A stretch of DNA of 59,241 bases, counting the filler, from Dirinaria sp. TL-2023a (taxonomy: Eukaryota): assembly GCA_051941275.1 (NCBI GenBank). It is 2 parts of 2 records of this genome, joined end to end, with 100 filler letters (N's around TTAATTAATTAA, not from the genome) between each part and the next. Parts side by side here need not be neighbours in the genome. Positions count along the whole stretch, not along the records: positions 29,701 to 59,241 come from JAVEBF010000114.1; 1 more part is not named here. One strand, written 5' to 3'. The position numbers and the translations under genes were made by a program. Shown in pieces: positions 1-59,241 of the stretch; positions within the stretch are counted from its first letter, which is position 1; each line of letters starts with the position of its first letter. The notes beneath the pieces were generated by a model. It saw only the letters and a list, made by a program, of their open reading frames with translations, had not been told where the DNA came from and searched no databases.

Positions 1-242
1 GAGATATAGTTTGTCCAATCGACGATATCGCTGAAAGTAAGGTTCGTGAGGAAGAAACGAAAGAAAGAAGGATAAGCACAAGAGAGATTCCTTTTTTCCG
101 TTTTTTTTTTTGGATGGGAAGGGGTGAGGCGCGGGCGGGAAGTGAATCTATGCAAATGCGACTCTAAGAGAGAGAGAGAAAGCCTTTATTCTCAGATAGA
201 AATCAGATTTTGTTTTCAATGGTAATCTATCCGAACTTGCTA

Positions 243-258
243 TGACTGACTGACTGAC
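243..258. repeat. Microsatellite (TGAC)4
   Basis: tgactgactgactgac. Confidence 0.9.
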
Positions 259-512
259 TAACTTACGTGGGTTTCTTCCCCCGCCCCTCCTGCTCTCCTA
301 CGAAAGTCAAACGAACATGCAATCCTTCTGATGCGTAGTGGCAACTCGACATGCTGATCGAAAATTTTGGTATCTCCCCTTAGACTGCAGTACCATCTGG
401 GACGCCGTGCAAATGCTTCGCTAAACCTCCGAAGAAGAAAGAAGAAAGAAGAAGACCAATAAGACTTATGATGACAATGGCCACTACCGTTACAATCCCC
501 TAGGTATGAATG

Positions 513-3500
513 TCATCGACCAGTCCGCTGGACAAGAGCCTAAGTAGCAAAAGAACCGTCAACGATCATTTCCTCTCCCCCTTCTACACTGTTTCAGGCC
601 CGATGAGGAGGAAAAAAGGAAAGCTTACCTGGAAGAACTGTTTGAAGCCCCTGACGTCCAGAGTACACAGTGCGTTCAGATATTCTTCGATATCTGCATC
701 GCCCATACCCATGTTTCGCAGTTGGGAATTCTTCAACATTGCCAGGTACTCGTGGCCTGTTTTGAGGAAAATGGTTTTCTGCAACCCTGCGGCTTCCCCT
801 AGGGCTTGCTTGGCCTGCGCGTCTTTCGAGTTGAAATCGGGACTGCTGGGCATGGCCCAGCAAAGCGGTGAAAACCGCTCGACCATGAAGTGATCGAAAC
901 CAGGGAGCGTGGGTTGCGCATTGGCTGCGGCGATGGAACCAGGGAGTTGAGCCTGCGGGGGGTAAAGGTCAGGACCACCCCATGTCAGCGCCATTCTGCT
1001 CAGCACCGAAAAGGCGAGTTTGGCGGTCGAATAGTCGGAAGTATCCGTGGCGAGGTGCTCAATGGTGGTGATGACCTTCGCGAAAATTGTTTGGTTCTTA
1101 TCGCTGACGAGGGCAGACTCGAGATCGTTGTTCAGAATGATCAAGAGAAAGCCGAGGTATTCGCGTTTCAGCTCTTGGAGCTGGATTTCATCATCAGTCC
1201 CGTTCGTTGGCTCATTGATCCCCGCAAAGACCCTTTCCAGGAACGGAGTTAGCAGGATATTCAAAATGTCGAAGATTTCAGACTTGAAGCCAAAGACGAC
1301 TTGGTCCAGTAATCTGAGAAACAACGCCATTTCGTCCTTCGTAGATGTCCTGGAGAGGAGTCCATCTATCCAGCGAGGTAGCTGAATAAGAATTCGGTTT
1401 CCTAGCACGCCAATGAGGCGGGAGAAAGCGAACCTTGCGGCCGTGCGAACTTGGAAAGAGCTGCTCAATGACTCCAGAGCGACCAGAATGGCCTCTGCCG
1501 TTTGCGTAAACTCTTCAGATACAGGCTGTGCAGGCGCCGACGAGGCGGACGAGGTATTTGCTGGCGTCCAATCGGAGAATCCGCGAGCCAGGGTACCAAG
1601 AGCCATCATCAAGTGGTGTACTTGAAGAATTGATCGCTCGTCGCCTGTCTTCGCCGAGCCAAGATGTGCTTCCAAGTCGGTGAAAAGAGGGGTGATGATC
1701 GAACGGATGTATTGGATCTGGTTCTCCACTGGCACTGCGTGAGCTGAACAGACGCAGCCGACAGCTTCGTAGAGATAAAGCTGGCTATTGAATCTAGCGC
1801 TGGCAGACTGATCACTGCCATCTGACGACAAGTCATCGTTATCAGAGGTATCCTCAGCCAGCTCTGCCTTGATCGGAAGAAGGTCGTTGACGGCCCGCAC
1901 CACGTTCTCGGCAACGTTACCTATGTGCTGCCTCAGAGACCTAGAGAAACGTAGAAAGAGATACCAAGACCTGATTCTAACTTTGGCATGATCATGATGG
2001 ACAAAGTTGACGAACTTTTCCAGCGCCCCCGGTATCAGGTGGCTGTTGGCTTCGAAAAATGCAGAGTAGCGCACACATATCTCCATATACTGAAGCTGGA
2101 TCGCCGGGTGTGAAGACGAGGCAACATCTGCAAGCGCATCAGTATCTGCGTCACTCAATGTCTATGTCAACATACCGCTTTCGACGAGCTTGTGCATCAT
2201 TCCGATAAGGCGCTCGGCGGCTGGCGAAATCGGTTTGCTCCTGCTGTAAAGTCCACCGTGTTTCGTTACTAGGTCTCCAAACAAGAACATCTCATGCATT
2301 GCCAGATCCAAATCTCGCCAGTCAACCTGCCCATGCTGACTTCGAAACCTATCGAATGTGTTGCCGACTACATTGCTTAATTTATCTAAGCACGTGTTTT
2401 CGTCTACAGCTGCGACAGCTTGTTGCAAAACTTGAAGACGTTTACGTAGCTCTTGAAACTCTGCTTCATCCGTTTGCTCATCTTCGTTACCCCACGATGA
2501 AGTCTCATCGTACCTCATCTTCGCGACGACCGCGTCAAGAATGGGGTTTACCATGCTGAAGCTTTGAGAGTAAAAGGGGTTGTTAGTTTTTGCTTTTTTG
2601 CGGAGAAGAGTTAGAAGCTCAGTCAGGCAAGGAATAACGGTGGAGCAGACTTCGTCGTACTCATCAGAAAAGAAGCGAAGAACAAAGGGCACAAAATCAT
2701 GCAGCTGAGCAATGCCTCGATGAGATACTTGGTCACCGTCTTGAGCGCCATCCAAAACTTTGACCACGTCGAGAACAGTATTATTGACTAGCTTAGCCAC
2801 TGACTCTGCGAAGTCTGTATCATAGCTGGACGTCGACCTTAAATCTGTCAAAGTGGGACTATTGACTAGCTGCTCGACGACATCTTTGATCTTTAATACA
2901 TCGATGAGCTCAAGCTTATCGTTGGCACTCATCTTCTTTCCTATAATCTCAACAAAGGTGTCGATCGCGGCGTCTCGCCTCTTGTTCGAAGCCGTCTGCT
3001 GTGGAGAGCTTACTAACTCGAACAGCATGTTGAGTAATTTCTGATTGACCACAAGAGAAATTTCGATCCATGATACCCATTTGCCAATAGTAGTCAGACA
3101 GAGCTCGGTGATCGTCTCATCTGTGTTCATCCATTCCGACAATATCTCTTGCCAGCTCAGTGCGATCATTGCTGCGTCTCTTACTCTGACAAGATCCTTT
3201 ACTTCCGTGTGACGCTGCTGCTCTTCTGTATTCCGTGACACCATGACATCGGCTATCTCGTCGTGTATAGAGATCAGAGTGCGAAGGTAGAACACGACAC
3301 CTGAGTAGTTGGTTCGCCTTGATGAGTCTGCACCGCCTGTTAAGCCTAGAATTTCCGTGAAGAAAGCTGTCCATTGCGATTTGTACATTTCGGCGAAAAG
3401 GTATGTAAGACTCTGAGTAATCTTATTCTGTATGCTTGGGGAGTCGATACTGTCGCTTCCTCTATTCTCAATGCCATACATGTTGCGTACATATGTCATG

Positions 3501-3824
3501 AGGCCATCCTGAATGATAGCTCGGCCTTGGGGACCAGTCTGATCCGCTTGTATAGCTCTGTTGATGACATCGAGAGCTACAAGACGAACAACTTCTGAAG
3601 GTCGTGGGTCGCGTACAACCAGTGACAAGCACACCTGCCACCCTTGCGGCTCAGATCTCAGTTGGTTGAGGAAATCATAGGCTTGCACTTTGAGGGACTG
3701 CTCCGAACGAGGGTTCCATGCAATTTCGATGGCGTTTTCAATCTAATATTGGCGGCGAGGTTAGCTGCATGCTACGTGAAACAAAGGAACAGACCGGTAT
3801 GTAAGAACATACTTGAACGTCCAT
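513..3824 (-). CDS. los1: Exportin-T (tRNA export receptor, importin-beta family)
   Basis: Exons 3824-3813, 3742-2176, 2127-629 and 539-513 are joined by GT-AG introns. The protein starts [15 protein letters not shown]...[10 protein letters not shown] and contains the Xpo-t-like segments [35 protein letters not shown] and RSWYLFLRF. Confidence 0.93.
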
Positions 3825-3943
3825 CTCACTCAGGCGTCTGGTTACCTCTTGAAGCTATACTGGGACACAAATAAGTTTGGAACAGTTTTAACATCCACGG
3901 TTATCCACAAAAAGCCTTGCGGAATAACCTGGATTTGTGCTAT

Positions 3944-3950
3944 TGAGTCA
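3944..3950. promoter_or_regulatory. Gcn4/CpcA (AP-1-type) site TGAGTCA upstream of los1
   Basis: Exact TGA(C/G)TCA match (ATGACTCA on the minus strand) 120 bp upstream of the los1 ATG. Short motif, so chance is possible. Confidence 0.35.
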
Positions 3951-4426
3951 TTGATAAAATCCGGACGGTGTTATCCGCCTTGTGTTAGGCTCTCTCTTGG
4001 GAACAGTGCTTTACAGATTTGGGGCACAGTCTGTCACAGTTCCTTCTTTAGTAGGACTGAGTTTCAATTCCGGCAGTGATTGCTGTTAGACACATTTTTA
4101 TTTTAATATCGCTGTTGAGATATTAAGTAGGTATGGTGAGAAATGTATTGAGGTATCTACCTTACTTACCTACTTTAGGGTACTGAGTTGATCGCACTCA
4201 GGGTTGAGGTATTTCCATGCTCAGGCTACATGTAAATGCCCTGACATAGCCTGAACAATAAGAGTAGATGCATGATATGTATCATCTTTGTGTAAAAACA
4301 AGTCAAATTGCATCAGAATACTTACTTCAAGCAGTCAAAATTTGTTAGCTACCTGCAAACATTCCAGACTACATGGGATCAGGGACTTAGGTTATCGATT
4401 GCATCTTTTCAAGCTATTAGATCTTG

Positions 4427-6115
4427 CTACTCACTGCCAATATACCCACCCACTCCACTACTATCTGATCTGTCCTTTATGATAGCTGGCTGCCCTCCTC
4501 CCAACCAAAAATCACCTCCTTGTGCAGCCGACGCCTCAAGCTTGTCGAAGTAGTCTTCAAATTCACCTTCATCACCAAATTCCAGAGCCAGAGCCCGATC
4601 AGCTTCGACTTCCGCCGCACTAACTAGGTAGTAGGACCCATCCAATGAATGGCGAATGACAGGTTGATCAGCATCGGCTCTAAACATCTGGGCCTCTGAT
4701 TCTTCGAGGCCGTGATACATTTGCAAATGACGTTGTAAATCGAAATATTTGCATAAACGATAAGCGCAATCCTCGAAGGGACATTCGATGGTGCGCCCGT
4801 TTTCATATCCAGAACCGGTCAGCTGCAACAGCTTAGAGGGTTGGCCACGAGACGTGGAAGCTTCCTCAGCAACGATTCCATTTCGCGGTGGTTTTGCCTT
4901 TCCGGACTCACGGCCTAGATGAAACGTGCGTATATGTTCCACCAGATTCCCCTTTGTCGAAAAGCTTCGTCCACAGGAACCGGTTCCATCCCAATCCGAG
5001 ACTCGACTTAAAGTGTGCGGATTTACGCTGCCGCAAACGAAGGCTCTTGGTTGCTGATGGAAATTCCTGACATGTGCGTTTAGATTGTTTTTCGCTGTAA
5101 AGCTCCGTCCACAGCCAGGCTCAAGACATGGATACTTCCGTCGTTCATCGACTGTCAAGCTTTTATGCTGAGCATCAATATGCACCTGGAGATCAATTCT
5201 CCTAGCAAACTTGCAGCCACATTCCTGACATTCAGGGGGGTGTTCACTTCTGATATGCGATTGTAGTGCAAGCAGTGATGGGAAACCAGGATTTTCATGA
5301 TCGGTTGACGCGTTAATGCGCTCTTGCTGAGTGTTATCTGAACAAATTGCGCAGTCATACTTCCTGGCTGAGTGCGCAGAAGCGATGTGAACGTTCAAGT
5401 AGCTAGCCTCGTCAAATTCAGCACCACACGGCGTACCTTGGGCATCTTGCTCTTCGCACACAAAAGGTTTTCGTCCTTCGTGTACTTGAATAACATGCTT
5501 TTGCAGAGTGTTGTGCTTTCGAAAGGTTAGCCCACACCCGCCAATGGTACACGTAAACTTCTGCCTCCCTTCATGGGCGGCATGGTGTCTTCTCAGTCTC
5601 GTTCCAGTAGTGAAACTCTTCCCACAACCATCATAATCACAAGTGTAGTCACGAACATCGGAATGGGCTGATTTGATATGGTGTTGAAGGTGAGATGATC
5701 GCAGGAAAGCCTTGTTGCAGTCGGTATTCGGACACACAAAAGGTCGGGTATTCGTATGGGACCGAAGGTGCTGAGCTAGCTTTGCGGGGCGATTGAAAGT
5801 CTTGCTGCAATCAGGGTATGTACAAGGTATAGTCTTGCGCTGTGAGGGCGGCCAAAGGGGCGAGTCTTTCGATGATAGCGGGGTTAGGGGCGTTGCTACG
5901 CTATTTTGAATTTCTTCGTCGCTTGCAAAGCTGGATGAATCTGACTGCTCGCCTTGTGAAGGGCTGAATTCTATCCTCAGTCAACCCCAATTCGGAATCA
6001 TCTTTGGATTACTGCAATCCTCACCTTCTACAGCCAAATCCTGAGCGGTACGGACCTTCTTTCGACAGGCAACATTGACGGACGATGCTTTTCTCTTCGA
6101 GCCGTGGGTTTCCAT
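4427..6115 (-). CDS. C2H2 zinc-finger protein, TFIIIA-like (Pzf1/Sfc2-like), about 10 fingers
   Basis: Exon 1 6115-6025, GT-AG intron 6024-5971, exon 2 5970-4427. Ten C2H2 units run from CTYPDCSKTFNRPAKLAQHLRSH to CPFEDC...LQRHLQMYH, with a spacer before the last finger as in fungal TFIIIA. Confidence 0.82.
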
Positions 6116-7010
6116 CCTGGCCTTTGAATGTCCTCATGCACGTATTAGAGCATGCTGCACTGCCCTAAGGGTACCTTATGATGGATTTCAACCACCTCCA
6201 CTACCTTGAGTGTAGAGGGCCCTTCTTAGCGTGGAAGCGGTGCCGTGCAAATAATTATGCCAAGATCTCAAGCGAGATCTTCGCACACCACGACAATTCA
6301 ATAAATTCGCTGTAGGTTTCCATGCTCGAGTTTCACAATTCTGCCGTCTTGATCATGGATAAGTGCATCCCTGCACATGTGAAAGCTGATGCAATCCTCC
6401 GAGTCAATCCGTTACTGAGGTAAAGAACCCTTCAGGTGAAACCCGAGTGCCTACGCCACACTGCCGGTAGCTCTACAGGGCCGCCATTATTTACGGGTGA
6501 TCCAACGGGAGAGGATTGGCTATCTTGCGCGTAGGCTGGCTTATAATCAGCGGCTGCTCTGGGTCGGAGCGAGGAGTAGTGACGAAGCAGTTTTCGGCAT
6601 GGGTCTAAAGCATATCAAAATTCTTCCCTACTCGCACCTCACGCTCGACAACAACGGTTCTGGCTAGAATGTTTGGGCGTGCGTGCGTGCCGGCTGCATC
6701 GCTGGACTACTTAGGTACCTTTTAAGACGTCCGAGAAAATTACCCGTATACATTTAGCATAGTTAATATAGCCAGTCTGGGGTTGGAAAAGCTGCTGAGT
6801 TATCAAAGCATCAATATGCGCTGAACTTTGTTGTTGCCATTGTTGCTTATCGATGACAATCTTGATTCCAGGGGCATTAGGTATTAGGTTCAGCTATATG
6901 ATAGGAGCTTCACAATTCAGATCACCCCAAAAACATTAATCAATTCCACTTAACATAATCATGTTTCTTAAATACCTCCATCTCGTGTTTCGGTTCGTAA
7001 CGTAAACAAT

Positions 7011-7917
7011 CTACGCCGCGTATCCCCCGTCAGATGTGTAGACTGCACCGGTTGTATAGCTACTTTCCTCGCTCAGTAGAAACGCTATCAGCTTGGCAAT
7101 TTCTTCTGGTTGACCGAACCGCTCCAGCAGTGGAACTCTCTTCAAGTACTGCTCCTTTGAGAGCGGATTGCCTTCACTATTTGTCATCGGCGTCTGGATT
7201 GGCCCTCTGTTTCATCGCACGTCAGTAGCCAGCAAGGAGACGCCAAGGGGCCGAGGAATCGAGCGTGCTTAGGAGGAGCGCAGACTGGGAATAAGGGACC
7301 TACGGAGCGATGCAGTTGACTCGTATGCCTTTGTGTCCAACCTCCTTGGCCGCCGTTTTGGTCAAACTGACAACTCCAGCCTAAGATAGACCGCCTAATA
7401 TCAGCATCGGTCTCGCCTCCATGCCTGCTCGGACTTTGCATACCTTGCTTGCGCCGTAAGCTGCAAGGCTAGGGCACGCATTGAATGCCGCAATACTTGC
7501 TGCGTTAACGATGCTAGCCTCATTCTCGATCCTTTGTAATTGCGCCCGCAAACAGAAGAACACGCCTTTGAGATTGATACCGAGCGTCCGCTCCCAGGCT
7601 TCATCCTTGATATCCATTATTTTCGGCCCTATTTCGCCTATTACTCCGGCAATGTTAGCAGCACCATCCAAGTGGCCGTAGTGCTCGATGATGGCATCAT
7701 GCCACTCGTTGACGCTCTTGCTGTCGGTGACATCCAAAGCTCGAGAGTGAAGTTTAGTGTCTGGGGTAGCTTCCTGAATTGACTTGACCGCCTCCTCAAG
7801 AGCACCGGATTGGACGTCAGCGAGGGAAAGGCTGGCGCCCCGGGCGGCGAGAAGGCGGGCCGTTGCAAGGCCAATGCCGGATGCTGCGCCAGTGATGGCA
7901 ATGACTTTTCCTTCCAT
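7011..7917 (-). CDS. Classical short-chain dehydrogenase/reductase
   Basis: Motifs TGAASGIG, ANIAG, YGASK (YxxxK), IRVNCIAPG and C-terminal TGAVYTSDGG. Exons 7917-7444, 7380-7304 and 7206-7011, with GT-AG introns. Confidence 0.93.
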
Positions 7918-8623
7918 TGATTGTTTTGGTGCGAGACGTGAAAATTAGACTGTCACTTATCTATGTATCGAGTTGACAATATGCTGCATCGCAATGGTGT
8001 CGATCAGGAAAAAAACAAAGGAAACATGGAAATTACCTTAGGAAAGGTAAAGGCGTTGAGAAAAGATCGCAATTGTTCATACACGGATGACATGTATCTA
8101 GTCCGATTCCTCATGCTCATCAACTTAGAGGGCCGTCATGCGAGTTTCGCCATTGACGAGCGAGGAAGACCGAGGGATCCATTTTGGGAGGTTACCTAGT
8201 GATGCCATCACGCGCATCGCCGCTTCGAAGGTGTCCCGCTCCCAAGACCGGTTCTTCATCTTCCGGTCGGCATGTCCGAGACAAGGTACCTTAGACCAGG
8301 AACAACAGAGGCGGGGCAAGAAATTATCATATGATATCAGTGCTGACTCCTCGACTTAAGTCCTGGACATCTCGCTTGGATATCCCTAGCGTTTAGGCAC
8401 TGTGTATAGAGGGTATCATGTGGCGCACACTCCAGTTCATCTCTTCTCCTAACACTACCATGATTTTCTAACATTAGTTGTTTGGATGATTATTTGTGGT
8501 CGTTCATAATTCATCTTCTACAAGCAACGCTACTTCATCCGCAGATAGGTAATTTGATAAGTTTGAGTGCTCCTGAACTATTCATCGCAAATATCAATGC
8601 TGCTTCCAGACACGTCCCTTCCA

Positions 8624-11426
8624 TCAATAGAGTCTATTCGGTTTCCAGAAATTGGACAAATGATCCTCGTGGGGGATTGGTGGTGCACGACCGTAATCAA
8701 AAAAATCCAATGTCAGCCTTGTTATGGTACAATGGGAAAGTTTCGCTTGTGTAAGTAGGTAGGTGGCCATCAAAGGTTTCCAGGTCAGGACCTCGATCTT
8801 GCGGAATTCCGTGGAGCTGCCTGTTGAGTTCTGCCACACTAGTAGGCTGCTCGATCATCCCTGGCTGATAGCTAAGGCGTTGCTTGTCATACAGGTCTTC
8901 AGGACTAACATACGTTTCGTGTTCTATGGATGGTTCGATCTCCAGCTTCGGCTCGCATGCTTCCGCATTACTTCTTCGTTCTTTATCGTCGAAGGCAGAA
9001 TCATGCCAGCATCCTTTGATCTTTTGGTTCTCATACATACTCTCATATGCGTTCCATGCCCCTCCTGAATATCCAAGGCGTTGTTGATGTCGATCAAATC
9101 GAGACGCTTGTGGATGCCTGGCAGAATCACGATGACATGTTTCAGACTCTAGGACGTACGATGGAGCTGTACCAGAAGCTGATGATTTGACCTCGCGCTC
9201 ACCATCTTGAAAGCCCAAACATAGGCGCTTGGGACTAGGCCTTGCCGTAAGCGCTGAGTTACAATCGCAACCGTCCTGCGATTGGGCATGATAATGGGAA
9301 TTTCTGCCCTCACCGGTCTCATCCTCGTGACTCGTTAGCGATGCACCACTCTCCTGGTTTGCTCTAGCCGGTTTCCGAACATCAGGATGCTGACTTGCTC
9401 GCGATCGAAACGATAATGCCTGATGTTCGGAGGCTGTAATTGGTTTCGAACTTTCTAGTGGATTGGCTTCGCATGCACGAGGGGGTTTATCGAGCGCCGC
9501 ATCAGATGAAACCATTGCATCATGGTGCACGAGCGGCGCTGAGGCAGGGCACGGACTGCGCTCAATTTGTGTAGAATTGGGTTGATTAACTTCCGCGACT
9601 GTGGCTGCCTTCAAAGCCTTCTTACCAAACTCATTGCTCATATCGGAAACATCTATGATTTGAGTACTACCTTTAATGGAGCCATGTGTAGGTAATTGAG
9701 GCGGCCCGTTGGTGTTGCTGGAGCTCTGAGCATCCCTCGAGCGCTTCCGATGCGAAAAGGGTCGCTCAAAATGTTCTTCTTGAACGCTGATACCGCAATC
9801 CATTCGGTTTCGAGGCTTTAGCGTGGCATTAACAGCTGAATCCTTGGACTGCTCATTCCATCGCTTTTGCTGGAGTGCAGTTTCAAGAACTTCCTGGTCT
9901 TCACCTGGAGTAAGTGCGTTGGGACCGCGCTTTACCGGCGAGCATGAGAGAACGCTAGACTGTGACCAGGTGTAGTAGCCTGTAGAATTTGAATTTGAAT
10001 CATCTTCTGACAAAGGCCTTTCCGGTATCAAAGGTAGCTCGTCGAGATCGTGGGTTAGCTTGACAGGCGAGAGGCTAGCACCTGAACTCCCAAAACCTAG
10101 ATATGGCCTATCCGGCAAATCCACTGGTGGTGGCGATGATTTGAGAGACATTTGGCAGCTGCCACTCCGCATCTGGTATTGGCAAGCCGGAGAGGCGAGC
10201 ATTTGGACCTGCTTTTTGTCCACTCCAGCATCAACGGGCTCCTTACATGCCCTCAGCGCTTTGGATGTAAAGTATCTCGAGATCTCTGCATCGCTATCTG
10301 CCGCCTTGCCTTTCTTACGTCGCTTTCTTGTAACTGCTGGACCCTCGTTTGGCACGTGGGAATCTTGTTTGTGGGATCTGAGAAAAGCTCGCTCCGAAAA
10401 AGCCAGATCCGGCACTGTATAAGGTGTAAACAGGTAGAAATCAGAATAATGACGGAGGAAAACTTACAGCCCCTTCTTCTTATTGGTGAGGAAGCCCTGC
10501 CTTGGCGAAAGAGTCCTAGAGACGCGGCGGGTCTCATCTGCCAGACAGCGTTCAATATTGCTCTTTGCCTTTTTGCTCACCTCTCAGTTGGAGGGCTAAC
10601 TCACCGTAAGTCGGTCTTGGGTCACATTAGAAGCAGTAAAATCGTGCATCACTGTCTTGCCTAATTTCTCTCTCCTTTTGCGCTTTCTCGACTTCTTGCC
10701 ACTACCGTCTTCTACCTGCTTCTTCGCTCGCCCATTCTCTTTCAAACTGTACTTGTCCTCTCGTGTCCTGTGTCTTAAGCGTTTTTGATACAAATTAATG
10801 GGTTCCACAGGCGTGGCAACTGATCCTTTTTCGAATTCCTCAGATTGGGGTAAGGCATCCAAAGAGCTGATGGCTTGCTCATGGTTTCGATTCAATGCTC
10901 TGCGTTCATGTATGATGTGGCCCGTTTCTGGTATGCTGTCGATCTCTGCAGGTTCTAGTAATGAGCTCGAGGAAGACATCCGTCTACGTTTTCTGAAAGT
11001 ATGGGATACCGAATCAAACCGCCCTGGATCTTCGCTTTCGTTCCGGAAGCTACGAAAAGGTGTACGGAGATTCAGGCTGTCAGCAAGACTTGGAGCTCGA
11101 AAACCAGCGGCTTGGCGACGGGATTTGGAGTCTGAACTCGATCAATTGCTGTATCCACCACTGATCGGGTTTGAAAACATACCGACCGCCGCTCCTTTCA
11201 AATGCTGGGAGCTTACCCCGGCTTGACTTCGTGTATGGCTACTTGCGACGACGGCTGACTGCTGGGACGAGGCATGATGTCTAGAATCAACCTTGCATGA
11301 CTTTTGGTTTTCAATTTGGGGTTTGAAAGTTCTTTGCCGGCTGGAAATAGACTCGTGGCTACCACGACTGCGCAAAAGCCAATTCCGGATTGCTACTCGC
11401 GGCGATCGATCGCCGTCAGCAGGCAT
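8624..11426 (-). CDS. Conserved-looking hypothetical fungal protein (low complexity, basic/NLS-rich); 3' end uncertain (8697 or 8624)
   Basis: Introns 11182-11132, 10604-10538 and 10467-10415 join four ORFs. Motif islands are RHRTREDKY, RLT|MRP..LGLFRQGRASSP, LPDLAFSE and PYLGFGS. The putative terminal FWKPNRLY lies in the +1 frame (see findings). Confidence 0.7.
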
Positions 11427-12658
11427 TAGGTCGTAGCACTGGACGCGGACCCGTAGAGATTATCCATTTTCGAGATACGCATGCCGACTGGAAATCATAA
11501 GGTACTGCGGTCTCTGTCAGCAAGAGTAGCGACTTTCATGTGATAAATTATAAAGATGGTAAGAGCGAGAGGTCTGGCATCCACTCCACCGCACCGTCGC
11601 TTCCCAATAGAGCAACGGAATTCCAAAGTCGAAGATAAACCCACCAAGTCGTCGTGTAGTCAGTTTTCATTTGGAGTCTTTGATTTCAAAGTTTGAAAGC
11701 TTTGAGATAAGTTGACTCTTCGTACATATAATTAAGCATCACAACCAAGTTTTAATGCGAATGAGAAATCGAAGCATCCGCCATCATACATGTTCCGCGA
11801 TTGACGAGGGTGTCGGTAGTGGACCTGTTGGTCATGGGACATTTGAAATCACTAACTGACAGTAGCGTATACTAGGAGCTACATTATAAGGTTTCCATTC
11901 GGAAAGAATTTCGCAGCTCTGTAATGTCGGCCTGCCCGTTCAAAAGTGTCTTGACGACATAATTGTAGGCTTACTAAATGTTAGTTAGGGTGGGCTTAAG
12001 GACCTCGTATGGGTCAATCTTGGTTGGTATTGAAGCACTAACGATGGACAACTGACATTCCCAAGCAAATGCAGGACTCAGCAGATATGCACTATTGATG
12101 TGGTCAAGCCTGTGGAATATTACAGATGCTATGTGGAGTGTGCGGCAGGTTGGGAGTATGGTATGATAATGAGACTGGCGCGGTACGTCAACGTCTGAAG
12201 AGAGCATGATGACCAGGTCAGAAGCTCGGGTATCACGACTGGTGAGGAACTGCTTCCGGGCCAGGAGAATGGCAATGAGCGTCTCTCTCTCTCGTAAGCT
12301 CTGTCACGAACATCATCGTGACTATACCTTCAAGCTGTTGATCTGCCCAACCCAAGTAACCATGTCCATTCGTTTGATGAAGACTAGTGTAGCGAACACT
12401 ATGATCGCAAAGTCGTTTTTGTGCCTTGCCCTAGCTGGCTTTCCTTGTTACCTCATAATGAGGATTAAGGAGTAAGGTAATGCAATTGTTCAGCTTCTTG
12501 ATTCTGTAGCCGCCATGGCATTACTGGTCACGTACAGGATAGGATAAGATGGGCAGGATAGTGAGATTCGATGACTTTCCACTGAGGAGCTTCATGTGAT
12601 GATTATAATCTCATGTTGTTCTTGTTGTTTGTGTTGTTCGCGATGAAGCCCATGCCGA

Positions 12659-12666
12659 TCACGTGA
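12659..12666. promoter_or_regulatory. E-box TCACGTGA (bHLH site) in hsp90 promoter
   Basis: Exact 8-bp palindrome about 170 bp upstream of the hsp90 ATG. Confidence 0.35.
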
Positions 12667-12700
12667 AACCCAAGCTAAAAAATTAATTCGAGGCAGACCT

Positions 12701-12715
12701 GGAATCTTCCAGAAT
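12701..12715 (+). promoter_or_regulatory. Heat shock element (HSF site)
   Basis: gGAAt-cTTCc-aGAAt gives three perfect alternating nGAAn units, ending 122 bp upstream of the hsp90 ATG. Confidence 0.85.
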
Positions 12716-12836
12716 TCCATCACGTCTGTTTTTGAACGCTCTCACTTTCACCTTCCACCTTTCGCAAACAATCCTCGCTTTTACACATCGAAGAACACAA
12801 TACCTACATTCTGCACTACTCTTGATTGCCATCATC

Positions 12837-15161
12837 ATGCCCGAGACATCTACCTTTGAGTTCCAAGCATGTCATCCCCTTCTCTGTTAGCCAAGCTCTG
12901 CAGCTAATTGTTTGGCAGGCTGAGATCTCCCAGCTCCTATCATTGATCATCAACACCGTAAGTCTCTCCTTTCCTAGCCACTCGGCCACTCTACTAACAC
13001 CTTCCAGGTCTACAGCAACAAGGAGATCTTCCTGCGAGAGATCATCTCCAACTCCAGCGATGCTCTAGACAAGATCCGCTATGAGGCCCTCTCTGATCCA
13101 AGCAAGCTCGACTCGGGCAAGGATCTTCGGATCGATATCGTTCCGGACAAAGCCAATAAGACGCTGACCATCCGCGACACTGGCATTGGTATGACCAAGG
13201 CTGCAAGTGCTCCCTCTCTTTGGCATAGCCGCCACCGCTGACCAGGTGCAGGATCTGGTCAACAATCTGGGTACCATTGCGCGCTCCGGCACCAAGCAGT
13301 TTATGGAAGCCTTGACCGCCGGTGCTGACATCTCAATGATTGGCCAATTCGGCGTTGGTTTCTACTCTGCCTACTTGGTAGCCGACCGGGTCACGGTCGT
13401 TTCCAAGCACAATGATGATGAACAATACATCTGGGAGTCTAGTGCTGGCGGTACCTTCACCCTTACGCAAGATGAGGAAGGCGAACAGCTCGGTCGTGGT
13501 ACCAAGATCATCTTACATCTTAAGGACGAGCAAACCGACTACTTGAATGAGAGCAAGATCAAGGAAGTCGTAAAGAAGCACTCTGAGTTCATCTCATACC
13601 CTATCTACCTCCATGTACTGAAAGAAACCGAGAAGGAAGTCCCAGATGAGGATGCGGAAGAAACCAAGGAGGACGACGAGGAAAAGAAGGCTAAGATAGA
13701 AGAAGTGGAAGATGACGAAGAGGATAAGGAAAAGGACAAGAAGAAGACTAAGAAGGTGAAAGAGAGCAAGATCGAAGAGGAAGAGCTTAATAAGACAAAG
13801 CCTATCTGGACCCGAAACCCTGCAGATATTACGGCTGAGGAATATGGTGCTTTCTACAAATCTCTTTCAAAGTATGCAATTGTTCGTTTTCATGTTGGAA
13901 CTTGCTAACGCCATTCAGTGATTGGGAAGACCACCTCGCAGTCAAACACTTTTCGGTCGAGGGCCAACTTGAGTTCCGTGCTATTCTGTTCGTGCCCAAG
14001 CGAGCCCCGTTCGACCTGTTCGAGAGCGGTTCGGGCAAGAAGAAGAACAACATCAAGCTCTACGTTCGTCGCGTTTTCATCACCGATGATGCAACTGACC
14101 TTATTCCGGAATGGTTGAGTTTTGTCAAGGGCGTGGTCGACTCCGAGGATCTGCCGCTAAATCTGTCACGTGAAACCCTCCAGCAGAACAAGATCATGAA
14201 GGTCATTAAGAAGAACATTGTCAAGAAGACCCTTGAACTCTTCAACGAGATTGCTGAGGACCGCGAGCAATTCGACAAGTTCTATAGCGCGTTCAGCAAG
14301 AATATCAAGCTTGGAATTCATGAGGATTCCCAAAACCGCCCAGCTCTCGCCAAGCTTCTGCGCTTCAATTCCACCAAATCTAGCGACGAGACTACCTCTC
14401 TTACTGACTACGTCACGCGTATGCCAGAGCATCAGAAGAACATGTACTACATTACGGGCGAATCCCTCAAGGCCGTGCAAAAATCGCCGTTCTTGGACTC
14501 GCTCAAAGAGAAAGGTTTTGAGGTCCTCTTCCTTGTTGACCCAATTGACGAGTATGCCATGACTCAGCTCAAGGAGTTTGATGGTAAGAAGCTCGTCGAC
14601 ATCACCAAAGACTTCGAGCTGGAAGAAACCGAGGATGAGAAGAAGCAGCGCGAAGTGGAAGAGAAGGAGTACGAGAATTTGGCGAAATCGCTGAAGAACG
14701 TCCTTGGTGACAAAGTTGAGAAGGTGGTTGTCAGCCACAAGCTCGTCGGCTCGCCCTGTGCCATCCGAACCGGACAATTTGGCTGGTCTGCTAACATGGA
14801 GCGTATCATGAAGGCCCAAGCTCTTCGTGACACATCGATGAGCTCTTACATGTCTTCCAAGAAGACTTTCGAGATATCGCCGAAATCTGCGATCATCAAG
14901 GAGCTTAAGAACAAGGTGGAGGCTGACGGCGAGAACGACCGTACTGTCAAATCGATCACCCAGCTACTTTTCGAGACATCGCTCCTAGTCTCCGGGTTCA
15001 CTATCGACGAGCCCGCCGGCTTTGCCGAGCGAATCCACAAGCTTGTTTCGCTCGGCCTGAACGTCGACGAGGAGGCAGAGACGACCGAGGAGAAGGCTCA
15101 GGAAGAAGCCGAGGCTCCTGCAGAGGCAACTGGGGAGAGTGCTATGGAGGAGGTCGACTAG
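12837..15161 (+). CDS. hsp90: Cytosolic Hsp90 chaperone
   Basis: Motifs [47 protein letters not shown] and C-terminal MEEVD. Introns are 12867-12918 (GC-AG), 12958-13007, 13203-13251 (GC-AG) and 13872-13918. Confidence 0.98.
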
Positions 15162-15898
15162 AAAAGGCAAGGCATGTGCAGCAATTCTTCCTGCTACCTC
15201 TGCTTCACCTCCATGTCTATTTGCTCTGGGCTTTGCAGAAGCTGCCATCGCTCCTAACCGAGCCAATACCTTGGCTTCTGCCCTTTCTTTGCGCATGTAC
15301 CAAATAATAGTTGCACAGCACGAGCGTTCAGTGGCGTGTTAGGTAGACCAGATTCATCAAAAAAAGTTTCTACTTCCATCGTGAGAGTCTGCTCCATCGA
15401 CGCATCCCGTACCCTGGCAAGAATGGGGGGGCTCGTCCCATCGGTGCATGACTTCATTGGTTTTTCTTTTGTGGCATCTTTTTTAAATCACGTTGTCTAA
15501 CTGTGGTACTGCTACAGCATTATCGATCTAGTTATTTAACAATCGCACCTCAACAGTTGCCTAGGCCAGCGCTAGGTCCTTTCGTTGCTTCCCTTTTTTG
15601 TCATGAGTTTGCTGTTCTTGGAACCAGCCTCCTTCTCGAGCATGGGATAAAGTAAGTTACCTTACCTACCTTACCTTAGTAATTATGACCTGACCTTGAA
15701 GTACCCGGCCTTCCGGGACTCAAAGCAGCAATTTGTGGGGCTCTTGCAATGCCTCATGACCCCCCTTGGACTTTCCTTTCACAGTGTTAACAACTTTTCC
15801 ATCCCCTCCACTCCCACCACACCTTGTCTTCTCCCACCCAGCGATCCTGTGGTTGACATTACTGTCGTTACCGTCGTTCATCTCGCTGCCGAATCAGC

Positions 15899-17399
15899 AT
15901 GCTCGCTATGCTCCGGTCAGTCGCTCTTCTCGCCCTCTGGGCGTGCTCCTACCCTATTGATGCGCGAGCCGAGTTCGACAACCAGACCGTAGCGTGTACC
16001 ACGCTACTACCTTCGCCTAAAGAGACGCAGTGCCCTCTGATCAGTACCTCCTATGCTTCGACCATGAAGTCCTCTGTGACGGTTGCCTGCGGAGGGAATG
16101 GTCTTGATATGCAAATCTTGCAACCGGACTGTAGCAGTGTGGTATGTGTTGAGCATATCTAGTTCATGTCCCATACTCTGGCAAGAATAGGTCACCACTA
16201 CTTACCTATTTCTCCTGCATGATACCCCCTTAGTGTGATACTGATACAGCATTGGCGCTTCAATGGTGGATTATTCCATCATCATTTCACTAATGCATTC
16301 TTTGTCATGCCACTCTCCTGCTTGAAATTGGCACTCAATTAGAACGAGGGATAGCTAACAGCACAAAGGCTCCTAGCTATAAGGTCACGTTCAATGAAGG
16401 CACTTGGACCTCGACAAGCTATTTCTGTGCCACCACAGCCGACTCTCCAGTAAGTTGAGTCAGTGCTGGCCTAGTCTGGACTATGATATGCTAATAGTAA
16501 CGTTTTAGAACTATTCAGCTACTGCAGCACACCCGCTCGAAGTCATTGTCACTGAGACTGACGAGCCAACCTCGACACTTACAGCCATGGCCGATAAGAT
16601 CGAGCTCAAGCACCGAAGATGGAAGTCCGTATACGGTTCACCAGCTTCGAAGCACCCAAGACCTAGGCCCACCATCTGGGGATCACCTCATAAACCGATG
16701 ACTAGAAGCATTGAAGGGCCATCATCTGAAGAATGGCATGGGCATTCTCCCCAGCCACCTCGTCGGCGATGGAAGCGAATATATGGTTCGCTTGCACATA
16801 CGCAGCCGGTGACTGTTAGCATTACGTCGAGCACAACATCCGTTCATGCACCGGCCTCGAGTGTTCCATGCTCTGCCATTGACCCATTCATAAGCGAGAT
16901 TCCCTCCACAAAGGCTAACGGCACTGGAGGTCTTTTTCGCTTTGAGTGCGGTCTCTCTCCGCAGCTTGCCTATGAATGCCCTTACCTTTGCGGCTACGAT
17001 GTTGGCAAGGAAATGGGACAATGTTTCGACGAAGATAGGAGTACAAACACCACCAGAAGTGACGGAATGGCTTACAGCTGCACGCACTGCTTCTACCCTT
17101 CCCGGAAAGTCATCGCTTCGGCCAGAGGCGAAAAGCCGACGTGCACGTCGATTGACCCGTTGCATCCGGCGTGCCCTCCAAGTGTGCGATTTAACGGCAC
17201 GGATCCACCGATCCGTTACCAGACTGCTTGTAGTACCAAAGCTGGCGAGATTCAAGATTGCCCGTTCCTTTGTACTGCCGTGGACACACCGGATCAGTAC
17301 CGTTGTGAAAAAGCGGACGTCAGTGGCACCACGTTCCAGCCGTTGAGTCTGATACAGACCTGCGTTCAATGTCTGCCTGCTTGCGACGCAGATGCATGA
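15899..17399 (+). CDS. Secreted Cys-rich protein with duplicated C-terminal module; internal exon structure partly unresolved
   Basis: Signal-peptide-like MLAMLRSVALLALWACSYPIDARA, donor at 16142, exon 16369-16449, then intron 16450-16508 leading in frame into ORF 16587-17399. Confidence 0.65.
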
Positions 17400-18401
17400 T
17401 GGCGACAGGGTCGCGTGGAGGACAATTTCTTAGTATTCTGCTGCTAGCGCTTCGCATCATGGTTGCATACACGAAGCTTTGACACAGGTAGAGATAGATT
17501 TGATGCACCACACATAGAGACCATCGTCCCAAAAATGCCAAGAGCATCGCTGAAGCACACTTCCTCCGTGATCAAAATGTGAAAATTGGGCGTTGACAGA
17601 TCAGCTGTTGTTTCCGTCAGTTTGACTAGGAAAATCTTCATCCCACGCGGGATGGTCAGGTGGAAGACGAATGGTCGCACCTGACGGCAGGTCATCCACT
17701 CCCCCAAAAATAATCATAAAGAACTGTCCTGTACCTTAAGGTACCTAAAGTACGTACTCATACATACTGTACATTACTAAGGTACGGAGTACCTACTGTA
17801 GTACCTTGAAACCTTTGCTGGGGGTCTAATAATAATAGGGGACATCTGAGGGGTCAGGATCCCTCATCAGGGTCCTTCGTCAGGGTCCTTAGTCCTTACC
17901 TAAGTACCTTACCTTACCGTAATGGTAGTTGTGTGCCGGCGGGCGCTGGGCCCTTGGGTTGAGTCAGTGGCTCAGTTTGCTTCTAGCCGAAAGCAATTCG
18001 AGCTCCTCGGAGCCAGTAGTAGTAGTCAACCGGGCCAGTCAACCCCTCACAAAGCTTCCCCAACTACACACACCTACTTCGCACATGTATTCTTGACAAC
18101 TGCTCCCTTGTGCCTTACTGACTCTGACCACTTGATTCATTGCCCGCGCATTGCGACCTGCTCCTTTCGAAGCCTAACAAGACCATTTACCCTCCTCTAC
18201 ACACTGCTAGTTATGAATAGACCAACCTTTGACGACGTGTAAGGCCTCTTACAATCGACCCGCGCTGGTACAGGACTCGGAGTCTCCTTGCCACACGCGG
18301 CACCCAAAGACTACCTTGTCACCAGCACTCGTGGAAGCAGACACTAACAGGAACACCCATTCCGGGAACTTGCGAATGGAGACAAAACCGAAATTGCCGT
18401 T

Positions 18402-20566
18402 ATGAACCAAACCTCAACTAATGGTTGGGCTGCCATGGTCCCGGGTCCAGACGAAGAGTTCGCAAACTTCCTTGAATTTGGCGACCTTCAGCTCGAGCTC
18501 TCTCCGTTTGAGACTTTGGGGCACGATGGAGGAAATACGCAGGAGGAGGTTGGTGCGACAATGGATACAATCATGGACAACGCCCCATCCATAGACGACT
18601 TTGGCATCGATCACATGTTACAGCAGCCAGGACAGCCAATGGCGAATCCGTTGACAAACCGGTACAATGGCAGCGCAGATCAACTCCTTAACATGCAAAC
18701 ATCTGGGGAGCAAGTTGGACAGAACCACCATTTGCAGGCCAACCTCAAGCAGCAACGTCATTATGCTCTGAATATGGTACCTCCTACTCCAAATAGCATC
18801 GAGATGCATGGAGGAGTCTCAGGCTATTATCAAGCTCCCATGCATCAACAGACGCACTCATACGAACACTATCCGCCTAGTCGTCGGGATCAGGTGGGCT
18901 TATCGAGTGGCAAAAACATGAAGTGATCAGCTAACATAAGAGATAGATGGTTTTTACCCCACTGGTGTCGCCTGCCGTCACTCCTCTCGATAGTCATTTT
19001 CAGTATCCAGAGCCTCCATTGGTAGGCGACAGCTTCAGCCCTTTGACGTCACCCGCTATAGAAGCACGAGCCCATGCCGCTCATTCTTCGGCCTTCGAAA
19101 CAATGCGCAACTCGGACACCTCAGAGACAACATCTCCGATCGACCTCAGCGCAAGTCTGCCGGCCTCCGGCTCTGTACCCGCCAAAAAGACTCGTCGGAA
19201 AACCCTACCAACACAAAAGAACCCTGCGAGATCCGTCAAGCAATCCCCTGCAATGAAGCCGCAGAGCAGAAAAAAACAGACCACTAGCACGACGATCCCT
19301 CAGCGAGAAGTCTCTGGTATCATCGAGGAGGCATCAAAGAAGAAGGCCGGGAAAGCTAGTGCCTCCAGGAGCTCTGCCAATCTTCCACTTCCGTGCACTC
19401 ACGACAGTTCCGAGGCTGAATCCATCTCGCCCGAGCCGCTGTCCGAGATATTGATGCCTCCTCCTGCGACACCGAAATCTAGCACCGCTAGCCAATCGCC
19501 TTCTTTAGTGGCGAGGAACCCTACTTCCAAATCTGCACCTACAACGTCTATGCCCGAAGAACCTGCTACTCCAGCATCATTGATGAGGATCAGAAAGGGA
19601 ACAGGAAGTACTGTTACTAAACGGCAAGGATCCTCCAGTTTGAAGGAGCAGGCGGTGCTGGCGGAGATGGATCCCGCGGGAGCTATGGAAGACATCGCTC
19701 TACCGGAACCAGCAAGGACCTCGAAACCAGCTCTGACGCCCATCAACACGGCCGAGGCCAATGACGAACAAGTCACGCCTACCTTGTCGGGGCAAAAGAC
19801 GCCAAAATGTGGGACCACAAGTGCTCCGCTAACAGCGACCAGCTCGGTGTTCCCAAGTCCTCAACTGAGTGCCTTGGTATCACCAGGTGGCACTAAGTCT
19901 AGTAAAAGTGCGCAACCTAAGAACAATTTTCGTGAAAGAAAGAAGCGGACCAGCAGTAGTTCCGTCCAGGTAAGTCCAGCACTACGCCCAAGGATCTCAC
20001 CGAGCATCAAGCCTTTGCTTCCAGAGGGTGGTAAGTTGCCTAACTCTCATTCTCGTCTCATGGAGATTGAATCTGCATGTCGACTGGGCTGACCGTCCCA
20101 AGCAGCAAGCGTCTCTCCGGAAACATCAGCTTTGCTCTTGGCTTCCAAATCCAACTATCAAAATATTCTCGAAGGCACCCATTTGCCTGGGGTTTCGTAC
20201 CCGGAAACCCTTTCGACGAACCTCACGTCCAAGCGCACGTCACACAAACTCGCCGAGCAAGGTCGTCGGAACCGCATCAATACGGCGTTGCAAGAGATTG
20301 CTTCTCTGCTCCCTCCCTCAACGCCCAACCTGAACGGCAGCAATGGGAAGTCGCCGAGCGCGAATGGCAAGGATGAGCCGGCAGTGCGGGCGGGCGATGC
20401 GATGCTCACCGGCACCGCGGCCCAACAGAGCAACAGCAAGGCGAGCACGGTGGAGCTGGCGATCGAATACATCAAGAGTCTCCAAGGGGAGCTGAACGAC
20501 GTTAAAGGGCGGCTGGAGGTGGCCGAGCAGGAGTTGAAAAAACGTCAGGCTGACGGCGACGGTTAA
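18402..20566 (+). CDS. nuc-1: Phosphate-acquisition bHLH transcription factor (Pho4/NUC-1/PalcA family)
   Basis: bHLH KRTSHKLAEQGRRNRINTALQEI...SKASTVELAIEYI is preceded by LLASKSNYQNILEG. Many SP/TP sites (FTPLVSPAVTP, FSPLTSPA). Introns 18894-18946 and 20031-20105. Confidence 0.9.
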
Positions 20567-20706
20567 GTGTGTCGGTCAAGTGGGGCGATGTGACGAACAG
20601 GGCGGCTATCTGCAGCAACTTATGTATGCAGTAATGGTTGATGGCATGCGACTACTTAGTCAGGGCGTTCATGATTGACGGAATGGCTGTTGAGGGAGAT
20701 GCAACA

Positions 20707-20736
20707 ATTATTATTATTATTATTATTCTTCTTCTT
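20707..20736. repeat. Compound microsatellite (ATT)7(CTT)3
   Basis: Read directly, downstream of nuc-1. Confidence 0.9.
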
Positions 20737-21683
20737 CTATGGAAATGGAAGAACGTGTCAATATGGCTCCAGATGTCTGCACTCAAGATGTTCTCCCGTC
20801 TGTAAATAGAAGACGTAAGATTACATTTGAACTTTGCTCCGGATATTATTACATTATGTATCTACTCAGACTTACCTTAATGAATATAGGATTACGAGTA
20901 CACGGTTTGAGTGAGGAACCTGTCCCCAGATACTTTAGTAAGACTTACCTTAAGGCACCTCACCTCGGGCAGGGCAGGCATAATCCAGAACTCGTACTCG
21001 TACTCCGTACAATCTGCTTTCAGTTAGATCTGATAATGTGGAGGCGGGGGACTGGTTGGACCGAGGGACTCTGGCAATAATGAAATCCCCCACCTTCCAA
21101 GCTCCCCCTCGTCCCGCCTGCTCGCTGCGTTTAGGGAGGTACCTCTCTGTCCTATACTTATCACTGTACTCGTACAAGTACATTACTTCACTTTACCCCC
21201 CTGATGCTGATATAGAGTACAGTCCGACCTCAATCAGCTCTGCGCAATCATCTTCTCCCTGTTCAAGAGCTAGACGAACTTTCCAAAGCCCCTTGGTGTC
21301 CCCAACCTGGATAGCTCGGCTGGCCCGGTTGTGTAATCGGTCCGCATCGGGATAGCGATACTGTAGCTCCTCACCTACCTTACCTGACGTACCTGGCTGG
21401 CCCCAGGAACTCCCCATTCCATTTCGGCTTTTCAGTTTTGGCAAAGATTCGTTTCATTATTGTTATATCCAGTTCAGATCATCCGCTCCATTATTCAGCG
21501 CAAGTCACGTTCGCTCTCGTCATCAATCCTCAGTCTCTTGACTCATTCCACCTGATCTCGCGGCATCACTGGATCATCTACCGTACGAAGCTGTGCCCAG
21601 AAACCTTGATCGAAGTACATCAGCTACTTCGGCTGAATTCCGAATTCTGTACTTAATGTGCAGATGCGAATGCAGCTCTTTGA

Positions 21684-24600
21684 ATGCCCTCATCGTTTGA
21701 GCAAGCGCCCACCAACCAGCATCATGCTGCCGACAACGAGATCGAGCATCAGGACGAAGCTCCCAAGCTTCGAACTGGCAGTGGGAAGCGTGCAAAGGCC
21801 AGGCGAAAGGATGGCTCGGCTGGGGAACCTACAAACCAAGGAACCATGACAAGTCCGCCGCTCGACGCGATGTAAGTTTGAACCGTTGCAATGACCGCGC
21901 TTGGCCACGCATGTCCATATTATACCTATTCCCTTTTCTCTGAAGATTGTGTCCGGTTGATGATGGGAATGATAGACATCCAAATCCAGCGTCCTTCAAC
22001 ACACGACATACACCACCATCTCCAAACCTGGCGCCCACGAATGTCATATCCTCACCCCTCCTCGCTGCCTTGAACGCGCGTCCGCAAGGAAACGCTCAAT
22101 ACCAGGAAGGAGTGCTGACTGGTGAATGGGCAAATGCCGTGACCTTTGGTAGCAGCCCTCCTGAGAGGCGCTTTGATGGGACCAGCCTAGGAGGCTCACC
22201 CCCAAACTACTTGCAGTCACGGAGCGAGCTACGTGGCGGCTTCAGTCATACTTCCCCTCCAGCGTCACCATCTGCAACCTATAGGCAGCTTGCACGACCG
22301 AACAACACTTACCAGAGTTTTGGTGACTACTTGGGCTCCTCTCCCGGCCAGCCAAGATCCGTCCTAATAAACACAAAGGATCCATACCCGCCACCTCCTC
22401 ATCAGCCTCAAGCTCATTTCTACGGAACCCCGAGGATAGATTTCGGAATGGCTAAGCCACATACCGATCATCCTTCGCCTGTGAAGCCTTCATGTTGCTT
22501 ATTCGACAGCCTTGCATTAGCTGGCGAAGGTCCACGGGCCACAGATGATGTACTCTTGGTTGGCCTCCAGCACGGTTTAGAGGTTTATACCATTGGAAAG
22601 ACAAAGCCAATGCGTATTGGGTCACTGGAAGGCCTGCGAGGTGCGGTGTTAAATGCAAAAATCTTACCAGCGCAATCGGGAGCAGACCCACTTCGCTCTT
22701 ACCGGCCGCTGATCGCTGTCGTAGTCTATGGCTTCTGTGACCCCTCGGACACAGGAGGGCCCACGGTTACGAACCATCCAGAAGAGAGTTTGTTTGATCC
22801 GTCCAGCTCCATGCTTCATGCGTTACATGCAGCAGATATCAGCGGCACAGCAGAGGTTCCCCTTTTGCAGACTTCAGTCGATGTGTACTCACTTAAGGAA
22901 CAGAGATACCTAGCAACACTTTATAAGAGTCCGCGACTTCAAGCGGGAGAGACTCAAGTCTACAATGACAGCCGGGTACTTCCTCCAGAAGCTAATTTAA
23001 GTATCCAAGCCCGCGGTAAGTTTATTGTGATAGCGTCTGGGTTCAGTGGAGAGCTTTTCGTCTTCGATAGTCGAAGTTTTGGATTGTCTGACACCACGGC
23101 TGGCTTCCAATGCTTGGGCAAATTCTGGACAAGAACCTCACCAACGCGATCACGTAGCTCGTCTGTGTCGTCAGACTCTTCGGAGGCTGGAAGCTTTTCC
23201 ACACCCTCCTCGGCAAAGAAAAATGGGTCGAGCACTGCGATCTTCAGTCTGAGCCATCGATGGCTGGCTTTGGTACCACCCGTGGCATCGACGCAGCGGA
23301 CAATGCACGGAATCGTTGTTGGAGGGCATTCGCCGAAAGAAGTCCCTGGACTTAGATCACATACAGCGCCACCTGAGCCTCCAATAACATGCGAAACTGA
23401 TACCCCAGAGGCCGAAAGCTTGCTCAACAAGGTTGCGCGAGATGTGGCGCAGGAATTCATGAAGGGCGCACGATGGGTCGGCGGCCAGGGACTGCAAGCC
23501 TGGAACAGTTACTGGTCGAGGCCTCCCAGCCAGGACAGTGCAGCATTTTCAAACCCTTACCCACCTCAATCGGCACCAACAACGTACGCACAACAATCGT
23601 TTCCGCCTACTCACGCCAACGACACGCCTTCTACACGCAAGAGTAGCCAGCCAGTCTCGATAGCGGTACTTGACCTAGAAAAACTCACGGAAGAACAGCA
23701 TTTGAAGCCTGACAAGGCAATGCAGCCTGTTGCGATTTTCCCCTTGACATACGGATGCAGTTTCGTGTCATTTGCTCCCAGTGGTCTTCACCTACTAACA
23801 ACGAGCACAAAAGGTGATGTTCAGCAGGTATGGAGTCTATTGCGAATGGCAAATAGGGAAGCTCTCACGAGCGATACTGAGAACAAAGCACCTGTGGTAC
23901 GCGAAATCAAACGTTTCACCCGTATGACTGAGGCGATTGTTGTTGACATCATATGGGAATCGCCGAAAGGTGAGAGGTTAGCTGTTGTGACCGATAGGGG
24001 CACTGTTCATGTGTATGACATACCTTCGGCCGCTCTGCAGTGGCCTCCACCAAGGCGACTGCTTCGACATGCCAATGCTGCCACAGCTCCTACTATACCC
24101 AGTGGGAGCGACGAATATTCCAGTTCCGCCGGTACTCAGCAGGAACATGCGGGCAGCAAACTCGGCACAGCCTTCAACATAGTCGCCGGACGTACGCAGC
24201 CATTCTTCTCTGCTGTTCGTCGCAGACCCGCGAGCGTTGGCAGCGCCTTCTCAGGCTGGAGCGGTCTGAACATACCTGCTGCCACAGGTGCGAAAAGTAG
24301 CAGAGCGATGACGGCTGGATTCAACAAGTCTGTCGGTGCCGCAACTGGGACTGTCAACTCATTGCGACACCTTGGCGAGAATCGGTTCTCCCTGCCTACC
24401 TCACACGATTCGATTATGCGAGGCCGCGCACAGTGGTTGGGGGACAGAGTTCAAGGACGAATTGCTGTCGTGGGTGGACAAACAATACGGATTCACAGCG
24501 TCGCTCGAAGCACCAATTCAAAAGCTCGCACGAGACGCTCTTCGGTGACTGCTCAGAAACCCGTAGAATACGCCCTCCCAACATTGAAAGCCCCGGTGCG

Positions 24601-25123
24601 AAGGCCTCACTCGAGCCACGATCCAGCGTATAGGAACGCGGAGCACGAGATCTCGCCACAACCCAGTGGATTTTGGCAATCTCCAGTAGCAAGCCACCAA
24701 CAGGGGGGCGCCATTCGGGATCCACACCCACTGTCGTATGCAGAAATCGAGACGAATGCTCCATATCAGCCCTTCCACACCGATCGGCGCGTAGGTTTCT
24801 ATGTCTACGATGATGATGATGCTGTTACTATGGCCCCGCAGCAAGCTTCTGCTCCGTGGGTCTTTGGCGAGCCCATCGCTACGACGAAAATCCGCGTCAA
24901 TTCTGCCGCCTTGGACGAAGACACAGCGGCCAGTCCGGATCCAGCGGCTCCATTGGAGAATCTGATCAGTGTGGAGGAAACGGATCAAGAAGCACAGCAA
25001 TTCGTTGTGACGACACGACGCAAGCGAACCAATAATAGTCAAATAGGCGACGAGATGATGGAGGATGCCGACTTCTTCGAGGACGACTACGCGGTAGTTG
25101 ATTTTGCCGATGACCGGGTGTAG
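21684..25123 (+). CDS. BCAS3-like WD40/beta-propeller protein (autophagy-associated family)
   Basis: Exon 1 21684-21871 and intron 21872-21945 join in phase to the 1058-aa ORF. Segments FAPSGLHLLTTSTKGD, RFTRMTEAIVVDIIW, LAVVTDRGTVHVY and LSYAEIET resemble BCAS3-family proteins. Confidence 0.7.
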
Positions 25124-26390
25124 ATAGGGAAGATGGTGGGAGGCATTAAATATTGTCTCGTCATGCACATACTGTAGAGAGATACACGGCGCATGGGATA
25201 CTGAACGTTCACTCGATGTGGGCTGTGGCATGGAGGGCTGTTTGGGATAGGCACGGTGGCATCGGATCTTTTACGTCCACTCGCAGGCTCGGAAAGGGAA
25301 ATTGGTCTGCGCGCATTGACAGTCGAGGGCAGCATATAGTGGTCGCGAATAGGATAGATCTGCACACCATGTCCAAGAGGGACGGGAAAACGTTTGCAAG
25401 CCAGAGATAGAAACACATCATCATCACAGCACCACCTGTCGTTCGGATGGTGGGCACGGAGCATTTCAGCAGATCGCGATGTGATCGCATACAGGAATAA
25501 TGAGATCTTATCACTACAGTATCTATCAGCGGGTGTCCCTGTTTCACGATCGATACTCGACGGTTGATTCTCTTTTCCCGCTACCCGCCGCGGAGGGTTC
25601 GGCTGGGGGTGGGATGGCATTTAATATTTAATATTTATTCTTGGATGCGAGGTACGCAAAATATGCGACTGGAGCGCATTTTGGGAGGGGAAGTTGGAGG
25701 GATGTGTACGGAGTACTGTACGAGTCTCAGGATGAGGTGCTGTGGAACTTGGAAGCCTGGTTGTAGAGAAACGCAAGAAGAAAAGACCTGATCAGAGCGA
25801 ATCCAAGACACGGTGCCGGAACCGACAAGATGCTTCTTTCCTAGAAGTTCATTTTCCCGTACTCAGAATAAGGGATTCGACTGCATACTACTGGATGTAA
25901 TCTACGTGTAACTCGCTCTTGAAAAAGAAATAATCTTATCAGGTATCGATTATCACCAGGCAGATGGCGGAAGCTTAGTACATTATCAAGTAAGCGAACC
26001 AGGCCGACCTCTCGCCTTTACTTGCCTGGAACAGCAAGAGACCGCCACCTGGGAACGTCGGCACGAGGGCCAGCGGGAGAGGGTGACCGGTGACCCTAGG
26101 TAGGGTAGTAGTAGGTGGTCCCTAAGGTACTTAAGGTAAGACTACCTTATTCTCTCAAAGCGGCTTGACCTGCTATTATTGAGGCTGGACCGGGCGCATG
26201 ATGGCTTTATTGGTCCGGGGGCAGCATCGGATATCGATTCAATACTTCGACTTCCACTTCGTCGCCTAAAGCAGACGAGTGAGGAAGCACTAGATGAGGT
26301 GCCACGGAATAAGGTAATGAACATGATCGAGCCCAGGCGGAGAAAAACGCAATAGGGAGAGATGCGGATGGTGGTCCAACATTTCCCCCA

Positions 26391-26418
26391 AGTCCCGAGT
26401 CCCAAGTCCCAAGTCCAA
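26391..26418. repeat. 7-mer tandem repeat (AGTCCCA)-like x4
   Basis: agtcccg-agtccca-agtccca-agtccaa. Confidence 0.85.
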
Positions 26419-27841
26419 CCAGTTCTTATCGGTGGGGTCTCTGCAGTATCTACGGAGTGAGACACGGTGACGGTGGTGTTCGGCCATTGGGCCTTTTCTC
26501 AATGTGAGTAACAGAGGAAACGTGGTACGAGTCCCTCGATGCCGTAAGGTCGCCTTACACACCCTACGGTAGGTACAGTACCTAAGGGGTGCCGTGGACC
26601 TCGACTTCTTTAGGGTACGAGTACTTGTAGGTACGGTAGGTAGTACCGTATTCTGTTTTACTCCCGCACTTTTTCACCCTCCCGCCGTCCGGGCAGGATC
26701 CGAGACTTGACTCAAAGCGATTTAGAACAATTTCGGAATTTTTCGTGGCCTGACGAGCACGCGGGTCTAGAATTATGCGACTAAAATACTGTACCGTACA
26801 TTATGTACAGTCCTATGCGGGCTCGGTGAGATCTGCGAGTACGAGTATGTACAATATTAGTACTTTACTTTAACATTCCTCCTTTTCCTCCCTTCTGATG
26901 AGACAGGCTGGTAGAAAGATGTGAAGCTTGTTGTTTGGTGGAGAGGAACATCAGGAGTGAGTATTCGAAGCGAGGACGAGACTGCGATGCCCAGACAGTT
27001 CTGGGCTTGGCAGCGACCAAGTGATCATCAGGGCGCGTCGCCGGTTTTTCGCGGGTGCCACATGGAACTGGAAGCAAGATAGCCTCGATAGTTCTGGACG
27101 GGAAATGCCTTACATTGGCCTTTACTGGTTTCGGGGTCGCGCTTGCCTTAGTTCGTGGTCACAATTACGGGTACCTTTAAAGCTGAACAGTAGTGAACAG
27201 TTAGTGCCCTTTTTAGTGAATATCCCATCCGGTGGCTTATGCACACCATAATCAACCTCCATAGTATGATAGTAGTCCCAACCCAACCAGGACAGCCGGC
27301 ATGCGCCCAGGCGTTCCAAGCGCACAATCCGCTCCTCAGAGGCTCAGAGACAATTTACACATCCAACTCCCATGCCCGCCACGCACAGACAAACCTGCCG
27401 CATTGGGGCAACAGCCTCTACCTACTGCACGCCCACTACACTACTGACACTACTCCCACATCTCCTCCCCACCACCATGCACGCCCAACTTCCTAGCCTA
27501 GTCCACATGGCGACATACAATAATAATCCTGGCTCCTTCACTCTGCTTTTCAATATCATCCCTCCGCCCCGCCTACAGCAGTGCTTCGACTCCGTCAGCA
27601 AGCTTGAGGAGGAGAATCTGAAAGGTCTTCTCACCCACTTTCCCCATTGACCACGGCCACCCTCGCTACAAGGCCGACTCTCGCTGTCCGCGGACCGTAC
27701 TCGTACTTCTCTCCTCGGTATCACGCAGGCATTCTTTCTCCCATAGGCAGCAGTCCGAGTTCGCTGTCGCCTCGTGGCGTAGTGGTATATGGACGGCTAG
27801 ACTGAACAGGCCATGTTGGAGACAAGACAACGGCCAAGGCC

Positions 27842-29143
27842 ATGTCGACGGAAGACATGAATCAACCCCTCACTGGAGCTCGAAGCAAAATATTATACTC
27901 ATGCAGGAATACGAGGGTCGTACCAGCTGGGGAGATCATCAGCCAGAGTGCAAAGATACAGGTACAACGGTCAAGACCGCGGCCAGGCCGAAGCAGGTGG
28001 AGAATTTCCTCGGTGCAGTGGACTCAATGCTGGATATTGGCTATCGTGATTCTGTCGACTCTGTGTGCACCCACAGAAGCATCAGGTCGCAGGAAAAGTT
28101 ATGGGAGATTTGTACGGCAGGAAGAAATCATTCTTGACAAGTCACCGCCACCTCAAATAGACTTACTCCGTCGAGGTGGCGACGGTGGCCCATTGCAGGC
28201 AGCAAAGGCTCAGGCCTCTGCAAGTGCTACTTCGACGTCGCTAGGCCCCATGACAACGGCCGATATGCGTCCGGAGTTCTCTTCCCCTGCGACGGCTGTA
28301 GCATCAACAGCCACAGGCCTCTCGTCCATCGTTGCTCCCGAGGGCGACTCCACCTCTTCCGCAGCTCCCGCACAGACCTCCATCATCAGCGCCGGAGGCA
28401 GCAGCTCCTCTGCTCCCAAAGCGTTCGACGGTGGCCTTGGTAACAACTACACCGATTCCAGCTGTCCCCTCTTCCTCAACTCCTTCCTCAACAACGAGAC
28501 CTTCACGGATTGCATGCCCTTCAGCCTACTCCTCCAGACATCCATGTCATTCTTCGCCGCCTCCAAATCCGCCTCCACGGTGGCCAAAGTGCTCGACTCC
28601 TCCTGCCACGTCGTGGTGCCCGCATGCACATCTCTCATGTCCTCGCTCGCGCAACAGCTCAAGCAAGACAGCAACTGCGGCGAAGATTATCGTCGGCAGA
28701 ACCCCATGGTCCGGCAAGCCTACAATGGCCTGGTGGCTTACTCCCCACTGTATCAAGCCAGCTGCATGAAGAACCCCAAGACGAACCACTACTGCTTCGT
28801 GGACGCGGTAACGAACATGAGCAATCCCTCGGATTCATATGTTTACTACCTACCGTTGGGTATGCCGCTGCCGAGCGGGAGCATACTGACGTGCTCAAGC
28901 TGTCTCAAGGAAACGATGGGGATCTTCAACATCGCCGCGGGAAACAAAAGCCAGCCCGTCAACACGGATTACAGCGCGGCGGCGCAGATGATCAATCTCG
29001 GCTGCGGACCGGGCTTCGTCAATCAAACCATACCCAAGGGGGCCGCGTATGGTGCCGGTTCAGCATCTGGCAAACCTTCGTTGGTGCTGAGTTTATCCGC
29101 GGCGGCACTTGTCACATGGGCCACACTTGTACAGCTATCATGA
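27842..29143 (+). CDS. Secretory/GPI-anchor-like Cys-rich protein (DUF7729-like, from recall)
   Basis: Hydrophobic segment WILAIVILSTLCAPTEA, Ser/Thr/Ala-rich linker, Cys-rich domain (FDGGLGNNYT..SCP.FLNSFL...C.PFSLLLQTS.SFF) and a hydrophobic C-terminal tail. Strong GC3 bias supports coding. Confidence 0.8.
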   Translation: MSTEDMNQPLTGARSKILYSCRNTRVVPAGEIISQSAKIQVQRSRPRPGRSRWRISSVQWTQCWILAIVILSTLCAPTEASGRRKSYGRFVRQEEIILDKSPPPQIDLLRRGGDGGPLQAAKAQASASATSTSLGPMTTADMRPEFSSPATAVASTATGLSSIVAPEGDSTSSAAPAQTSIISAGGSSSSAPKAFDGGLGNNYTDSSCPLFLNSFLNNETFTDCMPFSLLLQTSMSFFAASKSASTVAKVLDSSCHVVVPACTSLMSSLAQQLKQDSNCGEDYRRQNPMVRQAYNGLVAYSPLYQASCMKNPKTNHYCFVDAVTNMSNPSDSYVYYLPLGMPLPSGSILTCSSCLKETMGIFNIAAGNKSQPVNTDYSAAAQMINLGCGPGFVNQTIPKGAAYGAGSASGKPSLVLSLSAAALVTWATLVQLS

Positions 29144-29419
29144 ACCGAACCGAATCGAATCAACCTCACTCATCATACAATCATCGTCTGCAACAACCTT
29201 CATCAACCAACGCCTTCACAATATCCCTCCTCGCCTCCGCCCTTGCATTACTTTTCTGTACATACTTTACACCCATACCTACTTGGAAATAACTTTAACG
29301 GCATCATTTGTTTCACGAAAAACTGTGTATTAGATATTTAGGTCGCATTATACCACTGGGTTCAGGGCGGGGCAAAGGGTAGCATTCGGGAGTTTATTTT
29401 CACAAGCTGGTGGGGCCGG

Positions 29420-29443
29420 CATCATCATCATCATCATCATCAT
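29420..29443. repeat. Microsatellite (CAT)8
   Basis: Read directly. Confidence 0.92.
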
Positions 29444-29600
29444 GCCTCTTTGGATTTTATGTGTGTAAGGGGGAAGAAAAAAGCCTTAGCAGCATGCATC
29501 AAAAAAATAAATAGCATTTGTATATTCTTGCATAATGTCACAGTAATTTATACTTTGATATTGATCCTTCATTCCATCCAATATATATACATGTATACAG

Positions 29601-29700
29601 NNNNNNNNNNNNNNNNNNNNNNNNNNNNNNNNNNNNNNNNNNNNTTAATTAATTAANNNNNNNNNNNNNNNNNNNNNNNNNNNNNNNNNNNNNNNNNNNN
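29601..29700. other. Assembly gap with artificial stop-in-all-frames linker
   Basis: 44 N + TTAATTAATTAA (29645-29656) + 44 N = 100 nt. Confidence 0.97.
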
Positions 29701-30365
29701 CCCATTCTCCTCCCCCGCTCCATCCACCCCATCATCGGGAAAAGGAACAAACATCATCTCCACACCCCTTAAATCGGGCGTGAGATCCGAGTCAAAACAG
29801 CCCGTGATGTACGCGCGCGTCGCGTCGCGGCCCGCGAAGAAATGGTACGAGCCGCCGGGGCCGTAGAATTGAGGCGAGGCGGACACGTCGTAGATGGAGC
29901 CGTTGAGGGCGAGGTAGATGGGGAGGGAGGGGTTGGTGCCGTCGTAGGCGCGGAGGTCGGTGTCGGTGAGGGAGATGGGGCCGCGCTTTTTCGGGGGAGA
30001 TTTTGGCAATTAGTTTTTTTTTTTTTCAAGGTTGGGATTTTGGTCGGTATAGGGATGGGGATGGGGAGACATACAAGCCAGGCTTTTATGCGCGCGGGCC
30101 GCGTGTACGCCGGGCGATAGCCCCAGAGGATGGAAGTCCCCGTTAGGAAATACGAGAGCGTGATGCTGAGGAGGCAGAGGCCGGCGAGTACGCGCAGGAT
30201 ATCGAGGGTCGAGATGGAGATGCGGGGGTGATTTTCTTCTTCTTGTTTCTTCGTGGTGGTGATCATTGGGGGGGACGAGTCTTCTTTGGAGGAGATGGAG
30301 GGAGAAGAGACATCACTGCGGTCTGAAATTGGGGGAGATTTGCGCGTGCGAAGCGTGTCTGACAT
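29701..30365 (-). CDS. Cytochrome b5-like heme/steroid-binding (MAPR-family) membrane protein, 3' end lost in gap
   Basis: N-terminal TM segment, intron about 30074-29986, then LRAYDGT..SLPIYLALNGSIYDVS...YGPGGSYHFFAGRDATRAY.TGCF. Confidence 0.9.
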
Positions 30366-32916
30366 TTTTGATCTTGGATAGCTAAGATGGGAGGAGACCG
30401 GTATTTAGATATGGTAGGAATATGTATTTGGCGGGATGGGGGAGACGTCAGACGCGGGCTTGGCGCAGCAGGTTCGGGGAATGAGAGCGTTTGCCGAATC
30501 GCGCATTATCATATTAGTTACTTTCTTCTACGATTCAAGCCTGATTTGCGTACTTTCATTGTGTTAATATACTAAGGGACTAGAAAGCGCAGAATCTAAT
30601 CAGCATATACCTTTTCAGTGCTAGATGGCAAGACACTTCTACGTGCAGCACCGCTCCGAATGCAACCTCCCTCCTCTACCTTGTATCTCATCCCTTCCCT
30701 TCGAGGAGATTTACACCTCTGTCCTCCTGCTCAAAAGCTACTAATAACCTCATGATTGCACCGTTCGCCGAATACCCAGTCTAAAATTCCTCTCCCGACC
30801 TGGTAAAAACCTACCTCTCCTACGAGTAACAAAATCAATGCCGCAACGAAGCTCTAGCGAATCCCTCTACGCGAAGCCCAATCTCCATTATCGGCGTGAT
30901 TCTGTTCAGCGTGTAGATCGGGGAAGAAGCATGTCTCAGATGCAGGTACTCGCGGTGCTTATAAACATGGGGCTTTGAGACGAGAGAAAATGCAAGAAAG
31001 GGCAGTGGACAACCTGAGGTGGAGAATGAGAATTATAGAATAACTCGTTCAAGGGATGTGACGCGCTGGACACAGCGGATATGAATTAGGTCTTGCACGT
31101 GTACATGCATATCTTGTCCTTGACCAAAGAGTTGCGACGATGAGGGATGCGTTACGCATGCTGGAGGAGCTGAGGACTGTTAGTAGGCTTGGGAAGGATA
31201 ATGAATTTATCTTCGAGACAATTTTGAAGACCCTCTGAAGAGGGAAACACAACTCCAATCCTCTCTCCGTCAAAGGAGCGCTCAATCCATCATCGCATGG
31301 GCAGGACTGTAGCCATGCTGCGGTCACGAGTATTGAAGGCTCGTCTGCAGCGTGGCATAACCCTTACATGGCAAGAGAAATATCCCTGAGATGCAGAACC
31401 GGTCCAGGGATCGGTGCTCATAGGATAGCTTCTAGCCGTTAAGAAACATATATACACGACCTCTCTCTTTTTCTCTTTGTTTCCCCCCCCCAAAAAAGGA
31501 GATTTACCGCGGAAGAAACTCCCAGGATGACAATAACAATGACGGGAATGTGACAAAAAAGTTCCGTTCTAGATACCTAGATAAATGGTGTAGATTTAAG
31601 GCAAGGCAAGGTAAAGTAGGGTCCTTCACGAAAGAGTACCGAAGTGAAAGATAGCAGAAAAGGGAACGCTCGAGTGCGTGAGTTTGAGATGAAGGGGGGG
31701 AATTTCACGTCAATTGAAGGTTGCTTTCTAATGAATGAAGTATCTATCTCCTACCACCAAAGAAAAAAAAAAAGGGGGGGGGGCGATTATAAAAAAAACT
31801 GGGGCATGCTCTTACTTCACGAAGTTTGTATTAAGTCCTAAGCAGCAGAGCTTTAAATCTCAGGCGAGTTTAGATGAACTCTTCTTCTATTTTACAAAAT
31901 TTCACTATATTTTTCGAACAGAAAAAAAAAAAAAGAGTTTGATCCTTTGTGCTCTTAGCTGCATGCTTTGACTCCTCTTCCCCCAATGTAGGGCTCATAA
32001 TTAGCTGTTTCGGCTCTACGGCGACAAGAATCGGTTTCCCCTAGAGCGAAAGAAGATTGTGCAAGATTGCTCTGTGGGAGTGGTGGTATTTTAGAGAAGG
32101 AGGAGGAGCAGAAACGTCACAACCCACTCCTGACCCACAAGCGAGTATGTTCTGCGTCAGAAACACATGTGTCAAGGATGGCTTCGTGGCCTATCCCTGA
32201 CTGCCCCTTTACTGACTGTATGGAGGTTTTCGAATGTCCGGGAGGGCTGGATTCGGGTTGCTCAGAGATGGAATGTTGGTAAAGGATTTGTGAAATTAAT
32301 AGATTGAAATGGAGTCTGTACAAAAAATCGGAGACGGATTCTGAAGTGCTGGTGCGGGTTCAAAAAATCCGAGAGACTCCCTCTCAAGGAGCCGGGCTAG
32401 TAGTAGTTCGATAGTGACTAGAAGGACGCACTCTGGCCTAAAGAGTATGGCTATTTGGCAGCATGTTGCCGAGGGTGAATAAGTACCAGGAGAGCCTCCA
32501 CCCTTCTGTTGTATTTTTCGCGTCCTCGATCAAAGATAAATCGAGGATGAAAAGGTCACCAAGGGACGAGCAACTGTATTGGTAGAGGCCGCTTTAAGCC
32601 AGAGAGTAGGTTAAGCGATGAGGTATGAGAAATATGGAGGATCGCCGCCGGGTCACAGTCGGCGATGCGGAAGACGAAGAGGACTAGGACAAGGAATTCG
32701 GTGACATGCTCAAATTTTCTTCGATTCGAAATTGACGTCGTAGTCAAAGATTGCCACGTGTACAGCAGCGCACATCCCATACTCGGATCAATGTCGAGCA
32801 TGCCTAGTTGATCCAGAATAGCGAAGCCGGGTTTTTCATGGCGAGTTTCCTAGGTGCGGGGAGTCGTAGATAGTCTGGAGACTCATAACCATGCCAAGAT
32901 AGAGAGCCGATCAGGT

Positions 32917-34318
32917 TCATCGCTTGTCCAAAATGCTCTTCAAGGTATTCTGCAACCTTTGCATGTTATGGTCCACTAAGCCTTTTTCTATTTCGAAATT
33001 CGATTGCCGTGAGACTCCAATTACTGCAAGGTATCTACTCAACAGTCAGCTAAATATGAAAGACTTTCGCATATTCACTCACGTATTGATCTCTTTGAGA
33101 CAGATATTGTAACCTCTAACATTGCTGACCAGCGATTCTGCATTCTGCGAAGATATTTCTCTTGCTCGTTTGCTATCATCCTCCTCTAGGCCCCGGTCCC
33201 AGCCGTACACTTCAGTGAGATCGACAATGGCATCAATGTAGTCGGAGCACAGCGCGTAAGTTGACATATCATCGGGAAAGGTGTCGGACGCAATGTATAT
33301 CTTGCTCAAGACATCGAAAAAGTAAACCTTTTCGAAACGACACGACGCGGCAACGGTATTCAGTAAGGCTTCGAACACAGGCAACTGCGGCACGAGACCC
33401 TGGATAACTTTACTGAAAGCCTCAAAAATGCTATAGTCGTATATCGATGTGGGATAGAAACTGACTGGTGGGTTTTCCAGGCCAGCGTCGAAAAGATCAT
33501 CAGAGACCCGTTGGATGATGTCACGTATCGTCTCTTCGCGGTAATCGTCGGTCAAGGAGTCAGTCTTATGGACGAACACCGAGTATTTGATCTCGGGAAA
33601 TAATTGTTGGAGATGTACGATCGTTTCCGTCAATCTACCAATGGCTTCCATATAATTATCCTGGGCATCCAAGACCCAGATCATGGATCCGACACCGACA
33701 AAGATGCTTTCTGCATCAAAGCTGGGGTCGAGGTAGTCGATCTGTCCTGGTAGGTCCCATACTTGGAAATCCATGAAAGAACTGTACATGGTGTCATTAC
33801 GTGAGCTATCAGGAGGTGGCACATTTCCTACTGCATGGCTTCTTTATTTATGGTCGTGGTCGCTTCTAAGAACAACGTCTCATTCGGAGCCATCTTGTGG
33901 AAGACAACGTTGGAGATGGAAGACTTGCCACTTCTGATGGAGGATCTTAGCAAGAATGAGCCCATGAAATTAAAAGTCCTTGATTACCTCTTCAAACCCA
34001 TCAACAGCAGGCGAGGCTTATTCTCGACATGGTAGATATTGGCGGTGCTGTTGGTATCTGAAGCGGTAGATGTTCCAGCACTATCTTCATCCTCGCTTCC
34101 TTCATCATCTATTGTTCTAGAAGCAGTTGGTATCGACTCCTGTAACAAAGAAGTCAATAAATTAAGCCAGCAGCGCTACACGGTCAGTGGAGAAGGCTGC
34201 AGTAAAAATTGAAAGCATAATTTCGATAAATTGAAGCAGTTTCCGACAAGACTATGTCGGGTTGAAATTTACAGGAAAAGAGAGCACTTTCTTCATACCT
34301 TGATTTCGCCATCGCCAT
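32917..34318 (-). CDS. gtr2: Rag GTPase Gtr2/RagC-D (TORC1 amino-acid signalling); 5' exon(s) uncertain
   Basis: [18 protein letters not shown]-loop, [25 protein letters not shown] and [17 protein letters not shown]. At least 3 GT-AG introns resolved. The last exon ends LDKR-stop at 32917. Confidence 0.9.
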
Positions 34319-34608
34319 TATCTCCTTCTGACGTGGCGCTCCCGGACATAATATCTGCCTTGTGAGGCTCGAGGCCTCACTGAACGCACTCTTGCTTGAA
34401 CAGTAAACCGTCGATGTCAATTGCGAATAATAAAGTAGAGATTAAGCAGAATGAGTGAGCTGCGCAGAGCCCGTGGGCTAGGTAAAGGAGACTGTACACT
34501 GCAAATTGTATAGCCAGCCACAGAGGCTGTTGAGAGCCATTACTGGTACAGCAGTACCTTGAACAACAGCTTCGGGTTCCCGAGCCGAACCCCGCAAACT
34601 GCTCAGTG

Positions 34609-34616
34609 TCACGTGA
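34609..34616. promoter_or_regulatory. E-box TCACGTGA upstream of gtr2
   Basis: GTCACGTGAG about 290 bp upstream of the putative gtr2 start. Confidence 0.35.
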
Positions 34617-34885
34617 GCTCTCTATGCGCAGGGTACAGGCACGAAAAATGACAGAAATAATCAGCTCAGAAGATATGGGAATACAGACTGGGAAAGCAGG
34701 CTCATACATGTTTGGAAGATCCTGCAGCCTCAGTCCAGCATAGAGGAAAGACTTTCAGCTTCTGCTACTCGCTTAGTTGTCGAGATATTCAAATGATATT
34801 ATGCCATGCACAGCTATGATCGAAGTCCTAGCGTTCAAACTTTGTCACTTCACGGCTTCAGGCGCATGTTTACAACGACCGCTGC

Positions 34886-36016
34886 CTAACCCATCATCTG
34901 CCCAATATCTTCTGGCGGCCACCTGGTCTGTGCAAAAGACAAGCATCGCTTGATACTCTGCAAAAACTTCCTCGTCACTTCATCGCTCATTATGTGCGCC
35001 GCACCCTTGTCGCTTTCATGCAGCTTTTCTCGCGCCGAACGCTCATGAATACCAACCATGGTGACGCCAATCGGCCACGCCGCTTTGCCAATGCTGAGGC
35101 GCAAGTACCCGTCGTTGGCATCCACATAACGCCGCTCCTGCGCCGCGTGCACGATTTCCACAACGGGCTCCAGGATCGCATCTGCAAGGTCACCAGACTC
35201 GAACTTCTTGAACAGGGGCCGCATGTTTTCGCGTGATTGAAGCATGGCATTCTCCGCTGCTCGTCCTTGGGACGATTCTTTCACGGCTTGAGTCCGTGAC
35301 GCGAGTGCCGAAATCCATTCCGTGAGCACGAGTGTGAAGTACGATGCCAGCTGCTGGTACAGGTATTCCCTGCCGGACTTGTCGCTGGCAGGCGGAGGAA
35401 TAGGCGGTACCTTGAGCGAGGACTCCGGGAGGAGCGTGAGCGTAGTAGGAATAGGACCTTTTGATAGTTGGACTTCCTGAGCCTTTGGCGCAGTGATCTT
35501 TTTTAAACGGCGGAAACGCTGCAGGTGGCTTTCGCCGAAGAGGATAGCAGGTTCATCAAGCGCACGTAACTGTTGTATCAGCTCCTCAGGAGCAATATTC
35601 TCGCTCTCCTTCTCCGTCTCCAATCCTGCAGGTTCTGGACTTGAGGACGCCTTCCCATCTTTGACCGGCAGCTCCGGCAGACCCAGTCTTTTCCGCCTTG
35701 CACGTGCTTTCTCGTCTTCTTCCGCCTCCCTCCGAACCCGACTTTCTTCTGCGAGCCGTTGCCGTTTCTCATTTCGCAAGGCTGCGCGCTCTGCTTCCTC
35801 TTCCTCGTGTTTTCGTTTCGAAGCCGCTTTCGCTTCGCGTGCCGCTTGTGCGTCACGTTGAGATTGAAGGTAGGCAGCTTGGCGCTGCGCTTCCAGGTCG
35901 GATCGTTTTAAATATTTTTGATTGTTTGCTGGTGAGGAGATGGAAGTTGTGGTATTTGAGGGGGATGTGGAGGACGATGTTTTGATCGCACTTGACATGA
36001 GGGATGCGAAATCCAT
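34886..36016 (-). CDS. prp18: Pre-mRNA splicing factor Prp18
   Basis: Intronless ORF from MDFASLMS, with a PRP4-like LRALDEPAILFGE motif and the Prp18 signature YLRLSIGKAAWPIGVTMVGIHERSAREK...DEVTRKFLQSIKR. Confidence 0.95.
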   Translation of the reverse strand: MDFASLMSSAIKTSSSTSPSNTTTSISSPANNQKYLKRSDLEAQRQAAYLQSQRDAQAAREAKAASKRKHEEEEAERAALRNEKRQRLAEESRVRREAEEDEKARARRKRLGLPELPVKDGKASSSPEPAGLETEKESENIAPEELIQQLRALDEPAILFGESHLQRFRRLKKITAPKAQEVQLSKGPIPTTLTLLPESSLKVPPIPPPASDKSGREYLYQQLASYFTLVLTEWISALASRTQAVKESSQGRAAENAMLQSRENMRPLFKKFESGDLADAILEPVVEIVHAAQERRYVDANDGYLRLSIGKAAWPIGVTMVGIHERSAREKLHESDKGAAHIMSDEVTRKFLQSIKRCLSFAQTRWPPEDIGQMMG

Positions 36017-36821
36017 AGCTACGATGGGATGGGGTGAATAGAACGAATTGAGGCTCGTGAAGTGTAACAATTGCTCTGAGGTACGAACCAGGAAGATGAG
36101 GCTCTTGTATGTAAAGCCTAGGGTACTGTACTTACAAAGTGTTAGCCAGCCGAAGCCTCAGCCCACTAAACGATAACGAGACAAGCGCAAGGTGCGCTTG
36201 TAGTACCTTAACCTTGAATGTTTGAACATCATATCTTATCTAATCGCCAATCCACCAATTACCATCACAAAATTTACTTACCCCAATCCCCTCCTCTCAG
36301 CGTCATTGAAACCTACACCCTAGTATTCAGACAACCACACGCAAAAACCTCAATACGGAAGGTTCTCTAGCTTCATTCAGCTTATACCAAAGATGATATA
36401 TTTAAGAGTAGAGTCTTGAAAGCAGGCGTCCAATCCCGTTTGTCTTCTTCCGCCTCAAGCCTGGATTGGACAGCAGAGCTTTCGAATCTTTCGTGTCCTC
36501 CATTCAGATGGGATTTGAGCTGTCTGTTATATTTGGACGTGGAACTTAAATGGAAGGCGATGGATGTGTCGTGAGATGGTCCTTTCGCTATAAGTCCATA
36601 GGGTGATTAAGGGGGGATTTTTTCTCTGCTGTAAGGTACTTTGTAGGTACCTTATGTAGGTTTGCGCCTCTATCCGGGGACAAGCGGCGAAGGTGGATAC
36701 AAATCCACAGCCGTAATGTAATAATCTTACAACAAGCATCGAAGCATACCTTGGGTAACAATCCATGTCCGTCTACACTGAAACCCTTCTCTTGCACCCA
36801 CGATACAATCATCTAACAATG

Positions 36822-39398
36822 TCATGATCCCTCCCCGAGCCCCACACCCTTCTCTCTCCTCGCCCTTATAACGGCGACCAAACACCTCCCCACTCCGTCT
36901 CCATCCCCCAATAATCCCACATGCCCCTTTTCACTTCTGACCCTTCCGCCCTCGCAAACGGTGTAGCCGCTCGGCACCATCGCGGCCCGCGCCAGCACAA
37001 CGCCGTCTCCGCTCGCAAACTGCAGATCGTCGTACGCATCTGCGTGTTTGATAGCTTCGCGGCAAGCGACGCGGGCGCGGAAGACGGTGGGGATGGACGT
37101 GCTGTAGAGGATTGAAATCGGAGGGTAGGCGTTTAAGGCGGTGTGAGGCGGGTGATGGGCGAGCTGAGATTTAAACAGGGAAACCGAGGCGAGGGTGCGG
37201 GAGAGGTAGGTGAGGGCGGTGGGAAGGGGGATGGTGCATGCTATCGAGGGATTGGTAGGTGGTGGGGAAGCTGTGCCTGTGGTTTCCCCATTGGCTGGTA
37301 AGGGGCGCTTGAGAGGTGCTGGGAGCGAAGGAAGGGAGTTGTAGACGGCATTGAAGATGCCTTTTTTCTCTGCGGGTGGAGCGTAAGGTGGGAGGGTTGG
37401 TGCAACACAGGGTGACAGAGCATGGTTTCGCCAGGATTCAGCTTTGAAGAAATCAACCGGATATTCTTCTTTGGTGATTTTATTGACGAAACAGTGGCCG
37501 TCTTCGGGAAGGAGGAGATAGGATGTTCTGAGCGTGAAGTTGACTTGCGCCGTCAATACTTTAGAGCTTAGAAGAACTTCGTCGCCATTGCGCATTGGTC
37601 CCAAAATGTTGATACAGTGCTGAGGCGTCCCGGCATAGACAACGCCAGCAAACAATTCCGGACGCTGGTTGACTGCGTGCCGAGTGATGAGACCACCAAG
37701 TGAGTGGGCGATGATTACTGCACCCCGTTCTGCTTTAGGAACGCCTTCGGCATTTGACGGTAGCTTGTCAAGAAACTCGATGAATCGCCGGCTGAGGAGG
37801 TGAGGGCTCAGTCTCCAGTCGTAGCCGTAGTCATGAATTCTCAACTCTCCTTCCTGAGCATTAGTGCTGGAGCGAAGACGTTTGAGTAGACGTCGACCCA
37901 TATCTATGGGTCCAATGTGCGAGAGCATCTCCGACCCCACGATGGTTTCGCGCATATTTTCCTCGTCTTCTGGCTGCAAGCCTACTTCAAGGTTCACCTT
38001 GCGAATGTTGAGACCAACCTTGACAGGGACCCAGAGCTGGCGATGAGGTGGTTTTGCGGAGCGCAGTATCGAACCTCGATATCCTCCGAGAATTACGACA
38101 TCACCAGTGAGTGTTTCCAAAGCTCTGTCCAGGTTGGGTTGATTAGACTTTGGCTGTCTTCGTATTCCGTCCTCTTCAATTGACCTTTGCCCATAGTGAT
38201 GCCGCTGATCCATATTACCAATTGCAACACCGCGTAGTGCAGAAGGGCCACCATCGCTATGGCCATCGCCGGTGGTAATTTTTGGATCACTCGTACCTCG
38301 TAGGCGCAGGAACTCTGGTCGGAAATTGTTAAGACTAATGCTCGATAGGGTTGGCAAGCCAGGGAACTTAATATTGGAATCTTGTAAAGTGTCTTTGATT
38401 GCTTGCATTCTGCTGTTGACTTGCTCTTGAACATGCTCCCATCGTGTGTCGTCTCCAAGCCATGACTTGGCCGAAGTCACGCGATGAAGTGTTAGCGATT
38501 GATCGGATGTCGCTCTTCTGAGTAACGGACCCCTAACTTTCTGGGCAGGCTCATGATCCCGGATTGGCTCGAAGGCCTCAATGTTGCTACCGTACTTCTT
38601 ATTGGACGCTTGCATTGACGATTTTGGATTTTCCTTCACTACCTTGTCCTGCTGCTCAGCCACTGGCTCTGTGACTTCTGAGCCATTAGGTACTTGGCTC
38701 GGACTTGATTGGTCAATGCCATTCCAGTGCTGCTGTATTGGCTGTAAAGTACGAGCGCGCTTCTGTCTTGTCCTTTGTGTCTGCGTGCTATCCTTCCCAT
38801 TGAGGACATAAGACACATTTGGCAAGGAGATCTCCTTCCAATTCGGCGCCTTCGGTAACGAAGGCATGTTGAAGCTTGAGACAAATCGCTTGACGTTCAG
38901 ATCTGCAAGCATACTAGCGGGGCCAGATATCAATCCTTTGGGAGCGGACTGCTTGCGTGTTGGCGATTGGTACTTCTCGAAGGCTTTTGGAGACGCAGTC
39001 CACGGTGAAGGCAGTGCTCGCAGCGATTCCTCCGAGTGCCTCCTGCGAGAACCTTGCGGTCCCATGGCGTCAATTGGTCCTCTAGGCCCATTGATGCTTG
39101 ACATTTCTTCCACTAGCGGCTGACTGTCGACAGCACCGTCAAAAAGCCCACCACCGTCCAATGCATCTATTGCAGCAGCTTTCTCCGCAGCTGGTGTCGT
39201 AGGCGACATCAGCCTTGTCTGGGCATGGCTCATGCTGACCCCAATTGTGGACTGGACGTCCTCTTCCGGAAGCAGCCCATCTTCCTGCCCCTCTTCCGGT
39301 GTTGTGTCATGATCTGAAGCGGACAGCAGCTGGACACGTGCCCCTTCGGATGTATCCAATGGTGGCAGAAGCAAGCTTGCTGTCGTTGTGGAGGCCAT
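36822..39398 (-). CDS. Alpha/beta-hydrolase, LCAT/lipase-like (yeast YJR098C-like)
   Basis: VILGGYRGSILR, YGYDWRLS, nucleophile elbow AHSLGG, GDGVV and C-terminal GHVGLL, behind a long disordered N-terminus. Confidence 0.85.
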   Translation of the reverse strand: MASTTTASLLLPPLDTSEGARVQLLSASDHDTTPEEGQEDGLLPEEDVQSTIGVSMSHAQTRLMSPTTPAAEKAAAIDALDGGGLFDGAVDSQPLVEEMSSINGPRGPIDAMGPQGSRRRHSEESLRALPSPWTASPKAFEKYQSPTRKQSAPKGLISGPASMLADLNVKRFVSSFNMPSLPKAPNWKEISLPNVSYVLNGKDSTQTQRTRQKRARTLQPIQQHWNGIDQSSPSQVPNGSEVTEPVAEQQDKVVKENPKSSMQASNKKYGSNIEAFEPIRDHEPAQKVRGPLLRRATSDQSLTLHRVTSAKSWLGDDTRWEHVQEQVNSRMQAIKDTLQDSNIKFPGLPTLSSISLNNFRPEFLRLRGTSDPKITTGDGHSDGGPSALRGVAIGNMDQRHHYGQRSIEEDGIRRQPKSNQPNLDRALETLTGDVVILGGYRGSILRSAKPPHRQLWVPVKVGLNIRKVNLEVGLQPEDEENMRETIVGSEMLSHIGPIDMGRRLLKRLRSSTNAQEGELRIHDYGYDWRLSPHLLSRRFIEFLDKLPSNAEGVPKAERGAVIIAHSLGGLITRHAVNQRPELFAGVVYAGTPQHCINILGPMRNGDEVLLSSKVLTAQVNFTLRTSYLLLPEDGHCFVNKITKEEYPVDFFKAESWRNHALSPCVAPTLPPYAPPAEKKGIFNAVYNSLPSLPAPLKRPLPANGETTGTASPPPTNPSIACTIPLPTALTYLSRTLASVSLFKSQLAHHPPHTALNAYPPISILYSTSIPTVFRARVACREAIKHADAYDDLQFASGDGVVLARAAMVPSGYTVCEGGRVRSEKGHVGLLGDGDGVGRCLVAVIRARREKGVGLGEGS

Positions 39399-40219
39399 TA
39401 TCACCAGTGTAAGCGCTGGGTGAGACAGTCAAGAGATTTTTCCATCAACGGAATTTGCGATCTATCACGGATAGGAGGATGCTGCATAGTCGGATCTTCT
39501 CCAACCCACAGTCCCATCAGATAGTATAGTGGTCATCAGCATAGTGGTTATAAGTATAAGGTAGGAATATGTGTCCTGCAAAGATCAGTAAGCCGATTAC
39601 AATGTAGGCGTGTCGAGTCCCCGAAGGATCCCCGCTGCATACAGCTCGTACAGCCTCACTCACGGCTAATTGCAAATCTGACCTCCAATCCGATTTAATG
39701 AAAATCCGTGCCACCTGGCAGCTCAAGGTTCAATGAAGAAAGCACAATGAAGGGAATGTCTATAGGGTTGATATTCATCTACTCCAGTTCTGGAGAAAAT
39801 GTTGCCAAGGCCGAGAGTAGAAGGCGACGTCATTGTCTGTATGATACTCGTACCGGTTCAGAACTTGAACCAGCATGCGCTAAACGTGTACTGTTTCGGT
39901 AGACAATCTCGCATGAGGTAGGCCGAGAGGGTTTCTGTAACTAGAGGTACTTACGGAGCACATATGTACGTTAAACAATAGCATCAGGTGATTCAGTGGC
40001 AATTGTGATACATCGAGGACTTTCTTGGGCTAAATGCTAGACAACAAATGATCCCTGATTGTGCGGGTATATCTACACCGTATTTTCCCATAATGAACAC
40101 GCTATGCCTACCAGCGCAGCGCTCGATCCTGGACACAAAAGACTTCATCATTGACCATTGCCGCATTACCAGCATGTGGCAATGCCCATTCAAATCTGAA
40201 GCGAAACCTCCCGCAAGGA

Positions 40220-42690
40220 TCATCGGAATTTATGAGCCAAGGGCGAGCTCGGGGGTGGAAAAACCGCTCTCATCGGCTCCCTCACTCTTCCGCCCCTCAC
40301 ATGGGGGGTTTGGCCCGTGCAGTAAACACACAGATAGACTTTGGGTATTTTCTGCGGGTTTAGGCCTACACAGCGGACATGGAGCCATTTCTTGCAGGAC
40401 TCGCTGCTCGCAGCGTTAGTTTCATCTCGGATATCTTCCTTAGGCAGGTAGAGCACTCTTACCATAGGATCATGAGCTCCCCGTCTGAGTCAAGATTGTG
40501 GCACACGCAGCGCGTAGTATTGCTACTGATCGTACTGTCCCGGCCCGTGCTTGGAGTAGCAAGATCAGGGTCTGTAATCGTTGTAGGCGAGATGTTGTGG
40601 AAGACGTCTTGCGAGGGTGTCAGAGCATGTTGTGAGGGGTGGGTATTGCTTCCAAAGACATAGCGATTCGCTGAAGTTGAGGTTGATGCCGATCCATGAA
40701 ATTGTCCGTTGGCCCGACTTCGTGCGCGCATCTTCTTGAGTTCCGATTGTGCATCACCTTTCTCATCCCCAGAGGCTACCGCTATACTAGCGTCGCTGTC
40801 TTGATCACCAGAACCACCAAGCGGTTCATGGATGAAGGTCGTTGTCAGCGCTGGATCAATCAAGTCAGGCTGCGTTGAGGCGTATGACGATTTCTTTGAG
40901 TGGGTGTTGAAATTTGATCCGGATCGACCGAGCTTCTTGTTCTGAGTGTTGCCAAGAGGTCCTGCAAAAGATAAAACCCGGCTCGAAGCCATATGAACTT
41001 CGCTATTGGATGACAAGCTTTCAGTGTCGCCGGAATCGCTCTCTGCATCCATGGCAGACCCTGACACAGGTTCAGCAACGATCTTCGTTTCTGTCTTCGC
41101 TCTGCCATCTGGACCAATAGTCAATGTGACAGTCTGCTTCGAGCGTCTTCTACCAGAGCTAGAACGGTGCGAGCTTCGTCTTCTTGTATGGTTAGAAGAT
41201 CCATGAGCCACATCTTCGAACGTAAGCCGGCTACTGCTTCTACGACCACGGAAGAGCTTAGCGGGTGCGGCATCCTTTGAAGATTTTACCTGCGGACCAC
41301 AGTCTTCTTCTTCACCTCGCAAAGCTTGCAATGCGGCTTTGACAGCTGGTGAATCAGATTGAGGCCCCCGTCTTCTCTTTGGCTTCCTCGTCTCACTGCT
41401 CTCGCGCTCTCTCTCGGCTTCCCGAATCTGGTGAGCGTATGGACGCATGTCCTCATCGCGGTTAGTTCGCTGCGAGATATTCATACTTGTGTGCTCAGGG
41501 GCTTGGTTTGGTGAGCTGAAAAGCAGACTAGGATCCACAACTGTATTTGATAGCTTAGCTACTGAGCCATTTGTGATCAGTCCGGCACTAGACAAATAGT
41601 TTATATCTTGAGCAGCTGATGACGGCATTGAGATTCCCATGGCATTATCGATATCAAATGACGAGGTTGTCATGTGTGAAAGAGCCATGTTATCATTGTT
41701 TGACGCAAATGATTCCACGTGTTTTGAGTTGTCCAGTCCGAAGGATTCCGCGAAGGTATCCGAGGTACCAAAGTCAATATTCATAGCATTTGCTTCTTGT
41801 TGGGGGTCCCAAAAGAGCTTTTGCTGGGGATAAGCAGGAGCAGTTGCAGGCCCGGCCATCGCAAAGCTTCCGAACACTTCAGGCGAGAACTGAATGGTTG
41901 AAAACTGCTGGGGAGAAGCCTCTACAGGCGAAGTCGGTGTGGCATTACTTGGCTCTGGGAATATAGGGGCTGCCTTTCGCCCTCCGTTAGCGGCGGATTC
42001 TTTAACCAGCTTTGCCACTTGAGCTTGCCGAGCCTTTCGCTTCGTAGCCGAAGTACTTGTAGGGGGCGGCGTTTGCATTGAACTCGCCGACCTCATACTT
42101 GATCCTAGCTCCTCTTTATTTCCGGCCTCTTGAGCTGCCTCTTCTTGGGTTGATCTCCTGTTTTGCAAAGAGTTTGGCGAAGAGCTCAGTTGCCTGGAGG
42201 GCTCAACCGGAGGCAGAGGCAGGTTGGAGTTTGGGGACAGGTGGTGAACATGTGTAGCAATTTCCGTTTCGATATCATGCCCAGGGAAAGGTCTCTTGAT
42301 CCCGCGTGTCAAGGTAGGACTCTTCGTAGGCGTCGTGGCAGCCGCGGCTTTTGGGGTCTTCAGAAATTCAAGGCCGGCAACATACGGGTCTCCCGGGCTA
42401 AATCTAGGATCGTAGAAGCTTGACTCGTGCCTTGGTGTTCCAAACGGATCTTTAAAGGTTGCTGATTTTGGGGTTATGCTGGGCGTTGGTGGCCCGCTTG
42501 GATAGCTAAAGCTGTAGGACGTTCATAATTAGCTTAATTCAGAACCTCAGATGCGAGGACATAGGGCGGGGATGAAATATATAGGAAATGTTTAGATAAG
42601 TCATGCTGGTGCTGGGATGGTTGTGAAAGGAGGCGCAATCTAGGCTCTTGAGGCAGATGCATACCTATAGACCGGTTGTTCAAAACTCAT
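40220..42690 (-). CDS. PHD-finger protein with long disordered N-terminus
   Basis: Exons 42690-42665, 42511-40463 and 40403-40220. The C-terminal PHD is CVC...MIL|CESCKKWLHVRCVGL...YLCVYC (C4HC3). Confidence 0.85.
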
Positions 42691-43946
42691 AGCAGGGCTC
42701 GCTTGGTAAATTGATATAAAGCCGTATAGAGTTACCACAGCAAATGGTGTCAAATCACCCGGATGTGGTGTAGCAGTCCGGCACTCGGGTTGTGTGGAGT
42801 ATTCTGAATACGCTCAACGTGGAGCAAGGGCAGAGTGAGGATGTAAAGGGTCGAGGAAGGAAGAAGCTCAAAAGTATCGGGCCTTGCAGCTTAGGCAGGT
42901 AATACGACAGGATTGCTTCGGAAGATCTGAAGGCGACAGGCAGATAAGGAGAGGTCTCGGACGAAAGCCTAGGCCGTAAGATGAGGTCTGGAGGAGTTGG
43001 AAGCCTAATCGGCAGGGTTAGTGGGGTGTTCTGGGGGTTTTGTAGGATATTGAGTCTGTACCAGTGGAACACAGAGTATCAAGCGACAATGGGATCTTTC
43101 CTTCCTATACAGCAGGTTTGTAGTCGGGTAATCGAGCAATGGCTAAGATGCTCTGTCAGCCCAGGGAGCGGAGAATGGAGTGATGGTGAAAATAGCTGAC
43201 TCCTCGGAGCATTCCAGGTCGCTGGCCAGTGCGGGACAGCGTGCAGGAAATTAGGAGCCCCAATTCTTAGGGAACAGCAGTCGACTGGATTAGACTGAAA
43301 GACTCCAAGCGAAAAGCAGCCATGGAGCCATGTTCCTGGAGCAAAAAGCAAGTCCCTTTCGACCCTATTCCCCTGGCGAGGCCGAGTCTAATGCAGGACA
43401 GAGGGGAGGTTGAAAGCTGGGTGGGGAGGTTGCCCAGTGGTGGGCATTAATTGAGTCAGGATGCGGAAAGTTGGTTCTAGCGGCAAATCCTCCCAAGCCA
43501 GCCTCACCACGTACTTTTTGCTTTTCAAACTTACTTTAGGTAAGGCATGATATAGTACGGAGGTAGGGTAAGGTGGCAGTCTACGAGGGGAATCCAGGCA
43601 AGCGAGTCACCTTATGCTGGGGAAGCAGTCTAAAGTAGCAATATTACATGACTTTACTGGAAAGCTCTAAAGCCATGCTATGCTGAATTATGCAGAACAA
43701 CCGCTGTTTTGGCGAGAATCAACACACAGAAAAGCAGTTCCCAGACAAAGATATGCACGTCCGCTACACAGCGTTTATGTACATCATACATGCACTCCTG
43801 GCAAGGCTGTCGAATGAATCGGCAGCCCTGGTGGCCCGGCATATCCATCTTAGGTACTGTATCCTACTTGAGTTTAGGTGCTCCAGGGATTAAGGGATTA
43901 AGGTACCTATTATTGAAGAATGACGCTCGCACTCACTTCGCTCTCG

Positions 43947-43981
43947 TCGCTTGTCGCTCGTCGCTCGTCGCTCGTCGCTCG
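43947..43981. repeat. 7-mer tandem repeat (TCGCTCG) x5
   Basis: tcgcttg followed by four exact tcgctcg units. Confidence 0.9.
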
Positions 43982-44831
43982 GCCATTGAATTTCGGTTTC
44001 AGCTCCCGTCAGCTCCACAGCTTTCATCTCCCTCTGCTGCTCCGGTTCGTCCAGCAGTTTGGCCGAGCCGAAATTCACACGATACGGTAAGGTAAGCCTT
44101 ACTTTACTGTAGATATGCTCGCTTGAGGCCATCACCCCTATCTGCCCCTCCAGCTCCCAAAAGAAAAAAAATAAAAGAAAAGCAAGCACGGACACTAAAA
44201 GGATCCCTCAGCCAGTAGCAGTGACGACACAGCGTCTCGCTCCCGGGTCAGGGATGCTGGCCCTGGCAAGCATCGATTATTGTTTACCGCCAGCTCGGCT
44301 TTGGGGCCTGGCCGCCTGGGGGGAAGGCTATTTCGGGGTGCAGGCCATGCGACAAGGACAGACCACGCCGCCTGCTGCAGGCGCCGGGATAATTGGCGGC
44401 ATTGGGGGAGATTGGGATCGTGCCGATGGGCCGATTCAGATCCCCTGAGATCCCCCTGCCCAGCCTTCACAGCTTCCGCAGATATGATGATATTAAAGTA
44501 TTAATATTATTATTCAATTACTTGATCGAAAAGCAAGTTAAGTACTTACTTGGGGCAGACTGATCACTAAACGAATACTTCATCATTCACTACTGCTCAA
44601 ACTGTCATCTCACCTACTTCGAGGCAAGTCCATTGTAATCGTGCACTTGCCATCTACGACGGGCAGACGCGTGAGAACGTACAGTCTACCAGAAATCCTT
44701 TTTACACAGCTTTTATTTTTTTTTGCACACTCGCCGCAACTCGTGCATGGCAAAGCTTCAGGTCCTACTGACAAAAAGCTGGAGATGCTCGTGGCTTGCC
44801 ATCTAATCCCCACACGAAGGGCTTTTTCTTT

Positions 44832-47259
44832 CTAAGAAAACCCAACCCCCTCGCCTACGGGACAGTTCGGCACGTTTGCCTGCCACGCTAGCTTTGCGTA
44901 CGCGGGCAAGTAACTGTTGGTTGTAAAGTTCTTGGGCAGGTAATACGAGACATCGGCCATCGAATATGTAGCACCAACACTCCGGAGAGCCGGGATGACG
45001 TATTCATCAGCTATAAAGTCTAGGAAGACCAGGTCGACCGTCGCTGGCTCGGAGCCATCGGTAGGAAAGGACGCATTGGCTTGCAAGTCGTTGGGCTGTG
45101 CGTAGTTCGGAATCCTGGAATGGACAGTGTCATCTCCGTCCGTGCCAAAGTCATCTATGACACGGGGCATTAGACAAACGGTATCGCCAGAGACAAATGC
45201 AGAGAGCCATACCTTTGGTGACATATCCGGGAGTGAGCGTTGCGGTCTGACGACGATGCATGCCACGAGTCAATGGCTCAGCTCGCCGCTTGAGCGATTT
45301 ATGATTGTGCTGCCCGATGCCTTCAGGGCAGACTTCGCCAGTCAAATGCGTGAATCCCAGGTCTCTGGCTTCGAGATCTCGTCGTTTCTTCTGGAAAGGG
45401 CCGGCGTTGAGTATGCCCAAGACTTGGCTGGCAAACTTGTAGGGAACATCAGGAATGAATTGAAAGCCGTCCGCAAAGGGGCTGACGATGAAGCTATCGT
45501 CACTGCAGCAGTATTAGCCCGAACGCGATTTCTTCAGTGCATGGCCGTGGCTTACAAAGTGAAAGGCCCTTTGACCAGATCAAACCGGACGCTGCCTGTG
45601 TTGATAATAATTAGTCTTGGAACATCAGCCCTAGACTCGTTGATCACAGTCGCTGCTAATGCAGTTGCTAGCAGGGGAAAGATGTTGCCATCAGCGCCAA
45701 ATGGCTTGCAGTACTGGCAATAAGTCTCTGGAGCACAGCCATACAGAGCAGTCAGGTTGAGCTCTCTTCGATCGCTAGTGATCAAGTCTGTAACCCGTTC
45801 TCCTGAGTGGTAGTCGAATGTGCTGGCTTGAGAGCCCACAGCGTGGTAAGCAAACGTCAGACGATTGAAATCGAGATATCGTCTTTGATAGACAATGCTT
45901 GAAGTTGTGTTTTTGCTTGCTGTAGAGTTGGTAGCTGTGGCATTGAAGGCCGGCTGCGTAGGATTAGGTACTCCTCGTGGTTTCAGGTTGCCGTTAAAGG
46001 TGGATGAATTGATGCCGCTCATCGAGAGCCATCCCACCGTTTCGCAGTACCGCCCAGACTCCAGTCCGGTGGACATTGCATCGTAGACCGCGAAATCACG
46101 GACATGAGTATGTCCTCCAAAGGCTTGAATTGGTATATTTGGCCTTAGCCCCCGAATGGTTTTGTAAATAATACCAAAAGTCGAAGTGCTTGCGGTAGTT
46201 CTGACCGGGTTGTGCCCAATGACTAGGAAGAGATCGATTGGTGCCGGGTAATTGATGGCGTCCAAGAACCAGCTTTCTTTGACAAGGCTCGCTGCCTTGA
46301 TCACTTTAGACACATTGGAGTTTCCTGTGAAATCAAAAAGTACTCCAAAAGCCATGATGCGCAGACCGTGGGCGGTGGTGAAGTACCGATATTTGTTCCC
46401 AATGTATTCGAATTGGCCGGTGCTGTTGTTTAGAATCTGCACATTGCTGGTAAGATACCTCTCCCCATAGATTTTGCTGAACTGGTTGAATGTTTCATAA
46501 GCAATATCGGTGACGTAGAGCTCATGGTTCCCTTATCTAATTAACACATAGCTTAAAGGTTTTTAGATGTGAGATTAGAATACCAATGGTTAACAAATCA
46601 TAGTCGATATTCTCAAACACCACATTGCTAAGCCGGCCATTTGGGCTGGAAGCATCAGATAATCCGTTGCCATCATGTAAATCTCCTGTACCAGCCCGCG
46701 TCAACTATCGAGAGACACGGGTGATGTGAGTTTACAATAGGTAAGGGGCAAGGACTTCTAGTGTCCCGGATTACGTCTCCCAGAAACTTCATGAACTTCA
46801 AGAGAGACTTTATGACGAAAGTAATCCGGTTGTAGATCGCTTCATCGATCAAGACGCAGAACAAATCAACAAGGTCGGAAATGAGATTCCTACCTGTATC
46901 AATCAACAAAAGATCTACTCCGAGGTTGCCTGCTTTGTGCTTCATATGCTGCGTAAAGCTGACGAAATCGCCCCAATCGGCGCCATAGTTTTGTTCTTTG
47001 ATATGACTGCAGCACTGTTAGCTTGACTTTTCAGATCACTTCAGACCGGCAAATGATACCCCTCGAGCCACCCGTGAGTGTCAGTGGTATGGATGAAATT
47101 CAGTTGTCCCCACGCAAGAGGACCCCTAGGACTGGTAGTGGCATTCTGGGCTTGCGGTTGCATCCGTCTCACGTTGCGGACATGGGCTCCATAGCAGTCT
47201 TCGCATGCCAATACGTGTAACACCACGGACAAAAGAGTAAGGAGAACAAATGATTTCAT
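44832..47259 (-). CDS. Secreted calcineurin-like metallophosphoesterase / 5'-nucleotidase-like (yeast YHR202W-like)
   Basis: Signal peptide [18 protein letters not shown] and metal-binding motifs [25 protein letters not shown] and GGHTH. Five GT-AG introns: 47059-47007, 46893-46686, 46583-46532, 45555-45503 and 45212-45155. Confidence 0.92.
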
Positions 47260-47420
47260 GACGTACCAATGAGCGAATAATCGGCCAGGCATTAACGATG
47301 CATTGCGTCCAGAAAAGACTCGCAGGAGAGCTTATATATAGATGGCCATTACATAAGAAAAGGAAGATACAATGAAAAAGCATTTTACGAATCCAGGTAG
47401 CTATGCACCAATCCCAAGCT

Positions 47421-47428
47421 CCACGTGC
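47421..47428 (-). promoter_or_regulatory. Pho4/NUC-1-type site GCACGTGG
   Basis: Matches the high-affinity Pho4 consensus about 165 bp upstream of the phosphoesterase ATG. A TATA-like TATATATA sits at 47333-47340, between the site and the ATG. Confidence 0.55.
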
Positions 47429-47893
47429 CTGGCATAGGGCGGATGGAGTCTTCCGTGACCATTTACTCATGCCATGATCGACCTCCAGCTGTTGACCACC
47501 TTCCGAAAGAAGACAAGCAATCCGCCACCAGAAAGGTGTGAGGTAAGGGGCAAAGTACCCCTGGTCAGCATACCATCATAGAGCATTGCCCTGAGATTAT
47601 CTTGCAATGCAGTTTCTAAGCCCACAAGTAGGATGTAGAATACTGTATGGTCATGTACAGTAGTGGGCAATAATAGAAAGACAGTAGTGACAGACTTGGT
47701 GACTGAGCTGAGCTGATTCTATTGGATGCTGCTCGTCTCGGCCCGACTGTATATCCGGCATATCTGATAAACAACTTTTCGGCCCAGTTTTGGTACCTGC
47801 ATCATCATAAAGGTATTCTAATCGAACCGTACTGATGATAATAAAGTATATATCAAGTCTCCTCCAGCTCCACCTCTGAGCACCATCAGAGCC

Positions 47894-50298
47894 ATGGTGA
47901 AAAGGAAGCTTGGAGCGCTTGAGAAAGTGGATGCTGATCTGTAAGCCAAGTATTCGTGAAAGCGAGTATACTTCTCACCAGCTCCAGGCCCAACCTCCAG
48001 TATAAAATTCGACGGGATCCAAGGTGAGTCGAGCCATCAGCGTAACCGATCTAAGACTCAAGTCTATAGCTCGTACAAGGTAGAATTCGAATCGCAGTAC
48101 GGGCAGTACGATGCACAACGAGCGCTCTTCTTACAGGCGCCCGCATCCGCTACCGACGCTGGTATCGTGTCATTCCGAGATCTCATCGACTTCGTCGCGC
48201 ATCTGGCCGACTGCTATCCCACGATTACAGCTGCTTTTCCCAATCAGCTCGTTGAAATTTTAGAAACGCATCATCAGGACCTTGAGCCCGAGCTAAGGGA
48301 GAAGATTGTAGGAAGCTTAGTGTTGCTGCGCAAGAAAGACATTATCGAAGCATCTAAGTGAGCCCGTAGCATTGATGTGTAGACAAAACCAGAGCTGACA
48401 CTCCATTACACAGGCTGCTGCAGACGCTCTTCCCTATCCTCATCACAACGCCCAGCAAATCGCTTCGCGCGCTCATATACCAGAAAATCATCTCGGATCT
48501 GCGCGCTTCGAGTGCGAAGAACACCAACCACCGCCTCAATCGAACAATACAAACCTTGCTTTATGACCTCATAGTGTCTAATAGAGAATCGCCCAAGGGT
48601 CTCTGGGCTGTCAAAATCACCCGGGAACTATGGAAGCGTCAAGTGTGGATAGACGCTAAGGCGGTAGATGTCATGAAAGAAGCCAGCCTAGCGGATAACG
48701 CCAAGGTAGTTATTGGTGCTGTGGGCTTCTTCCTGGGCGGCGACAAAGAGAGAGAAGAACTTGTGGATGAAAGCAGTGACAACGACACCGTCGATGTTAG
48801 AAAATTGAAACACCAGATCGGAATCAACAAGAAAACCAAGAAGAAAGCCAGAACCATGGAGAACGCTATTGCAACAGTGAAGAGAAAAGAACGAAAAAAG
48901 AAACAGCCCCATCTTCTGAATTTTTCTGCTTTCCACCTATTGCACGACCCACAAGGTTTTGCGGAAACCCTTTTCTCAAAGCATTTGCAGAATAGCAAAT
49001 CAAGCTTGAACCTCGAACAAAAGCTTCTTGTACTCCAATTGGTATCTCGTCTCGTTGGCTTGCACAAGCTTACTGTTTTACCGTTGTACTCGTACTTTCT
49101 GAAGTACTTAACTCCTCGCCAGCCTTCCGTCACTTCTTTCCTAGCTTCCTTGGCTCAAGCTACTCATTCACTTGTCCCTCCGGAGGACATTGAGCCTCTT
49201 ATACAGAAGATCGCGAATGAGTTTGTCTCCGAAGCCGCGGCTGCAGAGGTTGCATCTGCCGGACTCAATGGCATACGTGAGATCTGTGTACGGCAGCCCC
49301 TTGCCATGAATGCTACTCTATTGCAGGACTTGGTCATGTATAAGAAGAGTAAAGACAAAGGTGTAATGATGGCCGCTAAGGGTCTCCTTGGGCTGTATCG
49401 CGAAGTGGGTGCAGACATGTTAAGGAAAAAAGATTTAGGCAAGGAGACAGCTTTAAGCCTGCGAGCGGGTCATCGAAAGGAGCGTCGCTTTGGCGAAGAG
49501 GAAGCTGGCGGTATCGAAGGTCTGGAGCTGCTGGAGAAGTGGAAGGACGACGAGCGACAGAAAAAGCGACTTGAGCTGGGCGTCACCGCTCATGCTACTG
49601 ACGTTGAGCCTGAGTATGACGAGGACAATGATACAGGCTGGGAGGCTGACGATGCTGGTTCTGACGATTCTGGTGGCTGGATCAGTGTTAACGGTGCCAG
49701 CGACATCGAGCTGAGCGGTTCTGATGAGGATAGACCTGTCTTTAAGCGCGTCAAACATCAAGATACTGTATCCGACGAAGGCGAAGACAAGGAAAACGAG
49801 GTCGACAATAGGGTAGATCCTGTGCAAGAAGCTTCGAATCTTGCATCGAAAACAATATTAACTCCAGCTGATCACGCGAAGCTTCGAGAGCTACAGCTCG
49901 AAGCAAGCGTCAACAAGCTTCTCCCTTCGTCTCATCGGAAGAGAATTGCTCAGCAGCAAGCTCAAGTCACTCGACATGCCGATGATCCACTGACTGCAGC
50001 GGAGATCGAAGGACTTGCGTTGTTGTCCAAAAAGACAACTAAGGCAGATAAAGTCGCACGTGCAAAAGAGGGCCAGGTGGAACGGAGCGAGCATAAGAGT
50101 ACTCAGGCGATCAGAAGGTCCAAGAAGGAGGCTCAGGGGAAGAGTTCAACGAACAAGGAGAAAGCAAGACGAAAAAATTTCTTGATGACGTTGGGCAAAG
50201 CGAAGGGCAAGCAAAAGAGGAGCCTAGTGGAAAAGGGAAGGGTGCTAAAAGCACACGCGGACCGCAGTAAGCGAGGAGGCAGAAAAGGAAATCGATAG
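47894..50298 (+). CDS. sda1: Ribosome biogenesis protein Sda1
   Basis: MVKRKLGALEKVDADL|PNLQYKIRRDP, HLLHDPQGFAE, KYLTPRQ..VT, IANEFVSE and STNKEKARRKNFLM. Three short 5' introns. Confidence 0.95.
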
Positions 50299-50606
50299 CT
50301 TGCGAAATCCCTACTCATCACCAACATTGACCGAGCAACCACCAATTTGCCAAACCAGTACCAATCAAGAAACCAACATTCTACAATCTCGAGTAAGTCT
50401 AAGTCACGTCGTCCGCATGATTTCTCGGGCAATCCGACGTTAACTAATGTCTACAGCATTCTCAAGTCCCTCAGCCCACCTCAGTGAAACCGCTTCGCCA
50501 GACACACTTCCTCTGACCCACCTCAGCCAACCAGTGAGTCTTCATCACGTCTTTTCGCCTTCACACCCTAGAGACTAACAATTCTACAAAGCAAAGCCAA
50601 AAAAAA

Positions 50607-50774
50607 ATGTGCTGGGTTGTGGTATTGTACCCGTGTGGTCACGTTTACGATCCGCACCACTTCGTCGAAGATTTCATGGGTCGGGTGCATTGCGTTTGTA
50701 CGAGGTTCGAAGGTTACGTTGTTGTGGATGTTAAGCCTTGCTTTCGCTGTTTGCCTCCAAAACCAAAGCTCTAA
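50607..50774 (+). CDS. Putative 55-aa Cys/His-rich microprotein (possible zinc binder)
   Basis: MCWVVVLYPCGHVYDPHHFVEDFMGRVHCVCTRFEGYVVVDVKPCFRCLPPKPKL. The ATG has an A-rich context and follows two consensus introns. It is below the ORF-track cutoff. Confidence 0.55.
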   Translation: MCWVVVLYPCGHVYDPHHFVEDFMGRVHCVCTRFEGYVVVDVKPCFRCLPPKPKL

Positions 50775-51050
50775 AATTTAGAGCTACATGTTCTAAGAGT
50801 TTATGGAGTTGTGGGATCGGCGCTGGCTGAACGGAAAGCCTCCGCGGCCTAAGAGACAGACCTTTTAAAGCTTTAGGGATCAAAGGGAGGGCTACAGTAC
50901 TACCGAAGCATCATTGAACCTTTCTGTTGCTTATGTGACCTCAATTGAAGTAGATTAACGTAGTATTGAATTGAGTTCCCGCCTCGACAATTGCAGAGCT
51001 CCGATCACACTTCCCAGAAAGCCATTATCAGAGCTCGGCTACGCCTCGTC

Positions 51051-51067
51051 AGCCCTACAGAGCCCTA
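51051..51067 (+). promoter_or_regulatory. Tandem AGCCCTA (Tbf1/Homol-E-like) ribosomal-protein promoter motif
   Basis: AGCCCTA at 51051 and 51061 (10-bp spacing), about 115-130 bp upstream of rps5. The reverse complement TAGGGCT resembles the Tbf1 RP-gene motif. Confidence 0.5.
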
Positions 51068-51179
51068 GCGCGCACACGGCGCTAACAAGCGAGCCGTGAA
51101 CCCGAAAGATTCTTCAACCACCAAACGTTTCCCCAAACCTACTACGAGATAACAACGTCAATCGCCTGTGGTCCCCACG

Positions 51180-52128
51180 ATGTCCGACAACGGCGAAGTC
51201 GAGGTTGAAAGCCCAAGTGGGTTTAATGTGCTGCCCAAAGACGTGACGCAGGAAATCGGTACTGTTAAGCTGTTCAACAAGTGGAGCTACGAGGACGTCG
51301 AGGTGCGGGATATCAGCTTGACGTGAGTCTCTTGTCCTTCCTCTCCGGCGGAATCCAGTGCAATCGACCTGAAGTGCAACCCTCACAAGACCATCACATC
51401 CTTCCTTGTTCCTGACAAAATGTCTCCCCTGGGGCTCCACAATTGTCGTCTCCCCAGATATACACCCGAACTGGCCCCTCAGTTCGGAACAACTTTTGAT
51501 CAATCAATGACTAACGACATGGTGGGACCAAAAACAGTGATTACATCCAAATCCGAGCGCCTGTCTACATCTCTCATTCTGCAGGGCGATACGCAGTAAA
51601 ACGGTTCCGCAAAGCGCAATGCCCGATTATCGAGCGACTGACCAACAGCCTCATGATGAACGGACGCAACAATGGGAAAAAACTCATGGCTGTACGGATC
51701 GTGGATCACGCTTTTGAGATAGTATGCCTTCTTCCCCCATCCTTCCCTTCCCCTCTCCTTCTCCCTTACACCCCTCATCCACATCAAACTAACAACTCCG
51801 CCTCGCCCAGATTCACATCATGACCGACGCAAACCCTCTTCAAATCGCAGTCGACGCAATCGTGAATTGCGGCCCCCGCGAAGACAGCACGAGAATCGGC
51901 TCCGCAGGTACAGTCCGTCGGCAAGCTGTTGACGTATCACCCCTACGGCGCGTAAACCAGGCTATTGCGTTGCTCACCATCGGAGCCCGGGAGGCGGCGT
52001 TCCGGAATGTGAAGAGTGTGGCGGAATGTTTGGCTGAAGAACTGATCAATGCGGCCAAGGGAAGCAGTAACAGTTATGCCATCAAGAAGAAGGATGAATT
52101 GGAACGGGTGGCGAAGAGTAACCGGTAG
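51180..52128 (+). CDS. rps5: 40S ribosomal protein S5 (uS7)
   Basis: [32 protein letters not shown] and C-terminal [10 protein letters not shown]. Introns 51323-51537 and 51722-51810. Confidence 0.98.
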
Positions 52129-52589
52129 ATTTCACGAATGGGAGATCTGGGGTGTCGCTGGGCCGAGATTTGGGATTTTCAGAGAGAATGGTTGGCATGG
52201 AACGATAAAGAAGAATCAATGGCCGTCATTTCCAGGTGCCTAGATCATGTCCATTGTGGCATCATACTTAGCTCGATTCTGGTCGGCCCTACGGATTTCC
52301 CCTCTACTCCTCGTAAAAGCAGCCTCTACAAGCCCTCTGTGAATGTGAAGAAAGATGGGTAGTAGCATTTTCTGTCAAGAAAAGCGGCCTGGACGTATCC
52401 ATTCTTTGAAGGTACCATACCCAGGTGCCTTACTGTCTAGGGTTATTTGGGGTTTGCCTTAGAGATTGATGCTTTCTTGAATCGGCTAGCGTCCCTGGTC
52501 GTTGCCTGCCTCCCTGCTTCAAGTAAACAAGATTACCTCCTTATCACTTCCCCGACACACAATGTAAGTCCTCAATCACTGCTTCTATA

Positions 52590-54066
52590 TCATAGATTAC
52601 TACTGCCTACTCCTGCTTCTCTATATCGTAAATTGCCAACCGGGCCATCCGCATAGGCCTGGTACTGAACCCCCAAGGCCACAGTCGCCCTATCGTGGGA
52701 GCGAAGTTTATTAACCACCACGAGCCGGCCCCTGCTGTCATGAACGCTGTTCACCATCTCTATCAGCTCGCTCAACCCCAGCCCGCACTCGTTGGTCAAT
52801 TGCATATGTGAGAGATCCTTGAGGCGCGCCATGGCTTCGACGTCTGGGTCAACGGTCCCTGGCTCAGGCAGCAAAGGTGGCGCCAAGATCAGAGTTGCTG
52901 AGGCGTTCGCGCGGAGCACACCGAGATGAGCGCTCAGCTCGGCAATAATTGTTGTTGGGAGAGATGGGCAAGGCGTAGTTAGACGAAGGATATACACAGC
53001 GGCGTCCTTGACCACTTGGGTCGCTGCAGGCATTCGTTTCTGCACCGTGATACGCTCACTGAAATCCTTCGCTTTCCCAGCGCCAGCGCCAACCGTGCCG
53101 ATACTGTTCTGTGCTGGTTCAATCACTTGGACGATGAAGTGAAGCGCTGGATACATATCTGCAAGAGCGATGGCATCTTCAGTGGAGTGAGCACACACCT
53201 ATACGTGGCATTTGGGAGTTAGTCATGAATTGGACCGGCTCGTTTGTCTAAAGAGCAATATACTCACGTCAACTATACACGCGTTGCCCAGACTACGCCA
53301 GTTCAGCTGGCTGAGAAGCTCAGTAACGCTATCATCTACATCCCCAGTGCACCGGCGGTAGGCAGACCATTGACGTTGCAATCTCTTCCTTTCCACACAG
53401 GCTGACTGGAATGTTTGTGAGGTATTGAAAGTCACAGAATAGGCACTCTCGCTCGCAGAATCCAAACTTCCATGGCTCTGCGCTGCTGTACCCATATGCA
53501 ACGCTGTGGGTGCTGCGGTTTCGGCAAGGAACATAGCGGCGTCTAAGAAAGAGAGGCTGGTAACAAATGGCGCAGATAAGGCCGTATGAGCGATTTGACC
53601 TGGCTGGGGCTCGCGGAGAAAGCCGGCCGTCGCTGTCATACGCACAATACGGTACAGCTGCGTTTCTGGCACGCCAACCAGGTCGGCGACCTCTTTGGCA
53701 GCGATGCTGCCACTGAGCGGGATACATGCAAGGACTTGGAACTGGCCCAACCATTTCAGACATGCGAGGAGTTGGTTCTGTGCACACCGTTCAAGTACTG
53801 TCCTTTGCTACACAAAATTTTCCCATGGGGCATACCTGGCTGGCAAGTTGCTGGATGAACTCCGCCGGCTCGGCCAACAAAGTCTGCAACCGGGTTGTGA
53901 TGGCGAGTATGTTGCGTCTGGCGCGATCTGCCTCAAAGGGCGATACGTTCGTGATCGCCGAATGAGACGGTGAGGCAGTGCCGTCGCCCCGATAGTGGTC
54001 ATCGAGGGTTTTAGCAGCGACAGCGAGGTCGCTGGTCCATGTCTCGAGCTGGCTCGAGCTCGTCAT
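52590..54066 (-). CDS. AflS/AflJ (MdpA)-like transcriptional co-activator, degenerate O-methyltransferase fold
   Basis: Exons 54066-53836, 53777-53268 and 53198-52590. NQLLACLKWLGQFQVLACIP, RIVRMTATAGFL.EP, AHTALSAPFV and LDAAMFLA are typical of AflS/MdpA. No intact SAM-binding glycine motif (IVDVCA). Confidence 0.88.
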
Positions 54067-55378
54067 GGCGGCAACTGCAATGATACAAAGGGTTTCGGAG
54101 CCTTTAAGCCAAGGGCTAGCCAAAAACTCGCGGTCGACGTATAAGCAGGTGATCAGCGTGGTTTATATAAGGCGTATTCCAAATATGCATAGTATATTGC
54201 ATGGTCAGGCTCTGTCACTGTTAGCCACTTACGCAGGGGTACCTGGACATAGTAGCTTCAGGTCGGCGTGTTTGCTATATACTAATTACCTTCAGCGTCG
54301 CGCGACTGCTATGGGAACAATTAAACCGTCCATCGACCTCACCTCCGCAAAAGATACAAGCACAAAGGATGCAAGATTGCTACTCTATCTGACATCGATA
54401 TCGATCCGACACCGACCAAAAGCTGACCCAAGCCGACTGACGATCCTTCAGAGATACCGTATTGCTGAAAACTAAGGTTTAGTTACCTACATACTCGCGC
54501 AGGTAATCAATTGAATCCTGGCTCGAAAGGAGATCAAGGGTAAGGTAACTAGCTGCACGTTAGCTTGTCTCACCCCTGCGGTTCCGAAAGCGTCGGTAGC
54601 TTTAGTGCCCGCAATGTCTCGGTGGAGAGTGAGCATCCTTGCAGGATGCTTGTCCACGTTATCTTTCGGACTATTAGGTTATTGTTGCTCGGAACATTAT
54701 GCACAGAGATCAGGGTCCCAGGTCAGGATCGCAGACCCTGACCGCTGTCTACCACAGCCTTAACCTGTATCCCAATCGGAAGTCGGGCTGTTTCACTGCC
54801 AATGGATCTGCCAATTCGGATAGTATTCGCAACAAACTAGATGTAGACGGTGGCACTTCAACGTATTAAGCGATGTGTAGGCTGCATCGTGGCCCTTAGG
54901 TAATGTCAGTTCCTCTCTCGTCTATAAAGCAAGTGTTATATATAGACTTTTCGGAATCTTCTATGTAACTCTGGGTTGCCTGAACCTCCCACTCAGCTCC
55001 TGTCCACAACCGCCGAAACAATACACTCCTGTGATCGGTTTCCGCCTCCAGGCGAAGATCCTGCGGTCGTTGGTATTCGCTGCGCTGCTGCGGTTTCCTC
55101 TCCGTCGGAGAGATCCCAGTCCTTATGAAGCGCGAAGGGTATTATTCCTCAGGAAAAGATATCTTCGATCAAATTGCATCTGAGACGGTCAATCCATCAA
55201 TGCTTTGAGGACGGCCTGCATCCTCGATCTGTTGTTCGTCAATAGAAGGCTAGGATATCGACCTCGGGCAATTCATTGGTGAGAAACCACGGGCATGGCG
55301 CTATGCCGGTAGTATAAGCACATCGCCACATCATCGAGCGCCATAGTCCTCCCTCGCTTCACGGAGAATCCCGCGATC

Positions 55379-55879
55379 ATGAGTGGTACACCGCCACCGA
55401 CCAATCAGCCATCAGACACGATGGACCATGTACAGGAATGCCAAGACCTCCTGATGGAAATTGAGGAGCTGAGCAAGCAGAAGGAAGAACACATCAGGCG
55501 TCTGGCTGTCTGCGATGTCACAGTAGAGAAAAGGGAAAGAATGGCCAAGACGTTCACAGATCGCAAAACCGACGCAGCCAAGAAGCGAGTCCAAATGCCG
55601 CGGGCAAACCTTGACGAATTTAAGGAGTCTGTGGCAGGGTATCTACAAGCCATCAAAGAACTACAGTCGGCGTATCGCGAGCAGATACTCGGAGTGCTCA
55701 AGAATGCGGACTCGGGTTGGCTCCTCGACCGCCGAAAGATGTTGCTGACGGCATTTCACCTTGCAAAAGACATTCACACGCTCATCATGCAGAGGAGCGA
55801 GGACATCGTTTCGCATCGCAAGAGGAAACGCCGTCCTATCAAAAGCCGCAGGAAGATCCAGCTAAGCCGAACCGCTTAG
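55379..55879 (+). CDS. Hypothetical helical/coiled-coil protein with basic C-terminus
   Basis: 166-aa ATG ORF with E/K/R/L-rich helical composition and an NLS-like RKRKRR. I recognise no family. Confidence 0.5.
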   Translation: MSGTPPPTNQPSDTMDHVQECQDLLMEIEELSKQKEEHIRRLAVCDVTVEKRERMAKTFTDRKTDAAKKRVQMPRANLDEFKESVAGYLQAIKELQSAYREQILGVLKNADSGWLLDRRKMLLTAFHLAKDIHTLIMQRSEDIVSHRKRKRRPIKSRRKIQLSRTA

Positions 55880-56811
55880 CAGGGCAAACTCTGTCCCCCT
55901 TGACGTTGGGGACGTCTTCGCCGAGGAGGGTGAAAACAAGCTTCATACAGCAGCTCCCCCGGGGGGTCCTTGCAGGTGTAAAAAGTTGGGCTGTTACTGA
56001 CAGCGTTCGAGGTACTAAGAGGACACATGATCTCGTCAGCGTCAGCGACAGGAATGTTTGGGTACTGGCGCGCATGGATTGGTCGCGCCCGACTAAGTAC
56101 AGTACGTACGAGTACCTTACTGTATAAAAGCAAAGTTGGGCAGTGCATCCTAAGGTACCTATTATTGCAAGTCGCCAAGACTCGGTTCACTCCGTATTAT
56201 GTCATTGCTTGATGGGCACTTAACCCTAAGGTATCTTAAGGTACCTATAATCTTACCTTCCTTTAAGGTACCTCGGTACCTCTTATGATCTAATGATCTA
56301 GTGATCTAATGCCAAGAAGCCAGATGTATTTTCGTATCCAACCATCCATCATGATACCTCCATACTTTACTACTGTAGTTCCAGAATCCAGTCATCACGT
56401 TGCCTGAACACGACTACTTGAAACAGCGGTGTGTAATCCAATCCCATCCCTGATGGCAAGTTTCATACTTTACAATGCTTGGCTATGACTACCTTCCTTC
56501 CTTCTTCCTTCTTCCTTCGGCTCACCGCGTCTTCTAAACCTCACTCACATTCGAGGCGTGTCACTGTGGCGATTTGAGTACACCGAGGATGCATGTATTT
56601 CTCGATTTAGAGTCGCTATGAAGTCGTCCCAGAATGGTGCCGTGCATTCTATCAATGTTGGCAGTGTCATTGCGATCATACTCTATACTACGTTCTAATG
56701 GATTCAAATTCTTCGCGTGGTTTGAAGTGCCGTTTCAAACGCCAAATAAGGATCCCATTCCAGTCAAGACGCCTTCGCCATTCCGCCCAGGAATGCATAC
56801 GATCAAGGTAT

Positions 56812-58179
56812 TCAGAGTCTTCTCAACCGATCTAACATTTCCCACGAAAGCGCCTTGAGCCGTTTTCTCAAGTCGATATCTAATTGATCATACATGACTG
56901 CCGAAAGCGGCAAAGTCATCTCGCTGTCCAAGTCTAAGGTCTCCGGAGTCTCGGCCCCTCCTCCTGTTCCCTTTTTCGCCGCCTGTAGCTTCAGCATTGA
57001 TGACAGTTGGTCGACAAGACGTCGCACGCGGTGCAGCTCGTTAAGAACAAGTTGCGCTGCCATGCGTGCCGAGTCCGCGCCATCCAGGCAGTAGCTGCCC
57101 ACAATGGTAGGATTCTGAGGTACTTGCTCAGTCGGTGGCGATTGACGTGAGAGGCATGCCTGAGCGCCCTGCAAGTTAGGCGTCTTGCGAGCAACAGCCG
57201 CGTACAACCCCAGCACTCTGAATATGATAAGTGACATAACCGCAAGTAAGTAACCGTCGTGTGAGCACGAGCATTTCAGCATTGAGCCCACGGCTTCAAT
57301 GGTGGCCTCATTCCGGGCAATCACGGCTTGAATCGACGAGGTCGCCGTGGCATCGTCGAGACCTTGTGTGCATGCGTTCGAAGACGAAGCGAAGAGCTGT
57401 TTCATGAAGCCAAGGGCTTGGACCAGGCAAGAACAGGGTTCCTTAGTTGGATGGATCTCTTGGTAGTTTTGCACCTCTTTGCTTGGGGAGGTAGAGTGCT
57501 TTGGCGTGGAGCCGGGAAAGGAGAGAGTAAAGAGCTCAGAAACTGCATCCTCGAATAGTGGGTACGCGTCGGACAGAGTTTCGGAGCCATTGCTGCTGCT
57601 ATCGATGCCTATGGGAAAGAAGTCTGCTTTGCCGAAGAGATTGACGTCCGACATCTCAGAGAATGGTATGCGCGAAGTAAAAAGGTCATCCAGGCTTGTT
57701 CCCTGATCTGCAGAGGTCGAACACAGGGCCTGATCGGTTGGGGTAAAGAAGTCTTGTAATCTGTCAAAAGAGCCAGAGACGTTCGCAATGGGAGTATGCT
57801 GCATGACTACTGGCGAACACGCAGCCTCGGTGCTTGGATTCGACGAGGAGGCGGCAAACCATTTAGGTTGCGAGGGTAGGTGCACACTGTCAATTGCATC
57901 CATTGCGGTATTTGAGACTTCGATATCATTGTCGCGGTTGACGCGGTTTGACCGGCTGCTGGGCTTTCTGCCCCCCGGCTTCGCAGCCAGGTATTCACAG
58001 GCAAGACCCCGCTTTGCACAGCGGGAGCATGTTGGCTTCTCTTGAGAGCATTTCACTTTGCGAGATGCGCAGGCATAACAGCTGTTACGCAACTTGGGCC
58101 GGTCTGGTGAAGTTGTATGACCGTGAGTCGAGGTAGATGACCCAGGAAGAGCTGGACACGGAGATTGTACGGCGGCCAT
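56812..58179 (-). CDS. AflR/MdpE-like Zn(II)2Cys6 pathway-specific transcription factor
   Basis: KLRNSCYACASRKVKCSQEKPTCSRCAKRGLACEY plus the AflR-type C-terminal domain (CSCL..AL, VIARNEATIEAVGSMLKCSCSHDGYLL, VGSYCLDG, RMAAQLVLNELHRV). First in-frame ATG at 58179. Confidence 0.93.
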   Translation of the reverse strand: MAAVQSPCPALPGSSTSTHGHTTSPDRPKLRNSCYACASRKVKCSQEKPTCSRCAKRGLACEYLAAKPGGRKPSSRSNRVNRDNDIEVSNTAMDAIDSVHLPSQPKWFAASSSNPSTEAACSPVVMQHTPIANVSGSFDRLQDFFTPTDQALCSTSADQGTSLDDLFTSRIPFSEMSDVNLFGKADFFPIGIDSSSNGSETLSDAYPLFEDAVSELFTLSFPGSTPKHSTSPSKEVQNYQEIHPTKEPCSCLVQALGFMKQLFASSSNACTQGLDDATATSSIQAVIARNEATIEAVGSMLKCSCSHDGYLLAVMSLIIFRVLGLYAAVARKTPNLQGAQACLSRQSPPTEQVPQNPTIVGSYCLDGADSARMAAQLVLNELHRVRRLVDQLSSMLKLQAAKKGTGGGAETPETLDLDSEMTLPLSAVMYDQLDIDLRKRLKALSWEMLDRLRRL

Positions 58180-59241
58180 GATGAGCAGTTCGAACTCTGA
58201 AGGAGACAACACTGAGCTGGCAGATCAAAGCAGCAGGCAAAGAAGGCTTGAGCAGGTTGCAGATTGATAAATCCAGCAGTCTAAAGCTGAGACAGTTCAG
58301 CCTGATGCGCAGCGGGATGAAAATCTTGGAATAATAGAATCCTTCGACGTGGGATTAAAATGTTCCCCCTACTCGTCTGCCTTTATCTCAGTTAGCATCA
58401 AACTACCGCCTTTTTCATATTCACGATTTAGCTCACTAAGGCTGTGGGGGCCACTCTCCCTTGTGTCCGCTCCTTCCCATGCGCCAGAATAACTTGGGGG
58501 AGTCAGCATCTATTTTCGCTGAGCCACTTATGCAACGATGATATCGGTAGATTGGTTGGAGCTATCTAATAATGCTGGGAAACCTGCCTAAATACGTCCT
58601 AAACATATAGGGATCCCGTGCATGAACGGCTCATTTGACTAGCTGCGATCCCTTGTTCAGCATGGCAGAAGAATTTATCATTCTCGGGATCGAGAAACGC
58701 TTGGGACGAGAACTGTTCGGCCAAAGCCGTCAGCCCCAAGCTCTCTCATTGGCAGCTTGTCCATTTCAATAAAGGCAAAACTTTGCGCAATGTGGAATTC
58801 AACAACGACTGAAAGCGTTGTTGTCAAAGGATATTTGCATGCAGCTGGCTTGTGTCCCTACGTGAATATTGACAAATTTCATTGAGTGAGGACCATGAAA
58901 AGCATCAGGAATTTTCTGATTGGCGAAGGCGATAAATGCTGCGACGCAGGATCATGGACCACGAAACGAAGCCAGTCAAAGTAAGGTTGGTCGGGGTGTC
59001 CAGATAGTAGGAAACCGGGATGCCAACGCGGCTCGCAACGAAGTGAACGGAAGGACGGTAAAGCCGGAGAATTCCCACTACCTTGCCTTGCCTTCAACGG
59101 ACGAGGCTTTCAGCAGCCAGATGGAGCGCCAGCCATTGGGTCCATGGCCCTTTGGGGCTAGACTAGCGAAGCTACCAGGCTATAGGCATGGTGCCGCGTT
59201 CTTGCCGTCCCTGATTCACTACTTTGTCTCTGGGATGATCC

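Follow-up and report, generated by a model that had tools for sequence, protein, structure and literature searches.

A Cys/His microprotein gene behind two spliced introns directly downstream of sda1 in Dirinaria sp. TL-2023a, a candidate bicistronic arrangement

RNAs that carry more than one same-strand ORF have been described in several fungi. The reports cited here and below are quoted from partial texts, and statements taken from them hold within those texts. In Agaricomycetes, genes found on polycistronic RNAs are also transcribed independently, and no such RNAs were found in Neurospora, according to the available part of the report (PMC4503453). Fusarium graminearum has 914 polycistronic or readthrough transcripts at 321 loci (10.1101/2021.11.08.467853). 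In Zymoseptoria tritici 224 such transcripts are listed and they are rare; short-read assemblies can fuse overlapping 3' and 5' UTRs into false polycistrons (10.1101/2023.04.26.537486).

Translation of a second ORF has been approached in other systems. Readthrough in Arabidopsis is favoured by intergenic splicing; the resulting RNAs are cleared by NMD, and the long form seldom serves for translation of ORF2 (PMC9768141). In the Glarea lozoyensis IGG1/IGG6 bicistron, reinitiation after a long ORF takes place via a short IGG element (PMC10352335). The exclusive bicistrons of green algae yield two proteins from one nuclear mRNA by leaky scanning (PMC11892635). Finally, introns in 3' UTRs can trigger EJC-dependent NMD in Neurospora (cited in PMC7746235).

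The locus described here lies in a window of 59,241 nucleotides (the whole stretch of DNA that was analysed) taken from a 27.7-Mb fungal assembly, that of Dirinaria sp. TL-2023a. The window joins contigs C113 and C114 at 29601-29700, where two runs of N enclose 12 bases, so that gene order across these positions is not real; the locus is on C114. Its features are as follows.

47894..50298, + strand: sda1 CDS, 751 aa (open spliced frame, Pfam domains, three introns seen as RNA joints)
47894-47940, 47988-48023, 48070-48357 and 48414-50298, + strand: the four sda1 exons
50296-50298, + strand: sda1 stop codon TAG, at the usual C-terminus of the Sda1 family and seen in RNA
50299..50392, + strand: non-coding exon A, 94 nt, covered by RNA contigs; sda1 3' UTR by position, 5'-leader-like by composition
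50393..50456, + strand: intron 1, 64 nt, GTAAGT..CTAAT..CAG, spliced in three of four RNA runs
50457..50533, + strand: non-coding exon B, 77 nt (79-84 nt in relatives), C+A 0.70, between two RNA joints
50534..50591, + strand: intron 2, 58 nt, GTGAGT..CTAAC..AAG, donor confirmed by RNA, acceptor inferred
50592..50606, + strand: leader part of exon C, 15 nt, with A8 directly before the ATG (15 nt in 6/6 genomic loci, 12 nt in the RNA relative)
50607..50774, + strand: ORF of a 55-aa Cys/His microprotein, MC-x7-CGH-x16-CxC-x13-CxxC with a basic, Pro-rich tail, supported by positional homologues and selection
50775..50920, + strand: 3' UTR of the spliced RNA, approximate end (RNA contigs end at 50898, 50908 and 50919; the next bin is uncovered)
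51051..51067, + strand: AGCCCTA in tandem, within a block ahead of rps5 that is conserved in relatives (z 8-9); probable rps5 promoter element, taken as the boundary of the unit
51180..52128, + strand: rps5, for 40S protein S5, with introns at 51323-51537 and 51722-51810; a separate downstream gene with its own RNA contigs

As in the fungal polycistronic and readthrough RNAs, two same-strand ORFs separated by a stop codon lie under one RNA cover, and the upstream gene apparently has no end signal. The locus differs from them in its second ORF of only 55 aa (the Fusarium pipeline, in the text available, called for two annotated ORFs and has a size term of 100 aa; 10.1101/2021.11.08.467853), in a spacer with two introns that keep their positions although synonymous sites are saturated, and in that the joined form is the only one seen and not a rare one, as judged from short-read contigs, not single molecules. 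With the Arabidopsis RNAs it shares introns between ORF1 and ORF2 on a putative readthrough RNA and, for any sda1 molecules that cross them, NMD as the expected fate; in Arabidopsis splicing removes the ORF1 poly(A) site (PMC9768141), whereas at sda1 neither a poly(A) site nor an unspliced form was seen and the introns look like leader introns of the small gene. The IGG bicistron is a fungal precedent for translation of a second ORF after a full-length first one; IGG6 measures 9 nt (PMC10352335) compared with 186 nt for the spliced sda1-ORF spacer, a comparison of length and not of sequence. Green-algal bicistrons depend on a weak start of ORF1 and on a scarcity of AUGs ahead of ORF2 (PMC11892635), whereas sda1 has a strong start (GCCATGG) and 26 AUGs in its CDS; leaky scanning was rejected on these grounds.

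The last sda1 exon contains the Pfam domains SDA1_HEAT, SDA1_dom and SDA1_C. The conserved Sda1 C-terminus at the stop, the presence of the stop in RNA and the lack of conservation of the spacer frame indicate two separate ORFs and not one mis-annotated gene. A Cys-rich tail was absent from the last 75 residues of 119 other Sda1 matches and of one apparent recoded gene call. P0037, a gene call on the L002 contig, is a 678-aa Sda1 entry whose tail is unspliced downstream DNA read past a TGA; this entry seems to be no real extension but an artefact of calling genes with a TGA=W code. For comparison, metagenome contigs were scanned with the Sda1 C-terminus, and the best 80 of 159 confirmed stretches were used as comparison loci. 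In an Sda1 tree (quick method, 83 rows), the window grouped with loci L002, L004 and L005 and with six unnamed proteins (support 99), inside a larger group. The named rows of the latter include Xylographa, Trapelia, Lambiella, Circinaria and Pleopsidium, which we take to be Lecanoromycetes.

RNA evidence came from the only runs found to contain this stretch, four runs (X1-X4) of one lichen-metagenome sample in one study, and the RNA contigs, about 97% identical to the window, belong to a relative and not to the sequenced strain. They are short-read assemblies, which drop rare forms; starts, ends and single molecules are beyond their reach. The earlier note on this DNA had read two introns after the sda1 stop (GTAAGT 50393..CTAAT..CAG 50456 and GTGAGT 50534..CTAAC..AAG 50591), and both sets of coordinates were correct. 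Contigs of X1, X2 and X3 contain the joint 50392->50457 and a second one leading from 50533 into the third exon; run X4 does not cover the sda1-ORF junctions. The acceptor of intron 2 was deduced from a variant 7-letter junction in the relative, identical to 50592-50598 except for one change. On the + strand of the 59-kb window a strict intron motif was found seven times, introns 1 and 2 accounting for two of the seven. In each of X1, X2 and X3, one contig extends from inside the sda1 CDS (49794, 49778 and 49638) to 50919, 50898 or 50908. These contigs bridge the 3' part of the sda1 CDS, both joints and the ORF, and none covers the whole of sda1; as short-read contigs from three of four runs, they are compatible with a single sda1-to-ORF molecule.

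Depths in intron bins equalled those predicted for a spliced contig (5.35 compared with 5.36, and 5.12 compared with 5.13; X2 and X3 alike), and by this measure the assembled RNA contigs contained no unspliced form and no intron cover. Therefore, any detected sda1 RNA with a UTR longer than 94 nt is spliced. Contig depth was 9-10 over the joined part and 5.6-9.3 upstream, with no clear step, contig depths being unsuited to ranking gene parts. A search for snoRNAs or other structured ncRNAs (Rfam, E<=5, 49800-51600) returned one chance match, outside the unit; the introns are only 58-64 nt long.

The ORF proposed earlier, opened by an ATG at 50607 in an A-rich context, was recovered as described, with its 55 aa and its cysteine pattern (C2, C10-G-H12, C29-x-C31, C45-x2-C48; TAA at 50772-50774). 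It is single-copy in its own genome by protein search. Conservation and synteny were both borne out: at five of the 80 loci (L002-L005 and L033), a homologue is present about 305 nt past the sda1 stop, ahead of rps5 at about 820 nt past the stop, and L033, L004 and L005 retain the full set of seven Cys/His residues. The window and L033 ORFs are 35% identical with a BLOSUM62 score of 98, which none of 5000 shuffles reached, including shuffles with the cysteines fixed.

Selection was also observed. Between the window and L033, pS was 0.79 and pN 0.47 in the ORF (Fisher, p=0.0015), compared with a pS of 0.90 in sda1; the corresponding ORF values were 0.98 and 0.42 between the window and L004 (p=6e-9), and 0.37 and 0.19 between L033 and L004 (p=0.034). 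Synonymous sites are saturated between the window and sister-clade ORFs and amino-acid sites are not. The UTR 3' of the ORF has diverged to chance (z about 0). Compared with the RNA relative, the ORF has five listed differences (three synonymous and two in one codon) and no gap, with up to three further differences in 50602-50708 or 50875-50898 beyond those listed; in about 145 nt of 3' UTR, 10 or more differences were counted. Judged by these substitution patterns, the 55-aa ORF is a genuine protein-coding gene that has been under purifying selection in the past.

In the sister clade the gene is decaying. The L033 ORF (591-752, + strand) is a fully open frame of 54 codons with all Cys/His residues, which starts with ACG and has A at -3; this start is either near-cognate or marks the onset of gene loss. 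In L002 and L003 an early TGA and a frameshift interrupt the ORF, and Cys2 is changed to Trp; L004 and L005 have four in-frame stops each. Between L033 and L004, dN/dS was 0.43 for the ORF and 0.02 for sda1, which fits selection followed by relaxation. The relatives hence display stages of gene loss (intact, ACG start, stops, frameshift), with the intron layout beside sda1 persisting. Disabled in four of five relatives, and with an ACG start in the fifth, the gene is dispensable in the sister clade, and its present-day function is uncertain.

By alignment, the intron layout is kept across synonymous saturation. The intron 1 donor lies at +97/+99 in five related loci, with GAGTAAGT kept; these five, L002-L005 and L033, are the only loci with an intron at this position among 72 with enough downstream DNA. 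A counterpart of intron 2, 56 nt long and with a weaker donor, is predicted in the same five relatives. At all six loci the distance from stop to donor is 94-99 nt and the leader 186-198 nt, and the sequence of exon A has diverged to a level close to chance. Conservation does not extend to the A tract ahead of the ATG. Intron 1 has full splice signals in all five relatives, and between L033 and L004 it is 87% identical, compared with 71% for the ORF and 74% for the downstream UTR. With 54 nt compared and recent losses of the gene, this is only a hint that intron 1 matters to the sda1 RNA.

The exons between sda1 and the ORF resemble a 5' leader. The C+A content of exon A is 0.71; across 57 distinct 3' ends of other sda1 genes it is 0.43 +/- 0.06 and at most 0.57. 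U makes up 19% of the exon, none of the poly(A)-like words looked for occurs in it and it is unstructured (z 0.58). In C+A, exons A and B resemble rps5 5' leaders (0.66-0.79) and not the UTR 3' of the ORF (0.38-0.48), which is G/T-richer, like the rps5 3' UTR. These data support the earlier view that there is little room for a separate sda1 terminator. The sequence from the sda1 stop to the ORF contains just two ATGs; both lie in intron 1 and are removed by splicing, which leaves a spliced spacer of 186 nt. This spacer is AUG-free in five of six loci, the sixth being the ACG-start locus; the regularity is weak, as the chance probability is 0.14-0.30 for each locus and four loci are near-copies.

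Several accounts of expression were weighed. In one, there is no internal promoter, and 40S subunits would stay on the RNA after sda1, scan the AUG-free spacer and reinitiate at AUG 50607, so that microprotein output would follow sda1 expression. The contiguous spliced contigs of similar depth agree with this, as do a sda1 3' end without promoter-like motif, the splicing out of the only two spacer ATGs, an unstructured spacer exon and the lengths maintained in 6/6 loci despite the divergence of exon A. For fungi, reinitiation downstream of full-length ORFs is documented with the IGG element, which in its optimised form is however 9 nt and not 186 nt long (PMC10352335), and fungal polycistronic RNAs are, in the texts available, mostly minor beside monocistronic ones (PMC4503453; 10.1101/2023.04.26.537486). 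The lack of conservation of the A tract before the AUG also speaks against it. Reinitiation after a 751-codon ORF is normally poor; we regard obligate reinitiation as unlikely. Its fuller version is similarly improbable: an old obligate spliced bicistron, in which two conserved sda1 3'-UTR introns would clear AUGs, the microprotein would be made by reinitiation and the junctions would exert NMD control. Two overlapping monocistronic mRNAs merged by the assembler would produce the same contigs, if sda1 ended no more than 94 nt past its stop and the small gene started slightly upstream of that end. Such merging is documented in Zymoseptoria (10.1101/2023.04.26.537486, in the part available), the exons are 5'-leader-like and related motif ORFs appear standalone. 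The sda1 3' end would then have to form in C-rich sequence with little U (19%), which resembles none of the 57 other sda1 3' ends, and the overlap would have to suffice for contig joining in three runs; this too we think rather unlikely.

The ORF could also be a relic, a small gene that lost its expression when absorbed into the sda1 3' UTR, and that would be untranslated here and has simply not yet gained a stop, with an intron-bearing and possibly NMD-tuned sda1 3' UTR persisting. The different disablements in L002/L003, L004/L005 and L033, the elevated dN/dS between L033 and L004, the maintenance of intron 1 splice signals and its identity relative to the ORF are in keeping with a relic, and 3'-UTR introns can trigger EJC-dependent NMD in Neurospora (PMC7746235, partial text). 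Against it, the window ORF has an ATG in strong context and all seven Cys/His residues, and its listed differences from the RNA relative are few, mostly synonymous and without gap, compared with those in the 3' UTR; a relic is therefore quite improbable in our estimate. Least credible of all is stop-codon readthrough, or UAG-to-UGG editing, yielding a minor fusion of Sda1, a linker and the Cys domain (751+1+62+55 residues). It would draw on a spliced spacer of 62 codons that contains no stop and joins sda1 and the ORF in one frame (11% of shuffles lack a stop, a share to be multiplied by about 1/3 for the frame), on the C directly after the sda1 stop and on the 3-nt indel of the RNA relative, which keeps the frame. 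However, all five relatives have in-frame stops in the spacer, whose lengths (191-198 nt) leave remainders of 0, 1 and 2; their sda1 stop is TGA or TAA in another context; the Cys-rich tail is absent from the last 75 residues of the other Sda1 proteins searched; and no change of the TAG is listed in the RNA contigs, which do drop rare variants. Programmed readthrough is characterized by a conserved stop, context and open extension, and here the frame is open only in the window and, by the listed differences, in the 97% relative.

We tentatively prefer, with somewhat less than even confidence, a 3'-coterminal pair composed of a long sda1 mRNA ending 3' of the ORF and a short mRNA from which the peptide would be made. 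An ordinary small gene of an unnamed Cys/His microprotein family would have come to lie about 300 nt past the sda1 stop in the ancestor of the clade, its two-intron 5' leader doubling as sda1 3' UTR. With no end signal in the 94-nt C/A-rich exon, the sda1 mRNA would be spliced twice and end at the poly(A) site of the small gene, and would thus be bicistronic in structure. The peptide would come from a second mRNA, capped and shorter, which begins close to the sda1 stop and has the same 3' end, its AUG-free leader being scanned to AUG 50607. As a side effect, the sda1 mRNA would carry junctions 94 and 171 nt past its stop and might be a partial EJC-NMD substrate; EJC-dependent NMD of this mRNA is plausible if sda1 molecules cross the +94 and +171 junctions.

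For this 3'-coterminal pair, the composition of exon A together with the lack of intron cover suggests that sda1 RNA continues through both junctions. The 5'-leader composition, the AUG-free spacer and the standalone motif ORFs make the introns best read as the small gene's own leader introns. ORFs with a similar motif are found well away from an upstream stop: those of L007-L010 on the opposite strand, that of L012 at +493, and seven candidates on other contigs of the own genome. A search of 49950-50392 for a TATA box, a pyrimidine tract or the AGCCCTA motif found none, only one 9-nt A/T run; an internal promoter thus has no sequence support. In the RNA evidence, contigs from one sample of a relative, neither a start site nor a poly(A) site was seen. 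The earlier note had proposed a bicistronic transcript or an internal promoter. Of the former, the joining of the sda1 CDS to the ORF is borne out by the contigs, with one molecule for both ORFs as a probable reading and translation from it as a doubtful one; the latter fits the 5'-leader-like exons well, enters into the reading preferred here and encounters the lack of promoter-like motifs just mentioned. Summed over all readings, the sda1 mRNA probably contains the ORF, and it is doubtful that the ORF is translated from it.

The 55-aa ORF looks like a member of a scattered, multi-copy and unnamed fungal Cys/His family. A pattern search of its own genome gave 34 MC..CGH matches, compared with 17 in a reversed control. 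Translation covered 59 loci, namely the first 30 of the 34 matches plus 29 additional ones among the first 30 of 60; 22 of the resulting ORFs have an in-frame MC..C-x-H and, besides the 55-aa ORF, seven end the motif in CxxC or CxxxC. Small ORFs with an MC-x8-9-CGH start and mostly a CxxC end are present at L090, L095, L098, L101, L103, L105 and L108 (also L086 and L094) of this genome; L090 ends in CTVM, presumably a CaaX-like terminus. Pfam gave nothing above cut-off in the seven own-genome motif ORFs scanned. When the seven ORFs and that of L012 were compared with the locus profile, hhalign returned a probability of 91% (E 9e-7, 35 columns), a match that is partly circular because the comparison set was picked by the same motif. 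Like the unnamed fungal small proteins of the form MC-x7-9-C-x-H...C...CxxC, the 55-aa ORF has an N-terminal MC, a CGH or C-x-H, a middle Cys and a terminal CxxC; unlike them, it has x7 spacing and a CxC pair.

In two other lineages a motif ORF was seen no more than 1 kb downstream of sda1. An intronless 57-aa ORF lies between sda1 and rps5 on the strand opposite to sda1 at L007 (4090-4260, - strand) and also at L008-L010. It reads MC-x7-C-x-H..CxC..CxxC, with an AAAATG start and a long C/A-rich leader, and is intact in 4/4 loci, the differences being mostly synonymous. Its orthology was not established: in comparison with the window ORF, p is about 0.03, or 0.09 if the cysteines are fixed, and in comparison with L033 it is about 0.10. 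It was not among the matches listed by a search with a window and L033 profile. In a more distant fungus, L012 (3818-4051, + strand) has a 78-aa MC..CGC..C..C..CxxC ORF 493 nt past the sda1 stop, with an AAAATG start, a C/A-rich leader and no intron seen before it. The loosened motif arises about once per 373 kb in shuffles. At 71 of the 80 other sda1 loci, neither a homologue nor a C-x-H motif ORF was found in the available flanks, L012 with its looser motif being one of the 71. The earlier note had placed the ORF between two ribosome-related genes. No link to ribosome function was found; the picture is that of a seemingly scattered multi-copy family, of decay in the sister clade and of the 71 loci just mentioned.

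Pfam, PDB-sequence and fold searches with the 55-aa ORF or the family gave no match, and hence none to a known zinc finger or zinc ribbon, and searches for distant relatives among proteins of near length gave no candidate for the ORF or a five-row alignment. One match among 1.84 billion representatives, a repetitive 294-aa protein, was judged spurious. The best ESM Atlas scores, 0.85 and 0.87, were with small unnamed Ascomycota/Basidiomycota clusters and fall below the lead level of 0.9, recognition being below the mark for known families. A first AlphaFold model of the microprotein (pLDDT 48) was unusable; a second (pLDDT 65) had short beta strands only and matched nothing in Foldseek or VIA-align. 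From its ligand pattern the microprotein is probably metal-binding. A literature search, mostly of open-access main texts without supplements, found no paper on the locus or the peptide family.

The gene downstream of the ORF (51180..52128) is presumably rps5, and its RNA contigs are not joined to the sda1-ORF contigs. Its first intron (51323-51537) is 215 nt long, compared with 46-89 nt for the other six introns, and had no Rfam match at E<=5. At 51040-51100 the tandem AGCCCTA, followed by GCGCTAA..CGAGCC, is conserved in L002-L005 and L033 amid DNA that has diverged to chance. From its position and conservation this block is probably a promoter element of rps5 or of ribosomal-protein genes; it may be akin to Homol-E/Tbf1-type sites. 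The same-strand linkage of sda1 and rps5 occurs in two orders: rps5 is downstream in the window and in nine loci (L002-L005, L007-L010, L033), and lies about 3 kb upstream of the sda1 stop in eight (L021, L030, L034-L037, L070, L072). The two groups are separate clades in the Sda1 tree; an old neighbourhood of ribosome genes seems to have been permuted locally.

If a short mRNA accounts for the peptide, the locus is a neat and unexceptional example of tandem genes in tight packing. The loss in the sister clade and the lack of a link to ribosome biogenesis lower the stakes. At the least, the locus provides an unannotated microprotein gene with evidence of selection, and points to a multi-copy family of fungal Cys/His small proteins with neither Pfam nor structure match. 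Translation of a second protein from a housekeeping mRNA is a testable possibility and not a result. If true, it would provide a naturally occurring ascomycete example of ribosomes that reinitiate past a long ORF and a spliced spacer, and would allow a direct test of the interplay between 3'-UTR introns, NMD and downstream-ORF translation in fungi.
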